A stretch of 64,000 nucleotides of DNA from a virus, in UHGV virus genome UHGV-0039337; one strand, written 5' to 3'. A program made the translations under genes and the position numbers. Under the pieces are notes generated by a model, which saw only the letters and a program-made list of their open reading frames with translations, was not told the origin of the DNA and did no database searches. Each line of letters starts with the position of its first letter. Within the stretch, counting starts at the first letter, position 1. This document shows positions 1 through 64,000 of this stretch, in pieces.

Positions 1-67
1 AGATCACCACAAGAAGACTTTGCTGATGCTATATATATTGCTAAATGTTTAAATCATTGGATGAGAT

Positions 68-95
68 AACGGCATATTCTGCCGTTATTTTTTAT
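68..95 (+). terminator. Rho-independent terminator-like hairpin for a gene lying left of the window
   Basis: Perfect 7-bp stem AACGGCA-TATTC-TGCCGTT followed by ATTTTTTAT. Confidence 0.45.
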
Positions 96-136
96 GCTAA
101 AGAATATATAGTATATTCAAACAAGATAACAAAGAG

Positions 137-994
137 GTGGTAAATATACGCACTATAGAATTGCTTGATTATATTAAATTGCATAATGAAGTTTTATGCA
201 AGAAAATATATAGAATTGAAATATCAAATTTACCATATGCAATTTACCGATTTGACTTATATAAAATACATAAGATGCTATGGTATATAAATTATAAATA
301 TAACATAGTGGGTTACAAAGGAAGTATAGTAACTAAACTATTAAATAACAACCTAGACTATATTGTATATAACAGTGAAGGTTATACCAAAATGACTCCT
401 ACCAATTATATAGATTTTGAGATGTCAAATAGTGAATATAAAAAATTTATAGAAAAATATAGCGATACATTAAGAACTATTTATTATTTATCTACATTTG
501 ATACAGGATTCATAGTAAATAAAAAAGGAATAATACATTTAATAGCTGATATATACAATATATCATTAACAGGAGATGTAGATTATATAGATGAATCTAA
601 AGAATATGAAATACATATAAATAATAAATATTATTTTACATCAATGGGTTATTTAAAAAACGAGTTAGGAATTAATAACATAATAAGAAATGATCTATGC
701 TATGCTAGAGAAATAGGTCCTGGTGATATACAATCATATAAAAATTATACATATAATGTAGATATTTCATTACATAAAAATGATTCAACAAATACTATTG
801 ATGATGATTTATTGACAAAAGGATACAAACATGAAGTGCTACAATGGTTTTATACACAAGATGAATCTAATATAATATCTTCGCCTTCTCCTAGCTATCC
901 TGCACAAGTTACAATAGATACTGCAACAAACACTACACGATATTTTGATGGTAACCAATGGGTTACTGTAATAGGTAACGGTAGGGAGGCTTGA
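137..994 (+). CDS. Hypothetical protein (start codon uncertain: GTG at 137 with a weak nearby RBS)
   Basis: 285-aa ORF, first gene after the terminator. The C-terminal ...YFDGNQWVTVIGNG looks phage-structural, but no motif was recognised. A GAGGTGG-like RBS overlaps the putative GTG. Confidence 0.4.
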   Translation: MVNIRTIELLDYIKLHNEVLCKKIYRIEISNLPYAIYRFDLYKIHKMLWYINYKYNIVGYKGSIVTKLLNNNLDYIVYNSEGYTKMTPTNYIDFEMSNSEYKKFIEKYSDTLRTIYYLSTFDTGFIVNKKGIIHLIADIYNISLTGDVDYIDESKEYEIHINNKYYFTSMGYLKNELGINNIIRNDLCYAREIGPGDIQSYKNYTYNVDISLHKNDSTNTIDDDLLTKGYKHEVLQWFYTQDESNIISSPSPSYPAQVTIDTATNTTRYFDGNQWVTVIGNGREA

Positions 995-995
995 T

Positions 996-1757
996 ATGCA
1001 AATAGAATATAAAGACTTGGAGTTATATAAAAAATGTCCAGTTAAGCATTACATGAAAACATGTGGTTATCATGTATCTCATAAATCATATAACGACTAT
1101 TTACACGATATGTATAATTTTCTATTAGCAGCTATGTTTTATCATGGTGAAGATGCCGTTGGAATTACAGAAAAATACTGGGAAGATGCATATAGAAAGA
1201 ATCAAGATATAATAACAGAAAAGCAATGGCTCAAAGGTGTAGGTTATATGTGTAATATCTATGATTACTTTTTATATTCTAATATGAAAATAGTAGCTGT
1301 TAATTATCCTTATTTAATAGAGTTTCCAGAATATAATGTAGCACTAACAGGTAATATACCAATGATTGCTAATGAAGGCAACGATAATCAATATATTATT
1401 ATTGATCCTTCTTTTAGTAATAAAATGAAAACGAATAAAGACCTGGATCATGACATTAAATACAGCGCTTACTCTAAAGCTATAAGAGATTTATATGATA
1501 GTACAGCTATTATTATTAATAGAAATTTTAATTTAGGACAGGAATGTCTACCTATTATGCGTAATGAAATGCATTACTCAAGATTAGGATTGATAGTAAA
1601 AAATACAATAGAAGCTATTAAAAATGAAATATATATACCTTGTGATGATTATACATGTAATTCATGTAAACTATGTGGTATATGTACATATTGGGGAACA
1701 AGCGCTTTTATTAATCGTAATAAAGTACAGGCCGAACATATTACAAAGAATAAATAA
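996..1757 (+). CDS. Cas4/RecB-family-like PD-(D/E)XK nuclease with a Cys cluster (putative)
   Basis: The N-terminal LELYKKCPVKHYMK resembles the Cas4/RecB N-terminal Cys motif. The C-terminus carries a CxxCxxCxxC cluster (CNSCKLCGIC), and IIIDPSFSNK is a possible D..(D/E)xK. The start overlaps the previous stop (ATGA). Confidence 0.45.
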   Translation: MQIEYKDLELYKKCPVKHYMKTCGYHVSHKSYNDYLHDMYNFLLAAMFYHGEDAVGITEKYWEDAYRKNQDIITEKQWLKGVGYMCNIYDYFLYSNMKIVAVNYPYLIEFPEYNVALTGNIPMIANEGNDNQYIIIDPSFSNKMKTNKDLDHDIKYSAYSKAIRDLYDSTAIIINRNFNLGQECLPIMRNEMHYSRLGLIVKNTIEAIKNEIYIPCDDYTCNSCKLCGICTYWGTSAFINRNKVQAEHITKNK

Positions 1758-1772
1758 AGGTGGTGCTCTTGC

Positions 1773-1889
1773 ATGGGTAAAAGAAAAGGTATACTTATAA
1801 AAGAAGAAGTAGGATTTGTTCCACAAGTTATAGATAAGAAAAAATCTGATAATAAAGATAATAAAAAAGATAAGAAAACTAAGAAATAA
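1773..1889 (+). CDS. Small lysine-rich protein (about 38 aa), not in the supplied ORF track
   Basis: ATG preceded by an AAAGGTGGTG RBS. The ORF is MGKRKGILIKEEVGFVPQVIDKKKSDNKDNKKDKKTKK, ending at TAA 1887-1889. Confidence 0.3.
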   Translation: MGKRKGILIKEEVGFVPQVIDKKKSDNKDNKKDKKTKK

Positions 1890-1954
1890 AGGCGATAGAA
1901 ACGAAATACTTATTAAGTCTATCGATAAAATTAAAGGAGTGGGGAGATAATTAT

Positions 1955-2455
1955 ATGGCTAAGAAATATAAGAACAAGAAAAATAGTCGTGCTAGTATGG
2001 GTAAAATATTTCACAAGAAAACAACAATAGACGGGATAACTTTCGATAGTGAAACAGAAGCTAGATATTATGAATATATACGTGATAATAAAAAAGAACT
2101 GAATATAAAAGAGATAGAATTACAGCCACAATTTGTATTGCAAAATAAATATATACTTACTCCAAACGGTAGACGTATCGACTATAAAGATGATAAACAG
2201 TTTAGAATGGAGCAAAAGAAATATCCTAAATGTACGCATCAAGCTATAAAATATATAGCAGACTTTAAGATAACATATAATGATAACACTATAGATATTG
2301 TTGACGTTAAAGGAACAAAAACGCCAGATTTCAAAATAAAAGAAAAAATATTTAATTATGTGTATCCCGAATATCATAAGTTAAAATGTATAGCTTATTA
2401 TCGTGGCGAATGGTTATTATGGGATGACTATAAAAAGAAAAGTAAAAAGAAATAA
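1955..2455 (+). CDS. DUF1064-family phage protein
   Basis: TIDGITFDSETEARYY...LQPQF...YIADFKITYNDNTIDIVDVKGTKTPDFKIKEKIF matches the DUF1064 signature (ITFDSKKEA..Y ... YxADF ... EDVKG). A GGAGTGGGGAG RBS lies upstream. Confidence 0.55.
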   Translation: MAKKYKNKKNSRASMGKIFHKKTTIDGITFDSETEARYYEYIRDNKKELNIKEIELQPQFVLQNKYILTPNGRRIDYKDDKQFRMEQKKYPKCTHQAIKYIADFKITYNDNTIDIVDVKGTKTPDFKIKEKIFNYVYPEYHKLKCIAYYRGEWLLWDDYKKKSKKK

Positions 2456-2463
2456 TTGCAATA

Positions 2464-3381
2464 TTGGGAGCGATAAAATATATACTGCAAGGGAGATTAA
2501 AATTGAAACCATATGATAATCAAAATGCATTAGCTTTATCTAATGAAGAAAGATTAGAACAATGGGCAGAAGTTGAAGGATTAGTTTTAACATATCAACA
2601 ATATCTACATGACCCCACTGAATCATATCTATCAGAAGAGGCAGCTTACACACTTATGCAGAAATTCTCACCGTTATTCAAATCGTATTTAACAGTAATA
2701 AAATATAATCAAATAGATTGGTCTAGTAAAGAACAAAAGTTGTTTGTTGCTCAATTTATCGGTGACAGAAGACTTAGACAGTTCTTAACTTCTTCTAAAA
2801 AGAAATCAAGTTCAGAAACTAAAGCTAGAATATATGAAGCATTTAATTTTGTAGCAGTAACGTACGGATCATTAAATGAAGAAGATATATTAAGTGATTT
2901 ATATGTATGTTTTATGACATTAATGCAACGCTATAAACAAACAGGTAAAAACTTTTGTGCTTATGTAGCCAATGTATATCATTATGAAGTTTCTAGATAT
3001 ATTAAGAAGTTTACAAGTAACCCATTAGCTGTTAACTATAAGACTTGTACATACGAAGATTCTACCAATGGAGATAGTAATAGTAATATAGAGAACTCAT
3101 ATGAAGATTCCTATTATGAGTCTTATGTAGGTCTTCCAGATTATACATGGATAAATGGAGAAACATGTGATGAGTTATTTGATGACTTGAGTATATTACA
3201 ACGTAAAATATTAGTAGAATATTATATGGAAGATTATAATGATAGCCAAATAGGTGAACATACAGCTACTAATATAGGTACAGTAAATGGTAAACGTAGA
3301 AAAGCCATTAATAACATATGTGTTAAGCTTAACATAGATCCTAAAACAATTCCAAGACAAAGAAAAAATGGCAGGAGATAA
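2464..3381 (+). CDS. Sigma-70-family-like transcription factor (putative phage sigma factor)
   Basis: The central YVCFMTLMQRY...FCAYVANVYHYEVSRYIKK resembles region 2. The C-terminal LQRKILVEYYMEDYNDSQIGEHTATNIGTVNGKRRKAINNI resembles the region 4 helix-turn-helix. Confidence 0.4.
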   Translation: MGAIKYILQGRLKLKPYDNQNALALSNEERLEQWAEVEGLVLTYQQYLHDPTESYLSEEAAYTLMQKFSPLFKSYLTVIKYNQIDWSSKEQKLFVAQFIGDRRLRQFLTSSKKKSSSETKARIYEAFNFVAVTYGSLNEEDILSDLYVCFMTLMQRYKQTGKNFCAYVANVYHYEVSRYIKKFTSNPLAVNYKTCTYEDSTNGDSNSNIENSYEDSYYESYVGLPDYTWINGETCDELFDDLSILQRKILVEYYMEDYNDSQIGEHTATNIGTVNGKRRKAINNICVKLNIDPKTIPRQRKNGRR

Positions 3382-3394
3382 TCCTGCTTTTTTA
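3371..3394 (+). terminator. Rho-independent terminator overlapping the stop of the sigma-like gene
   Basis: GCAGGA-GATAA-TCCTGC stem-loop followed by TTTTTT. Confidence 0.5.
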
Positions 3395-3438
3395 ATGTAT
3401 AAAAAGTATATATTAAGTACATAATAAAGTTAACGGGA

Positions 3439-5139
3439 GTGATAAATATTAAAATAATAGAGCGTAAAGCTGATATAAATAAGGTAAATGAATTATCAAA
3501 TAAATATAATATATCAAAAGATATAGTTAGTTTTCTATTAGGGCGTAATGTTCCTGATAATATAATTCCATTACTTGTAGCTAAAAATGAGATAGATTTA
3601 TTACCATATGATTCATTGACTAATGTAAAAGAAGCAGCAAGTATTATTGCTAAACATATAGAGAATGATTCCAATATATTTATATACGGAGATTATGACG
3701 CAGATGGAGTAAGTGCAACTTATATCATGTATCAAGCTTTAGTGGAACTAATAGAAGCTAACCTACAATACAATAGTAGCGTATATTATCATTTACCTAA
3801 TAGAAGTGAAGGATATGGACTTAATATAGATTGGTGTAAAGCTATTCCTACTAATAACTCATTAGTTATAACAGTTGATAATGGAATAACAAAAAGAGAA
3901 GAAGTTGAATATTTAAAAACTAACAATATAGAAGTGTTAATAACTGATCATCATAAACCACAAAAAGGTATGATACCAGACTGTACAATAGTAGATGCTC
4001 ATCTATATGATACAGATAATATAAATTCTTGTGGATTATGTGGCGCTGCAGTAGCATTTAAAATTATAGCTCAATTATATAAAAACTATGGATACGACTA
4101 TTCTTATATAAAAAAATATGTAGCACATGTAGGTATAGCTACTATAACAGATGTAATGCCTTTTACAGAAGAGAATGTAATATTTATTAGTAATGCTTTA
4201 AAATATATAAATGATTATCCTTATAGTAATGAAGAATACGCTCCAGTAACAGAATCTATATATTATTATGCTGAATCAAATAAAGGTAGTAAAGTTACTC
4301 CAAAAGACATAGCTTTTGGATTTGGTCCTCAAATAAATAGTTGTGGTAGAATGGGAGATATTCAAGTAGCTATGGATTTTATGTTAGCTACAGATGAAGA
4401 AGAACTATCAAATGTATTTAAAACAATGTGTCGACTTAATGACGACAGGAAAAATAAAACTAGCTTAAATATGGTTACTATACAACCTCCAAAGCTAACT
4501 GATTTAGCATTAATAATAAAACTTAATAATATAGAAGGTATAGCAGGATCTATAGCAAGTAATTTGTGCGAACAATACAATATGCCAGTAATAGTATTTA
4601 ATAACGAAGATGAAATATTATCCGGTAGTGCAAGATGTCCTGAATGTTATGATATGCAATGGTTATTGAATAATACAGATCATGTACTAACATTTGGTGG
4701 ACATACTAGTGCCGCAGGATTAAGCATAAAAGCTAAAGACTTTAAAATATTTAAAGACTCTTTTAATAAAGCAGTATCTAAAGCTCCCGTATCCGTATCA
4801 ATAGATGATACAGTATATGTAGATAAGATATTAACATCGTCTGATTTAAATAAATATACTATAACTCAATATGATAGCGTATTATTCTTTAATGAATTTA
4901 CTAGACCTATATATGCTTTAGAAAATATATACATAAAAGGCTATCATTTATCTAAAAATAATCCTAACAATATATGCTTTCATATTAAAACGAAAACTAA
5001 AGAAGTTAAGGTATGGTGTTGGGGTTACAAAGATAAATATAAAGCATTAGGTGAACCAAGTTTAGTAAATATAATAGGTTCTCTTGAAATATTTAACGGT
5101 ATGTTTGTAATAAATATATTAGATATAGAAGCGGTTTAA
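3439..5139 (+). CDS. RecJ-like DHH/DHHA1 phosphoesterase (single-strand DNA exonuclease)
   Basis: GTG start with a GGGAG RBS. DHH motifs are present: IYGDYDADGVSAT (motif I/II) and LITDHHKP (motif III). The length is RecJ-like. Confidence 0.7.
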   Translation: MINIKIIERKADINKVNELSNKYNISKDIVSFLLGRNVPDNIIPLLVAKNEIDLLPYDSLTNVKEAASIIAKHIENDSNIFIYGDYDADGVSATYIMYQALVELIEANLQYNSSVYYHLPNRSEGYGLNIDWCKAIPTNNSLVITVDNGITKREEVEYLKTNNIEVLITDHHKPQKGMIPDCTIVDAHLYDTDNINSCGLCGAAVAFKIIAQLYKNYGYDYSYIKKYVAHVGIATITDVMPFTEENVIFISNALKYINDYPYSNEEYAPVTESIYYYAESNKGSKVTPKDIAFGFGPQINSCGRMGDIQVAMDFMLATDEEELSNVFKTMCRLNDDRKNKTSLNMVTIQPPKLTDLALIIKLNNIEGIAGSIASNLCEQYNMPVIVFNNEDEILSGSARCPECYDMQWLLNNTDHVLTFGGHTSAAGLSIKAKDFKIFKDSFNKAVSKAPVSVSIDDTVYVDKILTSSDLNKYTITQYDSVLFFNEFTRPIYALENIYIKGYHLSKNNPNNICFHIKTKTKEVKVWCWGYKDKYKALGEPSLVNIIGSLEIFNGMFVINILDIEAV

Positions 5140-5160
5140 TCAACCGTTTCTTTTTTTATG
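5132..5160 (+). terminator. Terminator-like hairpin after the recJ-like gene
   Basis: CGGTT-TAATCA-AACCG stem followed by TTTCTTTTTTTAT. Confidence 0.4.
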
Positions 5161-5197
5161 CTATAATATATACTAAATATAAAATGAAAGCTAGGGG

Positions 5198-8100
5198 ATG
5201 ATTAATATAAGTTTTATACATTGTCATGTTCATACAATTTATTCTATGCTCGACGGCTACTGTAAAATAGATGACTTAATAGAAAAAGCCAAAGAATATA
5301 ATATGTCTTCAATATGTATAACTGATCATGGTACACTTGCAGGTATTTATGAGTTTAATGATAAATGCAAAAAAGCAGGATTAAAACCTATATTAGGTAT
5401 TGAAGTATATCAAACTCATGACATATCAAAAATAATACTGCCAGTAGAAGAAAGAAAAAAGATAGCTTGGGATAAATATTTAGAAATAAACAATATAACA
5501 GATGAAAAAAGCCTAGGCAAGCTAACTAATAAGAAAAAAGCAGAACTAAGTTCAGAATATATATATGATACCAAAGGATATCATTTAATCTTAATAGCAA
5601 AAAACCAAACAGGTTGGAATAATCTCGTTAAGTTAAGTAGTAAAGCAAATGATATAGCAATGTTTAATGGTAAAGGGCATATAGATTATAATTTATTAAA
5701 GCAATATAGCGAAGGATTAATATGCACTACAGCATGTATAAGTTCTATGTTTAATCATGCATTATCTAACAATAATATGGATAAAGCTGTTAAGCATATA
5801 AAAATATTATTGGATATATTTCATGATGATTTATACATAGAGTTACAACCTTTAGAATGGAATAAGCAGGTTGAAATAAATAAAAAAGCTATTAAAATAG
5901 CTAAACAATATAATATTAAAACTATAGCAACTAGTGATGTACATTATACCAATTATGAAGATGATTATGAACACGATATATTATTATGTATAGGTACTGG
6001 CAAAACATATAACGACCCTAATAGAATGAAATACGATCATGAATATTGGTTTAGAAATGAAAACGAAATGATAGATGGTTTTAATAGAAGTAATTATACA
6101 AGTGAAGAGATGCAAGCTATTAAAACTGCTATAAATAATACAACATTATTAGCAGATACTGTAGAAGATAATATACAAGTAGGTAGCGATCATGAACTAT
6201 TACCAGAGGTAGATGTACCTGAAGGTTATACAACTAAATCATGGTTAAAGCGTCAATGCTGGACTAACTTATATAAATATCTAACAGACAATAACTTAAT
6301 GGATAAACGTTATATTTATGAGTCTAGATTAAAAGAAGAACTTGATGTAATAATAACTAAAGGTTTTGCTGGATATATGTTAATAGTTCAAGACATAATA
6401 AATATTGGTCAACAAGCTGGTTGTAGTTTTGGGCCTGGACGTGGTAGCGTTGGTGGTTGTCTTGTAGCCTTCTTGCTCGGCATAAGTAAAGGAATAGATC
6501 CTATTGAATATGGATTACTATTCTTTAGATTTTTAACTGTTTCTAGAACTGCAAATCCAGATATTGATAGCGACTGCAGTCAGGTTGATAGACAAAAACT
6601 ATTAAGAATAATAAATAATAAGTATCATAACACTAATGTTACTCAAGTAGGTACATTAACTACATTAGGAGTTAAAAATGGCGTTAAAGATGTCATGCGT
6701 GTATTGAATTATAGTTTTGCAGAATCAAATGCTGTATCTAAAAAATTAGATGAAATATATGCTGAACCAGATTTATCTTTTAAAAAGCTTGATAGTTTTG
6801 AATCTGAAGATCCAGAATTATATAAAAAATATAAAGAGTTAGAATCAGAATATCCTAACGTATTTAAGTTAGCACGTAAATTTAATGGATGTCCTAGAAA
6901 TATGGGAGTACATGCTGGAGGTGTAGGTATAACACCTACTCCAATAAATGATATATATCCTACTAGAAATATTGATGGTAAAAAAGTTACTGTATGGGAA
7001 AAAGATACAATAGAAAAAGCAGGAATCGTCAAAATAGATATGTTAGGATTAAAAACTATATCTGTAATAGAATTATGCTTAAAGTTTATAAAAAAGAATC
7101 ATGATATAGATATATCATTAAACGAACTTTATAATAATAAAGAAATACGTAATGATTCTAATGTATTTAATATGCTATCAGAAGGTAAAACTGATGGTGT
7201 ATTTCAATTTGAAAGTAACTTATTTAAAAATGCTTGTAAGAACGTTAAACCTACAGATATAAATGACTTAATAGCAATTACTGCATTTAATAGACCTGGC
7301 CCATTATCTGCCGGCTTCGATAAGAAATATGCTAATAGAAAAAATGGATTAGAACCTGTAAATTATCCTTTAGGTTGTGATGATATATTAGGTGATACAT
7401 ACGGATGTCTATTATATCAAGAACAATGTATGTTAATATCAAAAAAGGTAGCTGGCTTCGATGATAATCAGGCAGATACATATTTAAGAAAATCACTAGC
7501 CAAAAAGAAACGTGCTTTAATAGATCTTTGTAGACAGTGGTTTATATATGGAAAACCTGAACATGACGAATACGGATCACCTATAGAAGGTGGTATTAAT
7601 AGAGGATATGATGAACAAGAACTTAAAGACTTTTTCGATGAGTTAGAAGGGTACGCTAGTTACGTTTTTAATAAAAGTCATGCAGCGAGTTATAGTCTTC
7701 TAACAGTAATTAGTGCATGGTTAAAATATTATTATTCTGAAGAATTCTTTGCAGCTCTTCTTACTTATTCAGTTGATGAAAAAGCTGATTTATATAATGA
7801 TATATTAAGTAAACAATATGACATACATATAACTGTACCAGATATAAAGAACTTATCTGAAAATTATAATCCAACACAAGGTAAAATAGCATATGGAATA
7901 TCTAAAATAAAAGGAGTAGGTGCTACAGCAATATCTACTATATTAAATGCAGGACCATATGAAAGTGTAGAAGATTTTATAACTAAAGTAAATAAGTATG
8001 ATAAAGCACGTGGTAGTAAAAAAACTGTTAATAAAACAGCTATTATTGCTCTTATTAAAGCAGGAGCTTTTGACTCCTTGGGTGAAACTAATAGATTTAA

Positions 8101-8509
8101 ATTAATTAATCAAGCTTATAATGCACGTAAAGATAAAGACGAAAGACTTGATGAATCTACATGGTCAAAATCTTGTGCTCAAGCATTAGAAATAGAGGTA
8201 TTAAATACATCTATAACTTATCCATTAATATTTAATTCTGCTATGGATAAAGATATTATAACTTTAGAAAACTGTAGAATAATAAACGTTACTGAGAAAA
8301 AAGATAAAAATGGTAAACTTATGGCTTTTGTAAAAGTAAAAGTTAATGATATAGAACCAGTAGATGTTGTAGTATTTAGTAGTTTATATTTAAATAATTA
8401 TGATTTATTTGATGTTAGATATGGCGATGTTATAAATATAACAGGAGAAAAAGACGGAAAGAAATTAAAATTTAAGAAAGGAAGAAGAGAAAAGAAAGAA
8501 GATAATTAA
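5198..8509 (+). CDS. dnaE: DNA polymerase III alpha subunit, DnaE-type (copy 1), with an N-terminal PHP domain
   Basis: Carries the PHP motif HCHVHTIYSMLDG, the catalytic region GPGRGSVGGCLVAFLLGIS, FNKSHAASYSLLTV..YY, and a C-terminal OB-like tail. The length is 1103 aa. Confidence 0.85.
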   Translation: MINISFIHCHVHTIYSMLDGYCKIDDLIEKAKEYNMSSICITDHGTLAGIYEFNDKCKKAGLKPILGIEVYQTHDISKIILPVEERKKIAWDKYLEINNITDEKSLGKLTNKKKAELSSEYIYDTKGYHLILIAKNQTGWNNLVKLSSKANDIAMFNGKGHIDYNLLKQYSEGLICTTACISSMFNHALSNNNMDKAVKHIKILLDIFHDDLYIELQPLEWNKQVEINKKAIKIAKQYNIKTIATSDVHYTNYEDDYEHDILLCIGTGKTYNDPNRMKYDHEYWFRNENEMIDGFNRSNYTSEEMQAIKTAINNTTLLADTVEDNIQVGSDHELLPEVDVPEGYTTKSWLKRQCWTNLYKYLTDNNLMDKRYIYESRLKEELDVIITKGFAGYMLIVQDIINIGQQAGCSFGPGRGSVGGCLVAFLLGISKGIDPIEYGLLFFRFLTVSRTANPDIDSDCSQVDRQKLLRIINNKYHNTNVTQVGTLTTLGVKNGVKDVMRVLNYSFAESNAVSKKLDEIYAEPDLSFKKLDSFESEDPELYKKYKELESEYPNVFKLARKFNGCPRNMGVHAGGVGITPTPINDIYPTRNIDGKKVTVWEKDTIEKAGIVKIDMLGLKTISVIELCLKFIKKNHDIDISLNELYNNKEIRNDSNVFNMLSEGKTDGVFQFESNLFKNACKNVKPTDINDLIAITAFNRPGPLSAGFDKKYANRKNGLEPVNYPLGCDDILGDTYGCLLYQEQCMLISKKVAGFDDNQADTYLRKSLAKKKRALIDLCRQWFIYGKPEHDEYGSPIEGGINRGYDEQELKDFFDELEGYASYVFNKSHAASYSLLTVISAWLKYYYSEEFFAALLTYSVDEKADLYNDILSKQYDIHITVPDIKNLSENYNPTQGKIAYGISKIKGVGATAISTILNAGPYESVEDFITKVNKYDKARGSKKTVNKTAIIALIKAGAFDSLGETNRFKLINQAYNARKDKDERLDESTWSKSCAQALEIEVLNTSITYPLIFNSAMDKDIITLENCRIINVTEKKDKNGKLMAFVKVKVNDIEPVDVVVFSSLYLNNYDLFDVRYGDVINITGEKDGKKLKFKKGRREKKEDN

Positions 8510-8540
8510 AAGATAATTAAAAAAAAAGAAAAAGAAAAAA

Positions 8541-8564
8541 TAACCCGGAAGGGTTATTTTTTTA
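8541..8564. terminator. Bidirectional rho-independent terminator where plus and minus transcription converge
   Basis: UAACCC-GGAA-GGGUUA hairpin with a GNRA tetraloop, flanked by an A-run upstream and a T-run downstream. It sits between the plus-strand dnaE stop (8509) and the minus-strand gene stop (8582). Confidence 0.6.
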
Positions 8565-8581
8565 TGGTTTTAAAAAAAGAA

Positions 8582-8887
8582 TTATAAAGTATATATTAAC
8601 TCAATAATAGATGCTTTAGTTTCATCATCATATTTAGATCTTTTTATCACTTCAACTAAATCTTCTACTGGACTTATTTGCCATAAGTTATCATCAGACA
8701 TTACACTATATGTATTATCTTCGAATAATGCTTGTAATGTATATATACCTAATTCCTTATTTGATTCTGTGCGTACTGGCTTTATATCTATTATCTTACA
8801 TAATCTACTTTTATTAAAATTTGCCTTATCTATAGAATTCTCTAATTGTCCTATATGCAAATAAACTTTATCATTAATATTTAGCAT
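8582..8887 (-). CDS. Hypothetical protein
   Basis: 101-aa ORF. Its ATG overlaps the stop of a tiny upstream ORF (ATGCTAA). Confidence 0.45.
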   Translation of the reverse strand: MLNINDKVYLHIGQLENSIDKANFNKSRLCKIIDIKPVRTESNKELGIYTLQALFEDNTYSVMSDDNLWQISPVEDLVEVIKRSKYDDETKASIIELIYTL

Positions 8888-8946
8888 GGTTTTTTACCAC
8901 CTTTTTTAGTGCCTTTCTTTCCGTCTTTTTTCTTTCCGCAAGCCAT
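8881..8946 (-). CDS. Tiny lysine-rich peptide (21 aa), speculative
   Basis: A GGTGGTG RBS is followed 6 nt later by ATG. The ORF is MACGKKKDGKKGTKKGGKKPC, and its stop overlaps the next start codon. Confidence 0.2.
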   Translation of the reverse strand: MACGKKKDGKKGTKKGGKKPC

Positions 8947-9573
8947 TTATATCACCACCAATTTAGATATCTTTTCTTAATGGTCTACAAGGAATAGGCT
9001 ATGCCGACTATTCCCTATAGACAAACTGTACAGTTATTTATTGAGGTATCCTCGCTAACTCGAGGATACTATTCTATGGCATCTGCCGTTTCTTTTTACA
9101 GTCGGTAATGTGCCATCACAGTTTGAAAATAACTTAAAAGCTACCAAGTTTCTGGACTCAAACCATTACCTACTTTTCTTTGTATAGTGAGAAAAAGCTT
9201 AAAAACTCACATATATATCACTTTTAAAAAATATGTATTTCAAAAAAGTTGCCCGTGATATCATAATTCTAATGAGTTGAGATACATTTTGCTCTCTTAA
9301 GTATAGTTTAAAAATATCTACCACAATTCAATACGAATGAAAGGAGGGAGCCACCGATTGGCTCCCTAATAAATATGGAGGGAGATATTATAAATCAACT
9401 GCAATTAAACTTAATTGCTTCCTAGGTACAGTTACTGTTGTAACTAATTTACTAGGCTCATAAGGTCGTTGTAACCTCATTGATAATAAAATTAGAAAGA
9501 GAAAATATAAGAGCTTTTTGCTCTCTACTAACTATTACTTAATAATATCTGTCTAATAGATTGTTTTGTAGAT

Positions 9574-12500
9574 TTATTTATATTTAGTCCAAAAACTTTG
9601 ACTAGTTATATTAACATCGTCTTTACAGAATTTAGTTACTTTATAAGTTGTTCCTCCATTTTTAACATAGTCTCTCCACAAAGTTTCACTATGAGCCATA
9701 TGCTTATAACAATATGTAACTGAAGCTGATACTCCTTTGCCAGAACCCCAAGATACTACGTATACGTCCATACGTCTATTACCATAATATACACTAGCTG
9801 GACAACAAATATCAAAATCAAATCCTGCATTACCAGTATCAGTTACAGTAAATATACAACTAGGATTTGCTGTTTGTCTACCTTTAAAGTATGGAATATA
9901 TACTTTAGTTCCATATGGAAGGTTATGAGAAGCTACCGTATTACATCTATTACTATGTAATCGATTACCTAAAGCATCGTTATATCCGCCTTCTCCTTCT
10001 TTGTATTGAGTACACTTAGATCCTTTAAGAGCCATTATGTATTTTACTCCATCTATTTCGCCTGCAGTTTCATCTATACCTGAACCGCCATTTTTAGAAG
10101 ATTTATCTGCGTTTATTAATGATTGTGGTCTTAGGAAATAACTATGTCCTGCATGTTTTCCTGTTACATAATAGTCTGCTTTTTCATATTTAATTCCATC
10201 ACGAGGACTTGAACTATGAGCTATCATTCCGTCTCCCATATAGATAATAGCATGTGTAGCTTTACATTCACTACCATTTGATAGATTATTTTTATCTATT
10301 AAACCTGGGCCATATGTCATTAATACATCTCCTGGTAATGCTTTAGCCATACCTTCTTTATCAGCGAACCATATCTTACCGCCTTTTTTAACTACTTCTT
10401 GTGCTAAAGTATTTCCCCCTGGATTTCCTTGTCCTGTGCTTCCGCTATAGAAATCAGAAAGGCCTGCTGCTTTATAACAACATGATACAAATGATGTACA
10501 GTCATAACCTATTTTACCATCAGAACATTTTTGTGGTTTATCATGGTCTACAGTTCTTGGGCTATTAGAATATTTAGCTTTTCCATCTTTGTATTCTTGT
10601 ACTATAGTTTTAGCCATTTCCGTAATTTTCTTTCTTATTGTTGCTCCGTTACCGTTTACTGAATCATCTATATCAGAGTTACCGTTATTATTACCATTGC
10701 CATTACCAGCACTATTAGCAGTTAATCCTATATTGCCTTTAATTCCATTATCGTATTCATAACCAGTTCTATTAAGATTAAAGTTTTCAAAGTAGAAATC
10801 TAATGAACTGTATTTATTTATTTGGACACTATCATCTTTTTCTCTTGTGTCTATCCATTCACCAGAAGCTATAATATCATATGTCTTTTTATCGATGCCC
10901 ATTTGTGTAGACTTTTCAGCTGAAGCTACGTTATCTTCTCCTGGGTCACCTTTTTGATTTTTATACTTAGCTGCTATTTTTTCTGTAGGATAGGCTTTAA
11001 TATCTGGACGTTGTAAATCAACAGATTCTTCTGTCCAATCCATCATAAATAAATAATCGCTAGGAAGTAGTTTATCTAATTCTTTAGCTCGTTCTTCTTT
11101 ATCAGTATATTTTTTCTTTATTTCTTTTTCTTTTAATTTTTTGTCAGCTGTTTGCCATTCATCTATCAAACTCTTTGGTTTTTTCTTTTCTTTTTTATTA
11201 GTATTAATATAATTATATCTTGAACTTCTTTTTTCTACATCATTTAAATTTTTGAAATCATCTAATGACATATAAGACATTTGCATATCATCAAGTATAG
11301 CTGAACCGTTAAATCCTGTTTCATCAAGTATATCATATATTGCACCTACGATAGGTTCATATCTAGTACATGTTAAACATTGATCCATGGTAACAGTTGC
11401 ACCGTCATGTACTCTATCGTCTCTTAAACATCTTATACATTTATATTTTCCCATTACACTTTGTCCACCATAATATACACAGTTTATATTAACACGTGAA
11501 GCCATACGTCCTAGATATCTAGTTACTGTTGATAATATGTTTTCTATACGTACTAATCTTTGTTCAGTCATCTTAGATTGATTAATAGCCATATCATTAA
11601 GCATTGCAAAATTCTTAGCCATAGGATGTGCTATCGGACATCCAGGATGATTACAACTATATACTCTATTTTCTATTTCATCTATTAAAACTTTAGGATA
11701 ATGATTCTCTAAGTCAGTTATCTTATCGTCATATGGATAAGGGTCCATATAGTTTACTGGTTTACCACTAGATTTTTTAGTTTTCTTATCTAGTAATTTA
11801 TAGTCATATGAGTATGATTTATCAAGTGCATCTTCAAGAGATATAGAAGCATCTTCTATTGTTGTTAATGGTATACTATTTTTGCTTAAAGAATCATAAG
11901 TACTAGTAGTATATTTAGGAGGTATAACTAAGTCTGGATATATAGGATCAACCTTACAGTCCATATTCTTATATAGTACACTTAATTCATCTACTGGTTT
12001 AACACAGTGATCTACAGAACCAGGACCTGTTTCTACTACTTTATAACGTATCATATTATCAGTAAAAGTATAAATCTTTTCAGTTAATACTTCTAAACGA
12101 GAATCTGAAGTTAATCCTACAGTTTTAACTTCTACCAAATCTTTATCATATGGTTCAAATGAGTTAGTATATATGTCTATATTAGCTGCTGTAGAATATG
12201 TCATTATTTCTTCATATTCTTTTTGTGTTATAATAGTTTTTATATCTGGTTGTGTAGCGTTAGCTTCAGTAGGTTTTGCTACTTTATATATCATTACACC
12301 ACCATTATCTATAGATGTAGTACCTAATCCAGATAATGTTATTCCTGATGTACTGCTACTATCTCCTATTGTATTATCTATGTTATTCTTATATATTTTT
12401 TCTATTGTTATATCATCTATATATAAATCAAACTTATTTTTGCTTCCTATGAATAGTTTGTAATTACTATCTTCTAATCCAGTAAATATACATCCTATAC

Positions 12501-15500
12501 GTGTCCATATAGTATTTGATATTCCTGATATATCTACTTCTTTTTCGTATTTAACTTTATTTGATTTATCTAATAGTTTTATTGATATATTTGTCTGTTT
12601 TAGTTTGTCTGGATCTAGTGGGCCACTATTTTCATCTTTTTGTGTGACTTGTTTTATATAAAATAATACTCTTAAATAACATTTGCTATCTTTTGCGTCA
12701 AAGTTTTGTGATATACCTGATATCTTATTGCTCGCATTTTTTATACGTGCAAATCCAGTTTTTCTATAAGGCCAATGTCCTTTAGTTCCCCATTCTGGGT
12801 TTGTTATACGTGAGAATTCTATAGAACCCATTTTTGACCACATTGATATATCGTCTTCTTCGAAATCAGCATTTTTTAATGATACTAAGTCAAGATTTCC
12901 TGACGAATTATTATTTTCTTCTTCGCCGTTATCCGGTTTTATTACTTCATCTCCAGGATCTTTTCCATTAGATACTTTAAAATCAGAGTTATCAAATGTA
13001 ACAGCATATGCTTTAACGTATCCAGATGTATCGTTTGTTTTTATTTTATATAAGCCTAGTTTTACATCTGTTCCTATAATAACTACTTTAGTTTGCTCAC
13101 TAAGGTCTTTATTTTGTTTTGCTAATTTAGTGTCTTTATAATAATCTGTATTTTCAAATTTAATCCAACATGTTTGTCCAACATAACTTTGAGATACTTC
13201 TCCATGATTTTTACCTATTACTACCACGTCTTCTTTTAATACATAACCAGTTTTCTTATTAAATTTACATTTATAATATGTGTTCTTTTCTCCGGTTATT
13301 TCTAATTCATCACCAACTGCTAATTTTGCTACTTTGCCTGCTTTTTCTTTTGCATCCTTTTTCATTTCTGTTCCTGATGTATTACCTACATAACAATACT
13401 GCTTATCGTTTTTAGTTTTCGGAGCTCTCATAGCAAATGTAGATGCATGATTTTCTTCTTTTGGTTCATCATGATGGTCACTATCTCCAACCATAAGTAT
13501 TTCAGTTACCAATGTAATATTAGTTGTAGATTCTATTATGCTTTTTATATTATTATAATATGTTATATAATTATTTAATGTTATTCCATCAGAGTTAACG
13601 ATAGAATCTTTTAAATATCCCTCTGAATCCATTAAGTCTTTAGATATATCTATAAAATAAAATCCATTTTTTATACAGTATGATTTTAAATTATTATTGT
13701 ATTTATCAAGAGCTTCATTAAAAGCATCTGCACTTTTATAATCTTGCTCTGAATATCTTTTTCCACAATGAGGTAATTTAGCTACATATACAGGAACGTT
13801 ATTATATAGCTCTTTTATTTTATTTAAAAATCTTACTGTATCATTAGATTCTAAGTTTTCTTTTAATCTGTTATATCCTAAATGTATATATACAAATGAG
13901 ACGTCTTTATTCATTCCTTCTAGTCTGTCTATATTCTTAGTAGGATTGTAATAATAAGAAGAATCTTTAGATATTGCAGCTTCACATATACTATATGTTT
14001 CACCTGTACTGCTTACAAAGTAACTTCCTTCTAATTCATTACTATCTCCTACTATTAGATCTCTCATTTCATATTCCCAGTTATCTCCTATAAACAATCC
14101 AGGATATTGAGTTGGATATATTTCTTCGGTATCGTTATCATCATCTATAGTAGCAATAGCATTAACAGCTCTTTTCCTTGCGGCAAAAGTTTTGACTGCT
14201 GCAGATTTTGCATCACTGTTAGCACTTATGTGACTATCAGTATTATTTTTCTTACCATTTGGAGATACATAATTTAATGGATTTACTGGTGTACCTTTTG
14301 TACCTGAAAAATCTTTATGTACTTCAAAATGTAAGTGAGGTCCGGTACCTATACCAGAGTTACCTACTTCTGCTATCTTATCGCCTTGTTTAACTGATTG
14401 CCCTACTGTTACTATATATTTATTAAGATGTTGATATAATGTTCCTATTCCGTTTCCGTGATCTATTACTACGTAATTACCACGTCCACCATTATATCCT
14501 GTTTTTGCTACAACTACTTTACCAGAATCAGCTGCTATAACTTTTGTACCTTTAGATGCTGGTATATCTAAGCCTCTATGAAATGTAGAAGCTCCAGGAG
14601 TTGGCGCTTTTCTTGGTCCAAAATTTGAAGATATTCTAGTTGATCCAGGTAATGGCCATATAAAATTACCTGAGCCTTTCTCATTTCCGTCACTGTTATT
14701 GTCGTTATTATTGTTGCTATTGTCATTATTACCATTGCCATTGTTTCCAGGTACTATTACTCCATTAGGAAGTGGAGCTGTTTCTATAAAGTTATTAGTA
14801 TTTTGGTTCGTTAATAGATTATTAGGTATATAAGTCGATGTAACTTTACCATACTTTTTATTTAACCAACTTACTTGTTTATCTACTTCTTTACAAAATG
14901 CTATCCATTTATCCTTGTCTAAATACAAGAATGGTGACGGCGCTCTATTAAGATCAAATTCACGCCATAATTGTTTACTAGTAAAGCCTTCATCATATAA
15001 TGCTTTAGCGCATTGTTCTATTAATTTTTTCTCTGTTTTAGGATAATCAACATTACCTGTTTTTTCTACTAAATCATATTCATCATAGAAGAATTCTCCT
15101 ATACTTAATGTGTATTTAGGATGTTGATTATTAAATAGATTGGCGTCTATATATGTATGCGTATTGTTATCAACACTCGCAAAACATATTTTCCCTTTAT
15201 CTACTTTATCCCATGTTATAACTTTTTTATCTGTAGTATTAGATACTGTTTTATTTGTATTTTTTGTGTTTACAAATGCAGCTCTAGTCAAAGCAAACAT
15301 AGTTGTTTCGACTTGTGGGAAAGGATTCTTTTTATATCCTCCTCCAGGTTCTACATAATCTAATGGATCTACATACTTACCATCTATCAGCATTCCAAAA
15401 TGTAAATGCATTAAAGGATTTGACACTGTAACACCTGTTGTACCTATACATTGACCTTTTGTTACAGTGTCTCCTTCTTTTACCTTTATCTCATCAAGTG

Positions 15501-17415
15501 AACCATATACGGTTTGTACTTTATTTCCGTGATCTATACGTACGTAGCCTTTTAATTTAGTATCCGTTAATACTTTTTTTACTACACCATCTGCGTAACA
15601 GAATGCTCCGCTCCCTGTATAATTTGCTATATCAATACCTGGATGGTAATTATATCCGAGCGTATCCGTTCTATATCCAAAGTATGATTGTATATATGTT
15701 TGCATAGGTGCAGGCCAACCAAATGGCTCACTTTGTTGTTGCACTGTTATTTCATCGTTTAAATATGTGCCGTAATCATTTGCATATGCTGATATTTGTT
15801 CTTGATCATAAGATCTATCAGCAAATGTGCTAAATGTTTTCGCTCTTAATCGTTTAGAACCTGATGAGTTAGAAAATTTATCGTACCATTTTTGTGCGTA
15901 TTTTCCTCTAATTCCTGTACCATCCGCACCATCTTCCGCTCTTTCAAAAACATGGCCAAATATTTTAGCTGCTTGTTTAGGATCGGTTAACTTCTTCCAT
16001 GAATCTAGCGTCATATTATATCTTGATTTTCTTAAATGATCAATATATGAATCTCCGCTCCATTCTATCCACATATATTGTATTTGAATATCTGGATCCG
16101 ACCATTCTTTACCAGCTTTTTTGGCGTAATTTTTTAAGGCATTTGCTCTATCGCCTAATAGTTGAAATAATCCTGTAGCTCCTAATCTATTTACATTTTT
16201 TGGATCGAAACTAGATTCTGTTTCTGCATTACCTACTATACCACAAGCTGCAGCTACACTACATCCTTGTGAGATACAATAATTATATATTTTGGTAGGT
16301 ATATCATTTCCGTCTATCTTGTTTATCCCTTCTGATTCTTTTCCTTCCTCCGGTGTTGATCCATCAGTAGAGTTATTGCCTCCATTATTAACTGTAACAT
16401 TTTCTCCGTTTATGATTACAGTTTGATTTAATGGATCTTTAGGTTTTACTTCAAAATCTGATAACGATGAACCTACTATATTACCACCTGTAGTTTGTCC
16501 ACTTGCAGGTTTTTTATTAAAATCTATCTTAGTATCTTTATCCACTTTATAATGAAAGTTTCTATCCCACCCTAGACTTTCAAAATACTTAGCCATACTG
16601 TCTGCAGTACAGTCATGGTAAGGTGGATACATATGCAAGGTTATACCTTTTATCTTATGCATATCTACCCAGTTGTCACTTACATTAGCATTAGGTAATG
16701 ATTCTTGTACAGTAGTAGTGTTATTATAAATTACTGTTATGGAATTGCCTGAACCACTTCCATAATTATTCCCTGAATTACCTTCAGATGGTGCATTGTT
16801 TCCTGAACCATCACCTGTATTTCCATTATCACCAGGTTCTGCTCCGTCTTCTGAACCTAGCTTTTTAAATTTGCTAGAATCTAAATTAAATTTTTTATCG
16901 CCTATTTTAAAACCACAAATAAAACCATCTGATGCATGTGATCTAGGTCTTATTCCTGAAGAGAATACTCCTCTAGGGTCATTTATTACTACATCGTTTC
17001 CGCTCATGGCTACTAATACTACATAGTGTCCTGCTGGTCCATAGCATGTTCTTAAACATCTTTCATGCCAGCTTGTACCAGGATCTTTTCGTCCATCTAA
17101 TACTATTGGATATCCTTGTTTAGCTAATTCACAGCATTTATCAAAACTAGTTATCTTTTCTACTGGTACATTAAATTGTTTACTGATATAAGGGAATAAT
17201 GTATTTTTATCTGCGCCACCACTTGGATTCCATCCATGGCCTTTACATTTTTGACATAGCATATTAGGCGCTACATCTTTACCTAATGCTTTTAGTACCA
17301 TAGATATGGCAGTAGTTGCGCAACCTGCATTCATAATATCCTCATCTATATTTTTATAAGCAACTTGTGACCAATAAGGGAAATCGTTGACTGTTTGTAC
17401 TGGTAGCTCTTGCAT
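9574..17415 (-). CDS. Giant (2613 aa) multidomain virion-associated peptidoglycan hydrolase or ejection protein
   Basis: From the N-terminus: a C39-like papain-fold peptidase (GCATTAISMVLKALGK...HYVVL), Gly/Asn-rich linkers, a lytic transglycosylase SLT-like domain (ACGIVGNAETESSFDPK...GATGLFQL), two M23 peptidase domains (YHPGIDIA...HLHFGM and FHRGLDIPASKGTKV...GPHLHFEVH), a possible SGNH-like segment (LIVGDSN), and an NlpC/P60-like Cys-His domain (DCTSFVSCCYKAAG ... HAIIY). Confidence 0.8.
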   Translation of the reverse strand: MQELPVQTVNDFPYWSQVAYKNIDEDIMNAGCATTAISMVLKALGKDVAPNMLCQKCKGHGWNPSGGADKNTLFPYISKQFNVPVEKITSFDKCCELAKQGYPIVLDGRKDPGTSWHERCLRTCYGPAGHYVVLVAMSGNDVVINDPRGVFSSGIRPRSHASDGFICGFKIGDKKFNLDSSKFKKLGSEDGAEPGDNGNTGDGSGNNAPSEGNSGNNYGSGSGNSITVIYNNTTTVQESLPNANVSDNWVDMHKIKGITLHMYPPYHDCTADSMAKYFESLGWDRNFHYKVDKDTKIDFNKKPASGQTTGGNIVGSSLSDFEVKPKDPLNQTVIINGENVTVNNGGNNSTDGSTPEEGKESEGINKIDGNDIPTKIYNYCISQGCSVAAACGIVGNAETESSFDPKNVNRLGATGLFQLLGDRANALKNYAKKAGKEWSDPDIQIQYMWIEWSGDSYIDHLRKSRYNMTLDSWKKLTDPKQAAKIFGHVFERAEDGADGTGIRGKYAQKWYDKFSNSSGSKRLRAKTFSTFADRSYDQEQISAYANDYGTYLNDEITVQQQSEPFGWPAPMQTYIQSYFGYRTDTLGYNYHPGIDIANYTGSGAFCYADGVVKKVLTDTKLKGYVRIDHGNKVQTVYGSLDEIKVKEGDTVTKGQCIGTTGVTVSNPLMHLHFGMLIDGKYVDPLDYVEPGGGYKKNPFPQVETTMFALTRAAFVNTKNTNKTVSNTTDKKVITWDKVDKGKICFASVDNNTHTYIDANLFNNQHPKYTLSIGEFFYDEYDLVEKTGNVDYPKTEKKLIEQCAKALYDEGFTSKQLWREFDLNRAPSPFLYLDKDKWIAFCKEVDKQVSWLNKKYGKVTSTYIPNNLLTNQNTNNFIETAPLPNGVIVPGNNGNGNNDNSNNNNDNNSDGNEKGSGNFIWPLPGSTRISSNFGPRKAPTPGASTFHRGLDIPASKGTKVIAADSGKVVVAKTGYNGGRGNYVVIDHGNGIGTLYQHLNKYIVTVGQSVKQGDKIAEVGNSGIGTGPHLHFEVHKDFSGTKGTPVNPLNYVSPNGKKNNTDSHISANSDAKSAAVKTFAARKRAVNAIATIDDDNDTEEIYPTQYPGLFIGDNWEYEMRDLIVGDSNELEGSYFVSSTGETYSICEAAISKDSSYYYNPTKNIDRLEGMNKDVSFVYIHLGYNRLKENLESNDTVRFLNKIKELYNNVPVYVAKLPHCGKRYSEQDYKSADAFNEALDKYNNNLKSYCIKNGFYFIDISKDLMDSEGYLKDSIVNSDGITLNNYITYYNNIKSIIESTTNITLVTEILMVGDSDHHDEPKEENHASTFAMRAPKTKNDKQYCYVGNTSGTEMKKDAKEKAGKVAKLAVGDELEITGEKNTYYKCKFNKKTGYVLKEDVVVIGKNHGEVSQSYVGQTCWIKFENTDYYKDTKLAKQNKDLSEQTKVVIIGTDVKLGLYKIKTNDTSGYVKAYAVTFDNSDFKVSNGKDPGDEVIKPDNGEEENNNSSGNLDLVSLKNADFEEDDISMWSKMGSIEFSRITNPEWGTKGHWPYRKTGFARIKNASNKISGISQNFDAKDSKCYLRVLFYIKQVTQKDENSGPLDPDKLKQTNISIKLLDKSNKVKYEKEVDISGISNTIWTRIGCIFTGLEDSNYKLFIGSKNKFDLYIDDITIEKIYKNNIDNTIGDSSSTSGITLSGLGTTSIDNGGVMIYKVAKPTEANATQPDIKTIITQKEYEEIMTYSTAANIDIYTNSFEPYDKDLVEVKTVGLTSDSRLEVLTEKIYTFTDNMIRYKVVETGPGSVDHCVKPVDELSVLYKNMDCKVDPIYPDLVIPPKYTTSTYDSLSKNSIPLTTIEDASISLEDALDKSYSYDYKLLDKKTKKSSGKPVNYMDPYPYDDKITDLENHYPKVLIDEIENRVYSCNHPGCPIAHPMAKNFAMLNDMAINQSKMTEQRLVRIENILSTVTRYLGRMASRVNINCVYYGGQSVMGKYKCIRCLRDDRVHDGATVTMDQCLTCTRYEPIVGAIYDILDETGFNGSAILDDMQMSYMSLDDFKNLNDVEKRSSRYNYINTNKKEKKKPKSLIDEWQTADKKLKEKEIKKKYTDKEERAKELDKLLPSDYLFMMDWTEESVDLQRPDIKAYPTEKIAAKYKNQKGDPGEDNVASAEKSTQMGIDKKTYDIIASGEWIDTREKDDSVQINKYSSLDFYFENFNLNRTGYEYDNGIKGNIGLTANSAGNGNGNNNGNSDIDDSVNGNGATIRKKITEMAKTIVQEYKDGKAKYSNSPRTVDHDKPQKCSDGKIGYDCTSFVSCCYKAAGLSDFYSGSTGQGNPGGNTLAQEVVKKGGKIWFADKEGMAKALPGDVLMTYGPGLIDKNNLSNGSECKATHAIIYMGDGMIAHSSSPRDGIKYEKADYYVTGKHAGHSYFLRPQSLINADKSSKNGGSGIDETAGEIDGVKYIMALKGSKCTQYKEGEGGYNDALGNRLHSNRCNTVASHNLPYGTKVYIPYFKGRQTANPSCIFTVTDTGNAGFDFDICCPASVYYGNRRMDVYVVSWGSGKGVSASVTYCYKHMAHSETLWRDYVKNGGTTYKVTKFCKDDVNITSQSFWTKYK

Positions 17416-17831
17416 TATTTATCCCTCTTATCTGTTGAAGATGCAGTAATTGTATTATCTAATATTTGTTGTCTTATTTTAGCGGCAGCTTGAGAGTCAT
17501 GTATGCCTAAATTAGCATAATCTATATCCCAAGTGTCTTTATCTTCTTCATACCATTGCTTTCTATCTAACAATGTTTTATTCATATATTCTCTTTCTGC
17601 TTCACGTAATGAAGTTATATAATCAAAGCCTTCCATATATTGTTGCGCTTTAGCGTAACCTTCTTCTCTTTTCTTTTCCCATTTTCTATCATGAGCATAA
17701 TTAAAATCTATTATAGCTCCATCTGTTGTGTCGATAAAGTACTCATCGCCATAAGCTAATAACTTATAGTAAGGAATATCGCATCTGATGCATTCATTAG
17801 GTTCTGTTATTCTACATAATATTAATGACAA
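17415..17831 (-). CDS. Hypothetical protein
   Basis: 138-aa ORF. Its stop overlaps the ATG of the giant gene (TAATG). Confidence 0.45.
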   Translation of the reverse strand: MSLILCRITEPNECIRCDIPYYKLLAYGDEYFIDTTDGAIIDFNYAHDRKWEKKREEGYAKAQQYMEGFDYITSLREAEREYMNKTLLDRKQWYEEDKDTWDIDYANLGIHDSQAAAKIRQQILDNTITASSTDKRDK

Positions 17832-17896
17832 AAAATCGCCTCCATTTCATAGTAATCGTATATAATATATATTACTGAAATGAAGACGATTATATC

Positions 17897-20800
17897 TTAT
17901 CTGGATATTTTAAGTAATTTTTTAGAGATAGTTGGTTTAGGTGCTCTATTAAATAGACTACGTAATTTTCTATGACCTCTATTATCCATAGGGATTTCTA
18001 TACGGTCAGGTTTTCTATTATGTTTCTTTTCTGTATTGCTTACTTGTTTTATATGAGTAGCTGATTTAAATAAATTTTTATCTACTGTATTTTTAATTCC
18101 GTCTACTACGTTTGAAGCTATTTGAGTTAATACATCTTGGTTATCACTCATGGCACGTAATCCTTCTTCACTAAATTTACCTTCCATTGATTGTGCGGCG
18201 TGTAATTTAGTAGCCATTAGAGATAGTGTAGCTTCTTGAGTAGTACCTTCATAATATAGGAAATATACAGTTATATCTTTAGTTTGTGACAATCTCCATG
18301 ATCTTCTTGACGCTTGTCTCATAGTATTTAAATTATATCCTAACTGATAAAATACTATAGTAGTAAAATCTAATAGATTTAATCCAGTTTCTATTAAAGA
18401 TGGATTACATATTAACACATCGTATTTGTCTTTAATTAGTTTATTAATAAATTCTTCACGCTTTTCTGCTTTAACAGATGCTTTTAACTCAGCACTTTTA
18501 TATCCATATGAATTTATTAGTAATCTTATATGGTCTCCTAGATTTGTAGTACCTACATCATTATAATATACTAATACCTTTTCTCCTGCTAATACTTTAG
18601 TATTTATTATATCTAATAGTGCTAAGTCTTTATTGGTTGTAAATTCTTCTATTTCTGGTGCAGCAAATAATAGATTACCATCTTCAGTTGCTTCATCTTC
18701 TATGCAATGTGGAGCATCAGGAATAGTAAGCATACGTCTACAATATTGTCTAAGATATTTTCTATTATTTATATCATTATCTGTAGCCATACGTTTTATG
18801 AATTGTTCATAACTATTATAATATTTCAATGTTGTTTCATCCATTTCTATACTATATGGTATTTCTGTATAATTAGGTAGTCCTTCTGTCATATCTTCAA
18901 GAGACACAAAGACTGTATTGTTTAATAGAAATTTAGTAAATACTAATGATGATATACCAGGAAGTAATTTAGAGCTTCTTTTTTTTACTGTTCTTCCATC
19001 TATTATGGAAGTAGTACTATTAACTCCATATATTCTATTAAATTCAGCTTCATCTTCGTAGTTAAATCCTTCTCTTTTCATAGATTGAGGAAGCAATCTA
19101 TATAATAAATAATACATACTATTTACGAATCCGTTCATTAATGTACCTGTCATGGTAATGGTTTTCTTGCATGATTGAGCTAAAATATGAAAGGCATGTC
19201 CTTGTTCTGTTTTACCTTTATAGCTTTGAGCTTCATCAAAAATTCCATAATCAAACACATTATTCATACGTTTTTTAATATAACTAGCTATAGGATACTT
19301 TTTAGTACCTATATATTTATTATTTACTGTGCCGTTTCTAATTAAACTATTATGTTGATCACTTAAGTTTGCAAATAATTCAGAGTCTTTACGCGTCATC
19401 TTAATTCCAGAATTTAAGTAATGATTCATTAATATTTCTATTGTGTCTTTATGAATCCATCCTGATTTACCTAATTTAACCCATTGTAAATTATCATCAT
19501 CTCTATTTACTGCAGTCCATAATTTATTATTACATTTTTTCTTTCTATACGCTTCTTCTTTAAAGTCATATACTTTAATAGTGTTAGTACATATATCATT
19601 AATAGAGTTTTCTTTAGTAAAATCAGTTAGATCTAATGGTACTATTCTTTTTACTTTACGTGATGCACCTGGGTAAATTGGTACAGTAACATACTTAGTA
19701 AGTACTTGTCCACATTCAGGGCATACAAATACATTATTTGCTTTTACCATGTTGCCATGTTCATTTTTGTAGTATCCAATCTTTTTAAACAATACAGCTG
19801 GTCTATTTCCATATCCTATTTTGGCACTTTCTTTAGATAATATTACAAAAGAATTTTCTATTTTATATGGATCAGTTAATATGTCTTTAATAGCTAATAA
19901 TTCTTCTAAGTTGTGTATTATATACGATCTACTATTAGGAACAAAACGTGCTACTTCATTTTTCCAGTTATTAACTAAGTGTGACGGACACATTACAAGA
20001 GTATTAAATCCTTTATTCTTATTAGCATTATGAACATAACAAGCTGCGGAAGCCATAAGAGTTTTACCACTACCCATTTCTCCGACTAAGAACGTATTAC
20101 TATTAACGTTCATATTATTCACTATAGCTTGTATTGCTGAACGTTGTGCTTCATATAAATTAACACCAGCATTATAATATGCATAATCATCTATGTTATA
20201 TAAATAATTATCATAAGTATCTTCACCCGGTATAAATTTAGGTCTAAAAGATGTTTGAATCTTTTTAGCTAATCCTTCTCCAAATAATTGCAAATAATTA
20301 TCTATTCCTGTACAGTTATCTAGTATTGTAGAATGTTCATTCGATCCCTTGATATTAATAACTTCACTATTAAGCCCATCACGTACTATTTCTTCTAATA
20401 TATGTCGTGATCCAATTAATACATAACATAGTAAAGGTTGTTTTCCCTCTAATGCATAATATTCAGTATCTAATTGATTAAATCTCAATTGTTCTTCTAA
20501 TTTCTGTTTTATATATGGTATCCATTCTCTAAGTATAGGTATAGATGAATATTTAACAAGACGTTTGTATAACTCATCTTCTATATTAGATTCGGAATTA
20601 GTAAATATATATGATGTATAATTTTCATGGTTATCTTTAGTAACATAACTATCATTTGCATATGCTATCATGTGCACATAATCAGAATTAGGCATTTTCT
20701 TTGTTTTAATTACATATTTACTACTTGATATTATATAATATCTATTGTTTGCATATATAGTATGTGTTTTATTGTTATTAAGCATAGGTTTAATCATATT

Positions 20801-20935
20801 AATAGTAGAATTATACCCAATCATAGATATGAATATTGCATGTCCATAATTATTTATGATTATTGTATCGGCTTTACAGCCACTAAAACCTCCAATAGAT
20901 ATATTAATATAATCGTTCATTCTTTCTGCTGTCAT
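17897..20935 (-). CDS. SNF2-like superfamily 2 helicase/ATPase with a large N-terminal extension
   Basis: Motif I is GEMGSGKTLMASAA and motif II is GIFDEAQSYKG (DEAQ). Motif III is TMTGTLMNG, and motif VI is QASRRSWRLSQTK. An internal CPECGQVL segment is zinc-ribbon-like. Confidence 0.6.
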   Translation of the reverse strand: MTAERMNDYINISIGGFSGCKADTIIINNYGHAIFISMIGYNSTINMIKPMLNNNKTHTIYANNRYYIISSSKYVIKTKKMPNSDYVHMIAYANDSYVTKDNHENYTSYIFTNSESNIEDELYKRLVKYSSIPILREWIPYIKQKLEEQLRFNQLDTEYYALEGKQPLLCYVLIGSRHILEEIVRDGLNSEVINIKGSNEHSTILDNCTGIDNYLQLFGEGLAKKIQTSFRPKFIPGEDTYDNYLYNIDDYAYYNAGVNLYEAQRSAIQAIVNNMNVNSNTFLVGEMGSGKTLMASAACYVHNANKNKGFNTLVMCPSHLVNNWKNEVARFVPNSRSYIIHNLEELLAIKDILTDPYKIENSFVILSKESAKIGYGNRPAVLFKKIGYYKNEHGNMVKANNVFVCPECGQVLTKYVTVPIYPGASRKVKRIVPLDLTDFTKENSINDICTNTIKVYDFKEEAYRKKKCNNKLWTAVNRDDDNLQWVKLGKSGWIHKDTIEILMNHYLNSGIKMTRKDSELFANLSDQHNSLIRNGTVNNKYIGTKKYPIASYIKKRMNNVFDYGIFDEAQSYKGKTEQGHAFHILAQSCKKTITMTGTLMNGFVNSMYYLLYRLLPQSMKREGFNYEDEAEFNRIYGVNSTTSIIDGRTVKKRSSKLLPGISSLVFTKFLLNNTVFVSLEDMTEGLPNYTEIPYSIEMDETTLKYYNSYEQFIKRMATDNDINNRKYLRQYCRRMLTIPDAPHCIEDEATEDGNLLFAAPEIEEFTTNKDLALLDIINTKVLAGEKVLVYYNDVGTTNLGDHIRLLINSYGYKSAELKASVKAEKREEFINKLIKDKYDVLICNPSLIETGLNLLDFTTIVFYQLGYNLNTMRQASRRSWRLSQTKDITVYFLYYEGTTQEATLSLMATKLHAAQSMEGKFSEEGLRAMSDNQDVLTQIASNVVDGIKNTVDKNLFKSATHIKQVSNTEKKHNRKPDRIEIPMDNRGHRKLRSLFNRAPKPTISKKLLKISR

Positions 20936-20951
20936 TTTTTTTCACCTCCTT

Positions 20952-22415
20952 TTATGTTAAATTATAAAATGTTCCATCAGCACCTAATGCTGTTATCTGT
21001 ACTTTATTTCTTATTGTATCTGTAGATTCTGTAATTATTCTTCCATTTTGTGTTGATTGTTCGGTAACCCTATCTGTTTCTTTAATAGTCATACCTTTTA
21101 TTACGTGGCATATTTCACCACCTTCTTCTACTATACCATCAAGTGAACCTGATGATAAAATAAGTCCTATTTGTCCTATATTAAAAGGAAGTAAGGGACT
21201 CTTGTCTTCTTCTTCTATATGTTCATTTACTGATTTGTAAAATTCATCATATAATCCATCATTTAGTATAGCATCATCTAGTTCTTGTTTATCTAGTATA
21301 CTACCTCTGAATATTTTAATTTCTTCTTCTGGTAAATTAATAGTATATGATTCAGTTAAATAGTTTAATAAATCATCATATTTTATTCTAGATAATCTAT
21401 TAAATTCATCGCTATAAGATGGATTTGATGATTTAATACCTATTATAGTTACATATTTAAGTGCATGTCGGTTTTTATTCATATCATCATCAAATTGTGG
21501 ATCGGTACATTTAAATATTTGAATGTTCTTGAGATTCTTAGCTAAGAATAATTTAAAACTTGGAGATATATCATAAAATGGTAAATTAAGAATGAATATA
21601 CCGCCTAATTTTAAATAACGCATACTATTAGTAATTTGTATATCTTCATTAGTAACTGCTAATCTGCCATCAATCTTTTTAGTGGTATTTATTGTTAATC
21701 TAGGATTAACATATACTATATCGAATACATTGTTACTAATAATAGAGCCTTTAATAGATCCTAAAGCTACTCTATCCATATTATCTTTAGCTTTATCGGA
21801 GCCATAAGTCTCTTCACTTAATCCATAAGTCTTAACTGTTATATTATTATTTCTTTCTAGTTTATATTTTAAAAAGTATTCGTCTTCTCCTTCTCCACAT
21901 TGTATAGAGAATATATTTAATGATTTATTAGTTTTTATGTTGTCTGTTATTTCTGTTATAAAATCTGGATGCATTTTATATATATTTGTATTATCTTCTC
22001 TTATTTCTTTTGCTGCATATGATAAATTATAGCTACATAAATTATAACATTCATTAATTGCATTATTTATAGTATTTACACATGTATCATTAAATGCTTC
22101 TTTAATAGTTTGTATAGTTTCGCATTCCATAACTGTATTTAAAAAAGACTCTATCGTATTTTTATGTGATTGTATTCTCTCAAATACTGTATAGTCATCA
22201 TCAATAATACACAATGTATAATTAAATAGTCTTATACATTCTGTAGCATGTTTATATATAATAGAGCGTGATTTATTTATATCTTCTTTATCTGCTAAAC
22301 TAATTGTAATGTATGATCTAAGAGTATTAAGTTTAATTACTAACTCTTGTGATGGTCTGTAAAATGAAGTTGTTATATATATCACTCCTTTTTCTAATAA
22401 TAAAGGAGCGTACAT
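20952..22415 (-). CDS. Hypothetical protein with degenerate amino-methyltransferase-like motifs
   Basis: IFSIQCGEGEDEYFL is motif I-like. About 60 aa later, DIVYVNPRL resembles the D-hh-x-NPPY motif IV but carries NPRL. Any catalytic role is uncertain. Confidence 0.4.
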   Translation of the reverse strand: MYAPLLLEKGVIYITTSFYRPSQELVIKLNTLRSYITISLADKEDINKSRSIIYKHATECIRLFNYTLCIIDDDYTVFERIQSHKNTIESFLNTVMECETIQTIKEAFNDTCVNTINNAINECYNLCSYNLSYAAKEIREDNTNIYKMHPDFITEITDNIKTNKSLNIFSIQCGEGEDEYFLKYKLERNNNITVKTYGLSEETYGSDKAKDNMDRVALGSIKGSIISNNVFDIVYVNPRLTINTTKKIDGRLAVTNEDIQITNSMRYLKLGGIFILNLPFYDISPSFKLFLAKNLKNIQIFKCTDPQFDDDMNKNRHALKYVTIIGIKSSNPSYSDEFNRLSRIKYDDLLNYLTESYTINLPEEEIKIFRGSILDKQELDDAILNDGLYDEFYKSVNEHIEEEDKSPLLPFNIGQIGLILSSGSLDGIVEEGGEICHVIKGMTIKETDRVTEQSTQNGRIITESTDTIRNKVQITALGADGTFYNLT

Positions 22416-22420
22416 ATAAC

Positions 22421-25400
22421 TTACGCTCCTATACTATTTATTATTATTTTATTATCATCTGTAAACTTTCCTTTAAAGTTTATAGTTTTGTCTTTTTTTA
22501 AATTACTTTTATATTTATCTAGATTGAATAATAAAGCTTCATAATTACCTTCTTTAGTATCTAATGATATAAAAGCATATCTCTTTCCTGATTTAGCTTT
22601 ACGTTTAGTCACTTTTGTTATAATAGCTTGGCCACTTACATAAATATCATTATATTTAAGGTCTTCCAGATTACAACACTTATTATGAATATAATTAGCT
22701 TGACATAAAATTAATTCTATCTCATCTTCTGATGCATATAGTTCCAGGTTAGTATCTTTATTAATGAATATAGAGTATTTAGGTGGATCTGGATGTTTTT
22801 TCTTGGCTGAAAGATAATATAATTCTTCATATAATTCTATAACATTAGAGCCAAATGCTCCTATTGCTATCATGCTATTTAATGCTTTTGTATTACATAT
22901 ACTTTTATTTACATGTTTATATATATGAGCCACTAAAGAATCATCTTTATTTTCTTTTTCTTTATTTAGCCAATAAGTAGCAGCATTATAAGCGTTCTCA
23001 GATACATTTGCAAGGCAGCAGAAGCCGAGTCTAATCCCCTCTGTTTCTACTGTACATTTGTATTTTGATTTAGTTATATCAAGAGGTAGAAATTTAATAC
23101 CTACTTTCATACATTCATTTTGTATTGTTTTAAATTTAGCTTTACGTTCATCAGTTTTACCTGATTTATTATTATACATACAAGTTAAAGTTGCCGCATA
23201 AAATTCTTTAGGATAGTAAATTTTATAATATGCTGTTTCATAACAAGTTAAAGCATAAGCTACAGCATGAGATTTGTTGAAACTATATTTCCCTGAATCT
23301 AATATTAATTGAAATATTTTTTCAAATATATCATCAGTCATAATATTTTTACTTAACTCTTTTAATTCTGCTTTATATGAAGCTATTTTATCAAATTTTT
23401 TTTTGCTAGATGATTTCATAAGCGAATATGCTTCATGCAATGGCAATCCCATATTTGCACAACATTGCATTAATTCTTCTTGATAAATCATAACTCCATT
23501 AGTTGTCTTAGTAGCTTTATCATAAGCTGGATGTATATATTCTATATTTTCTTTGCCTTCTTGTATTTTCATATAATGTTCATCGAGCCCTGATTGAATA
23601 CAAGGGCCACGGACAAGAGCAAGACAATCAGCAAGTTGTTCTATATTACGTGGGTTTAATCTTCTCATGCGTTGTTTGTAAGTATTACTGCCTATTTGAA
23701 ATAGCCCTGTAGTATTACGAGAACAGATTAAATCCCATACTTTTTTATCATTTAATGGATCAAATTCTATATCTATTTTATGACCTGTAAGTTTTTCACA
23801 TTCGCTTAATATACATAAAGTATTTAATCCTAAATAATCATATTTTACTAAGGCCTGACTTTCTGCATCATGTAAATCAAGGGCTGTAGCATTTAATTCT
23901 TTTTTGTCTTGTCTAACCATTGGTGCTACATCAGATACTTTAGATTTAACTATTAATGTACCTGCTGCATGTATAGAAGTATGACATGGTAAACCTTCAA
24001 GCTTCATAGCCATTTCAAATACTTCTGGATATATTTCTTGCCACTCTCTAAGTTCTGGTACTATCTCTAATGATTCTTCTATTGATAAATCGCTTTGCTT
24101 TTCTGTGCCATCTTCAGATTCTTCATATACACATTGAGGTATTAGTTTAGCTATTTTATCTTCGGTCTTTAAGTCTATATTATATAATTTGCATACGCTT
24201 CTTATTGATGATCTTGCTTTACGTATACTAAAAGTAGATACAGCTGCACAATGATCAAGTCCATAAGTATCTAAAGTATACTTAAACATAATATCTCTAT
24301 AGTCACTAGGCACATCTATATCTATGTCAGGGTATTGTGCCCTTGCGGTGTATACTTAAAAATCTATCAAACATAAGATTATATTTAATAGAATCTACTT
24401 TGGTTATTTGAAGTAAATAAGCAACAATAGATCCGCATACGCTGCCTCTTCCAGGGCCCATTTTTGCTCCAATCTTATTCATATATTGTATTAGATCTCT
24501 TGTTATTAAAAAATAAGAACTAAATCCTAAATCATCTATAACTTTAAGCTCTTCATACATTCTATCAACGTATTGTGCTGGATTTTTAATTTTATATTGT
24601 ATTTGATCTAATCTTTCTAAACATAATTTTTCTATATAAGTTTTAGGAATATAACCTGTAGGACATTCAAATTCTGGAAGGTTTAACTCTTCTTGGTTGA
24701 AATCATATGATTCAACTTTATTAGATAAGTCCATAGTATTGTCTAATGCTTGATTAATTATATCTGCATTATACAATTCACTATTAAAAGAATTAAAGAT
24801 TTCATCTCTAGACATCATATAATATATTTTATCTGCATATATACTTTCATCTTCATTTTCTGGTGCTTTTAAATTACGCGTAATTCTTATATGAAAATCA
24901 TGAGTTTTCCAATCTTCCTTATTTATATAATGCACATCATTAGTAGCAATGAGTTTAATGTTTTTCTCTTCTGCTATATTAATCATTGCATTATTAACTT
25001 TAATTTGTTCATCAAAATTACCTGGTTGAATTTCTAAATATAAGTCATCTCTGAACATATTATATAATTCTTCAATATGATTAATAGCTTGTTCATTTTC
25101 ATTGTTTATAATAAGTTGAGGGGCATATCCTCCTACACAAGCTGTAGTACAGATAAGCCCCTCAGTATAGTCTTTTATATGTTCTAAATCTATACGTGGT
25201 TTATAATAATAATATTCAACAGATGCATCTGATACTATTTTCAATAAGTTAGATATGCCTGTTTTATTTTTAGCTATTAATACCATATGATATAACTTTT
25301 TATGTTCACTGTCTTTAATAGTACAGTCTTCACATAAATATATTTCACAGCCTATAAGTGGTTTAATATTATTGTTTATACACTCATAATAGAATCCATA

Positions 25401-25577
25401 CATATTACTTAAAGATCCGTGATCTGTTATAGCTATGGATTTCATATTAAGTTTTTTAGCTTTAGCAATTATATCTTTATTTGTAGCGATGGAATCTCCT
25501 ACCGATCCTTTTGTAGTATGCAAATGAGTTATGCAATAATTATTATAATAAGAAGTCATCGTTATCATCTTCTTCAT
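22421..25577 (-). CDS. dnaE: DNA polymerase III alpha DnaE-type (copy 2); the reading frame needs a +1 shift at CCC-TGA-C (plus 24326-24332)
   Basis: The N-terminal ORF (25577-24327) has PHP motif HLHTTKGSVGDS and GPGRGSVCGSIVAYLL, ending ...HRKGTIP-stop. The +1 frame continues directly as DIDIDVPSDYRD..., matching copy 1 (NPDIDSD), with FNKSHAVAYALTCYETAYYKIYYP downstream. The merged length of about 1046 aa is normal for DnaE. Confidence 0.65.
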
Positions 25578-25854
25578 CTATTTCGAAAATGTCATCTATA
25601 CCTAAAGGAATTTCTCCATCGTTTTCTTTCATTGTACAATCTATACATTGTTTCTTTTTATGTCCGCTTTCAAACGCTAAACAAGAAAAAGTATAATCCT
25701 CATCTTCATCTATATCAATACTTATATGATTTTTTGTGCAATAGCATTTTATATTTTTAAAATCGTATGGACTTAAACAGCATGCTGTATTATATTTACA
25801 TCCAGTAAGATAACATTCTACAGTAGTTTTATTATTTTTGTTATTTGTTTGCAT
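25543..25854 (-). CDS. Small Cys-rich protein with an acidic C-terminal tail
   Basis: 103-aa ORF carrying several CxxC pairs and ending DEDEDY...EEDDNDDFLL. Confidence 0.4.
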   Translation of the reverse strand: MQTNNKNNKTTVECYLTGCKYNTACCLSPYDFKNIKCYCTKNHISIDIDEDEDYTFSCLAFESGHKKKQCIDCTMKENDGEIPLGIDDIFEIDEEDDNDDFLL

Positions 25855-25857
25855 TAT

Positions 25858-26253
25858 TTATTCCTTTCTATATTCTTTACATTCTTGATTATTATATTCT
25901 AATATTTCTCTTAATATTGATCTATGACATATAATATCATTTTTTTCATAACAGATAAGGAATATAGTATATCCTTCATTATTTAAATCTATTATTTCTT
26001 TTAATCCATCAATGAAAAATGGATTGTCAAATGACTCATCTATATATTTTTGTCTATACTCTTTCCAATCAATACTACCATCTTTATACTTGGCTAATGT
26101 AAGTTCCGTGGGCGCAAGTTGAGGCGCCCACTCTATATTATATTTTTTTACGTTTATAGTATTTCTAGGTTTCCATCTAGTTATTAAAAATTTCTTAGTT
26201 GTATCATCATTTGGTAGATTTTTTAAGTTAGACAAATAAGTTGTGTATATCAT
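25858..26253 (-). CDS. DUF488-family protein
   Basis: LITRWKPRN...WAPQLAPTELTLAKYKDGSIDWKEYRQKY...IFLICYEKNDIICHRSILREIL matches the DUF488 pattern (W.P.LaPS..L...y..g.i.W.eF...Y..e ... C.E......CHR). Confidence 0.5.
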   Translation of the reverse strand: MIYTTYLSNLKNLPNDDTTKKFLITRWKPRNTINVKKYNIEWAPQLAPTELTLAKYKDGSIDWKEYRQKYIDESFDNPFFIDGLKEIIDLNNEGYTIFLICYEKNDIICHRSILREILEYNNQECKEYRKE

Positions 26254-26549
26254 TAATGACAGCCACCATTACAAACTCCATTACAATCTCTACTACATGT
26301 ATGTGCTTTTGATTCATTTAAGTTATGAGAAAACTTTTCTTTTCTTGAATCATACTTTTCTTGCATCATACTTCCAGTAGAACCATAACCATCTGCACCT
26401 CTTGTAGTTTCATCTAATTCATCTACTATAAAAGGTTGTGCTTCAAGTACTGGACATAATACTAATTGCGCAATTTTAGCATATTTCTTTAATACAAATG
26501 GTTCTGTTCCTATATTTTCTAGTTCAATACCTATTTCTCCTCTATATTT
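26253..26549 (-). CDS. dut: dUTPase exon 2 (motifs III C-terminal half, IV and V)
   Basis: Begins KYRGEIGIELENIG, then ...AQLVLCP, then TRGADGYGSTG (motif V). The TTG used by the ORF caller is in fact the last codon of the intron, ending in omega-G. Confidence 0.7.
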   Translation of the reverse strand, partial: KYRGEIGIELENIGTEPFVLKKYAKIAQLVLCPVLEAQPFIVDELDETTRGADGYGSTGSMMQEKYDSRKEKFSHNLNESKAHTCSRDCNGVCNGGCH

Positions 26550-27401
26550 CAATTTGTTATGTATAGGCTCTTTATCCTATACTCTCCTACTTTCGTAGAA
26601 GTATCGGACTATATCATTAACTCTCATATAGAGAGCAGAGCGGGGCGCTCGTGTCGGTTTTATTGTTTACCTTACTCAACCGTTAGTCTCTGAACCTTCC
26701 GTATACTTTATAGGCTTCTACGGCTTGGCTGCTGATTAGCATATCTTTCGACTTAGCCTTCCAGCAATTCACCCCGTTTAAAGACTCCAAATTTATTTTG
26801 CTTTATTATATTTTCCTAAAATGTCATGTAATTTGGAATGCTTTGATCTTGATAATATAATTAAATTAGTAGGATCATTATTTATTTTATTTTCATCTAT
26901 ATGATGTACATCATAATTTGGATTTAAATACCATTTGCCATCTATTAATACTGCACAAGATTCAGTAAGTAAATACTGTTCTGCAATTAGCCTATGCTCT
27001 CTAATTCTTCCGAATTTATTTGCAAAAGGATGATCGGGAACATAAACATATATGTAATCATTATACAGTATTTTATTTTGAGTAAAACTAGCATTCAATG
27101 GACCTTTTAATCCATATTGATGATTTCCTTCTCCTTTCATATAATTACTTTTATTGATAATATTACACTCTTCTGAACAAGTTATCATATCTGGATGTTT
27201 TAGTCTTTTAAGTCTTGAAGGTTTAACATAAAATTTTGTGCCGCATATACAACATGAAACATTTGGTTTTTTATTCCATTTATTATACATGTCAGCACAC
27301 GCATGACTACAAACATTTTTTCTATGCTTTTTTATATTATCTGTTTCGTATTCTTCATTACAATAATCGCAATGTCTTAACAATTAAGCGACATCTCCCT
27401 T
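26550..27401 (-). mobile_element. Group I intron (852 nt) in dut with an HNH homing endonuclease gene
   Basis: Splits dUTPase motif III (GTIDS | KYRGEI). Exon 1 ends in U and the intron ends in G. The GC-rich 3' core contains canonical R (GGUUCAGAGACUAAC) and S (AAUGAUAUAGUCCGA) elements forming P7, GACUA paired with UAGUC. Confidence 0.7.
26793..27383 (-). CDS. Intron-encoded HNH homing endonuclease
   Basis: Carries DVHHIDENKINNDPTNLIILSRSKHSKLH (HNH) plus N-terminal Cys-rich zinc fingers. It is in frame with dut exon 1, separated only by TAA, and the ORF caller used a TTG start. Confidence 0.6.
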   Translation of the reverse strand: MLRHCDYCNEEYETDNIKKHRKNVCSHACADMYNKWNKKPNVSCCICGTKFYVKPSRLKRLKHPDMITCSEECNIINKSNYMKGEGNHQYGLKGPLNASFTQNKILYNDYIYVYVPDHPFANKFGRIREHRLIAEQYLLTESCAVLIDGKWYLNPNYDVHHIDENKINNDPTNLIILSRSKHSKLHDILGKYNKAK

Positions 27402-27740
27402 AGAGTCTATAGTACCTGGAGCATTAGGTATTCTTATTTTAGTTTTTAAACCATTACCACTTGTAGGTCTAGCTTGCAATTCTGTGCCTAATGGTATAGA
27501 TGATGCCCAACCAGTGCATGCTAATACTGTTTCTCCTGGCATTATTATCCATGAGGAAACTCCTTTTGCAAAATCTTTATTATCCTCATATGGTTTTTTG
27601 TCTTCATTGAGTCTTTTTAATGCTATTGCAAACACATCCATTCCGCTATCTCCTGGATGTGCATATTTTAATTCTATAGCATCTTCTCTTAATCTTTTTA
27701 CTTTAATAGGCACTTGCGTATAAAAATTCAGTTTAATCAC
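27402..27740 (-). CDS. dut: dUTPase exon 1 (motifs I, II and the N-terminal half of III)
   Basis: Contains HPGDSGMDVFA (motif I), ARPTSGNGLK (motif II-like) and ends GTIDS at the 5' splice site. Confidence 0.7.
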
Positions 27741-27743
27741 TCC

Positions 27744-28283
27744 TTATTTTTTTAATTTTTTACTAACTAAATAGTCTATATATTCTATACCGAAGTTATC
27801 AAACTTACGGCATTTGTCAATTAATTCATTATAGGTCATCCACTTAGCATTCTTAGGTGCATCATATATTTCTTTAATTTTAGCACGATATACTATAGCT
27901 ATATCGTCTGGATTATTTTTTATAGTTTTAATAAATCCAAAATCTTTAACAGTTTTGAGGTCTTTTACTCCACACCTATTAGCATTATATGCTACTATAG
28001 ATTTGATAGGTTCATAATAAAAGATACTTTCTTTAATATAAGCTAAACCATTTCCATTAAATGAGTAACAACCATTACTCATTTTAAATACTAAGTAATG
28101 GTTGTTACTTTCTATTATTAGATATGGTATTATTCTATAGAATAATTTACAGTCATAAGTTACATTTCTATATAGCATATAATTATTATACTTAAGCCAT
28201 AAATTAGACTCGTCTATAGTTAATCCATTATCAAAAGATAGTTTGTATTTTGGTATAACTAATATTTCATTATTCGTCTTCAT
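27744..28283 (-). CDS. Hypothetical protein
   Basis: 179-aa ORF tightly packed against its neighbours. Confidence 0.45.
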   Translation of the reverse strand: MKTNNEILVIPKYKLSFDNGLTIDESNLWLKYNNYMLYRNVTYDCKLFYRIIPYLIIESNNHYLVFKMSNGCYSFNGNGLAYIKESIFYYEPIKSIVAYNANRCGVKDLKTVKDFGFIKTIKNNPDDIAIVYRAKIKEIYDAPKNAKWMTYNELIDKCRKFDNFGIEYIDYLVSKKLKK

Positions 28284-28557
28284 TATTTAATCCATCTTTT
28301 AAAGTTTTAGAAGCTTTAAATGTGGCTCTTTTTTTAGAAGGTATCATTATTTTTTCTTGTGGATTTCTAGGGTTTCTCCCAACTCTTTCAGCTGCTACTT
28401 TAGTTTCAAATGTACCGAAATTTACTAACGATACTTTTTCTCCTGCTTTTAATTCATCTGTTATAGTATCTAATACTGTATTAACTACTAATGTAACATC
28501 ATCCACTGTTTTGTTTGTTTTTTTAGAAACTTTACTTATTAATTCAGACTTATTCAT
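28270..28557 (-). CDS. HU/IHF-family histone-like DNA-binding protein
   Basis: MNKSELISKVSK...VNFGTFETKVAAERVGRNPRNPQEKIMIPSKKRATFKASKTLKD is a typical HU signature. Confidence 0.8.
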   Translation of the reverse strand: MNKSELISKVSKKTNKTVDDVTLVVNTVLDTITDELKAGEKVSLVNFGTFETKVAAERVGRNPRNPQEKIMIPSKKRATFKASKTLKDGLNNEDE

Positions 28558-28579
28558 AAAAAAAATCCTCCAATGTATA

Positions 28580-28960
28580 TTATTTTTTAGTTATTTTACC
28601 ATTATAAAAATCATCAATACAAGCTACATGACATTTAGCACAATTTTCAGATCTACAATTAGGTATATCTCTTTTTATGAGTTCTTTTTTTACATTATAG
28701 CATTTTAATTTTCCATTTTGTGATGGAATATTTAGATTATAATAATTATTTACACATTGAATTTTATGTATTTCATCTGTGTTTTTATTTTTAAATGACA
28801 TAAAACATATACAATCAGCAACTAACTCATAATTTGTTGTATTGTCTCCTGTTAATATTGCTCTTAAATCATCTATTGGCATACCATCTAATGTATTTTG
28901 ATTTTTTATTAATGATAAATATTCAAATAATTCTACGTTTTTCATGTTTATCACTCCCAT
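28580..28960 (-). CDS. Hypothetical Cys-containing protein
   Basis: 126-aa ORF. Confidence 0.4.
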   Translation of the reverse strand: MGVINMKNVELFEYLSLIKNQNTLDGMPIDDLRAILTGDNTTNYELVADCICFMSFKNKNTDEIHKIQCVNNYYNLNIPSQNGKLKCYNVKKELIKRDIPNCRSENCAKCHVACIDDFYNGKITKK

Positions 28961-28964
28961 TTCT

Positions 28965-29774
28965 TTACTCTTGTAACATTTTCTTTAATCTTAACAATGA
29001 TTCATCTATTTCATCTATTGTACCAAATTCGGCTTCTAGCATATCTATTAATTGTGGTGATTTATAAGTTATAACTATTAGTAGATGTTGTAAGTTACTT
29101 TTTCCCCTTGATAACTTATACATGTCTACTATATCACCTACAATATCTTCTGCTATATCTATACCTACAAGTATTAATGCATGAGTTTTTGGTATATATT
29201 TATTTTCTTTAAGTGCTTCTTCATCAAATATACTATTTAATATATTTGTCCATGTATTTTTAGGTACTTTAGAATTATAATGAGGAACTGTTGGCTGTAC
29301 TTTTCCAACACATTCAGTATTTTCAAGATCTTTATGGATGAGCACTTTATCTCCTGTTATATTTTCTGTATATGGAATTATTTTATTGCATTTAGTACAG
29401 AATAGTTCATGTCTATCTCCTTTAAGTTGTATATACTGTATATCTTTTGATATCTTATCTTTTAAGTAACCATCAAAGTTAGCATCTATTACCGTATTTA
29501 CAATTCCTAGATTTAATAGTTCCAATAGGGCTTTTTGCTCTTTTGTTCCTGTTGTATTACGTTCATTTTCTGCTATATTTGTTTTATATAATGCCCAATA
29601 TTCTTTAGGCTTTTTTACCATATTTTTTCTTGAATATACTTGTTCATTAAATTCTGTAGCATGAAATAAATGAGCTTCACGTACAATATCATTACCTACT
29701 ATTACCACTGCATCTTTATACTGTAATAAATTATTTTTCATGCTTTCTAATGCTTTACTTTTATCTACTGCCAT
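28965..29774 (-). CDS. Degenerate SIR2 (sirtuin)-fold-like protein (putative)
   Basis: Motif order and spacing follow sirtuins. VVIVGNDI sits at the GAGIS position, NTVIDANFDGY at the TQNIDGLH position, RHELFCTKC at the HG..CxxC position, and LILVGIDIAEDIV at the VxVGTS position. The second zinc CxxC pair is missing. Confidence 0.3.
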   Translation of the reverse strand: MAVDKSKALESMKNNLLQYKDAVVIVGNDIVREAHLFHATEFNEQVYSRKNMVKKPKEYWALYKTNIAENERNTTGTKEQKALLELLNLGIVNTVIDANFDGYLKDKISKDIQYIQLKGDRHELFCTKCNKIIPYTENITGDKVLIHKDLENTECVGKVQPTVPHYNSKVPKNTWTNILNSIFDEEALKENKYIPKTHALILVGIDIAEDIVGDIVDMYKLSRGKSNLQHLLIVITYKSPQLIDMLEAEFGTIDEIDESLLRLKKMLQE

Positions 29775-30236
29775 TTAATTATCATCTCCTTCATCCATTT
29801 CAAGTTCTGAAGTTAATAATTCTAATAATGTTGTATTGTCTGGTTTTTCTGCTATTTCTGCAGCATATAATTTTTCGTAACATTTACTACAATAATGTTT
29901 ATCTATTTCTAATGCTCCTTCTTTATTTAAGTCGGTATCACCATAATAAGCACAACTATCACATACAGAAGTTCCACATTTATTGCACTTATAAATTTCG
30001 CCATAAGTATTTGCACCACAAGTTGGGCATGTTTTAAGTTCTGGTGGATCATAACCATTATTTTTTTCCTCCCTTGGTATATTCTCCATCTTTTTTGTTA
30101 CTAATTTTAATGGCATTATATTATCATTATTATTTTTAATAGGATTAACTATGGCAGAATTAGTATTGTCTCTTACTATAGTTTTTTTTGCTTTTGTTTC
30201 ATCGACTTCTTTTAATGTACAACTATAAAATATCAA
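29775..30236 (-). CDS. Zinc-ribbon protein
   Basis: CPTCGANTYGEIYKCNKCGTSVCDSC, with an acidic C-terminal tail. Confidence 0.4.
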   Translation of the reverse strand: MIFYSCTLKEVDETKAKKTIVRDNTNSAIVNPIKNNNDNIMPLKLVTKKMENIPREEKNNGYDPPELKTCPTCGANTYGEIYKCNKCGTSVCDSCAYYGDTDLNKEGALEIDKHYCSKCYEKLYAAEIAEKPDNTTLLELLTSELEMDEGDDN

Positions 30237-30309
30237 CTCTGGATTTTTACATATATATTCGTAGTGTTTGCATACTACTTTATGTTTACAATCTGAACAA
30301 AATATACTA

Positions 30310-31437
30310 TCACATCCTTATCTCTTCTCTAATAAATGATTCTATATTTTTTCTTTCTTGTTTTGGAACAAGCTGTAATATATCATCTATTTCTGGACGA
30401 TATCTAGCTTTTAATAAATATAGTTCGTTTAAATAATTAAGTATTATATCTTTAGCTTTCATATATCCATAAGTTATAATCCCTGAGTATATAATATCTT
30501 TTGTTTTAAATCTTTTTTCTAATGCAAAATCAGCAAGGTCATATCCACTAGGTAAAATATATATAAGTGGATATTGTCCTTTGCTGTATATTAAATCAGC
30601 TGCAGATCTTATAGATTTTTGCCCTTTTTCATCATTATCATATAATAATACAGGAATCAATCCTAGTTTATTTATTATCTCATAATGATGTTCTGAAAAA
30701 GAACAACCTAAAGTACATACTACATTATTTAATCCATATTTAGTAGCTAATATTACATCCATTACTCCTTCTGTTATAAATACATATTTTAGAGTTTTAT
30801 CTATATTGTTTATATTATATAAATATGATGATTTATTAAATACAGTATTATTAGAAGAGTGGATATATTTTTTATCTTTTACATTATCTATTCTTCTTTT
30901 ATTGAAGCCTACTATGTTGTTATACATATCATATAATGGAAACGTCAATCTATTTTCTATTATATCATAGCCTAATTCAAATTTAGCTATATCATAACTA
31001 TCTAATCCTCTTTTAAAACAATATTGTTTAACGTTAGTATCTAAATCACGTACATATTTTTCATTTAACTTTTTATTTCTATAATATATCTTTATATTTT
31101 TGTCTTTAGGAAGAGGTAGATTAATTCTTTTAGCTAAATATTCTAAAGATTGTACCCACGTTAGTTTACCTTGATTTATCCATTGAATAAAGGCTATGCA
31201 ATCACTACCATAATTATTGTTTATACCTTTTCTATCGCAATGACATCCAAAACAACACCAGCTATTAGTTTTACTATTAATAGTAAATGATGCTGTACTA
31301 TCATCATGATTCGGATTAGGACATTTACCTGTCCATATATAACGTCCAGCTTTTTTAAGTTCTGTATATTCGCTTGCTAATTCAACTAAATCTGTAGATT
31401 CTTTTACTTTATCTATAAAGTCACGCTGATATTTCAT
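30310..31437 (-). CDS. dnaG: DnaG-type DNA primase (CHC2 zinc finger plus Toprim)
   Basis: The CHC2 zinc finger is KCPNPNHDDSTASFTIN...WCCFGCHCDRKG. The Toprim domain shows FITEGVMDVILATKYG and LLYDNDEKGQKS. Confidence 0.7.
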   Translation of the reverse strand: MKYQRDFIDKVKESTDLVELASEYTELKKAGRYIWTGKCPNPNHDDSTASFTINSKTNSWCCFGCHCDRKGINNNYGSDCIAFIQWINQGKLTWVQSLEYLAKRINLPLPKDKNIKIYYRNKKLNEKYVRDLDTNVKQYCFKRGLDSYDIAKFELGYDIIENRLTFPLYDMYNNIVGFNKRRIDNVKDKKYIHSSNNTVFNKSSYLYNINNIDKTLKYVFITEGVMDVILATKYGLNNVVCTLGCSFSEHHYEIINKLGLIPVLLYDNDEKGQKSIRSAADLIYSKGQYPLIYILPSGYDLADFALEKRFKTKDIIYSGIITYGYMKAKDIILNYLNELYLLKARYRPEIDDILQLVPKQERKNIESFIREEIRM

Positions 31438-32033
31438 TAATGAACCTCAAATTTATCCTCTTGAGGTACAACTACGACACCTGGTACTATCTTATTATCA
31501 ATAATCAATTCATTGTTATTATTCATTGTCGCATTTTTTTTAAGATCTTTCTTATTGACTTCAGTTTTAGTTCTTATATAATCATTAAGTTTATTTTGTT
31601 GTAAGAATTCTAAGACTTGTTTATCGTCATATATATACTTAGGTTGTTGTTTCTTTATAGTAAGTGTACCATTAGGTAATTTAATAGTCTTTTTATTATT
31701 TTCAGCATATTCATTTAATGTAAATGTTCTTAACGCCTCTTCATAATATGCTATTTGATTATCAAGTGGACGTATTCTATCCTCTCTATATTGTTGATAT
31801 AATTTAAGTTGTCGTTCTACTTCTTGATCTACAAACTCATTTATTTCCTCTTTTTGTTGTTTTAATTTGTTTATTTGCTTTAAATAAAAATCGGCATCAC
31901 TTTTATTTTTAACTAATAGTGTGCCGTCTTCTTTTGTATCTCCTGCTAGTTTAACTTTGAGTTCTTCTACTTCTGCAGCTAGCATAAACTGTTCAAGTTC
32001 ATCCATTAATAAATCTTCTTTATTTATTTCCAT
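31437..32033 (-). CDS. Hypothetical coiled-coil protein
   Basis: 198-aa charged, helical ORF. Its stop overlaps the primase start. Confidence 0.4.
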   Translation of the reverse strand: MEINKEDLLMDELEQFMLAAEVEELKVKLAGDTKEDGTLLVKNKSDADFYLKQINKLKQQKEEINEFVDQEVERQLKLYQQYREDRIRPLDNQIAYYEEALRTFTLNEYAENNKKTIKLPNGTLTIKKQQPKYIYDDKQVLEFLQQNKLNDYIRTKTEVNKKDLKKNATMNNNNELIIDNKIVPGVVVVPQEDKFEVH

Positions 32034-32299
32034 TATTCCATCAAATCCTCTTCTATATCTTCAAATGTATCTGCACAAGTAAATCCTATTATTCTTATAC
32101 CATTAAATGATTTCAATATTAAATTATCGTCATAAGCATTTTTATAATAGTCTAACTTGTCATCAAAATTTTCTCTTCTATTTATTATTATTTCTGGTTT
32201 TTCAAAACCTTGCATATCTATTTTGACTGCTACATATCTATATCCTATTCTTTTTGCAGATTTAAAACAATTCTCTAAGTTTTTTATTGTTAATTTCAA
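32033..32299 (-). CDS. Hypothetical protein
   Basis: 88-aa ORF. Its stop overlaps the start of the next gene. Confidence 0.4.
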   Translation of the reverse strand: MKLTIKNLENCFKSAKRIGYRYVAVKIDMQGFEKPEIIINRRENFDDKLDYYKNAYDDNLILKSFNGIRIIGFTCADTFEDIEEDLME

Positions 32300-32326
32300 T
32301 ATATCACCTCATTTTATTTTAACTTC

Positions 32327-33943
32327 TTATAGTTTATCAAGATGGTCGGCATATCCTTTCTTCTTGTTAATAGATTTAAGCGCTATAATATCCCATGATT
32401 CATCTGTTATAAGTTGATATATATAACTGATACGCGATACAGAATTAGCGCGCTTAACTCTACCTCTTCTCTGTGTTTGATCAGCATATGAATTAGCTGG
32501 CTCATACTCTACTAGATAATGACAATGAGATAAAGATATACCTTCTTTTATTGCATTAGTAGCAACTAATACGTTTACGTTTCCGGTATCAAACTGGTTA
32601 ATTGCTATCTCATATTTTTGTTCACTGGTCATAGAACCATTAACGTAAGAGCATTCGATATTAAATGTACTTTTAATGGCTTCAACTATTATATGCTGCA
32701 TACGTTCATAACGTGTAAAGATACATACTTTATTATCTGATTCTATTATAGGTTCAATAATATCAAGTAAACTATTAAGTTTAGGACTAGTAGTGTCATA
32801 TATATCAAACTCTTTAGTGAATGCATTATTTGTTTGTAGAAGTGCAATACTATCTGCTAATTCTTGTGCATAAGTTTGATATGCTTGTAGATTATTTTGC
32901 GCCTTAATCCACCTTTCGTCTGTTTCTTCTACTCCTTGTCGATCTAGTTTATTCAATACAGTATTAAGTTCGTCTATATTGTTATTAATTATATCGTTTA
33001 TTTCTCTCATATTTTTAGTCATAATACATATAGTAGGCGGCATAACATAAAGTTCTGGTAGTTGTCCTGCTATGTCTGATTCATCTTTTTTAAAGATATA
33101 AGGCTTAACTTTATCTATCATTTCTTCTATGTTTTTTGCATAAGCTGGACGCTTATTTCTCCATACTATATAACGATTACTAAACTTAGAATATGATACG
33201 TATATATCTGGTTTAATCATATTGAATATGCTAAATAGATTCAAGGGATTATTAGTAATAGGTGTAGCTGTCAATCCTATCTTAAGCTCTAAGTCTTTAA
33301 ACTTTAATGCTGCTTTAGTGCGTGCTGATTTATAATTACCTATAGCTTGTACTTCATCGAATATTATTCCGTATACATTATGTTCACGTAGTTTTTCATA
33401 TACTTGATCATTTTTTAATGTCTCGTAGTTTAGGATATAAATTCTGCAGTTCTCGAACTGCTTGTTGAATCTCTTTCCTGCTTTGCTAGGGGTGTCAATG
33501 ATATTAGCAGGTAAGTCTGTAAATTTATTTACTTCTTGAAGCCAATTATGTTTTAGTGATGCTTTAGTGCATATAATGATAGGTTGTTCCTGATTACATT
33601 CTAGTACAATACCAGCTCCAATAGTAGATTTACCTGATCCAGTGGGGAGTATCAGTAGACTATTAGGATTATTAAGTGCATAATATATAGCCTCTTTCTG
33701 ATAAGGATAAGGTTGTAGCTTCATATCAGTACCTATAGAGTCCCAAGGATTAATCTTAATAGTGTATTCAAATTTAGATTTGATGTCCTCAAAGTGATCT
33801 TTGAATACTATCCATTCAGAACCTTTAAATTTTTTACGAGCTCCTATAGATACCATATATGATATAAATTTTTTACAATTTGCTAAATCATTCCCTATAT
33901 ATTTAACGCTTATATTTATACCTAAATCGTCTATTAAAACCAT
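32327..33943 (-). CDS. Superfamily 2 DEAD/DEAH-like helicase (UvsW or ResIII-like)
   Basis: Motif I is LLILPTGSGKSTIGAG, motif II is IIFDEVQAIGN, and the C-terminal motif VI is QTQRRGRVKRANS. Confidence 0.6.
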   Translation of the reverse strand: MVLIDDLGINISVKYIGNDLANCKKFISYMVSIGARKKFKGSEWIVFKDHFEDIKSKFEYTIKINPWDSIGTDMKLQPYPYQKEAIYYALNNPNSLLILPTGSGKSTIGAGIVLECNQEQPIIICTKASLKHNWLQEVNKFTDLPANIIDTPSKAGKRFNKQFENCRIYILNYETLKNDQVYEKLREHNVYGIIFDEVQAIGNYKSARTKAALKFKDLELKIGLTATPITNNPLNLFSIFNMIKPDIYVSYSKFSNRYIVWRNKRPAYAKNIEEMIDKVKPYIFKKDESDIAGQLPELYVMPPTICIMTKNMREINDIINNNIDELNTVLNKLDRQGVEETDERWIKAQNNLQAYQTYAQELADSIALLQTNNAFTKEFDIYDTTSPKLNSLLDIIEPIIESDNKVCIFTRYERMQHIIVEAIKSTFNIECSYVNGSMTSEQKYEIAINQFDTGNVNVLVATNAIKEGISLSHCHYLVEYEPANSYADQTQRRGRVKRANSVSRISYIYQLITDESWDIIALKSINKKKGYADHLDKL

Positions 33944-33971
33944 TAAAGCACTCCTTTTCGTTAAGTTGTTT

Positions 33972-35753
33972 CTAAAATCTAGTTATTAAATTAGGATCTA
34001 TTTCTTTTATAAATCTAGATATCTTAACATACTTAGATTGTCCATTTATTATTTGATTTTGTGGATATAACATAAATAAATAATCTTTAGCTCTTGTTGC
34101 AGCGACAAACATTAAACGTCTTTCTTCTTCTATTTCTTTAGGAGCAGTAGATCTAAAAGATGGTAAGCATCCTTCAGCTAAATCTATTATCATTACTGCA
34201 GTAAATTCTAATCCTTTAGATTTATGAATAGTAAGTAAGTTAACTGCGTCATCTTCATCTTCTAGTTCTTCTTTGTACAATGATGCTTGTATTACTAAAT
34301 CTTCTATTGTATCATACTCTTTAGCTACACTAACTAGTTCTTGTAGATTTTCTTCTCTATCTGTTAAGTCTTCTCCTTTGTATTGTTGTTTGAACCATGC
34401 ATAGTATCCTGTATTTAATAATATATATTGTATTAGTTCATATGGTTTCATTTCTGTAACAGCTTTTTCTAATTTATTTATTACATCAACATATTCATCT
34501 ATAGAATTCTTAGCTTTACCTTTTAACGGTAAATTCTTATGAATTATAGCATCACGTACATTTAAATTATTGTCTCTGCAAAAGTTTTCTATTTTTTGTA
34601 ATGATACATCGCCTATACTACGTTTAGGACATGATACACTACGTTTAAATGCTTGAAAATCATAAGGATTGACAAGTAGTCTAAGATAACTAAGTACGTC
34701 TTGTATTTCTGCTCTATTAAAGAAAGGAACACCACCAAATATTTTATATTTGATTTTGTTTTCCATTAATACTTTTTCTACATTACGTGATAAATAATTA
34801 TTTCTATATAATATTGCCATATCTTTATAATCTACGCCTTTACTGTGCATAGTTTTAATATATGCTACTGCCTTTTTAGCTTGTTCTTGTTGTGATTTAC
34901 ATGTAGTTACTACAGCATTCATGCCTTTTATATTACGACCACATGATACTTCTTTATCTATTTGATTACTATTATGAGATATTATAGATTTGCCTATATT
35001 AACTATTGTTTCTGTACTTCTATAATTGATTCCTAAGTTATACATTTTAAGATTAGGATAAATAGCTTTTAGATTTATCATATTGTCTACATCTGAGAAT
35101 CTAAAGCCATAGATAGCTTGATAATCATCACCAACAAAGAATATGTTATTATTTGGTCCACTTAATAAATAAGTTAGTCTAGTATCAGCTATAGACATAT
35201 CTTGGCTTTCGTCGCTACTTACATATTTCCATCTATTGTTTATAGTTTCTTTAATGTCTTCGTGTAGTTCTAATAATTTTATAGTATTAAATATTAAATC
35301 ATCAAAGTCCATAACCATTTGTCTTTTAAGTTCATCTTGATATTTTTCATACATATCAGCTACTTGTTTTTCTGTATCATTTGTAGCATTATTCATTGCT
35401 TGTTGAGGAGTTTGGTAATGTGCTTTAAATGCAGCTATAGATGTTTTTATAAGTCCAGCATCTATATTATAAGCTTTGCTTAATTGTTTTATTATCTTAT
35501 CACTATCATTTTCATCCACTATAGTAAATGTTTTAGTATATTCTAATCTATCTGCATATTGTCTTAGTATTCTATTACATATGCTATGATAAGTACCAAC
35601 AGTAATTCTTTTTCCTTTTTCTCCTACTTTATCTACTATACGTTCTTTCATTTCATTAGCTGCTTTATTTGTAAAAGTAGTTAATAATATATTTGCTGGA
35701 TCTATACCATTTAATATCATATATTGAGCTCTTGCTACTATGACTCTAGTTTT
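33972..35753 (-). CDS. UvrD/PcrA/Rep-like superfamily 1 helicase, exon 2
   Basis: Begins KTRVIVARAQYMILNGIDPANILLTTFTNKAANEM (motifs I-end and Ia), with UvrD-type motifs downstream (FVGDDYQAIYGFR, LGINYRS). The in-frame sequence upstream of the called ATG supplies the KT of the P-loop. Confidence 0.7.
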   Translation of the reverse strand, partial: KTRVIVARAQYMILNGIDPANILLTTFTNKAANEMKERIVDKVGEKGKRITVGTYHSICNRILRQYADRLEYTKTFTIVDENDSDKIIKQLSKAYNIDAGLIKTSIAAFKAHYQTPQQAMNNATNDTEKQVADMYEKYQDELKRQMVMDFDDLIFNTIKLLELHEDIKETINNRWKYVSSDESQDMSIADTRLTYLLSGPNNNIFFVGDDYQAIYGFRFSDVDNMINLKAIYPNLKMYNLGINYRSTETIVNIGKSIISHNSNQIDKEVSCGRNIKGMNAVVTTCKSQQEQAKKAVAYIKTMHSKGVDYKDMAILYRNNYLSRNVEKVLMENKIKYKIFGGVPFFNRAEIQDVLSYLRLLVNPYDFQAFKRSVSCPKRSIGDVSLQKIENFCRDNNLNVRDAIIHKNLPLKGKAKNSIDEYVDVINKLEKAVTEMKPYELIQYILLNTGYYAWFKQQYKGEDLTDREENLQELVSVAKEYDTIEDLVIQASLYKEELEDEDDAVNLLTIHKSKGLEFTAVMIIDLAEGCLPSFRSTAPKEIEEERRLMFVAATRAKDYLFMLYPQNQIINGQSKYVKISRFIKEIDPNLITRF

Positions 35754-36936
35754 CGAATTTGTTATCGTGAGGCTTTTTATCCTTCACTTCTACGGCTATT
35801 AACCGTAGTCCAGCATATTTTTTCGTGTGATTACTAACTGTGAACACGGTGCGGCCTCGTGGGTTCATTATACTCCTTACTTATAAGGTAAGGGATCAGA
35901 ACCTATGCGTTGCGCCTGGTCGATATTACTATCGTCGCTCACATTACTGCTCGCTAGCTTTTCAGCACCTTCGGTCTCGAGTAGGCTGTCTTTTGACTTT
36001 ACGCCATCCTCGCTTAATTCCGCACTAATACTCTCAGGATTTCTCACAGTCTTATCCTGAGACGGCAATATTCTAAATACTTATTATATTTTCTATCTAA
36101 ATAAACGGTAGCATCTTTATATATATAATCAAATATTTTTTTTAACGAATCAATTTTAAAAATATTTAACGAAGGAACTCTATTTTTATTATTATATATA
36201 TGAATATCATCTTCTTTTAATGTAGAAGTATTTATGATGGCGTTTTTTATATCTTCTAGTACTTGGAAATTATAAGAAACAATTGACCATTTGCAATTTC
36301 CTTTTGTTTTCTTTTTGCCAGATAAACTAAAAGATCCATCTCCATCAAAAACGCCTCTTATAAAATGATGCATAAATTCTTCTGGGATGTTTGGAATTTT
36401 CCATCCATAAGTTTTATTGTGCATTACACCGAGTTCTCTTAATCTATTTGCCATATATGGATCTTGAATAGTAAGTCTATAATATGCATATCCAGATACT
36501 ATCCTAGTGCTGATTTTATGTTCAGCTTCCATATCTGTTTTAAATTTTTCTATGTGTTCCTTATCTTTTATGCATACTTCTAAACTATTCTTTTTTGATA
36601 AATGACCATCAGCAAATATAAAGCCTAACCAATATGCACTTTTTTCATTCCATTCATCAAAGAATTTATTATTAAAATATTTTTTATTATGTTGTGCATG
36701 TTTGGTATTTATTCCTTTTTCGTTAAATTTTTTAGCTAAATAATTTCTATCTCTTTCTAATAATTCAGCTACTTTTGTTAAACTTAATCCATTATTATAT
36801 AATTTGATTGCTATGTTTAATTCTTCTTCAGATATTGATTTTCTAGGCATAGTTAAATTTCTCCTTTATAAAAATATATTTAACTATTTATTACCTAGAC
36901 ATGCCGTTTATTTATTTAAGCATTTAAAAATTATCT
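35754..36936 (-). mobile_element. Group I-type intron (1183 nt) in the UvrD-like helicase gene, with a LAGLIDADG homing endonuclease
   Basis: Splits the Walker A motif (TATAGAG | KTRV). Exon 1 ends in U and the intron ends in G. The GC-rich 3' core (35754-36043) is homologous to the core of the AAA-gene intron. It shares a 3' terminal motif AGGAUAAAAAGCCU..AUAACAAA..G with the dut and AAA introns, and has an S-like AAUAUGCUGGAC. Confidence 0.6.
36044..36850 (-). CDS. Intron-encoded double-motif LAGLIDADG homing endonuclease
   Basis: SAYWLGFIFADGHL and HHFIRGVFDGDGSF. It is a paralog of the ORF at 61078-61941. Confidence 0.7.
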   Translation of the reverse strand: MPRKSISEEELNIAIKLYNNGLSLTKVAELLERDRNYLAKKFNEKGINTKHAQHNKKYFNNKFFDEWNEKSAYWLGFIFADGHLSKKNSLEVCIKDKEHIEKFKTDMEAEHKISTRIVSGYAYYRLTIQDPYMANRLRELGVMHNKTYGWKIPNIPEEFMHHFIRGVFDGDGSFSLSGKKKTKGNCKWSIVSYNFQVLEDIKNAIINTSTLKEDDIHIYNNKNRVPSLNIFKIDSLKKIFDYIYKDATVYLDRKYNKYLEYCRLRIRL

Positions 36937-37038
36937 ACCTGCACCAGCAGTAGCAGTAGTTAAACTAGGTCCTTTTATATGCTTAACAGCTGCTTTTTGT
37001 CCGTCGTTTAATCCTTGCAGCAATTCTTCTGCATTCAT
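36937..37038 (-). CDS. UvrD-like helicase exon 1 (34 aa), not in the ORF track
   Basis: A GGAGGT RBS lies 8 nt upstream of the ATG at 37038. The exon encodes MNAEELLQGLNDGQKAAVKHIKGPSLTTATAGAG, the UvrD N-terminus up to the P-loop, and ends ...GGT before the intron. Confidence 0.6.
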
Positions 37039-37081
37039 ACATTAATACCTCCTTTTAAATAATTTATTATACTATCACCTT

Positions 37082-37573
37082 CTAATAATGGTAATCTATT
37101 GTGTTTCCAAAATAATAAGTTATTTCTTTTGTGTCTGGCAAGTTTCTTACGAAGTTATCAATTGATCGTAAGACATTATTACAACAAATGTAAAATCCAA
37201 ATTTTTCATTTACTAATTGTTCTAAACTATATGCTGTAGTACTATTAATAAAATCATCTAGGTTCATTTCATCAACAGTTTGTTGTAATTTATTAAAGCG
37301 CTCGAAAAAATACATTCTTTTAAAATTTGGTGAAAATGTAATACTTTCTACTACTGTATCAGTACTATTTACCGTAAAGAATCTGTTGTATTCTTCCATG
37401 CATTCAAGAAACCATTCAATGTTTTCATTTCTATCTGTATTTTCATATACATAATCTGCTACTTGTCCAATAAACCATGCATGGTGGTTATCATAACCAA
37501 AATCATCCTCATCTAACCTATAATCATCTATGTTTCCTCTTGATTTTTCCAATTGAAATATTGTACTATGCAT
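37082..37573 (-). CDS. Hypothetical protein
   Basis: 163-aa ORF. An SD-hairpin-AUG arrangement lies upstream (see findings). Confidence 0.45.
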   Translation of the reverse strand: MHSTIFQLEKSRGNIDDYRLDEDDFGYDNHHAWFIGQVADYVYENTDRNENIEWFLECMEEYNRFFTVNSTDTVVESITFSPNFKRMYFFERFNKLQQTVDEMNLDDFINSTTAYSLEQLVNEKFGFYICCNNVLRSIDNFVRNLPDTKEITYYFGNTIDYHY

Positions 37574-37620
37574 AATTAATATAGCCAGTAGAATTAACTA
37601 CTGGCTCTCCTCCTCTTTTA

Positions 37621-37824
37621 TTAAAAATTGTTATTATTAGTAAGTTCATCCATAAGATCTCCACTATTATCATAATATTCAGGTTTTTCTGTTTGAGATT
37701 CTTCTACTCCTCCTACTGCTACTAATAATTCATTAAGAGTTTGTTCGCATACTCCTCCAGTAAAACCATTGGCTTCTAACTTAGCGTTACCATCTTTTCC
37801 TATTTTTACTTGTATAGTTCTCAT
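37621..37824 (-). CDS. Hypothetical small protein
   Basis: 67-aa ORF. Confidence 0.4.
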   Translation of the reverse strand: MRTIQVKIGKDGNAKLEANGFTGGVCEQTLNELLVAVGGVEESQTEKPEYYDNSGDLMDELTNNNNF

Positions 37825-37847
37825 ATTAATTATTTCCTCCTTAAATT

Positions 37848-38075
37848 TTATAAAATATTTATATCATAAATTTTTGTTTTTCTAATTTCTATTGTATAAA
37901 GCATATCGTTTATTTCTGCATCAAAATAATTATTTTCATTTGCATTTGTTATATAACTAATTCCATTATCATCTAAGTATTTAATGTATTCTTCTTTTTT
38001 ATATCGTGCACTTTCTATATTAGCACATACGTCTACATTTATTTCGCCATCAAATGACTCTATTACTACATACAT
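37848..38075 (-). CDS. Hypothetical small protein
   Basis: 75-aa ORF. Confidence 0.4.
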   Translation of the reverse strand: MYVVIESFDGEINVDVCANIESARYKKEEYIKYLDDNGISYITNANENNYFDAEINDMLYTIEIRKTKIYDINIL

Positions 38076-38089
38076 TATATATTTCCTCC

Positions 38090-38128
38090 AGTTTTTAATA
38101 AAAAATATAAGGGGCTAATGCCCCTTAT
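38090..38128 (-). terminator. Rho-independent terminator downstream of 38130-38531
   Basis: On the minus strand, an AAGGGGCAUUAGCCCCUU hairpin followed by AUAUUUUUUAUU. Confidence 0.55.
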
Positions 38129-38129
38129 A

Positions 38130-38531
38130 CTAAAATTGTACTGCTGTTATTACTATTTCACCATTTTCATCAACTTCAACAGAATCTATATCAAATCCCA
38201 TATCTGTTAATCTATCTTGATATAATTCAGAATTATAATTTTGTGCTATTCTGTTCATTAATGCATCTTGTTTTCCGTCTCCTCCTAAGCCAGTTCCCCA
38301 AGTATCACCTACTAAAGTAACTCCGCCGTTGTCGTCAACTTTAACTCCTAAGCTTAAAACTTTACCGTCTTTAACAAATGCTGCTGAACATTCTTCATGT
38401 CCCCAAGAATTAGATATACTATTAACTGTATAATCTAAAGAAACACCCATTGATTCTAAACCTTTTTCTAACATTTCCATATCTACTGCTTTTTCCATAG
38501 TATTGTTTTTAACTGATTTCCAAATTGACAT
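38130..38531 (-). CDS. Hypothetical protein
   Basis: 133-aa ORF. Confidence 0.45.
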   Translation of the reverse strand: MSIWKSVKNNTMEKAVDMEMLEKGLESMGVSLDYTVNSISNSWGHEECSAAFVKDGKVLSLGVKVDDNGGVTLVGDTWGTGLGGDGKQDALMNRIAQNYNSELYQDRLTDMGFDIDSVEVDENGEIVITAVQF

Positions 38532-38613
38532 AATTTTACCTCTTTCTTTTTATGCATAACGCATATTCTGCTTTGACCTAGTGGTGCAGACAACCACTTT
38601 ATTTTTTAATATT

Positions 38614-39009
38614 TTAATTAATTTTTGATTTGTCTACATTTTCTAATAATGTAGTTCTTTTTTGTTCTATAAAATCTTGTGCTACTTGTTCAGTAGTGTC
38701 TAATACTTGTTGTGTTGTACGTATCATAGCATCTATATTTTCACCTAAAATTAAATCAGGTATAAAATCTCTGTATACTATTAATATATCTTTTAATGTT
38801 TTATTGTTTACGCCTGTAATAGATTCTCCTAGCGCATCATTTATTTCTATTAGTCTATCAATGCAAGTTAATGCTTCACTAGATAACTGTAAAGCTTTTT
38901 CCATTAAATTTACTACATATTGAGTATCATCATCTATACTTTCTGAATGCGCCGGAGACACCACGGCTTCTTTTTCAAACATATCTTCTTCAAAGATATC
39001 ATCACGCAT
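38614..39009 (-). CDS. Hypothetical acidic protein
   Basis: 131-aa ORF. Confidence 0.4.
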   Translation of the reverse strand: MRDDIFEEDMFEKEAVVSPAHSESIDDDTQYVVNLMEKALQLSSEALTCIDRLIEINDALGESITGVNNKTLKDILIVYRDFIPDLILGENIDAMIRTTQQVLDTTEQVAQDFIEQKRTTLLENVDKSKIN

Positions 39010-39045
39010 GCCTTCATCCTCCTTTTATAATTTATTTACATGCTA

Positions 39046-39618
39046 TTAATTATTTTTTGCTAATAATTTACTAGCAGATTGTACTGATTTAGTATTTATT
39101 TTTCTGTTAGATTTTTGTTTAGGTTCTTCTGATGCATATAATGCTCTACCTTTAGCCCATTCTTCTAAATCTTTTATCTTTTCTTGAGAAGATATAGTTA
39201 TAGGTATTACATCATTTTTAGCTGCTATTAAATCTGCTTTAGTTACTTCAAACTTCTTACCTTCTTTGGTACATCTTAAGAATGCTTTCTTCATGCTATT
39301 TTTAACTATTTGTTCTATTTCTGCTCCAGTATATCCTTGAGTTTCTACTGCTATATCTTTTATTATTTTTTCAGATACATCTAAACCTTTTTTGTTTATA
39401 TGGACTTTGAATATTTCTTTTCTTTCTTCTAAGTTCGGAGTATTGAAAAACCATATATTATCGACTCTACCGGCTCTAGTTAATTCTGGTGGTAAATCTT
39501 TTACATTATTACTAGTCATAATACAGAATATACCATTAGTATTATCATTTAACATTTCTAATATAGTTCCAAAGACTCTTGATAAAGTCCCTGAATCTGA
39601 AGCGTTTGAACTTGCATA
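39046..39618 (-). CDS. AAA+ ATPase exon 2 (sensor 1, arginine finger, sensor 2 region)
   Basis: The in-frame upstream extension YASSNASDSGTLSRVFGTILEMLNDNTNGIFCIMTSNNVKDLPPELTRAGRVD matches the AAA+ second region of homology. The 3' splice site was placed by analogy with the conserved AUAACAAA..G| terminus of the dut and helicase introns. Confidence 0.55.
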   Translation of the reverse strand, partial: YASSNASDSGTLSRVFGTILEMLNDNTNGIFCIMTSNNVKDLPPELTRAGRVDNIWFFNTPNLEERKEIFKVHINKKGLDVSEKIIKDIAVETQGYTGAEIEQIVKNSMKKAFLRCTKEGKKFEVTKADLIAAKNDVIPITISSQEKIKDLEEWAKGRALYASEEPKQKSNRKINTKSVQSASKLLAKNN

Positions 39619-40775
39619 CGTTTTGTTATCAATAGGCTTTTTATCCTATTTTCTGGGGCATTATACCCATTATGAACCTGTTAATTCAGGTTCCAGTCCA
39701 GCATATCTTTTCATGGATTAAATACCACACCATGGAACGGCCTCGTGGACACATTATATTCTACATAGTAGTTTCAGTGTCTATGCGTTGCGGCTGGTTA
39801 AGCTTTTAAACTTATCCTTCACCTCTGATTACGGACATTACCCGCTTTCCAGATTTTTTCCGTTCTAATAATTCTAAGACTTCTGTGGTTTCGTCTTAGA
39901 ACGGCTAATAAATCGTCCTTTTTCATCTCTTGAGATATATGGATGCTCAAGAGCATGACAGTCTTGACATAATGTGATTCCGTTATTAATATCATTAAAT
40001 TCTTTTGAATTTAATATCTTATCTATATTCATATCATATTTATTGCATATATCATATAATTGATTTACATGGTGAGCATGTAAGTTCTTTTTTGTTTTAC
40101 ATTTAGAACATTCATATTTGTCTCTTTTAAGGATCTTTGCTCTCCATTCATCATATTTTTCATGCGTGCGTAAATAATGCGAAATTTCTTTGTAAGTTTC
40201 TTTCTTATTGGTTCTATATTCATCATAGCATTCTTTACTACAAAAGTGCTTTTCGGCTCTATTATATGCATATTTATTTTTTTCAAATTCTTTATTACAA
40301 TTATCACATATTACAATTTGAGTTTCTTTTTTTGCATATTCAATTCTGCATTTTTTATTACAGAAATGCAGATTATGTTTATTTTTAACAGCTAGCACTT
40401 CTTTTCCACAATTATTACATTTAACAAATTCTTTATTTTTACGTTGTTCTGCTATTCTGCATTCAATAGAACAATATTTTGGAATTTGTCCACGCTTACT
40501 TTGTTTATTATAATATGATTCTTTAAGCTTAAAATTTTTACCACAATGTTGACAAATAAGCGAAATTTCTTTACTATATTTTACTTTTCCTTCTTGTTTT
40601 GCTAATTTAGCATGCTCTTTACAGCAATGAAATACTTTATTTTTGCTTTCATTGTATCTTGTAATGGTAATTTTAAACTCTTTATTACAATAATTGCATT
40701 TGACTATCATTATATATCACGTCCTTAATATATTTATTTATTAAGGTATTACCGTGAATGAACGATTTATTTATT
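39619..40775 (-). mobile_element. Group I-type intron (about 1157 nt) in the AAA+ ATPase gene, with an HNH homing endonuclease
   Basis: Separates the Walker B exon (...LLIDEVEKNLGG, ending GGU) from the sensor-1 exon. The GC-rich core at 39619-39873 is homologous to the helicase intron core. The 5' junction is uncertain by +/-1 nt because of a 1-nt conflict between my count and the ORF track. Confidence 0.5.
39874..40710 (-). CDS. Intron-encoded HNH endonuclease with multiple CxxC zinc fingers
   Basis: C-terminal HAHHVNQLYD...NGITLCQDCHALEH (HNH), with six or more CxxC pairs N-terminal. Confidence 0.65.
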   Translation of the reverse strand: MIVKCNYCNKEFKITITRYNESKNKVFHCCKEHAKLAKQEGKVKYSKEISLICQHCGKNFKLKESYYNKQSKRGQIPKYCSIECRIAEQRKNKEFVKCNNCGKEVLAVKNKHNLHFCNKKCRIEYAKKETQIVICDNCNKEFEKNKYAYNRAEKHFCSKECYDEYRTNKKETYKEISHYLRTHEKYDEWRAKILKRDKYECSKCKTKKNLHAHHVNQLYDICNKYDMNIDKILNSKEFNDINNGITLCQDCHALEHPYISRDEKGRFISRSKTKPQKS

Positions 40776-41811
40776 TACCTCCCAAGTTCTTCTCTACCTC
40801 ATCTATTAATAATACACAAGGAGCACAAGATTCAACTAAAGTTTTAACTTGAGCAATCTTTCTTTCTGATTCACCAACAAATTTAGTAAGGACAGAACTC
40901 ATATTTAATTTTAAAAATGGTACGTTTAATTCATTAGCTATAACTTCTGCCATATAACTTTTACTAGATCCTGGAACTCCTAATGCTAAATATCCTTTAG
41001 GCATATCAATACCTATTTCTCTAGCTTTAGGAGACATACATATTTTAGTTTCTTCGAACCATTCTTTAAATCTATGATTACCTCCTACATCATTCATTGT
41101 TGCTTTTGCCTCTTTGTAGTCTAACAAACCACTTGATTTTATCATAGATATTTTCTTTTCTTTTAACATTTCATAACTTAATTCATCATATTTAACATAT
41201 GATTCATCAAGAATTTCTATTATTTCTCTTCTACTATAACCTATAAAGTATTTATATACTTCTTCTGTATCTATTTCTTGATTTCTTACTTCAGCATAAT
41301 CATTTATTAATTCTTTTATATCTTCATCTGTTAATTCGTCATAATTTAATTCTTTAAACAAATGGTCTAATGTTGCATTTGATTGATGAGTAGGACTAAT
41401 AACTATAATAGGAGTATATATAGATTGTTTAAATTCTAATATTTCTCTGAATACTCTGGACCATGCATAATTTCCATATAATAAATCCATATCTTTTAAT
41501 ATGATAGCTGATAGTTCCATACTTTCTTTATCGCTTTGTATCTTATTATATAAAGATAATATAGCGGCACCACTAGTACCATTTTTAACTCCACTACTTT
41601 TATCTAGCATTTCTTTTACTATATTATTTTTACTATCAGTATTTAATTTATATATACCGGAAGATGGTTCAAAATCATATATAACATCTATACCTTCTTC
41701 TTTTAGAGTATTTATAACAGAAGCTACAACTTCTTTTTCTTGTTCAGATTTAATCCATATAGCTTCTTTTTTTATTTCTAATAATAAAGCTAATTCTTTA
41801 TTAAATTTCAC
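40776..41811 (-). CDS. AAA+ ATPase exon 1 (Walker A and Walker B)
   Basis: Walker A is LALGVPGSSKS and Walker B is CVLLIDEVEK. The ORF ends with a stop three codons into the intron. Confidence 0.6.
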
Positions 41812-41829
41812 TTATTTATTTCATCTCCT

Positions 41830-42762
41830 TTAACTTAATAAATACTTATTAATATTTATTTTTACTATATTCATTCTTTTGTTTCGTTTACAACATTTTA
41901 TAAGAGTTTCTTGTTCATTGTTTTTAAGTAATTCTTCTATTAAATAACTAGTACTCATATCTTTATTTGGTAGTTTTAATCCTTTTAACTTAAGTTTTTC
42001 GGCATTATAGTTTTCTTCTTTAGATGGATTCTTTTTAGCTATTTTAGTATTATTTAAATCAAAACTACAGTATTTAATAGATTTTCCATTATTAGAATTT
42101 ATTTTTAAGCTTTTGAATATGATAGCTTCATTTTCATTTATTATTACTTTAGCATCTGTATTATCAAGAGAGTCTTCGGCGTTAAAAAGTATAACTTCAA
42201 ATAGTACCATAATATCATTTTGTATTAATAGTCTATTAGCTACTCCTATCATATTGTTAGTACCTGCTCTAAATATCTCTATTCTATAATTAAATAATTC
42301 ATTAGATAATAGTATATTTTCATTAAAAGCTTTGCTATACAAGTTTTCTTTTATTATATTTATTCCTTTAGTTATAATATTTAAGTTAGATACATTAACG
42401 TTTTTATTTTTATTATTTCTTAATGTAGTTAATATTTCTTCTACTAATTCATACAAATCTAACTCATAGTTATCAGAAAATAATACTTTATCTTTTTTAG
42501 TAACTGTACCAATTATAAATAATTTATTATCATTATCAGAGTCATATTTTAATTTAAACTTCATAACTATATCATTGTTATTATCTGTATTAAATGGAGT
42601 AAAAGTTTTCTCTAGTAATAAACCTTCCATAATATTATCTACTGCTATTGTTTCATTTGCTATTTTACTAAGATCTACGCTATCTATACTATAATCATTT
42701 TCTGTATCAATTATGGGTTCGTCTAAATACATTATTCCATTTTTAATTGTCGCTTTCATCAT
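41830..42762 (-). CDS. Hypothetical protein
   Basis: 310-aa ORF. Confidence 0.45.
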   Translation of the reverse strand: MMKATIKNGIMYLDEPIIDTENDYSIDSVDLSKIANETIAVDNIMEGLLLEKTFTPFNTDNNNDIVMKFKLKYDSDNDNKLFIIGTVTKKDKVLFSDNYELDLYELVEEILTTLRNNKNKNVNVSNLNIITKGINIIKENLYSKAFNENILLSNELFNYRIEIFRAGTNNMIGVANRLLIQNDIMVLFEVILFNAEDSLDNTDAKVIINENEAIIFKSLKINSNNGKSIKYCSFDLNNTKIAKKNPSKEENYNAEKLKLKGLKLPNKDMSTSYLIEELLKNNEQETLIKCCKRNKRMNIVKININKYLLS

Positions 42763-43435
42763 TTTCTCCTTTCTTCAAATAGATTAAATTATTTTTATTA
42801 TCTAGTTTTAATCCTTCTATGTCTTTCATATATTTATAATTCATATTAGGTATATCCCATATCTTTTGATTTCCACTACCTATTGAACCATAAAATCCAT
42901 CTGATACGTCAGATTTATATAATTTTTGCGTAGCGTCAAATTCTCCATCTACTAATATATCTATATATTTTAATAGTTCGTCTACTTTACTTACTGATAC
43001 AGGATATTTATTATTGTTATCATTCAAATCTTTATTCATATATCCTTTACGTATTTTAAGTAAGTCATGCCAAGTATAGACAAATATATGATAATTATAT
43101 TTTGTTTTTAATTCTTTACACAATACTATTAAGTTATCAATTTGATCTAGAGGTTCACCTCCTCCTATAGTTATATATTTATTAGGAGTATTTTCATTTA
43201 GAAATGCTGCTAATTCTATAGGATCCCTAGTAAATTCTATTCTAGATGTATCCCATGTAATAGAGTTAAAGCATCCTGGACATTCGTCTCCATTCATTGC
43301 TTTTTTGCATCCTAATAAAAATATTTCTGTTCTTTTATTATTATCAGGAGATGGTCCTGCTGTAGTAGCTTCAAGTTTAATATCGAATATACTTAACCCT
43401 ACTTTTGGCGGTAATTTTCTCAACAATATTTTCAT
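42743..43435 (-). CDS. Glycyl-radical enzyme activase-like radical SAM protein (NrdG-like)
   Basis: ECPGCFNSITWD resembles the NrdG ECPGCYNKSTW, and TIGGGEPL resembles the SAM-binding GGEPL. The first Cys of the CX3CX2C triad is displaced. Confidence 0.4.
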   Translation of the reverse strand: MKILLRKLPPKVGLSIFDIKLEATTAGPSPDNNKRTEIFLLGCKKAMNGDECPGCFNSITWDTSRIEFTRDPIELAAFLNENTPNKYITIGGGEPLDQIDNLIVLCKELKTKYNYHIFVYTWHDLLKIRKGYMNKDLNDNNNKYPVSVSKVDELLKYIDILVDGEFDATQKLYKSDVSDGFYGSIGSGNQKIWDIPNMNYKYMKDIEGLKLDNKNNLIYLKKGENDESDN

Positions 43436-43451
43436 CTACCTTTCATTTTAT

Positions 43452-43488
43452 TTAAAAAAATATATGGCGATCTTTAAATCGCCATATA
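43452..43488 (-). terminator. Rho-independent terminator downstream of 43493-43789
   Basis: On the minus strand, a 10-bp AUAUGGCGAU..AUCGCCAUAU hairpin followed by AUUUUUUUAAAUAAA. Confidence 0.55.
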
Positions 43489-43492
43489 TCAA

Positions 43493-43789
43493 TCAATTAT
43501 TTTCTTTTATCCATTCTTCAATACAATCATATATATAATTATTATATTCGCTGAAATCATATTCCATTAAATCTTCTTTAACACTGATATATATATCTTC
43601 AATGTCTTTTTCAGATAATTTTTCATAGTTTTCTTCGTATCTAAAACAAGAATCTAATATATTATCTACATCATCTCTTAATCCTAAATCGTATACGATA
43701 TCAGTTATATTTTTATAATCAATATTATTATTTTTTAATATTCTTTTTACTTTTTCTATATCGTATTTGTCATTTATCTTTATGATCAT
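43493..43789 (-). CDS. Hypothetical acidic protein
   Basis: 98-aa ORF. Confidence 0.4.
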   Translation of the reverse strand: MIIKINDKYDIEKVKRILKNNNIDYKNITDIVYDLGLRDDVDNILDSCFRYEENYEKLSEKDIEDIYISVKEDLMEYDFSEYNNYIYDCIEEWIKENN

Positions 43790-44037
43790 CCACGTGGCAC
43801 CACCTTTGGAGACATATTAGAATCAATTAACTTATTACATTTGGCACATCTAATGGCATATCTTCTTTCTGCTTCTACATAAGTAGTATCTAGAGATGTT
43901 ACGTTTTTATCTAACATGTATTCTACTCTTTCATAAAAATAAAGACTTCCACATTCAGGACATGATAATTCATTATCATCATCAAACATTAATCCCATAT
44001 TATTTATCACCTCCTGGATGTTGTAAATCTTTATCAT
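43786..44037 (-). CDS. Zinc-ribbon small protein
   Basis: CPECGS...CAKCNK. Confidence 0.4.
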   Translation of the reverse strand: MIKIYNIQEVINNMGLMFDDDNELSCPECGSLYFYERVEYMLDKNVTSLDTTYVEAERRYAIRCAKCNKLIDSNMSPKVVPRG

Positions 44038-44737
44038 TTTGCAATAATTCTATTAATTTATCCATATATTTAGGATCCATATATTCTATATCCTGTACTT
44101 CACCATCAGATGCTTCTGATATCCAATAAGCTAAATCATCTATGGAATATCCGTTTAATTCACATATTTGATTTATATAGTTAAATTGATCTGCATATTG
44201 TTCTTTTAACTCATCAGTCCATGCTTTAAATAACGAATCATTTATTTCATCAAAATAATCTTCTTCTGCACCACTTCTATATAATTCAAGTGCTATACCT
44301 AATAAAGTAGCTGCTTTTTTTAGTGCATCTGATTGTGCACCTTTGTATCCGTTAATAGACTGAACTGATTGATTACCATTTATTGCTTGAGAACCAAACG
44401 CTGATTTAGTAATAGTAAAATACTTGTTATTTTCGTCTTTAAGATTAACAGTTAGTTCTACTATACACCATGCAGTAGGTGGTTGTGGCACTGGTTCTTT
44501 ACCGTCTTTTTTAACGAATGGAGCAGGAATACCAGGTTCCATCCAATGGTCTACTATTCTCATAGACCAGTTATGTCCAAATATATTATTTAATATGTCT
44601 ATACAAGTATTAGCTGATATATATGATAAATCTGGCTTATTACCATACTGCGGTTTCTTTTTAATTAGTTTAGGGTCAAGATTTTTACTTAATTCTTTTC
44701 TAATATTTTTGTCTAACTTAATAGGTATAAGTGCCAT
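44000..44737 (-). CDS. Rad52/Rad22-family single-strand annealing protein (Sak-like recombinase)
   Basis: CIDILNNIFGHNWSMRI and GYKGAQSDALKKAATLLGIALELY match the Rad52 family. Confidence 0.55.
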   Translation of the reverse strand: MALIPIKLDKNIRKELSKNLDPKLIKKKPQYGNKPDLSYISANTCIDILNNIFGHNWSMRIVDHWMEPGIPAPFVKKDGKEPVPQPPTAWCIVELTVNLKDENNKYFTITKSAFGSQAINGNQSVQSINGYKGAQSDALKKAATLLGIALELYRSGAEEDYFDEINDSLFKAWTDELKEQYADQFNYINQICELNGYSIDDLAYWISEASDGEVQDIEYMDPKYMDKLIELLQNDKDLQHPGGDK

Positions 44738-44750
44738 ATTTTACCTCCTT

Positions 44751-45626
44751 TTAATATGCTTTAGCTAATTCTAATTTAAATACAGAACCAAATGTAATTA
44801 ACATTTGTCTATTTATTTCTATTTCTTTAACAGCTGCTTCATAAAATTCTTGTCTTTCTCTATAGAATTTTAATAGTACAGTTAAATCTATTATAGATTC
44901 ATCATGTTCGTAATTTTTCATAGCATACATACCATTCATTTTTCTTTCTTCTGAATTAGTACCAGTACTACTAGCTATTCTAACTTCTTCCATAATATCT
45001 TTGAGATTAGCTAATGCTACTTTAGATTCTGTAGCTAATATTATTAATTCTCTCAATGTTGAAGACATGTCGGCTATTAATGATTTAACACTAGTAGGAT
45101 CAAGTTCTTCTGTGATAACTATTTTATTTAACATGCCATTTACTCTTTTTTTTTCTTCTGCCCATCCTTCAGCACATGGCATAATAGTATCAAGCATTAA
45201 TTCTTCAGCTTTTTCTAAATCAACAGCTTCTTTATTTTCTTTAGATTCTACTGATTCTTCTTTCTTTTTCCTTCTATTAGATTTCTTTTTAATAGGTTTT
45301 TCTTCTGACGTATCTTTTGATTTAGGTGCAGTATCTATTAATTTTTCTGTCTTATTTTCTTCTGATTCTTTATCTAATTTTTCAGTTACTTGTTTCTCTA
45401 TCTTTTCTTCTTCTATTTTTCCTTCTATTTTTTCTGTTACTTCATCAGTTATGATAGGCTCAGACTCTTCAGGAGTTTCTTCAATTTTTTCCTCTACTTC
45501 AGTTTTTTTTATTTCTTCAATTTTTTCTTCTTCGAATTTTGACTTTTCATCTAATTTGACTTCACTCATAGATTTTGCTGGTTTTAAAGGTCTTGGTGTT
45601 TTTACTTTTTTCATAAAATTAGCCAT
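44751..45626 (-). CDS. Hypothetical Lys/Glu-rich low-complexity protein
   Basis: 291-aa ORF with EEKIEE repeats, sitting next to the annealing protein. Confidence 0.45.
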   Translation of the reverse strand: MANFMKKVKTPRPLKPAKSMSEVKLDEKSKFEEEKIEEIKKTEVEEKIEETPEESEPIITDEVTEKIEGKIEEEKIEKQVTEKLDKESEENKTEKLIDTAPKSKDTSEEKPIKKKSNRRKKKEESVESKENKEAVDLEKAEELMLDTIMPCAEGWAEEKKRVNGMLNKIVITEELDPTSVKSLIADMSSTLRELIILATESKVALANLKDIMEEVRIASSTGTNSEERKMNGMYAMKNYEHDESIIDLTVLLKFYRERQEFYEAAVKEIEINRQMLITFGSVFKLELAKAY

Positions 45627-46180
45627 TATTTATCTCCTTTCGTTATTTTACATATAGTTTGCTTTATTGCAAATTCAATATCATAGTAATTATAGATATT
45701 TTCATGTTTTTCAGTTTCTTTGAAATATTTAAATTTTTGTTTGTCATCATTAATACGTCTTTCTATTTCCTTTGGATTATCTCCTCTATTTTTGAGTCTT
45801 AAATACAAATCGCCAATTTGAGAATTTACTAAAATCGGATGTAATCTATCAATTCCAAAATACTCTTTAAATGCTTTAAAACCATCAGTTTCTATAACTA
45901 TTAAATAGTCCTTATTTTTGTCTTTAAAATCGGATTTTTTATATCCGTATTTCCATACAGATCCGTCATATACGGTATATTCACGCATTTCGATAAAATC
46001 ATCAAAATTATCATCAAAGTGTTTATTGTCTACGTAATGATAATCTACATCTTTTATTTCTCCTGCTCTTATTGGTCTAGAAGTATAAGATACAATTAAA
46101 GGTATTTTAAGTCTTTTAGATACTTCACGGGCAATAGTTGTTTTTCCAGTACCTGACATGCCCATTATGCAATAAATCAT
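45626..46180 (-). CDS. Guanylate kinase-like or deoxynucleotide monophosphate kinase-like P-loop kinase
   Basis: GMSGTGKTT P-loop, followed by SYTSRPIRAGEIKDVDYHYV (guanylate-kinase-like TTRxxRxGExDGxDYxFV). Confidence 0.5.
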   Translation of the reverse strand: MIYCIMGMSGTGKTTIAREVSKRLKIPLIVSYTSRPIRAGEIKDVDYHYVDNKHFDDNFDDFIEMREYTVYDGSVWKYGYKKSDFKDKNKDYLIVIETDGFKAFKEYFGIDRLHPILVNSQIGDLYLRLKNRGDNPKEIERRINDDKQKFKYFKETEKHENIYNYYDIEFAIKQTICKITKGDK

Positions 46181-46192
46181 TATTTAACCTCC

Positions 46193-46420
46193 TTAAATAT
46201 CTTTTATTAGAAATTCTCTTTCATAATGTATAGTAAATTTATATCCTAATTTCTTAAGATAATGAATATACACTTTCTTTCTTCTAGGGTCTGACCATGC
46301 TACTACTATACGCTGTTTTTGATATGGATTTTCTTCTTTAATAAACTTTTCAAATGCTATAAGTCCATTTTTTGCCCAAATTAATCCTTCTAAGCCACAT
46401 GTTTCAGTTGTTATATCCAT
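46193..46420 (-). CDS. Hypothetical small protein
   Basis: 75-aa ORF. Confidence 0.4.
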   Translation of the reverse strand: MDITTETCGLEGLIWAKNGLIAFEKFIKEENPYQKQRIVVAWSDPRRKKVYIHYLKKLGYKFTIHYEREFLIKDI

Positions 46421-46434
46421 ACTTTTTTGTCCTT

Positions 46435-46623
46435 TTAGCCATTCCCAAATACGTTTTTTTTATTATTTATAACAAAAGATACATTCCATTCCCATGTTTT
46501 ACTAATCGTTTCTTTTCCAAGAAATAGGACTCCAGTTTGTCCATTTGAAAACTTTGTTTTTGTATAATATCCATAAAATATTTCGTTTTCTTCTAATCTT
46601 TCGAATTTATAGATAATTATCAC
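46435..46623 (-). CDS. Hypothetical small protein
   Basis: 62-aa ORF. Confidence 0.35.
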   Translation of the reverse strand: MIIIYKFERLEENEIFYGYYTKTKFSNGQTGVLFLGKETISKTWEWNVSFVINNKKNVFGNG

Positions 46624-47243
46624 TTCCTATTACTTATATATTCTTGAGCTTTATTAAAAGTATCTATTATGTCATCTATCTTGTCATCTATAGATTCATT
46701 AAGCTTGCTAAAATTAAAAATATCACGTACAGAATACGTGATCAATGTGTAAATACCTTTATAACATGTGTTTTTGTCTATATTTTCTAATATGTTTACA
46801 TTATCTGGTACATATTGATTAAGAGCAGTTGCGCCCATACTAATTATTATATCTGGCTTTACAAAATCTATTGTAAAGTCTGTATATTGTTTACAGTTCT
46901 TAAGTTCAGTATAGCTTGGTAATCTATATTCTCCATCACTACGTTTACATATACATTTAACAGCTGATGTTACAAATATATCAGACTGGTTTATTTTAGA
47001 ATAGTCAAGTAATTCTTGAAACATTTTTTTATATTCTTGAATATCTGTAGCATAATCGGTTATAATAAGAATACAAGCATTTGGATTACCATAACTTATG
47101 TCTCTCTTATTAGTGTTATTACATAATGTACATGTATTTACTTTTGTATTTAGTGTTTGCATATTATAGGGAGCCAATAATAATCTGGCAGTTTCTAAAG
47201 GGTTATTGCTCCCTATAATAGCTTTAAATGTTCTATTTTTCAT
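46620..47243 (-). CDS. Uracil-DNA glycosylase superfamily-like protein (family 4 architecture, catalytic motifs divergent)
   Basis: CTLCNN...ACILIITDYATD sits where C..C...GEAPG is expected, and DIFVTSAVKCICKRSDGEYRLPSYTELKNC matches vyitNvvKCRPP.NR.P...E...C. The HPS motif is not conserved. Confidence 0.3.
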   Translation of the reverse strand: MKNRTFKAIIGSNNPLETARLLLAPYNMQTLNTKVNTCTLCNNTNKRDISYGNPNACILIITDYATDIQEYKKMFQELLDYSKINQSDIFVTSAVKCICKRSDGEYRLPSYTELKNCKQYTDFTIDFVKPDIIISMGATALNQYVPDNVNILENIDKNTCYKGIYTLITYSVRDIFNFSKLNESIDDKIDDIIDTFNKAQEYISNRK

Positions 47244-47263
47244 ATCGCCAGTCCCTTTCTTAT

Positions 47264-47452
47264 TTAATTAAATATTTTTAATTTTTTACCACACATAGGA
47301 CAATATTTTATTTTACAATTTACACTTATATCGTTACCTTTTTTGTCTATACCATAAACTACTAAATATCTTGGTCCTAAATGTAATTCTAATCCTAATA
47401 CGTCTCTATTTTGTTTACAAATAGGTTCACCTTTTTCACAATATTTACACAT
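47264..47452 (-). CDS. Zinc-ribbon small protein
   Basis: CKYCEKGEPIC ... CPMCGKK. Confidence 0.4.
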   Translation of the reverse strand: MCKYCEKGEPICKQNRDVLGLELHLGPRYLVVYGIDKKGNDISVNCKIKYCPMCGKKLKIFN

Positions 47453-47782
47453 TTATAGCACCAACTTTCCTTTGTAATGTATCATATTGTTTTCTTTTTT
47501 AGAGATATCTGTTACAGGCTCTATAATATGTCTTATTGAGCCTTTTGCTGTTGAATAAGTTATATATATAGTTTGAATATTAAAAGCATCAAATACTTCT
47601 TCTTTTGTTATTATCATGCCTTCTTCTTTTATTGCATCATAAGTTATGAATATTGCTGATATCGCTAATTCATTAGTAATTAATACTATTTTGCCTCCAT
47701 AGATTCCTCCTGCAAGTAAAAATTGAGGAGAACTATCTTCAGATGCTGCTATTTCTTCATCTAATAAGTTTACTTTTTCCAT
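47453..47782 (-). CDS. Hypothetical protein
   Basis: 109-aa ORF. Its stop overlaps the thyX start. Confidence 0.4.
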   Translation of the reverse strand: MEKVNLLDEEIAASEDSSPQFLLAGGIYGGKIVLITNELAISAIFITYDAIKEEGMIITKEEVFDAFNIQTIYITYSTAKGSIRHIIEPVTDISKKENNMIHYKGKLVL

Positions 47783-48615
47783 TATTCGAAATCACTCGCC
47801 TTCTTAGGCTTTCCACAGCTCATATTACCTTCACCGCATTTACCATGAACACAATCTGGACCTGCATTTTTAAATAAAGCAGGAGCTATTTTCTTACATT
47901 CTTTTAGCATTTCGGTAGCCATTTCACGTATTTCCCATTGTGCTCTATTACAGCATCTTACATTAAAGAAATGCAAAAGCGATCTAGCATTCATGGTAAC
48001 TGCTATTTTAGTTTCACATGCATTAGGAAATACATATCTGGCATCTTCTATAGCTTGTTTTTCTGCTTTACTATAATCTTTAGGGAATTTTTCAGCATAT
48101 AAATTAAATACTTTTGACATGTTTGGTGCTTCATTAGGATTTTCCTTTAATATTTCTTTTATGCAACTACCAAAATCTGAAGCATGTTTATCGGTTAATA
48201 TGTCTTGCATTAATAAATCTACTAATTCGTTATATGCTTCTTGATCTCTTTTCATAGTTTCTATAAATATTTTTTTAGCTTCTGGATTATTTTTAATAGC
48301 AGGTGGTATTATATATTCAAATTGTTCTAATTTAACATATCTTTGTGATTGTTGAGAATAAGAAGCTATTCTATGTCTAACTAATTGATGCGTTAAACTT
48401 CTAGATACACCTTCTATTGCAAAAGTAAAGCTAGCATGTTCCAATGGTGATTCGTGACCTATATCTGCTAAATGGTTTACAAATTTATTTATAGACTCCG
48501 GAGTTAATTTTTCTGTTAATTCATCTACTCCTACAGCTGAATAGCATAATTTAGCAGCTTGTGCCGCCACTTTGTCTGGTTCTGGTGTGTAAGTTAGTAT
48601 TTTTACTTTTAACAC
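47782..48615 (-). CDS. thyX: Flavin-dependent thymidylate synthase ThyX
   Basis: The ThyX signature RHRxxSxxxxSxR is present as [16 protein letters not shown]. Confidence 0.8.
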
Positions 48616-48801
48616 TTAATCGCTCTCCTTGTTATTATTGTTAGATCTTATTATATATGGCTCATTTTTATTCACTGCATAATTTTCAGCATTTAAAGTC
48701 CATTCTATTTTTTCCCCTGTTTCAGGATTTGTAATAGAACATATAACTTTATTGTTTCTTTCTTTTTTAGACATTTTTTGTGAATCTTTTGATAATGTCA
48801 T
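48616..48801 (-). CDS. Hypothetical small protein
   Basis: 61-aa ORF. Its ATG overlaps the stop of the upstream zinc-ribbon ORF (TAATGA). Confidence 0.4.
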   Translation of the reverse strand: MTLSKDSQKMSKKERNNKVICSITNPETGEKIEWTLNAENYAVNKNEPYIIRSNNNNKESD

Positions 48802-48959
48802 TAGCTATTTTCAACTCCTATAACAATTGTGAATGTTTTGTTACAATTTCTACATAGATAAATATACTTTATATGTTTATTATCTGTATATTTTTCTATT
48901 AGCGTTAATTCTAAACCTTTACAATTTGGACATTTAATATCATCATACATATTATTCAT
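48801..48959 (-). CDS. Zinc-ribbon small protein (52 aa), not in the ORF track
   Basis: A strong AGAGGAGG RBS lies 6 nt before the ATG at 48959. The ORF is MNNMYDDIKCPNCKGLELT...YLCRNCNKTFTIVIGVENS, and its stop overlaps the next ATG. Confidence 0.4.
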   Translation of the reverse strand: MNNMYDDIKCPNCKGLELTLIEKYTDNKHIKYIYLCRNCNKTFTIVIGVENS

Positions 48960-49040
48960 CCTCCTCTTTTTTTGTTGCGCTCACAATGTTTACATTTACA
49001 TTTATGATTAAAATTAAAGTCAAATATAAAAACTTTTTAG

Positions 49041-49463
49041 TTAATTCTTGTTTTTCTTTTCTTCAATATCATTATTCATTTTATTTGTATCTTCTTCAAG
49101 AGCTTCTTTTAAAGCATCTTCAAATTTGTCTATCATTTCTGCTATATATTTTTCATCAAATTCCATAAGAGAAATTCCTTCTCTGTTTAATTCTGTTTTT
49201 AATCCTTCATATAATTCAAGTACATATTCTTTATTATATTCACCTTTTATTTCCATGCTTTGAGTGGCAAATATTTCAGCTGTACTTGTTATTAAAGCAG
49301 CTTTGTTATTTAAATAATCATCTAAATCTTCTTGTAATACTTTTGTTCCTAAAGCAATATTAGCTTCATAAGATATACAGAACTTATAAGCTTCTATCCA
49401 ACTTTCAATTACTTCTTCATAACTCATTTTCTTTTTGCTCATTATCCATTTCTCCCTTTTCAT
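49041..49463 (-). CDS. Hypothetical protein
   Basis: 140-aa acidic ORF. Confidence 0.45.
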   Translation of the reverse strand: MKREKWIMSKKKMSYEEVIESWIEAYKFCISYEANIALGTKVLQEDLDDYLNNKAALITSTAEIFATQSMEIKGEYNKEYVLELYEGLKTELNREGISLMEFDEKYIAEMIDKFEDALKEALEEDTNKMNNDIEEKKNKN

Positions 49464-49669
49464 ATTTCTTCTTTTTTATCATACATTAAACATGCATAGT
49501 TTGGATTATAATATAATTCGTCTTTATCCACATAATGCATTTCACCTGTTCTAATATGTGATATTTTAAATAGTAATTTATTTTTTTCTGACACTATACC
49601 TTTTATTTGACCTGCACTATATGGTTCTTTTGAATAATAAGCCAATACTTCTTTCATATTTTTCACCAC
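49460..49669 (-). CDS. Hypothetical small protein
   Basis: 69-aa ORF with a GGTGGTG RBS. Confidence 0.4.
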   Translation of the reverse strand: MVKNMKEVLAYYSKEPYSAGQIKGIVSEKNKLLFKISHIRTGEMHYVDKDELYYNPNYACLMYDKKEEI

Positions 49670-49670
49670 C

Positions 49671-49696
49671 TAAAAAAGGGTGTGTTAAACACCCTC
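49671..49696 (-). terminator. Rho-independent terminator after the ribonucleotide reductase gene
   Basis: On the minus strand, an AGGGUGUUUAACACACCCU hairpin followed by UUUUUU. Confidence 0.55.
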
Positions 49697-49702
49697 TATT
49701 AT

Positions 49703-51595
49703 TTAATTACATTTACTGTATCCACAATTTACACAACTAATACATCCTTCAGTTTTTAATAGTGTTTTTTCTTCACATTCAGGGCATGTCATGTAATAAT
49801 CATTTGTTTCTTTAGCTGTTTCTGTTTTTTTAGTTTCTAATGGTTTAGACTTTTCTTTTTGTTGTATTGTTTTAATTTCTATTTCAGTATCATCATCAAA
49901 ATCTATAAATTCTTCCATGAATTGATTATGAGCATTTACTAATGCATAAGCTACTGCTGATGCACATGATGAACCTTTAGAAGTTGTTTTGTCTTTATAT
50001 TTAGAAATACTATATGATGGACATACTAAAGCTGATTCTAATTGATCTGCTATTTCTTCTACTGGTGCTCCTTTTCTTGCACATAGACTAGTAAGTCTAG
50101 ATACTGCATTTAATAAAGATAAACAACCACCTTTGCTTCCTTTATCTAAGAACACTTCACGTAATTCTCCAGTTTCAGGACAGAAATAGAAAGTACAATG
50201 CAAACTTCCACATCCAGTTTTAAGTTTTCTCTTAATACCGATTACGGAATCATCAACTAATATAGTATCTCCAAATTTAAGCATAGATTTAGCTTTTTCT
50301 ATTGGAGTTAGATTCGACTCTTTTTCTTCTTTTTCATTACTTACTGTAAGAATACCTGCTCTTTCACAGTTATTTCTATATATAGTTAATCCTTTAACTC
50401 CTTTTTCGGCACCATATAAATAAATTTCTTTTATTTGTTGTGGCGTAACATCTTCTGATAAATTGACTGTAGATGAAATCGATGCGTCTATATATTTTTG
50501 AATAGTAGCTTGTACATCTACTCTATTAAATGGATCTAATTGGTGTGTTGATATAAAGTATTCAGGTAAATCATTAGTATTACCTGTAACTTTTCTATAG
50601 TCTTCAACTATTTTAGCTTCTACTGTATAGTAAACATCTTCATCATGTAAGCTTTCAGTTTTTCTAGTATAACTATAAGCAAAATTAGGTTCTACTCCAT
50701 ATGAAGTATTAAGTAATCCAGCTACAGTTCCAGTAGGTGCTATTGTAGTTAATTGGCTATTAAATAGTCCATTTTGTAGCGCAGCTTTTAGTGTATTTGT
50801 TTCGTAATAATTTAGATTTCCAACTAAATTTTGTATTATATCTGATTTAAATGTTTTGTCTGCATCATAATTTTTAAATGGTGTGTTGCCTTCTATTTTT
50901 GCATAATCAGCACTAGCTATTATACTATTATATAATAAGGCAGTACCTATTGTTTCTATCACTAATAATGATTCTGACGAACCATAAGTTATTCCTAATT
51001 TTATTAAAGTATCTGCCAATCCCATTATTCCAAGTCCTATTTGTCTTAAATCGCCTACGGTTTTACGTTGTTCTTCTAATGGATGTAAAGGCATACCTTC
51101 TATTAATACATCATTTAATGCAAATATAGCTTTATGAATTACTTTTTTAAATTCATCGTAATCAAATCTAGCGTTTGGTGTAAATGGATCAATTATAAAC
51201 TCACTTAAATTAATAGCACCAAGCAAACATGAACCTCCTGCAGGAAGAGGTTCTTCAGCACATGGATTCACACCTACATAATTAAAATCATCATAATATT
51301 GCATTAAGTTATAATTTTGTATTTTATCCCAATAAAGAATTCCTGGTTCTGCCATTCTCCAATTGTTTAATGCTAGTTTATCCATGATTTTATTAGCGTC
51401 GATTAATTTTACTATAGTATTTCCATCTTCTAATTTAAATGTACAAGGATAACTCTCTTTATTTTTAACAGCTTCAATAAAATTACTATTTATCATAACT
51501 GAAATATTTGCTTTAGTTATGGCATTTAAATCTGTTTTTATATCTATAAATTCTTCAATGTCTGGGTGGCTTACATCCATGGATATCATGAGTGC
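49703..51595 (-). CDS. Ribonucleotide reductase large subunit (class I/II fold, probably NrdJ-like), exon 2
   Basis: Begins ALMISMDVSHPDIEEFI. It carries the catalytic NPCAEEPLPAGGSCLLGAINLS and a C-terminal CPECEEK...CISCVNCGYSKC zinc ribbon. No small-subunit gene is present in the window. Confidence 0.75.
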   Translation of the reverse strand, partial: ALMISMDVSHPDIEEFIDIKTDLNAITKANISVMINSNFIEAVKNKESYPCTFKLEDGNTIVKLIDANKIMDKLALNNWRMAEPGILYWDKIQNYNLMQYYDDFNYVGVNPCAEEPLPAGGSCLLGAINLSEFIIDPFTPNARFDYDEFKKVIHKAIFALNDVLIEGMPLHPLEEQRKTVGDLRQIGLGIMGLADTLIKLGITYGSSESLLVIETIGTALLYNSIIASADYAKIEGNTPFKNYDADKTFKSDIIQNLVGNLNYYETNTLKAALQNGLFNSQLTTIAPTGTVAGLLNTSYGVEPNFAYSYTRKTESLHDEDVYYTVEAKIVEDYRKVTGNTNDLPEYFISTHQLDPFNRVDVQATIQKYIDASISSTVNLSEDVTPQQIKEIYLYGAEKGVKGLTIYRNNCERAGILTVSNEKEEKESNLTPIEKAKSMLKFGDTILVDDSVIGIKRKLKTGCGSLHCTFYFCPETGELREVFLDKGSKGGCLSLLNAVSRLTSLCARKGAPVEEIADQLESALVCPSYSISKYKDKTTSKGSSCASAVAYALVNAHNQFMEEFIDFDDDTEIEIKTIQQKEKSKPLETKKTETAKETNDYYMTCPECEEKTLLKTEGCISCVNCGYSKCN

Positions 51596-52537
51596 CGATT
51601 GTACCGTTTCTTTCGAAATACTTTAACATCGTTTTATACGATCGGTCTAGACTATATCTTCAACTCATATTCTTTTACCGAATATGAGTTGCTTGGTACT
51701 TCCGGTCAGGATTTTCACCTAATTACCCGTACTCTACTCGGTTATTCTCTTAGATATTTCTTCTAAGATATCCTTTCGATAGTCGTTTGACTTTATTTTA
51801 TATTATATAGCTTCATAAGTTATTATATAGTTTTTTAATTTTCCTCTACTTGGCATAGGTTTTTTACCCTCTGCATATAATCCTAAAACCGTTATATTTC
51901 CCGCTGAATATCCAAAGTATCTTGCTAATTCTGATAGTGATACGAATTCTTTAATAAAGTTTCCTTCTCTATCATAAAGGTATACATGCTTATTGCAAGT
52001 ACAACAATCATCACCGTATGCTTGCTGTGTGTTTTCGGATATTGTGCCCCATTTTAGGTTTGTATAATGATTATTTAATTTATTGTTATCTAAATGTAAT
52101 ACTATAGGGTAATCATTTGGATTTTCTAAATAAGTCATAGCGACTAATCTATGCACCCTAAAATGTCTTCTTATTCCATCTTTACATACTAACAATAAAT
52201 CTTCATAACCATCTTTCATTATTCTTGTCGATAAAAACCTTTTTAATATTTTTGAATATATTTGCCCATCTTCGGTTATACTATAATAATCTTGTTTTAT
52301 ATTGAAGCAATCCAAATCTTTTATAAAAATCATCTCCTAATAATTTTTATAAGAAATGGCATAATATAAAATCTTAGCACAGGATTAGCATACCTATATG
52401 GCTTTAGCCTCCCCTGTTAGCACACTCATTAATAACCATTTCCTGTTATTACTAATATACGCTGAGTGTACACCCTAGTTTTTAGGTTCACCAAGTTTTT
52501 CATTATATATCACTATATAAAGGCGGCCGATATTTTA
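51596..52537 (-). mobile_element. Group I intron (942 nt) in the ribonucleotide reductase gene, with an HNH_3-type homing endonuclease
   Basis: Splits ...IGQKGRRG | ALMISMDVSHPDI (conserved RRGA.M...HPDI). Exon 1 ends in U and the intron ends in G. The core has R (GUCAAACGACUAUCG) and S (AAGAUAUAGUCUAGACC) elements. Confidence 0.7.
51803..52333 (-). CDS. Intron-encoded HNH_3-family homing endonuclease
   Basis: VLHLDNNKLNNHYTNLKWGTISEN is an HNH_3 motif. Confidence 0.6.
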   Translation of the reverse strand: MIFIKDLDCFNIKQDYYSITEDGQIYSKILKRFLSTRIMKDGYEDLLLVCKDGIRRHFRVHRLVAMTYLENPNDYPIVLHLDNNKLNNHYTNLKWGTISENTQQAYGDDCCTCNKHVYLYDREGNFIKEFVSLSELARYFGYSAGNITVLGLYAEGKKPMPSRGKLKNYIITYEAI

Positions 52538-52984
52538 ACCGCGTCTACCTTTTTGACCTATAAGTCCTGTTGTCATAGAATATAAATCCATAAAAGATAC
52601 TGCTCCTGATGTGGTTTTGGCTGCATTATGTACTGTAGCTTTATTTGGTCTAAGTTTTGATATATCAATTCCCACACCTCCACCATAGGAGAAAGTTCTA
52701 GCTAATTTTTTTGCCGTATCAAATATACTTTCTAAATTATCTTCAGGTGGTTCTAAAACATAACAATTAGAATAAGTTACTTTTGTTCCATTTTTTTGTA
52801 ATCCTCTATTAGCAAGTATTCTGCCTCCATATATAAATTTTTTATCAAGTATTAATTGCTGTACTTCTTTATCCCCGTTAGTTACTCTTTCTAAAAATTC
52901 ATCAAATGTTTCATTATTATATCTGTATTTTCTTTCATATTCACTTACAGATAGTTTTGATGTTAGCCATTCTTTTATATCCAA
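52538..52984 (-). CDS. Ribonucleotide reductase large subunit exon 1
   Basis: NCYVLEPPEDNLESIF...SYGGGVGIDISKLRP...SGAVSFMDLY...IGQKGRRG is the RNR N-terminal core. Confidence 0.7.
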
Positions 52985-53039
52985 TATATCTACCTCTCTT
53001 TTATCCTTATATACTGTAATTAAATATTACTACACTTAG

Positions 53040-54419
53040 CTAGTCATATGACACATCATTTTTGTCATGTCTAAATCTTTTAAATCGTGGTAGTCTTATA
53101 CTAGTTAATCCAGTTTTTTCATCTTTTGTTTCTCCGAAATAAACTACTTCTATTAATTTACCTATATACTTATCTGAATTAGCCCATACTTCTTCTCTTA
53201 TAGCATCTGTTAGTCCAGATCCTACATGTACTAAATTATCTTTATATTCAATTATAAATGCACCTAATCTTCCAGCGTCTTTTCCTTTGCCTTCAATCAC
53301 ATCTACTACTTTAAAATCTCCTGATACTTCAGGCTTCATTTTAAACATACTAGTACCTTTAGCTCTTACATATGAAGCATCAGCTATATCTATTACTAGG
53401 CCTTCTTCACCTTCAGCTATAATTTCTTCATATGTTTCATATATATCTTGCATTAATTTTTCATCTACTTTTACATCATTATAATAAACCGGTACTGTTG
53501 TAATATGTGATATATCTAATTCTCTTATCATATTGACTATGTCTGCTAGTCTATTGCAACGTGGCACCTTATACTCTTCGTAGTTAAAGAAACCTTCAAT
53601 ATCTTCTAGATAATCGAATACTATGAAGTCAATACCTATTTTAGTATCATCCTTACCTAATATTTTAGTAGTAGCATTAAATCTAGTAGTAGAATCTTCG
53701 AATTCTCCATGAGCTATCATTTCACCATCGTATACACCATCTGGTAATAGTTTAGCTTCCTCTATTATTTCTACTAAATTATTATCTAGTTTACCGCTAG
53801 AAGTATATATATTTACATCGTCGTCTTGTTTAATTACTTTATATCTATAACCGTCTAGTTTTAATGTGACGGTTATATTCTTACCTAGTATTTTCTTAGT
53901 TTTAAGTTCACCAGTTTTATTATCAACTAAAGAATGGCCTTTACGTTCTCTCCAGTTTCTTTCTAATCCTGGTATATGACCATAAGCTGTAAGATCAGTA
54001 ACGCCACATTTAAAGTCTTTAGTTAATATATCTGATACAAACTGTCTCTCTTTTTTATCTTCTATGTTGTTTAAAAATCTTTGTGTATTGTATACATCTT
54101 GGTCTTTACCTGTATTGTTCTCTAATAAGAATTCTATTAATAGCTTTATACTAGTAAAGTTTACTTCAAAGAACTCTTTTGTGTCTTTGAATTGCTTTTT
54201 TAGTTTAGATTTTTTAATACCTGTAATTTTATTATCATTTAATAGATATTCTATTAGATAACAGAAATCAGGATCTGATGCGTATTCATCAAGAGTATCA
54301 AGTTTATCTTGTACTTTAGATTTAGATTTGAGATTTGTGAACTTATTATATAAATCAGTTATATTTTCCACTATACTAAACTCTCCTCCATAATTACAGC
54401 TTGTACTTCGCAACAGCAA
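53040..54419 (-). CDS. ATP-dependent DNA ligase
   Basis: Motif I is VTLKLDGYRY (KxDGxR). An EGLVI-type motif (GEEGLVIDIADASY) and a C-terminal OB-like region are present. Confidence 0.65.
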   Translation of the reverse strand: MLLRSTSCNYGGEFSIVENITDLYNKFTNLKSKSKVQDKLDTLDEYASDPDFCYLIEYLLNDNKITGIKKSKLKKQFKDTKEFFEVNFTSIKLLIEFLLENNTGKDQDVYNTQRFLNNIEDKKERQFVSDILTKDFKCGVTDLTAYGHIPGLERNWRERKGHSLVDNKTGELKTKKILGKNITVTLKLDGYRYKVIKQDDDVNIYTSSGKLDNNLVEIIEEAKLLPDGVYDGEMIAHGEFEDSTTRFNATTKILGKDDTKIGIDFIVFDYLEDIEGFFNYEEYKVPRCNRLADIVNMIRELDISHITTVPVYYNDVKVDEKLMQDIYETYEEIIAEGEEGLVIDIADASYVRAKGTSMFKMKPEVSGDFKVVDVIEGKGKDAGRLGAFIIEYKDNLVHVGSGLTDAIREEVWANSDKYIGKLIEVVYFGETKDEKTGLTSIRLPRFKRFRHDKNDVSYD

Positions 54420-54772
54420 GTTTTATTAACTGGTAAAGAATCTATCCATTGGTCAAGTAACTCTAATTTGAGGTCTATATATTCATCTGTTATAACTACG
54501 GATTTATAATTATCTTCTTCTAAGTCTTCCATATATATAGCACATCTTTTATCATCGTGCTCATCACAATAGAACCATCCATGAGGTGATCCTATATTAT
54601 TATCTTCAATATCTATAGATGTACATACGTCAAATACTATATAGCCAAATATTGATCTCTCAGGATGTCCTGAACAACTAAATTCAGTTACATATCCTTT
54701 ATTATTAAGTTTTTTAATATGTGGTGCTATTTTTTCATCAACTTCAAATGTTTTTATTTGTTGCATTATCAT
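54371..54772 (-). CDS. Hypothetical protein
   Basis: 133-aa ORF. Confidence 0.4.
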   Translation of the reverse strand: MIMQQIKTFEVDEKIAPHIKKLNNKGYVTEFSCSGHPERSIFGYIVFDVCTSIDIEDNNIGSPHGWFYCDEHDDKRCAIYMEDLEEDNYKSVVITDEYIDLKLELLDQWIDSLPVNKTCCCEVQAVIMEESLV

Positions 54773-55379
54773 TATTTTTAACCACCTCTAATTCAGCTTT
54801 AAGCATATCAACTTCTGCTTGTAATTTAAGATTTTCTGCTTCTGTAAATATACGCTTTTTATCTGCTAAATTTATTCTATGCTGTGCTTCTTTTGCTGTT
54901 TTTCTATCTTCTGTCATAGTAGCTACTATGTCATTCATTTGCTGTTTATCTATTACCACATATTGTTGTTCGTCTGTATTTTTAAAACTAAATACTAAAT
55001 ACCAGAAGTCCATATTCTCAGCTGGCGCTTCTTTTGCAAGTTTATCTAACCATTCTTTCTTAATAGTAAATTGAGAATGACCACGTGCTCTTATTACTTC
55101 TTGTGTCTTTACTTCTTGCATAATATTAACAAGGCCAAGAATTTGTTCATCGCCTTTTATTTTGCCAGCACCAGAATTTGGTGTTAATCCTGTACTAATA
55201 GTAGCAACATTTGATTCATGGTTTATCATTTCTGCTTTAGAACCCATACGATTAGATTCTTTATTGTAATTCTTTTTTAACCCATATGTTTTCTTTTTTA
55301 TCTGTTCATATTTAGATCCATTTACGCACATTAGACACCTATTGGTGTCTAAGTGCTTACACATATTACAATCATGCAT
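54744..55379 (-). CDS. Hypothetical protein with an N-terminal Cys cluster and a C-terminal coiled coil
   Basis: 211-aa ORF starting MHDCNMCKHLDTNRCLMCVNG. Confidence 0.45.
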   Translation of the reverse strand: MHDCNMCKHLDTNRCLMCVNGSKYEQIKKKTYGLKKNYNKESNRMGSKAEMINHESNVATISTGLTPNSGAGKIKGDEQILGLVNIMQEVKTQEVIRARGHSQFTIKKEWLDKLAKEAPAENMDFWYLVFSFKNTDEQQYVVIDKQQMNDIVATMTEDRKTAKEAQHRINLADKKRIFTEAENLKLQAEVDMLKAELEVVKNNDNATNKNI

Positions 55380-55702
55380 TATTCTTTTTCTTCCTGTGTT
55401 TCAAGATTCATTATTTCTTTATGTTTTCCTTCTGTAGTTTCACATATTATATTGGTTATATCATGAAATAACTTATTCATTTTGTTTACGCTTCTTTCTA
55501 CTGCTTTAGTTTTTTTGATAAAAGCTACATATTTGTCTACAGTTTCTTCATCATTGACATCTCCATCATTATATTTTATTGCTGAATCTAGTGCTGCATT
55601 TAAAACTGAGGTTAAATATATATCATCTGTTCTATCATAAATACTATATGAAATTTTGTTTTGATCCAATATTTCTTTTGCAGAATCATCTACTACTAAC
55701 AT
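55379..55702 (-). CDS. Hypothetical protein
   Basis: 107-aa ORF. Confidence 0.4.
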   Translation of the reverse strand: MLVVDDSAKEILDQNKISYSIYDRTDDIYLTSVLNAALDSAIKYNDGDVNDEETVDKYVAFIKKTKAVERSVNKMNKLFHDITNIICETTEGKHKEIMNLETQEEKE

Positions 55703-55715
55703 TCAATCACTCCTT

Positions 55716-56291
55716 TTATTCTATTAAAGATATAATTTGATTATTCATATTTCTATATTGATATATATTGCTTCTTGTCATGTTGTCTAAAGTATATAAA
55801 GTTACTTTTAAATCATCAAATGTAGTATATTCTAAATCGTCAATTTTCGGTATTTCTATTATTTCGTCTTCGTCATTCATTTCATAGAAATCTGCTTCGT
55901 TTCCTTCCCAAAAACATGAATTATCTATATCTTTGTCGTTCATATATACATGTATTTCTCCTTCAGCGTAATCTATATTAGTTAATCTTTGTTCCTCGGA
56001 AAGCGCTATTAATCCTCTATCTCTATCTAGATTATCTTCTAATGGTTTAAAACCTAATTGTTCATAAACATATTGTCTATCTTCTATATTTACTCTAGCA
56101 CCTATGTTTTCTAATGCTTTTATAATATTAGTTTCTAGCACTCTTGTTTTTGCAATAGAGTTATATGACCTTATAAAATCTTGAGCTTTGTAATATGCAG
56201 ATCTAGAATAAGCACTCCAATGATAATATACGTTTATGATAGGTGCTTCTCCTCTATTTTTATATATATTCATAATTAATCTTTGTCCCAT
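55716..56291 (-). CDS. Hypothetical protein
   Basis: 191-aa ORF. Confidence 0.45.
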   Translation of the reverse strand: MGQRLIMNIYKNRGEAPIINVYYHWSAYSRSAYYKAQDFIRSYNSIAKTRVLETNIIKALENIGARVNIEDRQYVYEQLGFKPLEDNLDRDRGLIALSEEQRLTNIDYAEGEIHVYMNDKDIDNSCFWEGNEADFYEMNDEDEIIEIPKIDDLEYTTFDDLKVTLYTLDNMTRSNIYQYRNMNNQIISLIE

Positions 56292-56336
56292 AAGTTCACC
56301 TCTAAAAGAAATAAGCCTATAAACATAGGCTCATTA

Positions 56337-57545
56337 TTATTCTGTTATTGTTTCATCTAACATAGCTTCAAGTTTTTCCATTTCTTGTGCTTCACTTTCT
56401 GCTTGTTCTTTTAATTGCTTTACTTCATCTTCAGGTAAATCTTCTACAGCATAATTTCCTTCTACTTTAGATTTAAGATATTCAAAATATTCTGGATGTG
56501 CTTCTATATAGTTCATGAAAGCTGCTAGACCATTCCATTTAGCTACTGTACCATCTGGTAAAGTTCTTTCATTACCTTTTTCTTTTTCTCCAATTGCATT
56601 GTATTCTCTTATCCAAGCGCCTTTCTTTTCAACTATACCTGAATTAAATACTGCATCTATTATTTCTGGATTTCTATCTATACCACTTCCATATTTTACA
56701 TAGTATCCTATCTTAACATATGTATTTCTATCAGTGATACAATGGTTTTTAGTTACTTTTAAGTCTATTGTCATATATTGATCTTTTACGCTATATAGCA
56801 TATCTTTATTATCCATAAAACCTTTAGATAATTCTAAAGTAAGAACATTATTGTATCTTATTTGTTTACCGCCACCTATAAGTGCACCGGCTCTAGGACC
56901 TCCACCTATGTTGGTACTATAATGTTGAATAGTAATTAATGCAGTTCCTGAAGAGGCTATTATAGGTATAACCTTTCTCATAAATTTACTATTAACTCTA
57001 GCTTGTAATGCAACAGTATCATCTTTCATATCATTTTGAAACTCTTTAGTAGGAGTTAAACATTTTAGTGAGTTTATTACTATCATATCTACTCCAGTAT
57101 AAGCCATTCTTATAACATAATCCAGAACTTCTTCTGCTGTCATATCGTCAGTATTCATAAATATGAATCTGTCTTTTAAATCTTCATCGGTTATACCAAA
57201 CATTTTAATAGAAGTAGATTCTAATGAATTTTCACTTTCTATCCAACATCCAGTAAAATCAGGATCATTTTTAAGGTTATGCGCAATAGTTTCCAGCATC
57301 AGCATAGTTTTACCACTGTCAGGATTTCCTGCTACTAGAGTATATTTACTTCTAGGTATACCTCCACCTGTAGCTTCATTAACTCTCAATGATGGTGTAG
57401 GTATATATTCTATTACTAATTTTTCTGCTATGTCTTCATCATTAAGAGTACCTATGACTGTAGTACCTGCAGCTTTATTTATATCTTTAATAGCTTCTCC
57501 TATCAGTTTTTTTCTTTCTGCTAGGCTTTTACGTTTTATCGCCAT
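56337..57545 (-). CDS. RecA/UvsX-family recombinase-like ATPase
   Basis: EATGGGIPRSKYTLVAGNPDSGKTMLMLETIA is a RecA Walker A context, MIVINSLKCLTP is RecA-like (vvDSvaaL.P), and the C-terminal tail is acidic. Confidence 0.65.
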   Translation of the reverse strand: MAIKRKSLAERKKLIGEAIKDINKAAGTTVIGTLNDEDIAEKLVIEYIPTPSLRVNEATGGGIPRSKYTLVAGNPDSGKTMLMLETIAHNLKNDPDFTGCWIESENSLESTSIKMFGITDEDLKDRFIFMNTDDMTAEEVLDYVIRMAYTGVDMIVINSLKCLTPTKEFQNDMKDDTVALQARVNSKFMRKVIPIIASSGTALITIQHYSTNIGGGPRAGALIGGGKQIRYNNVLTLELSKGFMDNKDMLYSVKDQYMTIDLKVTKNHCITDRNTYVKIGYYVKYGSGIDRNPEIIDAVFNSGIVEKKGAWIREYNAIGEKEKGNERTLPDGTVAKWNGLAAFMNYIEAHPEYFEYLKSKVEGNYAVEDLPEDEVKQLKEQAESEAQEMEKLEAMLDETITE

Positions 57546-57562
57546 ATAATCTCTCCTTTCAA

Positions 57563-57910
57563 TTAATTAATTTTATTTATATAATCATTTAATGATTTTA
57601 TAAGCTCGTCTATTTCTTTTGTAAGAGATTCAGGTGGCGCTGAATTAAAACTTTTATAATAACTATCTACAATATTTTTTTTACGTTGTTCTAATATATA
57701 TACATTAGCTCTAAAAATTGGTTTTGCTGCATTCATATTTACGCTTTTATCTTCTGTCTCTATATATTGTATTAATTCTTCAAGGAAAAGAGCTACAACA
57801 TTACGTACAGCATCTTTTCCTTCATACATCGAAGAAGAAGCAGCTACGCCTATAAAATTAGTTATAGCTGCTCTTAATGATTCTTGTTCATTTGTATATG
57901 GTTTTGCCAC
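57563..57910 (-). CDS. Hypothetical protein
   Basis: 115-aa ORF. Confidence 0.4.
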   Translation of the reverse strand: MAKPYTNEQESLRAAITNFIGVAASSSMYEGKDAVRNVVALFLEELIQYIETEDKSVNMNAAKPIFRANVYILEQRKKNIVDSYYKSFNSAPPESLTKEIDELIKSLNDYINKIN

Positions 57911-60342
57911 TATTCCTCTACCTCTTCTATTTGCTCTTCAGGTAAACAAGTAACAGCTACTACATAGTCGTCTTTATCTAAGTTAATTAATTTAGTGCCT
58001 GTAGTATGTCTACTAGAATGAGCAATATTATTCGCATCTATTCTTATAGTTTTGCCATTAGCTGTAGCTATAAGTATATTAGCATTATCTAATATAAACG
58101 CAGATACAACAGGACCTGTTTTATCACTTACTTTATGACAGAAAATACCTTTGCATCCTCTAGACTTAGAAGCAAATTCTTCTTCATTAGTTGCTTTAGC
58201 TATACCATATTTAGTTACAGTAACTACTTCTGTATTAGAATGCATAGATAATATACCTATTACTTCGTCACCTTCACTTAGTTTTATACCTTTAACACCT
58301 CTAGCTGATCTACCACTAGGTCTTACTGTATTAGAGTTGAATCTAGTAGATAAACTATTAGCAGTAAGTATCATAACTTCTTCGTCGTCTTTAGCTAATA
58401 AAGCTCCTACTACTTCATCATCATCTACTAATCCCATTACTTTAGTAACGTTAAATCTATTAGATAATTGTGCTAATGCTAAACGTTTTATTTGTCCTTT
58501 TTTACTTACAAGAACAAGATAGCGTTCTTTGTCATTAAGATTAGTAGCTAATGTTTTAATAGGATACTCTCCTTCTTCCATAGATACAAAGTTAGCTAAA
58601 TTTTTACCACGAGAGGACTTATTTACTTTAGGTATTTTATATGCTTTAACTGTATGACATCTACCTGTATTAGTTATAAATAATAAGTCATCTTTACTGT
58701 TAATAGTAAATAAATCTACTACTAATTCATCGTCTTTAGTATCGGCTCCTTTAGAACCTTTACCAGCTCTTCTTTGTTTATTATATTCATTAGTAGCTAC
58801 AGATTTTATATTTTGATCACTTGTAACAGTAACTATTAATTCTTCATCTTTAATTAGATCTACTAATTCTATTTCATCTTCTAGCTCTATTGCTGTACGT
58901 CTTTCATCTCCATATTTATTTTTCATTTCGGTAAATTCTTCTATTAATTGTTTTAATATTACTTCGTCGTCTTTTGTTAGGTTTATTAAATGAGGTAGTT
59001 GTTCATACATATTAGATAAATCTGTTTCTACTTTTTCTTCAGATACTTTAGACAATCTTGATATTTTCATATCATATACATATTTAGCTTGTTCTTCTTC
59101 TAAGTCAAGTTCATCTTGTAATGATTGTATAGGATTATCTTCTTCTCTTATAATATGAATAACTTTATCTATATTTTCTATAGCTTTTTGTACGCCTTCT
59201 AATATTAATATATTATGATTTAATTTAGTTAAATCATATTGAGAGCGTCTGCGTACTATTTCCATACTGTGTATAATAAATTGTTCAAGACAATCAAGTA
59301 TGCCGAATTCTTTAGGCATTCCGTCTAATAATGCTTTAACATTATAATTTATAGATATTTGTAAATCTGTTTTAGATAATAAATGTTTTATTACTAAATC
59401 TGGATTAGCACTTTTTTTAAGTTTAATTTGTATATTACAGTTTTCTGTACGTTTAGTTACATCTAAAACTTCACGTATGCCTTCTACTTTATTATCTATA
59501 CGTAAATCATCTATTTTGTTTACTAGTTTTAATTTATTTACTTGGTATGGTAGTTCTGTAATTCTAATTATTTTATTATGTCTTTTATCTTCTTCTATAT
59601 CGTATTTACATCTTAAAATTACTTTTCCTTTACCTTCGCTTATTATTTTAAGCCATTCTTTATTAGAAGTTATTATTCCCCCATCTGGAAAATCTGGGCC
59701 TTTTATTATTTTAGCTATATCACTACATTCATACTCTTCATCTTTTAATGCTTTATCTATCATAAATAATATCGCATCATATATTTCTGTTAAATTATGA
59801 GGTGGTACATAAGTAGACATAGACACGGCTATACCGTTTGTTCCATTAGCTAAAAAGTTAGGCAATAAAGATGGTAACGTCATAGGTTCTTTTAAAGTAT
59901 TGTCAAAGTTATCCATATAATTAACAGTATCTTTTTCTATATCTTTACATACAGCATCTCCATATTTAGATAAATGACATGTAGTATATCTATAAGCGGC
60001 AGCTTTAAATCCATCTCTATTACCAAATGAAGTAGTTGTATCTATTAAAGGATATCTCATTACCCAATTTTGTCCTAATCTGGTAAGCGCATCATATAAT
60101 GAGATATCGCCGTGTGGATATGTCGTTGCTAATACTGAACCTACTACTTTTGCACATTTTTTTTCTGGATCTGTACTTTTCATTCCATGAGTATACATAT
60201 CCCATATTATTTTTCTACCTGATGGTTTTAATCCCGTATTTACATCAGGTATTGCTCTATCTCCTATAACAGCTAATGCATAAGCTTTATATCTAGGAGC
60301 TAGAGCGTCGCCTACTGATTTTTCTATAATATGTTCAGCCAC
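57910..60342 (-). CDS. Type II topoisomerase subunit A (GyrA/ParC-like)
   Basis: YKAYALAVIGDRAIPDVNTGLKPSGRKIIWDMY matches the GyrA N-terminus (Yam..i..RAlPDvrDGLKPv.RR.l). The length is 810 aa. Confidence 0.8.
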   Translation of the reverse strand: MAEHIIEKSVGDALAPRYKAYALAVIGDRAIPDVNTGLKPSGRKIIWDMYTHGMKSTDPEKKCAKVVGSVLATTYPHGDISLYDALTRLGQNWVMRYPLIDTTTSFGNRDGFKAAAYRYTTCHLSKYGDAVCKDIEKDTVNYMDNFDNTLKEPMTLPSLLPNFLANGTNGIAVSMSTYVPPHNLTEIYDAILFMIDKALKDEEYECSDIAKIIKGPDFPDGGIITSNKEWLKIISEGKGKVILRCKYDIEEDKRHNKIIRITELPYQVNKLKLVNKIDDLRIDNKVEGIREVLDVTKRTENCNIQIKLKKSANPDLVIKHLLSKTDLQISINYNVKALLDGMPKEFGILDCLEQFIIHSMEIVRRRSQYDLTKLNHNILILEGVQKAIENIDKVIHIIREEDNPIQSLQDELDLEEEQAKYVYDMKISRLSKVSEEKVETDLSNMYEQLPHLINLTKDDEVILKQLIEEFTEMKNKYGDERRTAIELEDEIELVDLIKDEELIVTVTSDQNIKSVATNEYNKQRRAGKGSKGADTKDDELVVDLFTINSKDDLLFITNTGRCHTVKAYKIPKVNKSSRGKNLANFVSMEEGEYPIKTLATNLNDKERYLVLVSKKGQIKRLALAQLSNRFNVTKVMGLVDDDEVVGALLAKDDEEVMILTANSLSTRFNSNTVRPSGRSARGVKGIKLSEGDEVIGILSMHSNTEVVTVTKYGIAKATNEEEFASKSRGCKGIFCHKVSDKTGPVVSAFILDNANILIATANGKTIRIDANNIAHSSRHTTGTKLINLDKDDYVVAVTCLPEEQIEEVEE

Positions 60343-60356
60343 GCTATCTTCCTCCC

Positions 60357-60755
60357 CTATAATATCGTATAATCTTCTTCAGACATTATATATTGTCTTT
60401 TTTCTGTATTCATTACTTTGCTATTCATACACATAGAAACTATTTTATTAGCTTCTTCTGCGTCTTCAATTGTTATTTTAATTAGTGTTCTATGTTCTGG
60501 ATTCATAGTTGAATCCCATAAACCTTCTGCTGATAATTCACCTAATCCTTTTAAATAAGTTATATTTAATTTTTTATTAGGATATTGTTGTTTAATAGAA
60601 TTTAATTCAGCATCATCTATAGCATATAACGTAGTATTTTTATCTACTATAATCTTATATAATGGTGGGCATGATAAATATAAATAACCTTCTTCTATTA
60701 TAGGTCTAAAATATCTATAAAATAATGTTATATACAAAGTAGCTATATGATAACC
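60357..60755 (-). CDS. Type II topoisomerase subunit B (GyrB/ParE-like), exon 3 (C-terminal)
   Basis: Begins GYHIATLYITLFYRYF and carries GYLYLSCPPLYKI (the GyrB PPLYK motif). Confidence 0.7.
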   Translation of the reverse strand, partial: GYHIATLYITLFYRYFRPIIEEGYLYLSCPPLYKIIVDKNTTLYAIDDAELNSIKQQYPNKKLNITYLKGLGELSAEGLWDSTMNPEHRTLIKITIEDAEEANKIVSMCMNSKVMNTEKRQYIMSEEDYTIL

Positions 60756-62013
60756 CGATTACACCCTCGGTTTCCCGATATTTATCAGGGGTCTAGACTA
60801 TACCTTCGCCATTTCAGGCGCACTGAACGTAGTCGTTGGACTCCTCCTGTTCGGAGTCGGCTGCTGATTTTCCATTAATTCACCCTTAGCACGTATTTAA
60901 TAATACGCTTTTGTCTCAGCTTAGGTAATCCTCAATACTTTTTTCTGCTTTCGCAACATTCATATAAGTTTGTTTCATCTTATATTGTAGTGATTAAGGC
61001 TTTAGGAATTCCCAGCAAGCGGTCAGTGTAATAATCCTATAGGTTATTATTCCCTATAAGACGACTATATTTATAAATTAATTATATTTTAAATAGAGAT
61101 TTAAATAACGTTCAAATTTGCGTTCCATATATATAGTACAATCTAAATATAACCAACTCATTATTTGATATACTTGATTATCACCACATAATCTTAAACT
61201 TTGAACGTTTCCGTCTCCGTTTTTATGTCTTTTTTGTAATTTTACATTCTCTTTATTTAAAATTGTTTTAAGCGTTTCTAAAAATTCTGTAGTACCTAAT
61301 ATACTAATATCATAAGTATGATATTTTTTATCTCCTGATATTGACAGAGATCCATCTCCATCAAAATATCCTCTAATAAAATGTCTTTGTAATTCTTTTG
61401 GTACTATATCCTCTGAAGGAAATAAACAATGATTGGTTTTATCAAGGCTAAAACCTTTATTAACTAAATCTTGATACATCTTTTTGCTAGTTATAACCAT
61501 TTTTGACTCTCTTGTAATACAATCAAAACTTTTATTGTAATGTTCATAATCTCTTATTGGATACGTAGAGTCTATATCTTTTTTAAATTTTTCTATCATA
61601 TTACGATCTTTTGTGGCTAACGTTAATCCTATTTCATTCCCTCTATTTGTTATATATCCATCAGCCATTAAAAAACCCAACCAATAAGCTTTATGTTCTG
61701 TATCAATAACTTCAAAGTAATTATCATTTACTTTATTTCTTCTTAAATCATCAGGACTTTTCTTTTGATATAGTCCTGCTTTAATTAAAACTGGATAAAT
61801 AGTTTGAGGTTTTCTATCTTTTAACGATTCTTTATTCTCACAAATCCATTTTACGCTATGTCCCTCTTTATATTTATTGCATATCCATTTTTTATCTTCT
61901 TCAGAAAATGATTTTCTTATTCTTTTTGTCAATATATTCACCCCAATATTTAGTTTCTTTATCTAAATATTACGGTGAACGTAGACGCTTATAATAATTA
62001 TTTATAAATCTTA
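60756..62013 (-). mobile_element. Group I intron (1258 nt) in gyrB-like, with a LAGLIDADG homing endonuclease
   Basis: Splits DADVD | GYHIATL (GyrB Toprim DADVDG.HI.tLLLTFF). Exon ends in U and the intron ends in G. The core has R (GUCCAACGACUAC) and S (AGGUAUAGUCUAGACC) elements. Confidence 0.7.
61078..61941 (-). CDS. Intron-encoded double-motif LAGLIDADG homing endonuclease
   Basis: KAYWLGFLMADGYI and RHFIRGYFDGDGSL. Confidence 0.7.
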   Translation of the reverse strand: MNILTKRIRKSFSEEDKKWICNKYKEGHSVKWICENKESLKDRKPQTIYPVLIKAGLYQKKSPDDLRRNKVNDNYFEVIDTEHKAYWLGFLMADGYITNRGNEIGLTLATKDRNMIEKFKKDIDSTYPIRDYEHYNKSFDCITRESKMVITSKKMYQDLVNKGFSLDKTNHCLFPSEDIVPKELQRHFIRGYFDGDGSLSISGDKKYHTYDISILGTTEFLETLKTILNKENVKLQKRHKNGDGNVQSLRLCGDNQVYQIMSWLYLDCTIYMERKFERYLNLYLKYN

Positions 62014-63202
62014 ATCAACATCGGCATCGCTCATTATTATTATCTTATGATATCGTAAGTTATCTATATTAAAATCTTCACCTATACCACACTCTAAACT
62101 ATATAATATATCTTTTAATTTATCAGATGATAATACTTTATCTAAAGTCATTTCTTCTACATTTGGTATTTTCCCGAATACAGGTAATATTGCTTGAGTA
62201 TTCTTGTCACATGCGGTAGTTGCTGTAGAAGCTGCACTATCACCTTCAACTAAAAATATTTCGCAAGCTTCAGGATCTTTACTAGCACATTTTACTAATT
62301 TTTCAACTTTTTTATTAGCGAAATTTTTATTCTTTCTTGCAGCTTCTTTTGCTTTATAGGCGGCTTCTCTGATCTTGTTTGATTCAATAACTTTATTAAG
62401 TATATTATCTTTATCATTCGGTAGTTTATCAAATTGATCTTCACAAAACTCCTTTACTTCACTATACAATATGCTTGCTATTACAGGCATATTTAAATAA
62501 TCTTTTCCTTGTCCTATATAGTTAGGATCTGGTACCTTGACACTAACTACTGCTATTATACCTTCACGTGTGTCTTCTGCTGTTAATTGTGTTTTAGATT
62601 TAGGATATTCATTTTCAAAGCAATCTTTAACAGCTGTAGCTATACCACGTTTAAATCCTGTTATATTAGAAGATTTACCATCGGTATTTATAACATTATT
62701 AGTAAACGCTATTATATTATCACTATAAGCCTGAGTCCAAGCAAAAGCTACAGATATTTCACACGATTTATCATTATCCATTTCAACTGATTTAGTTAAG
62801 AACCAAGGATCATGAATACTTTCTTTGTTAGCTGTAAGTTCTTCAACATATGCTTTAACACCCTCTGGATAATTATAGATTTCATGTATGTTATAGTCCC
62901 CATATTCTATATCTACTTTAATAGTAAGTTCAGGATTAAGATAGCATATTTGTTTCATTCTGCTATTAATAGCTGGTATATTAAAATCATCTTTATCAGC
63001 CCATATTTCAGGATCTGGTTCACATTGTATAAGAGTCATAGTAAAGTCTTCACGTGATATTTCTTCTACTTCGTGTAATTTATGAGTCACTAATCCTTGT
63101 TCAAATTCCATATCATATACTTTACCACCAGTATATATTTCAACATGGAACCATTTAGATAAGAAGTTTATACATGATGCTCCTACGCCATTTACAATAG
63201 TT
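62014..63202 (-). CDS. GyrB/ParE-like subunit B, exon 2 (transducer and Toprim)
   Basis: The in-frame extension upstream of the called Met gives TIVNGVGASCINFLSKWFHVEIYTGGKVYD (GyrB HGVGvSvVNALS region). Further on are FLVEGDSAAST and IMSDADVD (Toprim). Confidence 0.65.
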
Positions 63203-63868
63203 CACATAGGTTCGCTATTCCTATGCCGCACTATTACGTGCAGCCTCTAGTTTTCACTAGGGATCGGACTATATCATCACCCTTTAATAAGGGGTTCTCC
63301 ATTTCCATTTAATAGGTAATTAAGAGCCTTATTACGGCTCACCTAACCGCTTGGCTGTACTCTACTCACTTCTGTTACTATCAGAATCGCTTTCGATAGT
63401 CTCTGAACTTTCATTTATTCCATTTAAATAACCAAATTCTTGTTCTTTTTCTCTTCTAAAATCAATACACATCTGTTTAGCTTGTTCATAACCATATTTT
63501 TTACACGATCTTGATATTCTACATTTTTTATGTTCATTATCTTTTATTTCTGCAATCCAAGAATCTCTACTTTTATCATATCTTACACCTTTTATTCCGC
63601 TTGTGTTACATTCTCTTAATGATGTATTTTTTAAATTTTCGTGTCTTGTTGTTATTCTTAAATTGTTTTTACGATTATCCAGACCGTTATGATTTAAATG
63701 ATCTACAACAATGTCGTAACCTTCTACGTCTAATATTAATCTGTGCAAATATATTGGTTATATAAAATAAATGTTTAGCTGCTGATTGCCATATGCTTAT
63801 GCACTTAGGTTTCCAGCAATTAAAAGAATTTTTCGATACACATTACTGCGTAAAGGGACTAAATAGTT
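63203..63868 (-). mobile_element. Group I intron (about 666 nt) in the gyrB-like ATPase-domain region, with an HNH-AP2 homing endonuclease
   Basis: The core has R (GUUCAGAGACUAUCG) and S (GAUAUAGUCCGAUCC) elements. It separates ...FEEGVKSAGL from (T)IVNGVGAS. The exact junction is ambiguous because AACUAUU occurs at both boundaries. Confidence 0.55.
63362..63748 (-). CDS. Intron-encoded HNH endonuclease with an AP2-like DNA-binding domain
   Basis: VDHLNHNGLDNRKNNLRITTRHEN is the HNH motif, and GIKGVRYDKSRDSWIAEI is AP2-like. Confidence 0.6.
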   Translation of the reverse strand: MHRLILDVEGYDIVVDHLNHNGLDNRKNNLRITTRHENLKNTSLRECNTSGIKGVRYDKSRDSWIAEIKDNEHKKCRISRSCKKYGYEQAKQMCIDFRREKEQEFGYLNGINESSETIESDSDSNRSE

Positions 63869-64000
63869 AATCCAGCTGATTTAACACCTTCTTCAAATTT
63901 AGTACCAGCTTTTAATCTAGACATACATAATTCAGCTATGGTACATCCTGGTATTTCATCTGATTCTTCTGTAGGTAACGCACCTGCGCTATCTGTTACT
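63869..64000 (-). CDS. GyrB/ParE-like subunit B, exon 1 (partial, continues beyond the window)
   Basis: The reading frame gives ...EIPGCTIAELCMSRLKAGTKFEEGVKSAGL, matching the GyrB GHKL ATPase region (S.aEvimt.LHAGGKFd...YKvSGGLHGVG). Confidence 0.5.

What the first reader, a model, noticed from the sequence alone, without database searches (positions are those of the whole stretch)
60756..62013. gyrB-like Toprim domain is split by a group I intron carrying a LAGLIDADG endonuclease
...IIIMSDADVD | GYHIATLYITLFYRYF rebuilds the GyrB DADVDG.HI.tLLLTFFyR signature. The 1258-nt intervening sequence has a U before the 5' splice site, an omega-G, a LAGLIDADG ORF that is a paralog of the one in the helicase intron, and a core with R (GUCCAACGACUAC) and S (AGGUAUAGUCUAGACC) elements.
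Basis: partly seen in the sequence, partly recalled or inferred. Interest (0 to 1): 0.55.

Follow-up and report, generated by a model that had tools for sequence, protein, structure and literature searches.

The report
Mobile self-splicing intron in phage gyrB
The gyrase B gene of an uncultivated ~270-kb sewage phage is interrupted, exactly at its metal-binding DxDxD motif, by a 1258-nt group I intron carrying a LAGLIDADG homing endonuclease; it is a well-supported but ordinary example of the mobile introns that crowd large phage genomes.

Summary
The finding holds at the stated coordinates (60756-62013, minus strand). Removing that stretch joins ...IIIMSDADVD to GYHIATL..., which aligns without a gap to solved GyrB structures. 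A related metagenomic contig (L072, ~85% nt identity) carries an uninterrupted 648-aa gyrB whose alignment to the window breaks exactly at 62014|60755.

The last 322 nt match Rfam's group I model (35.2 bits, E 1.5e-7, below the gathering score of 50). They belong to a family of phage introns in which P4, P5, P6, P7 (the R-S pairing), P8 and P9 are kept by compensatory changes: 89.9% of cells are paired against 30-46% when partners are slid.

The ORF is a two-motif LAGLIDADG enzyme (pLDDT 91.5, both catalytic Asp present, dN/dS 0.125). It sits in the P1 loop, which a 10-bp covarying stem closes.

The intron is 100% identical in phage lineages whose upstream exon is only ~82% identical. Relatives carry zero, one or two gyrB introns, as expected of a homing element.

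Introns in gyrB of jumbo phages are already annotated (MarsHill-like phages), so this is a new member of a known kind. Splicing and cleavage were not tested. The most unusual point is that three different introns and one intein use sites within a few codons of this motif.

The parts
62014..63194 (-). gyrB middle exon (GyrB transducer domain plus the first two thirds of Toprim). It ends ...GAT GCC GAT GTT GAT (DADVD).
   Evidence: Pfam DNA_gyraseB and Toprim 1-68/96. Aligns to intron-less L072 981-2158.
60756..62013 (-). Group I intron, 1258 nt. It starts UAA (stop for the upstream exon) and ends ...UAAUCG (omega-G at 60756).
   Evidence: Absent to the exact base from L072. RF00028 hit on the core. 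Present at 100% identity in 9 other contigs.
62012..62017 (-). P1 5' strand: exon UGAU | intron UA. U62014 is the U of the U.G wobble at the 5' splice site.
   Evidence: Pairs with UAGUCG at 61067-61062. The partner's position aligns with the guide sequences of relatives that have short P1 loops.
62000..62009 (-). P1 extension, 5' strand AUUUAUAAAU.
   Evidence: 10-bp duplex with 61078-61069. The pairing is kept with different sequences in L082 and L085.
61937..61979 (-). Hairpin of 16 pairs with one mismatch that buries the ORF's Shine-Dalgarno-like GGGGUG (61944-61939).
   Evidence: Present in the MFE fold of 62030-61915, which has z -4.84. Any regulatory role is inferred.
61078..61941 (-). 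LAGLIDADG homing endonuclease ORF (287 aa from GTG 61941; likelier start TTG 61932, 6 nt after GGGGUG). N-terminal three-helix domain plus two LAGLIDADG motifs (WLGFLMADG, IRGYFDGDG).
   Evidence: PF14528 at 49.5 bits. Invariant D94, G95, D194, G195 and G197, with Asp at 196. AlphaFold pLDDT 91.5. Foldseek top hits are the bI3 maturase, I-Tsp061I, I-AniI and I-OnuI. dN/dS 0.125 against the L082 ortholog.
61069..61078 (-). P1 extension, 3' strand AUUUAUAAAU (overlaps the last base of the ORF stop codon).
61062..61067 (-). Internal guide sequence UAGUCG (P1 3' strand; G61065 pairs with the splice-site U).
   Evidence: The same AGUCGUC occurs in the orthologs L082 and L085 and in L029.
61036..61060 (-). 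P2 hairpin CUUAUAGG-(9 nt)-CCUAUAGG.
   Evidence: MFE fold. Relatives have an equivalent hairpin.
60862..61028 (-). P3 5' strand (61028-61020), P4 (61017-61012 / 60867-60862) and P5 (61008-61005 / 60873-60870), with a branched P5 extension. The extension holds P5a 60999-60993/60936-60930, P5b 60985-60962, the GAAA-capped P5c 60956-60945 and an extra arm at 60925-60884.
   Evidence: RF00028 alignment, RNAalifold and MFE fold. Compensatory changes in P4 and P5; those in P5a read by eye.
60840..60861 (-). P6/P6a.
60829..60841 (-). R element GUCCAACGACUAC. The P7 5' strand is A-[C bulge]-GACUA (60836, 60834-60830), and the G-C pair after the bulge is the presumed guanosine-binding site.
60821..60829 (-). 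P3 3' strand CGUUCAGUG.
60807..60820 (-). P8 hairpin CGCC-UGAAAU-GGCG.
60790..60805 (-). S element AGGUAUAGUCUAGACC. The P7 3' strand is UAGUCU (60800-60795).
60756..60791 (-). P9 (CCC/GGG) enclosing the GAAA-capped P9a (UCGG/CCGA), a candidate P9.0, and the terminal omega-G at 60756.
   Evidence: P9 and P9a 100% paired, many pair types.
60357..60755 (-). gyrB 3' exon: GYHIATLYITLFYRYF..., the rest of Toprim plus the GyrB C-terminal domain. The stop lies 14 nt before gyrA (60342-57910).
   Evidence: Pfam DNA_gyraseB_C. Aligns to L072 2159-2607.

Best explanation
This is a mobile group I intron inserted between the codons for Asp and Gly of the Toprim motif D-A-D-V-D|G of a phage gyrB gene.

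Splicing model (inferred from anatomy, not observed). The primary transcript folds so that a 6-bp P1 (exon UGAU + intron UA with guide UAGUCG, containing the U.G wobble) is held together by a 10-bp P1 extension across a ~920-nt loop that carries the endonuclease gene. The compact core downstream of that loop (P2-P9, 322 nt) forms the canonical P3-P8 / P4-P6 domains with the P7 pseudoknot. An exogenous guanosine bound at the G-C pair of P7 attacks after U62014, then the freed exon attacks after omega-G 60756. This restores an intact Toprim domain and a full-length GyrB, which works with the adjacent GyrA.

Homing model (inferred from population data and homology). The intron ORF encodes a monomeric two-motif LAGLIDADG endonuclease. 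In a mixed infection it would cut the uninterrupted site (...GATGCCGATGTTGAT|GGGTATCATATAGC...) of an intron-less relative. Repair from the intron-bearing genome would then copy the intron and adjacent exon sequence. A hairpin that buries the ORF's ribosome-binding site may limit endonuclease translation from the unspliced gyrB transcript (speculative).
For: Boundaries: the spliced frame is open and aligns gap-free to GyrB structures. Intron-less allele L072/P0018 breaks exactly at 62014|60755.

Ribozyme: RF00028 35.2 bits, E 1.5e-7, covering P3-P9. MFE fold of the core reproduces the helices, z -4.2. RNAalifold on 6 related introns gives 25 of 50 pairs with compensatory changes. On 17 introns, 89.9% of cells are paired against 75.6% in shuffles (0/500) and 30-46% when slid; 20 of 31 pairs change on both sides; P7 is 100% paired with 3 covarying pairs. 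The ortholog in L082 at the same site has compensatory changes in P3, P5a, P5b, P6, P7 and P8 (read by eye).

P1: guide sequence immediately 5' of P2, as in relatives. 10-bp extension that covaries in L082 and L085.

Endonuclease: Pfam, conserved motifs and catalytic Asp, confident model with LAGLIDADG fold matches, dN/dS 0.125, and 3962 homologs including the 'mobile intron protein' of Bacillus phage 0305phi8-36.

Mobility: gyrB alleles with 0, 1 or 2 introns exist. The intron is 100% identical where exon sequence more than 500 nt upstream is ~70% identical, with a near-identical ~500-nt tract next to the intron.
Against: No RNA data: splicing and endonuclease activity are inferred. The Rfam score is below the curated gathering score (35.2 < 50), and the model found nothing when the whole window or a 1.5-kb stretch was searched. 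The 6-bp P1 core alone would arise by chance in ~12% of shuffles of the 16 nt before P2. P10 is weak (-0.7 kcal/mol). P3 is poorly paired in the MAFFT alignment (31%), which I attribute to a 1-nt register shift; the hmmalign register gives 13-18 canonical cells out of 18-19 at four P3 pairs and 15 of 25 at the fifth. Most family members were fetched with an R..S pattern, so P7 covariation rests on the few members found independently (L082, L085, L037b, L023b). The mosaic identity pattern could reflect ordinary recombination rather than homing-associated co-conversion.
Confidence: 0.92

Rival explanations
1. Split gene without splicing. A free-standing endonuclease cassette has cut gyrB in two, and the two parts are translated separately and assemble, as in T4 topoisomerase genes 39 and 60 (recalled knowledge).
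For: Gene callers report separate 366/510-aa and 126-aa products. The upstream part ends with a stop codon right at the junction.
Against: The downstream part has no start codon or ribosome-binding site at GGT TAT CAT; the first possible start (TTG 60737) would lose conserved residues. 322 nt of the insert are a covarying group I core. The boundaries have the U / omega-G signature.
Confidence: 0.03
2. A decayed intron. The ribozyme and/or endonuclease no longer work, and gyrB is a pseudogene or needs host factors.
For: Weak P1 core and weak P10. Rfam score below gathering.
Against: Helices are maintained by compensatory changes between orthologs at 80% endonuclease identity. ORF dN/dS is 0.125. 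The intron-bearing allele occurs on at least 23 contigs from many samples, with intact exons and an adjacent intact gyrA.
Confidence: 0.04
3. The ORF product acts mainly as a maturase (splicing cofactor) rather than, or in addition to, a DNA endonuclease.
For: The best structural matches include the bI3 maturase and the bifunctional I-AniI. An ORF in the P1 loop would have to be accommodated during folding.
Against: Both catalytic Asp residues are retained. The presence/absence polymorphism and the identical intron in diverged backgrounds indicate ongoing DNA-level mobility.
Confidence: 0.15
4. Intein: the insert is removed at the protein level.
For: A distant phage GyrB (L017) does carry an intein a few codons away.
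Against: Here a stop codon follows the exon immediately, the ORF is free-standing in the intron, no Hint domain was found, and an RNA core is present.
Confidence: 0.005

Closest known systems
Introns annotated in DNA gyrase B of jumbo phages (Staphylococcus phages MarsHill, Madawaska and Machias; compared there with Bacillus phage AR9)
   Same: Large low-GC phages whose gyrB, polymerase, terminase and other core genes are interrupted by introns, with intron content that varies between close relatives (bioRxiv 10.1101/2020.12.14.422802).
   Different: Those introns were inferred from protein alignments only; insertion sites and ribozyme structures are not given in the text I could read. The present phage is only distantly related (best GyrB identity to any INPHARED record <50%) and has DnaE-type polymerases. 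I did not locate the AR9 or MarsHill gyrB sites.
Bacillus phage 0305phi8-36 DNA polymerase III alpha intron with its 'mobile intron protein'
   Same: The endonuclease is 43% identical. The ribozyme falls in the same nhmmer family (L057 903-671, E 2.4e-13).
   Different: Different host gene and target site. The ORF position in that intron was not examined.
Twort-like Staphylococcus phage introns (terL of phage PSU6; Twort orf142 introns, subgroup IA2 by recalled knowledge)
   Same: The 47 nt from S through P9 to omega-G are 94% identical to the 3' ends of the PSU6 terL introns.
   Different: There is no room for P7.1/P7.2 here, because P7 is followed directly by P3'. A large branched P5 extension is present. 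The rest of the core is not similar at megablast level.
Phage T4 td / I-TevI paradigm of intron homing (recalled knowledge)
   Same: A self-splicing intron in a nucleotide/DNA-metabolism gene at a conserved active-site sequence, with a free-standing endonuclease ORF whose ribosome-binding site is occluded by RNA structure.
   Different: LAGLIDADG rather than GIY-YIG enzyme. ORF in the P1 loop rather than P6. Different intron subgroup.
GyrB inteins
   Same: They target the same conserved Toprim region. L017 has one at IIIM|TDSDVDG, and it contains LAGLIDADG-like motifs.
   Different: Protein-level splicing with an in-frame insertion; unrelated excision mechanism.

Membership tests
Group I intron (Rfam RF00028) | Score at or above the curated gathering threshold (50 bits) | tested here: not met
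   35.2 bits, E 1.5e-7, when 60740-61090 is searched alone. No hit at gathering or in larger stretches. The shortfall is plausibly due to P1 lying 940 nt away and a ~120-nt P5 insertion.
Group I intron | Conserved core helices P3-P8 and P4-P6 supported by covariation | tested here: met
   89.9% paired against 30-46% when slid; 20 of 31 pairs with compensatory changes.
Group I intron | P7 pseudoknot (R-S pairing) with a G-C pair next to a bulge as the guanosine site | tested here: met
   A[C]GACUA / UAGUCU. P7 is 100% paired in 17 sequences with 3 covarying pairs. L082 has GAUCA/UGAUC and L085 has GCGUA/UACGC. Guanosine binding itself was not tested.
Group I intron | U.G wobble at the 5' splice site within P1; terminal omega-G | tested here: met
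   The exon ends in U62014, paired with G61065 of the guide UAGUCG. The intron ends in G60756. The P1 core alone is not statistically significant (12% of shuffles), but its 10-bp extension covaries.
Group I intron | GTP-dependent self-splicing | not testable with these tools
   Needs in vitro transcription and splicing, or RNA-seq.
Group I intron subgroup IA2 (T4- and Twort-type phage introns) | P7.1/P7.2 hairpins between P7 and P3' | tested here: not met
   P7 (60834-60830) abuts P3' (60829-60821). Subgroup not assigned, because subtype models were not available.
LAGLIDADG homing endonuclease (single-chain, two-motif) | Two LAGLIDADG motifs, each with a terminal acidic residue; Pfam match above cutoff | tested here: met
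   PF14528 at 49.5 bits (cutoff 22.5), 2 stretches. WLGFLMAD94G and IRGYFDGD196G.
LAGLIDADG homing endonuclease | Alpha-beta-beta-alpha-beta-beta-alpha pseudo-dimeric fold | tested here: met
   Model pLDDT 91.5. Foldseek probability 1.00 to the bI3 maturase, I-Tsp061I, I-AniI and I-OnuI.
LAGLIDADG homing endonuclease | Site-specific cleavage of the intron-less allele | not testable with these tools
   The candidate substrate is known: L072 around position 2158|2159.
Mobile (homing) intron | Precise presence/absence polymorphism among close relatives, with the intron more conserved than its flanks | tested here: met
   L072 lacks it to the exact base. It is 100% identical in 8 of 9 contigs (99.9% over the 5' leader and ORF in L078), including those whose upstream exon is ~82% identical. 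The tract next to the intron is near-identical for ~500 nt.

The most novel reading that the evidence does not exclude
The six bases encoding the end of the Toprim DxDxD motif are a multi-lineage landing pad, and one intron lineage has moved between successive GAU codons.

The window's intron sits after the third GAU (DADVD|G). The L085 intron has the same guide sequence (UAGUCGUC), a near-identical P9 and an endonuclease 49% identical, and it sits after the second GAU (DAD|VDG), 6 nt upstream. Both P1 helices use GAU|UA.

This would fit site-shifting by reverse splicing guided by the short guide sequence, or slippage of the repair junction, followed by re-adaptation of the endonuclease. Homing alone would not explain it. 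An unrelated IA-like ORF-less intron (L016, 4 nt upstream) and an intein (L017) use the same motif.
Probability: 0.15. Interest if true: 0.5.

Novelty: new member of a known kind. Interest (0 to 1): 0.3.

Why it matters
For annotation, gene callers split this gyrB into three fragments plus two 'orphan' endonuclease genes, and the coordinates given here restore a single ~650-aa GyrB. For biology, it is a clean natural data set: alleles with 0, 1 or 2 introns, an identical intron in diverged backgrounds, and orthologous introns at 80% and ~50% endonuclease identity. That set could be used to study homing and co-conversion in uncultivated jumbo phages. It also offers a LAGLIDADG enzyme with a known 20-30-bp candidate target in a universally conserved gyrase motif. 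It does not change what is known about group I introns. Dense intron loads in large phages, including in gyrB, are already documented (Sci Adv 2026, PMC12880540).

Tried and rejected
- Rfam at gathering threshold on the whole window found nothing. With E-value thresholds on 1.5 kb or 64 kb it also found nothing relevant. The hit appeared only when the 351-nt core was searched alone.
- Megablast of the region against 50,697 phage records gave only two short matches, so no isolate-level relative was identified.
- Searching for the guide sequence in the first 100 nt of the intron found nothing convincing. Longer complementary stretches inside the ORF (e.g. 11 bp at 61464) were rejected as chance matches in AT-rich sequence, because relatives place the guide directly 5' of P2.
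- P10 pairing is weak.
- The sigma-70 promoter and terminator scan was not above the shuffled expectation (28 found against 22.2 +/- 5.3), so no statement is made on a separate promoter for the ORF.
- A full-length covariance model was not built, because a ~315-position model was expected to exceed the calibration limit. nhmmer/hmmalign plus count of structure pairs were used instead.
- The AR9 region I fetched contained gyrA with two introns but not gyrB, so the sites of previously annotated gyrB introns were not compared.
- The helicase insertion gave no RF00028 match.
- The intein and split-gene readings were considered and rejected (see rivals).

Full report
**Where and what.** The finding lies on the minus strand of a low-GC window (26-34% GC in 2-kb windows). 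The window encodes a phage-like replication module: DnaE-type polymerases, a DHH phosphoesterase, SNF2 and UvrD helicases, a ligase, RecA, ribonucleotide reductase and gyrB-gyrA. Exact-sequence look-ups place its proteins on 270-278-kb contigs, and those I could trace to a sample came from sewage and other metagenome assemblies. No phage isolate record matches at megablast level. The best GyrB identity to any INPHARED record is below 50%.

**The observation.**
- The gyrB reading frame ends at 62014 with ...ATG AGC GAT GCC GAT GTT GAT, followed at once by TAA. It resumes at 60755 with GGT TAT CAT ATA GCT.
- Joining the exons, after also removing a second insertion at 63869-63195, gives an open frame of 569 codons to the window edge.
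- That product aligns to E. coli, S. pneumoniae and other solved GyrB/ParE chains at E 1e-93 to 2e-96. There is no gap at the junction (IIIMSDADVDGYHIATLYITLFYRYF against [26 protein letters not shown]).
- Pfam Toprim improves from a truncated 34.8-bit match to 54.2 bits on splicing.
- The boundaries cannot be slid without losing the conserved Asp-Gly. As drawn, the exon ends in U and the insert ends in G.

**Independent proof of the boundaries.** The 90%-identity cluster of the upstream exon product contains a 648-aa protein, P0018. This protein is an uninterrupted GyrB. Its contig, L072, aligns to the window as follows:

| L072 | window |
|---|---|
| 981-2158 | 63194-62014 |
| 2159-2607 | 60755-60305 |

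Identity is ~85%. The natural intron-less allele therefore breaks at exactly the predicted bases. It also lacks the upstream insertion.

**The ribozyme.**
- Rfam found nothing at gathering threshold, nor in large search spaces. Searching only 60740-61090 gave RF00028 at 35.2 bits, E 1.5e-7.
- That alignment places P3, P4, P5 (with a ~120-nt insertion), P6, R, P3', P8, S and P9 in the canonical order.
- The thermodynamic fold of the 322-nt core reproduces these helices without constraints (-85.6 kcal/mol, z -4.2).
- A pattern scan of IMG/VR for R..S-like motifs returned 54 loci. Several of them carry cores homologous to this one over P4 and the P5 extension or nearly the whole length.
- RNAalifold on six such introns independently predicted P3, P4, P5, P5b, P5c, P6, P8 and P9. 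Compensatory changes occur in 25 of 50 pairs.
- I then wrote a structure by hand, with P7 as a pseudoknot, and counted it on 17 introns:

| Measure | Observed | Control |
|---|---|---|
| Cells paired | 89.9% | 75.6 +/- 1.1% in shuffles (0/500); 30-46% when partners are slid |
| Pairs changed on both sides | 20 of 31 | |
| P4, P5, P7, P9, P9a paired | 96-100% | |

- P3 scores badly in that MAFFT alignment. In the hmmalign register, four of its pairs have 13-18 canonical cells out of 18-19 and the fifth has 15 of 25. I attribute the MAFFT result to a 1-nt register shift in the window sequence.
P7 is fully paired, with AU to GC and CG to GC exchanges in members that were not selected by the search pattern.
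- P7 sequences in the gyrB introns: window GACUA/UAGUC; orthologous L082 GAUCA/UGAUC; L085 GCGUA/UACGC.

**Architecture: the ORF is in the P1 loop.**
- The whole core lies 3' of the ORF.
- The guide sequence UAGUCG (61067-61062) sits directly 5' of P2. In relatives with short P1 hairpins the guide aligns to the same place.
- It pairs with exon UGAU plus intron UA, giving the U.G wobble. Six base pairs alone would occur in ~12% of shuffles.
- RNAduplex also finds a 10-bp extension: intron +5..+14 AUUUAUAAAU (62009-62000) pairs with AUUUAUAAAU (61078-61069), immediately after the ORF stop.
- The two related gyrB introns keep this stem with different sequences: UUUUAAAAUU/AAUUUUAAAA in L082 and AUUAUGA/UCAUAAU in L085. 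So a 16-bp interrupted stem closes a ~920-nt loop that holds the endonuclease gene.
- P7 is followed directly by P3', leaving no room for the P7.1/P7.2 elements of the IA2 introns of T4 and Twort. I did not assign a subgroup.
- The last 47 nt (S through P9 to omega-G) are nevertheless 94% identical to the 3' ends of the terL introns of the Twort-like Staphylococcus phage PSU6.

**The ORF.**
- It matches LAGLIDADG_3 in two stretches and has 3962 homologs at E <= 1e-5, many on 200-280-kb contigs. They include the 'mobile intron protein' of Bacillus phage 0305phi8-36.
- An alignment of 25 members shows the two motifs WLGFLMADG and IRGYFDGDG, with the acidic residues retained in the window protein.
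- AlphaFold gives pLDDT 91.5. Foldseek matches monomeric LAGLIDADG enzymes and maturases at probability 1.00.
- Residues 1-70 form a small helical domain that carries HTH Pfam hits in some homologs.
- dN/dS against the 80%-identical ortholog is 0.125.
- The paralogy with the ORF at 36044-36850 is real (30.6% identity, E 3e-25).
- A likely start is TTG 61932, six bases after GGGGUG. That Shine-Dalgarno-like sequence is buried in a 16-pair hairpin with one mismatch. A regulatory role is only an inference, by analogy with T4 intron ORFs.

**Mobility.** Contigs carrying the identical endonuclease fall into two classes: both gyrB introns present (L073, L075, L076, L078), or only this one (L074, L077, L079, L080, L081). 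L072 has neither.

| Segment | Identity to the window in the one-intron lineage |
|---|---|
| Intron | 100% |
| Downstream exon and gyrA | 98.5-100% |
| Upstream exon, first ~500 nt from the intron | near-identical (15 mismatches in L074) |
| Upstream exon beyond ~500 nt | ~70% |

An identical element in diverged backgrounds, flanked by a converted tract, is what homing predicts. Ordinary recombination cannot be excluded.

**A hot spot.** Other phage gyrB genes carry other elements at the same motif:
- L082: the orthologous intron at the same D|G site.
- L085: a related intron (endonuclease 49% identical, same guide sequence, same P9) 6 nt upstream, at DAD|VDG.
- L016: an unrelated ORF-less intron 4 nt upstream, at GACGU|C GAU GGA.
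- L017: an intein at IIIM|TDSDVDG.

**Comparison with the literature.** The MarsHill jumbo-phage preprint lists DNA gyrase B among intron-disrupted genes and notes variable intron content among close relatives. AR9 gyrA is annotated as three joined pieces. A 2026 study found on average 18.5 group I introns per genome in gut jumbo phages, about half of those examined being confirmed by metatranscriptome reads. Full-text searches found no description of this particular intron or insertion site.

**Verdict.** The element is a well-formed and, by population evidence, currently mobile group I intron with a LAGLIDADG endonuclease. It is a new member of a known kind. Its minor points of interest are the P1-loop ORF with a covarying closing stem, and the clustering of different introns and an intein within a few codons of the DxDxD-coding sequence. 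Splicing and cleavage remain to be shown experimentally.

Noticed in passing
window 63195-63869 (-): A second group I intron in the same gyrB gene (675 nt, between ...KSAGL and NGVGAS...). It carries an HNH_3 + AP2 ORF (63748-63362). RF00028 matches its two halves (E 5e-9 and 2e-7). It is absent from L072 and from the L074/77/79/80/81 lineage.
   Followed up: partly
window 35754-36936 (-): The UvrD-like helicase is interrupted inside its Walker A motif (ATAGAG|KT, rebuilt by eye) by a 1183-nt insert carrying the LAGLIDADG paralog (36850-36044). The GC-richer 290-nt 3' part gave no RF00028 hit at E <= 1 and no hit to the gyrB-intron family HMM, so its ribozyme class is unverified.
   Followed up: partly
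window 51590-52534 (-): The ribonucleotide reductase large-subunit gene appears split by an insert with an HNH_3 + NUMOD1 ORF (52333-51803). RF00028 gives 25.9 bits, E 2.8e-4, at 51789-51626.
   Followed up: partly
window 22421-25577 (-): A second DnaE-type polymerase is encoded by two adjacent ORFs, 25577-24327 (PHP + pol3_alpha positions 2-99) and 24313-22421 (pol3_alpha 110-260, finger, HHH), separated by only 13 nt. It could be a naturally split gene, a frameshift, or a very short element.
   Followed up: no
L017 320-4417: The GyrB of a 340-kb IMG/VR contig is a single 1365-aa ORF with two inteins. One follows EGDSAGG (C...HN|S). The other sits at IIIM|S...CHN|TDSDVDG, a few codons from the window's intron site.
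   Followed up: partly
L085 2410-3661; L016 ~4246-4596: Two other gyrB introns lie within 6 nt of the window's site. L085 (DAD|VDG) shares the guide sequence, P9 and a 49%-identical endonuclease but has a different central core. L016 (GACGU|C GAU GGA) is an ORF-less intron with extra hairpins after P7.
   Followed up: partly
L029 427-780 (-): A 204-kb IMG/VR phage contig has an ORF-less intron of the same ribozyme family in its DnaE polymerase gene. P4 and the P5 extension are 77.5% identical to the window's, and the AGUCGUC guide region is identical. Its upstream exon ends ...GAUGUUUAU, resembling the gyrB target ...GAUGUUGAU.
   Followed up: partly
L023 / L034 / L066 (IMG/VR contigs): These loci contain more than ten separate matches to the intron-family HMM within ~12 kb, an extreme intron density.
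   Followed up: no
window 62000-62047 (-): In the MFE fold of the 5' leader, the 5' splice site is also enclosed in an alternative hairpin (exon GAUGC with intron GCGUC, plus AU-rich pairs). It would compete with P1.
   Followed up: no

What the first reader, a model, noticed from the sequence alone, without database searches (positions are those of the whole stretch)
63203..63868. Second intron in the same gyrB-like gene (ATPase domain) with an HNH-AP2 endonuclease; the splice junction is ambiguous because of a 7-nt repeat
Upstream of the transducer exon, the frame gives ...TIVNGVGASCINFLS (GyrB HGVGvSVVNALS). The window-end ORF gives ...KAGTKFEEGVKSAGL (GyrB LHAGGKFd..YKvSGGL). Between them is a 666-nt element with R (GUUCAGAGACUAUCG) and S (GAUAUAGUCCGAUCC) elements and an HNH-AP2 ORF. 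AACUAUU is present at both ends. The U/G rules plus frame conservation favour GGAUU|...G|AACUAUU, giving AGL-TIV-NGVG, but one alternative is possible. Two independent introns in one topoisomerase gene is rare.
Basis: partly seen in the sequence, partly recalled or inferred. Interest (0 to 1): 0.6.

Follow-up and report, generated by a model that had tools for sequence, protein, structure and literature searches.

The report
Group I intron in phage gyrB
A self-splicing group I intron of a common phage type interrupts the ATP-binding motif of a jumbo phage's gyrase B gene, but its true ends differ from those first proposed and its homing-endonuclease gene has lost its front half, so it is an ordinary, decaying mobile intron in a new host gene.

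Summary
On the minus strand a group I intron with an HNH-AP2 ORF splits the ATPase domain of a gyrB-like gene, and a second intron (LAGLIDADG ORF) splits the Toprim domain.

The favoured splice junction is wrong. An intron-less syntenic relative reads ...GCTGGAT|TAAATGG.... More than 100 uninterrupted homologues read KSAGL|NGVGAS, never AGL-TIV-NGVG.

The intron is therefore window 63869..63195 (675 nt), not 63868..63203. Only these ends give a U·G pair at the 5' splice site in P1, a terminal G, and a 6-bp P10. Both AACUAUU copies lie inside the intron, and they do not co-vary in relatives.

The fold (P1-P10, with P7.1/P7.2) is supported by covariation against nine phage introns. Rfam sees only two sub-threshold half-hits, because the ORF splits the ribozyme.

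Relatives carry the same intron at the same site as a ~1,020-nt element with a 234-258-aa HNH-AP2 gene. The window copy has a clean 348-nt deletion that removed the ribosome-binding site, the ATG and about 107 codons.

gyrB in this phage clade is an intron hotspot with at least four sites.

Verdict: a new member of a known kind; modest interest.

The parts
63870..64000 (-). gyrB exon 1, 3' part. It runs off the window; the full exon is L001 4876..5242. It ends ...GCU GGA U.
   Evidence: Translation. L001 shows the complete N-terminus with no further intron upstream. Last exon base from the intron-less allele.
63195..63869 (-). Group I intron, 675 nt, from 5'-UAACUAUUUAGUCC... to ...GUGAACUAUUG-3'. 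It sits after the first base of the Leu codon U|UA.
   Evidence: Exact excision restores the sequence of intron-less L002. Rfam RF00028 gives half-hits of 41.5 and 36.4 bits. Covariation. The same ends occur in L016, L017 and L019.
63856..63865 (-). Internal guide sequence UAUUUAGUCC. GUCC pairs with exon GGAU (P1, with U·G at the splice site). UAUUUA pairs with 3' exon UAAAUG (P10).
   Evidence: Read directly from the sequence. The Rfam alignment places the model's splice-site U on the first U of GGAUU.
63838..63851 (-). P2 hairpin, ACGCA-GUAA-UGUGU.
   Evidence: 4 of 5 pairs show compensatory changes; 90% of cells paired.
63823..63828 (-). P3 5' strand, UUCUUU. It pairs with GGAGAA at 63300..63295.
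   Evidence: 6/6 pairs in all 10 introns, with 9 different sequences.
63780..63818 (-). P4-P5-P5a-P4' (the P and Q elements): UGCUGG ... UCAGCA.
63412..63773 (-). P6 (CAUUUAUU / AAUAAAUG). Its loop holds the ORF remnant.
   Evidence: all 8 pairs show compensatory changes.
63753..63754 (-). Scar of a 348-nt internal deletion relative to the full-length intron of L019. The deletion removed the AAAGGAGG ribosome-binding site, the ATG and about 107 codons.
   Evidence: Global alignment: WIN 1-116 matches L019 1-116, and WIN 117-675 matches L019 465-1023. The breakpoints are flanked by a short A/T-rich repeat (microhomology).
63362..63748 (-). 5'-truncated HNH-AP2 homing-endonuclease ORF (128 codons from a UUG, no ribosome-binding site). 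Its last ~17 codons overlap P6', P7 and P7.1.
   Evidence: Pfam and PHROG matches. 126/129 residues identical to the C-terminal part of the 236-aa L019 protein. The family profile matches I-HmuI (PDB 1u3e) residues 49-120.
63396..63403 (-). P7 5' strand, G-A(bulge)-GACUAU, within the R element. It pairs with AUAGUCC at 63272..63266 (S element) and forms the guanosine-binding helix.
   Evidence: 95.7% of cells paired; G-C to A-U exchange at the outer pair.
63313..63386 (-). Peripheral helices P7.1 and P7.2, lying between P7 and P3'. This position is the mark of subgroup IA.
   Evidence: P7.2a has compensatory changes. P7.1 is poorly aligned, so its support is weak.
63280..63294 (-). P8, a short CCC/GGG stem. 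Its register is uncertain.
63205..63260 (-). P9, P9.1 and P9.2 hairpins.
   Evidence: P9.1 92% and P9.2 91% of cells paired, both with compensatory changes.
63195..63204 (-). Conserved 3' tail UGAACUAUUG, ending in the terminal G (63195). It contains the second AACUAUU copy.
   Evidence: The same tail ends related introns in Vibrio phage nrdB (L004, L005) and, with variation, in seven other introns.
62014..63194 (-). gyrB exon 2 (UAAAUGG... to ...GAUGUUGAU): the rest of the ATPase domain, the transducer and the first half of Toprim.
   Evidence: Pfam DNA_gyraseB and Toprim. Junctions.
60756..62013 (-). The other intron, with a LAGLIDADG ORF at 61941..61078. It is context for the claim of two introns in one gene.
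   Evidence: Homologues are continuous across DADVD|GYHI. P/Q/R/S-like elements are visible by eye in the sequence printed. There is no Rfam hit.
60357..60755 (-). gyrB exon 3 (GGUUAUCAU... to the stop codon).
   Evidence: Pfam DNA_gyraseB_C.

Best explanation
Window 63869..63195 (minus strand) is a 675-nt self-splicing group I intron of the phage IA-like lineage. It is inserted after the first base of the Leu codon in the GyrB ATP-lid motif (K-S-A-G-L|N-G-V-G).

Proposed splicing steps:
1. The guide sequence UAUUUAGUCC pairs with exon GGAU to form P1, with U·G at the cleavage site.
2. An exogenous guanosine bound in P7 attacks after GGAU.
3. The same guide then pairs with 3' exon UAAAUG (P10).
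4. The terminal G (63195) docks in P7, and the exons are ligated to ...GCU GGA UUA AAU GGC... = AGLNGVG.

The ORF in the P6 loop is what remains of a 236-aa HNH-AP2 homing endonuclease. A 348-nt deletion removed its ribosome-binding site, start codon and about 107 N-terminal codons. This copy is therefore most likely still spliced but no longer mobile on its own. It also leaves the gene without the endonuclease's target site.

Shown here: the intron boundaries, the fold and its covariation, homology to other phage introns, the deletion, and the presence of the same intron in divergent gyrB genes.

Inferred: actual splicing, loss of endonuclease activity, and homing as the means of spread.
For: **Boundaries**
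- Intron-less syntenic L002 reads AAATCAGCTGGAT|TAAATGGTGTAGGAGC. Removing 63869..63195 reproduces this apart from one synonymous base.
- Of the 120 best GyrB homologues (up to 94% identity), all of those where the motif was located read GL|(N/H)G.G with no insertion.
- Only this cut has U before the 5' site and G before the 3' site.
- P1 and P10 together give 10 contiguous pairs with the ligated exons.

**Ribozyme**
- RF00028 half-hits at E 4e-9 and 1.4e-7. The first aligns the model's splice-site U·G to GGAU.
- The mini-intron folds with z = -3.1.
- On an alignment with 9 phage introns, 81.2% of cells are paired, against 63.7% after shuffling and about 40% after sliding.
- 48 pairs carry compensatory changes (31 after shuffling), and 0/500 shuffles reach any of the five measures.
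- P3 is 6/6 paired in all 10 sequences.
- GC rises to 42% over the core, against about 28% background.

**Kinship**
- 71-79% identity to introns in Vibrio phage nrdB, SEP1 endolysin (annotated as a joined CDS) and AR9 RNA polymerase beta' (joined CDS). In total 379 phage records match.

**Same intron at the same site in three further gyrB clades** (L019, L017, L016)
- These copies are 1005-1023 nt and carry 234-258-aa HNH-AP2 ORFs.
- Ribozyme identity is 88-98%, while flanking exons are 66-92% identical.

**Deletion**
- One 348-nt block is missing, and the remaining 128 codons are 126/129 identical to L019.
Against: - No RNA data, so splicing itself is not shown.
- Neither Rfam half-hit reaches the gathering score of 50. 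Wider scans found nothing.
- P8, P9.0, P9 and P7.1 are weakly supported in the alignment (42-67% of cells paired).
- The ORF remnant keeps every invariant HNH residue and the AP2 domain, has no frameshift or stop, and could start at UUG, so loss of activity is an inference.
- dN/dS of 0.15 against a 77%-identical relative shows past constraint, and does not exclude present function.
- The covariation alignment was built by me from trimmed introns, and its structure was derived from the window sequence. That favours the structure in the slide control.
Confidence: 0.9

Rival explanations
1. One reading: the intron is 63868..63203, spliced as GGAUU|...G|AACUAUU, and gives a GyrB with a three-residue TIV insertion in the ATP lid.
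For: It keeps the reading frame, ends the 5' exon in U and ends the intron in G.
Against: - No homologue has TIV.
- The intron-less allele lacks the 9 nt.
- The splice-site U would pair with A rather than G, and no P10 forms.
- It cuts inside the tail UGAACUAUUG, which is conserved in related introns of unrelated genes.
- In L017 and L016 one or other repeat copy differs (AACUGUU, AACAUUU), yet the ends GGAU|UAAC and UUG|UAAAUGG are kept.
Confidence: 0.01
2. The element no longer splices. gyrB in this phage is a broken gene or a set of fragments, and the phage relies on host gyrase or on separately translated pieces.
For: - There is no RNA evidence.
- The endonuclease gene is already decaying.
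- Rfam does not reach threshold.
- Split topoisomerase genes exist in T4-like phages (own knowledge: genes 39 and 60).
Against: - All core helices, the bulged-A P7, the guide sequence and the terminal G are intact. The ribozyme is 97-98% identical to L019, against 90-92% for the flanking exons.
- The 130 amino acids before and the ~290 after the intron-1 site are nearly identical to the intact L002 protein.
- Exon 2 has no start codon or ribosome-binding site at its 5' end, and the break lies inside the ATP-lid motif.
- The arrangement recurs in 8 contigs.
Confidence: 0.06
3. The intron splices and is still mobile from this genome. The 128-aa HNH-AP2 protein is made from the UUG at 63748 and still cleaves intron-less gyrB alleles, or it has taken a new role such as maturase or DNA-binding regulator.
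For: - The HNH core (HRLI, DH, N..N residues) and the AP2 domain are complete.
- There is no frameshift or stop in 128 codons.
- Pfam reports the same partial HNH_3 match (profile positions 19-45) in the full-length relatives, so the catalytic module was not touched by the deletion.
Against: - The AAAGGAGG ribosome-binding site and the ATG are gone, while neighbouring genes use strong ribosome-binding sites (read).
- All ten aligned homologues, and the three same-site relatives, keep an N-terminal region of 45-110 aa.
- 126/129 identity to L019 means the deletion is too recent for decay to show, so an intact frame says little.
Confidence: 0.15

Closest known systems
Phage group I introns with an HNH ORF: Vibrio phage K470 / 1.161.O nrdB intron (L004, L005) and Staphylococcus phage phiIBB-SEP1 endolysin intron (L008, annotated joined CDS)
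   Same: - 71-79% nucleotide identity over the ribozyme halves.
- The same helices, with covariation.
- An HNH ORF just upstream of the R element.
- The same 3' tail ...UGAACUAUUG in the nrdB introns.
   Different: The host gene, and therefore the guide sequence, differ. Those ORFs (165-170 aa) were not seen to carry an AP2 domain here (not tested). The window copy has a deleted ORF.
The same-site gyrB introns of L019/L020, L017 and L016 (metagenomic jumbo-phage contigs, unannotated)
   Same: Identical insertion site and ends (GGAU|UAAC ... UUG|UAAAUGG). Ribozyme 88-98% identical. The same HNH-AP2 protein family.
   Different: They are 1005-1023 nt and carry a complete 234-258-aa ORF with ribosome-binding site and ATG. 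Their gyrB has no Toprim-site intron.
Bacillus phage SPO1 DNA-polymerase intron and its HNH endonuclease I-HmuI (PDB 1u3e)
   Same: The protein-family profile matches I-HmuI residues 49-120 at E 2.6e-5. Both are phage group I introns encoding an HNH enzyme (the latter from own knowledge).
   Different: I-HmuI has a helix-turn-helix C-terminal DNA-binding part, not AP2 (own knowledge). The window ORF lacks the region corresponding to I-HmuI's N-terminal ~48 residues.
T4 td / nrdB / nrdD introns (subgroup IA2; own knowledge)
   Same: Self-splicing phage introns in nucleotide- or DNA-metabolism genes, with the ORF looped out of the core. Endonuclease genes that have decayed (the nrdB intron's I-TevIII in T4) are a known stage.
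   Different: Different endonuclease families for td and nrdD (GIY-YIG). No sequence comparison was made here. Subgroup membership of the window intron was not tested with subgroup models.
Group I introns of gut jumbo ('Jug') phages (PMC12880540)
   Same: Many introns per genome, essential genes split into two or three pieces, HNH the commonest endonuclease, and splicing confirmed by metatranscriptomes for about half.
   Different: Those genomes are 360-402 kb and the genes named are terL, nrdD and DNA polymerase. Their topoisomerase IV is listed there as a conserved single-copy gene, not as split.
HNH-AP2 homing endonucleases (Magnani et al. 2004, Plant Cell; recalled, not read here)
   Same: An HNH nuclease fused to an AP2 DNA-binding domain in phage and cyanobacterial mobile elements.
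   Different: This is only a lead from memory. No member of that set was compared here.

Membership tests
Group I intron (Rfam RF00028) | P1 formed by the 5' exon end and an internal guide sequence, with a U·G wobble pair at the 5' splice site | tested here: met
   GGAU / GUCC, extended by UAA/UUA. The Rfam alignment puts the model's splice-site U on the first U of GGAUU. The position agrees with the intron-less allele.
Group I intron (Rfam RF00028) | Terminal guanosine as the last intron base, and P10 pairing of the guide with the 3' exon | tested here: met
   The intron ends ...UAUUG (63195). UAAAUG pairs with UAUUUA, 6 bp.
Group I intron (Rfam RF00028) | Conserved core: P3-P8 and P4-P6 domains with the P3/P7 pseudoknot, supported by covariation | tested here: met
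   81.2% of cells paired, 48 of 75 pairs with compensatory changes, 0/500 shuffles as high. P3 100%, P4 91.5%, P6 86.5%, P7 95.7%.
Group I intron (Rfam RF00028) | P7 guanosine-binding helix with a bulged A followed by a G-C pair | tested here: met
   G-A(bulge)-GACUAU / AUAGUCC at 63403..63396 and 63272..63266. The inner pairs are invariant in 10 introns.
Group I intron (Rfam RF00028) | Score at or above Rfam's gathering threshold (50 bits) | tested here: inconclusive
   Two separate half-hits of 41.5 and 36.4 bits (E 4e-9 and 1.4e-7), because a 346-nt ORF loop splits the model. Nothing in wider scans. Annotated relatives also score only 25-34 bits. An ORF-deleted construct could not be submitted.
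Group I intron (Rfam RF00028) | GTP-dependent self-splicing | not testable with these tools
   Needs in vitro transcription and splicing, or RNA reads.
Subgroup IA (IA2-like phage introns) | Extra helices P7.1/P7.2 between P7 and P3' | tested here: met
   About 95 nt (63395..63301) lie between P7 and P3'. They contain two hairpins, and P7.2a shows compensatory changes. P7.1 is poorly aligned.
Subgroup IA (IA2-like phage introns) | Best match to a subgroup-specific covariance model | not tested
   No subgroup models are available in the tools.
HNH (His-Me finger) homing endonuclease, Pfam HNH_3 | Beta-beta-alpha-metal core with the catalytic His and the Asn residues | tested here: met
   HRLI, DH, N, LDNR and NL columns are invariant across 10 homologues and present in the window ORF. 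HNH_3 scores 22.5 bits against a 24.8 cut-off. phrog_99 matches at E 5.7e-24.
HNH (His-Me finger) homing endonuclease, Pfam HNH_3 | A complete gene: translation signals and the N-terminal region present in all relatives | tested here: not met
   A 348-nt deletion removed the ribosome-binding site, the ATG and about 107 codons. It is therefore filed as a remnant, not as a functional member.
AP2 DNA-binding domain (PF00847) | Pfam score above the gathering cut-off | tested here: met
   51.6 bits against 33.3, profile positions 1-53 of 54. PDB AP2 domains are matched by the family profile.
Mobile (homing) intron | Same element at the same site in divergent host genes, more conserved than the exons, with intron-less alleles in relatives | tested here: met
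   L019, L017 and L016: ribozyme 88-98% identical against exons 66-92%. Intron-less L002 and more than 100 uninterrupted homologues.
Mobile (homing) intron | Endonuclease cleavage of the intron-less target and gene conversion | not testable with these tools
   Needs a cleavage assay or a mixed infection.

The most novel reading that the evidence does not exclude
gyrB of this clade of gut jumbo phages is a battleground with at least four intron sites (GGL|NG, LVEG|DS, DADVD|G, KGL|G). The endonuclease-less intron kept here would act as immunity: it occupies the target, so that HNH-AP2 endonucleases of co-infecting relatives (such as L019) cannot cut this phage's gyrase gene. This would make intron carriage a determinant of phage-phage competition. 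A less likely variant is that the 128-aa HNH-AP2 remnant is still made and has a new role.
Probability: 0.2. Interest if true: 0.45.

Novelty: new member of a known kind. Interest (0 to 1): 0.3.

Why it matters
- It corrects the gene model. The spliced GyrB has the canonical ATP-lid sequence AGLNGVG, not a three-residue insertion.
- It shows that default Rfam annotation misses every intron in this 64-kb window, so the phage's gyrase would be called as fragments.
- It documents gyrB as an intron hotspot in an uncultivated clade of jumbo phages of about 220-280 kb.
- It provides a clean, datable snapshot of the homing cycle. The same intron is seen with an intact endonuclease gene in relatives, and here with a single fresh 348-nt deletion.
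- None of this changes what is known about how group I introns work.

Tried and rejected
- **Rfam, wide scans.** An E-value scan of 56000-64000 and a gathering scan of the whole window found nothing. Only a 751-nt scan gave the two half-hits.
- **Megablast against phages.** Only 36-47-nt hits.
- **IMG/VR scan with the GyrB N-terminus.** No relatives. The JGI metagenome and GTDB scans were not used, because all relatives came from ENA/Logan.
- **My first P3 guess** (CUUUU / GAAAG just after P7) was dropped when relatives showed the real P3' lies before P8.
- **P0122 (132 aa) as a naturally short endonuclease.** Rejected: in L015 the in-frame upstream codons encode the usual N-terminal region.
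- **L007 (702 bp, nearest HNH-AP2 relative at first).** Too short to show its host gene.
- **A function for the AACUAUU repeat.** Rejected as unsupported:
  - the 3' copy is part of a tail conserved in related introns of other genes;
  - the 5' copy is P1 and guide sequence;
  - in L017 and L016 one copy differs;
  - the chance expectation for such a match between the two 15-nt ends is about 0.012.
- **Literature searches** for group I introns in gyrB or phage topoisomerase genes found no direct report.
- **Intein, group II intron, plain insertion.** Excluded by in-frame stops, the ribozyme core and the precise excision.

Full report
**What is in the sequence.** The gene lies on the minus strand. 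Reading from 64000 downwards, the frame gives ...KAGTKFEEGVKSAGL, then stops. Coding resumes near 63194 with NGVGASCINFLS.... Pfam finds DNA_gyraseB and Toprim in 63201..62014 and DNA_gyraseB_C in 60737..60360. A gyrA-like gene follows at 60342..57910. Between the two coding parts lie:
- the R element GUUCAGAGACUAUCG (63408..63394);
- the S element GAUAUAGUCCGAUCC (63275..63261);
- AACUAUU at 63868..63862 and at 63202..63196;
- an ORF at 63748..63362 with an AP2 domain (51.6 bits) and an HNH_3 core (22.5 bits).

**The junction.** I noticed a second possibility, GGAU|UAAC...UAUUG|UAAAUGG, which predicts AGLNGVG. Three independent lines decide for the second.
- Homologues. A search of 5.8 billion proteins returned uninterrupted GyrB proteins up to 94% identical. 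All of those in which the motif was located read KSAGL|NGVGAS or the equivalent, with no inserted residues.
- An intron-less allele. Contig L002 is a syntenic relative with the same flanking genes (SSB, PARG-like, gyrA, recA-like). Its DNA reads AAATCAGCTGGAT|TAAATGGTGTAGGAGC. The window's exons match it, apart from one synonymous C/T, once exactly 63869..63195 is removed.
- RNA logic. GGAU pairs with GUCC of the guide sequence, placing the invariant U·G at the cut. The intron ends in G. The guide's UAUUUA pairs with the 3' exon UAAAUG. The ligated exons therefore pair with UAUUUAGUCC over ten contiguous positions. Rfam's own alignment puts the model's splice-site U on the first U of GGAUU.

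A shared UAA at both ends allows four cut positions that give the same mRNA. Only one of them has U before the 5' site and G before the 3' site.

The intron is therefore 675 nt, 63869..63195. Both AACUAUU copies are intron sequence.

**The repeat.** The 3' copy belongs to a tail, UGAAC..UUG. This tail ends related introns in quite different genes: Vibrio phage nrdB introns end ...CUGAACUAUUG|GGAG, and seven other introns carry variants. The 5' copy is made of the P1 extension, the P1 loop and the guide sequence. Introns in other genes do not have it. Among the same-site introns, L017 has AACUGUU at the 3' end and L016 has AACAUUU at the 5' end. The two copies therefore do not co-vary. A shared 7-mer between two 15-nt ends of this composition is expected about 1.2% of the time. 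I treat it as coincidence.

**Is it a group I intron?**
- Rfam finds nothing in wide scans.
- On 63150..63900 alone it gives two RF00028 half-hits: 63879..63660 (41.5 bits, E 4e-9) and 63439..63245 (36.4 bits, E 1.4e-7). The ORF in the P6 loop separates them.
- blastn links the ribozyme halves to 379 phage records. These include introns in:
  - Vibrio phage nrdB;
  - Staphylococcus phage SEP1 endolysin and Bacillus phage AR9 RNA polymerase beta', both annotated as joined CDS;
  - phiKZ-like phage SL2;
  - polA of Av-05 and PBES02.
- I trimmed the ORFs out, aligned ten introns (A3) and wrote the window's helices onto the alignment. Overall, 81.2% of cells pair, against 63.7% after shuffling and 38-42% after sliding. 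48 of 75 pairs carry compensatory changes, and no shuffle of 500 reaches any of the five measures.
- P3 (UUCUUU/GGAGAA) is fully paired in all ten introns, with nine different sequences. P2, P6, P9.1 and P9.2 co-vary strongly. P7 has the bulged A and invariant inner pairs.
- P8, P9, P9.0 and P7.1 are weaker, partly because of alignment.
- Two hairpins between P7 and P3' (P7.1, P7.2) point to subgroup IA. I could not test subgroup models.
- The ORF-less construct folds with z = -3.1. GC rises to 42% over the core.

**The ORF is a remnant.** The closest proteins at first (P0121, 174 aa, 77% identical) carry 46 more N-terminal residues. The window's in-frame codons before the UUG (P-I-Y) still match them.

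A search with exon 1 then found short ORFs ending at the same place in three further gyrB clades:
- ...KSAGLTI* at 94% and 89% identity;
- ...KTGGLTISPFMQ* at 57%;
- ...KSAGLTFSPFIQ* at about 50%.

Their contigs (L019/L020, L017, L016) carry the same intron at the same site. There it is 1023, 1020 and 1005 nt long and holds HNH-AP2 ORFs of 236, 234 and 258 aa. In L019 the ORF is preceded by AAAGGAGG and starts at ATG.

The window intron aligns to L019's as positions 1-116 and 465-1023. One 348-nt block is missing, flanked by a short A/T-rich repeat (microhomology), with the scar at window 63754/63753. The block held the ribosome-binding site, the ATG and about 107 codons. The remaining 128 codons are 126/129 identical to L019's.

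Two findings that might suggest present function are uninformative because the deletion is recent. One is the intact frame. The other is dN/dS of 0.15 against P0121.

The catalytic HNH residues and the AP2 domain survive. The family profile matches I-HmuI residues 49-120. Residual activity cannot be excluded, but I think it unlikely (about 0.15).

**Mobility.** Ribozyme identity to the window is 97-98% (L019), 93.5% (L017) and 88-89.5% (L016). The flanking exons are 90-92%, 66-74% and 68-79% identical respectively. An element better conserved than its host gene, at one precise site in divergent genes, with intron-less alleles among close relatives, is the signature of homing. Cleavage itself is untested.

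**The 'two introns, rare' claim.**
- The second intron is real in the sense that uninterrupted homologues read DADVD|GYHIATLYITLFYR across 62013..60756. P/Q/R/S-like elements are visible by eye in the sequence, although Rfam gives no hit.
- The two introns are independent. L019, L017 and L016 have only the ATPase-site intron. Ten truncated homologues end at the Toprim DAD motif (seven at DADVD or just short of it, three at ADADKQ) with an unbroken ATP lid.
- The clade has at least four gyrB intron sites:
  - GGL|NG;
  - LVEG|DS (L014, L015, with HNH-AP2-like ORFs);
  - DADVD|G;
  - KGL|G.
- The window itself holds another intron in a dUTPase-like gene.
- Published gut jumbo phages average 18.5 group I introns per genome (PMC12880540).
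- I found no paper describing a group I intron in gyrB. The host gene and site may therefore be new, but the phenomenon is not.

**Beyond the window.** L001, a 270-kb contig with 15 mismatches over the 7 kb it shares with the window, supplies the rest of exon 1 (LSKIKKPKMVKK...). That sequence is collinear with intact L002, so there is no further intron upstream.

**Verdict.** This is an ordinary self-splicing phage group I intron in a host gene and site not previously described. Its boundaries are corrected by 1 nt at the 5' end and 8 nt at the 3' end, and it carries a freshly truncated HNH-AP2 endonuclease gene. It is a new member of a known kind, with interest about 0.3.

Noticed in passing
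window 62013..60756 (-): The other gyrB intron (LAGLIDADG ORF 61941..61078) has P/Q/R/S-like elements visible by eye near 61020..60760, and homologues are continuous across it. Rfam RF00028 nevertheless gives no hit even at E<=1 on a 1.4-kb scan.
   Followed up: partly
window ~27383..26553 (-): A further group I intron candidate splits a dUTPase-like gene (exon ORFs 27740..27384 and 26552..26253). It has an HNH ORF at 27383..26793, followed by a compact core with GAAUUGCUGGAAGG, AAUCAGCAGCC, GGUUCAGAGACUAACG and GAUAUAGUCCGAUAC.
   Followed up: partly
window 51658..51649 (-): Another S-element-like GATATAGTCT. Four such matches occur in the window against 0.5 expected. It may mark a fourth intron.
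   Followed up: no
L014 2553..3625 and L015 (related gyrB genes): Relatives carry an intron with an HNH-AP2-like ORF (P0123, P0122) at a different gyrB site, after LVEG of the Toprim EGDSA motif. Other homologues stop at KGL|G. Counting these, gyrB in this clade has at least four intron sites, all in the most conserved motifs.
   Followed up: partly
L002 3001..4959 compared with window exons: The GyrB of the intron-less relative is nearly identical to the window's through the ATPase and transducer domains. It diverges sharply from about KNK(N/T) onward (Toprim and C-terminus). This is a mosaic, suggesting recombination or co-conversion linked to the Toprim-site intron.
   Followed up: no
whole window: An Rfam scan at gathering thresholds reports nothing in 64 kb. 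Standard annotation would miss every intron here and call the interrupted genes as fragments.
   Followed up: yes
window 63204..63200 and 63408..63404 (-): UGAAC in the conserved 3' tail is complementary to GUUCA at the start of the R element. The tail is conserved across related introns. Whether this pairing ever forms is unknown.
   Followed up: no
L007 1..160: In the 702-bp contig carrying the 174-aa HNH-AP2 relative, the 160 nt upstream are the end of another ORF rather than the intron's 5' half. That copy therefore has a different or larger loop content.
   Followed up: no
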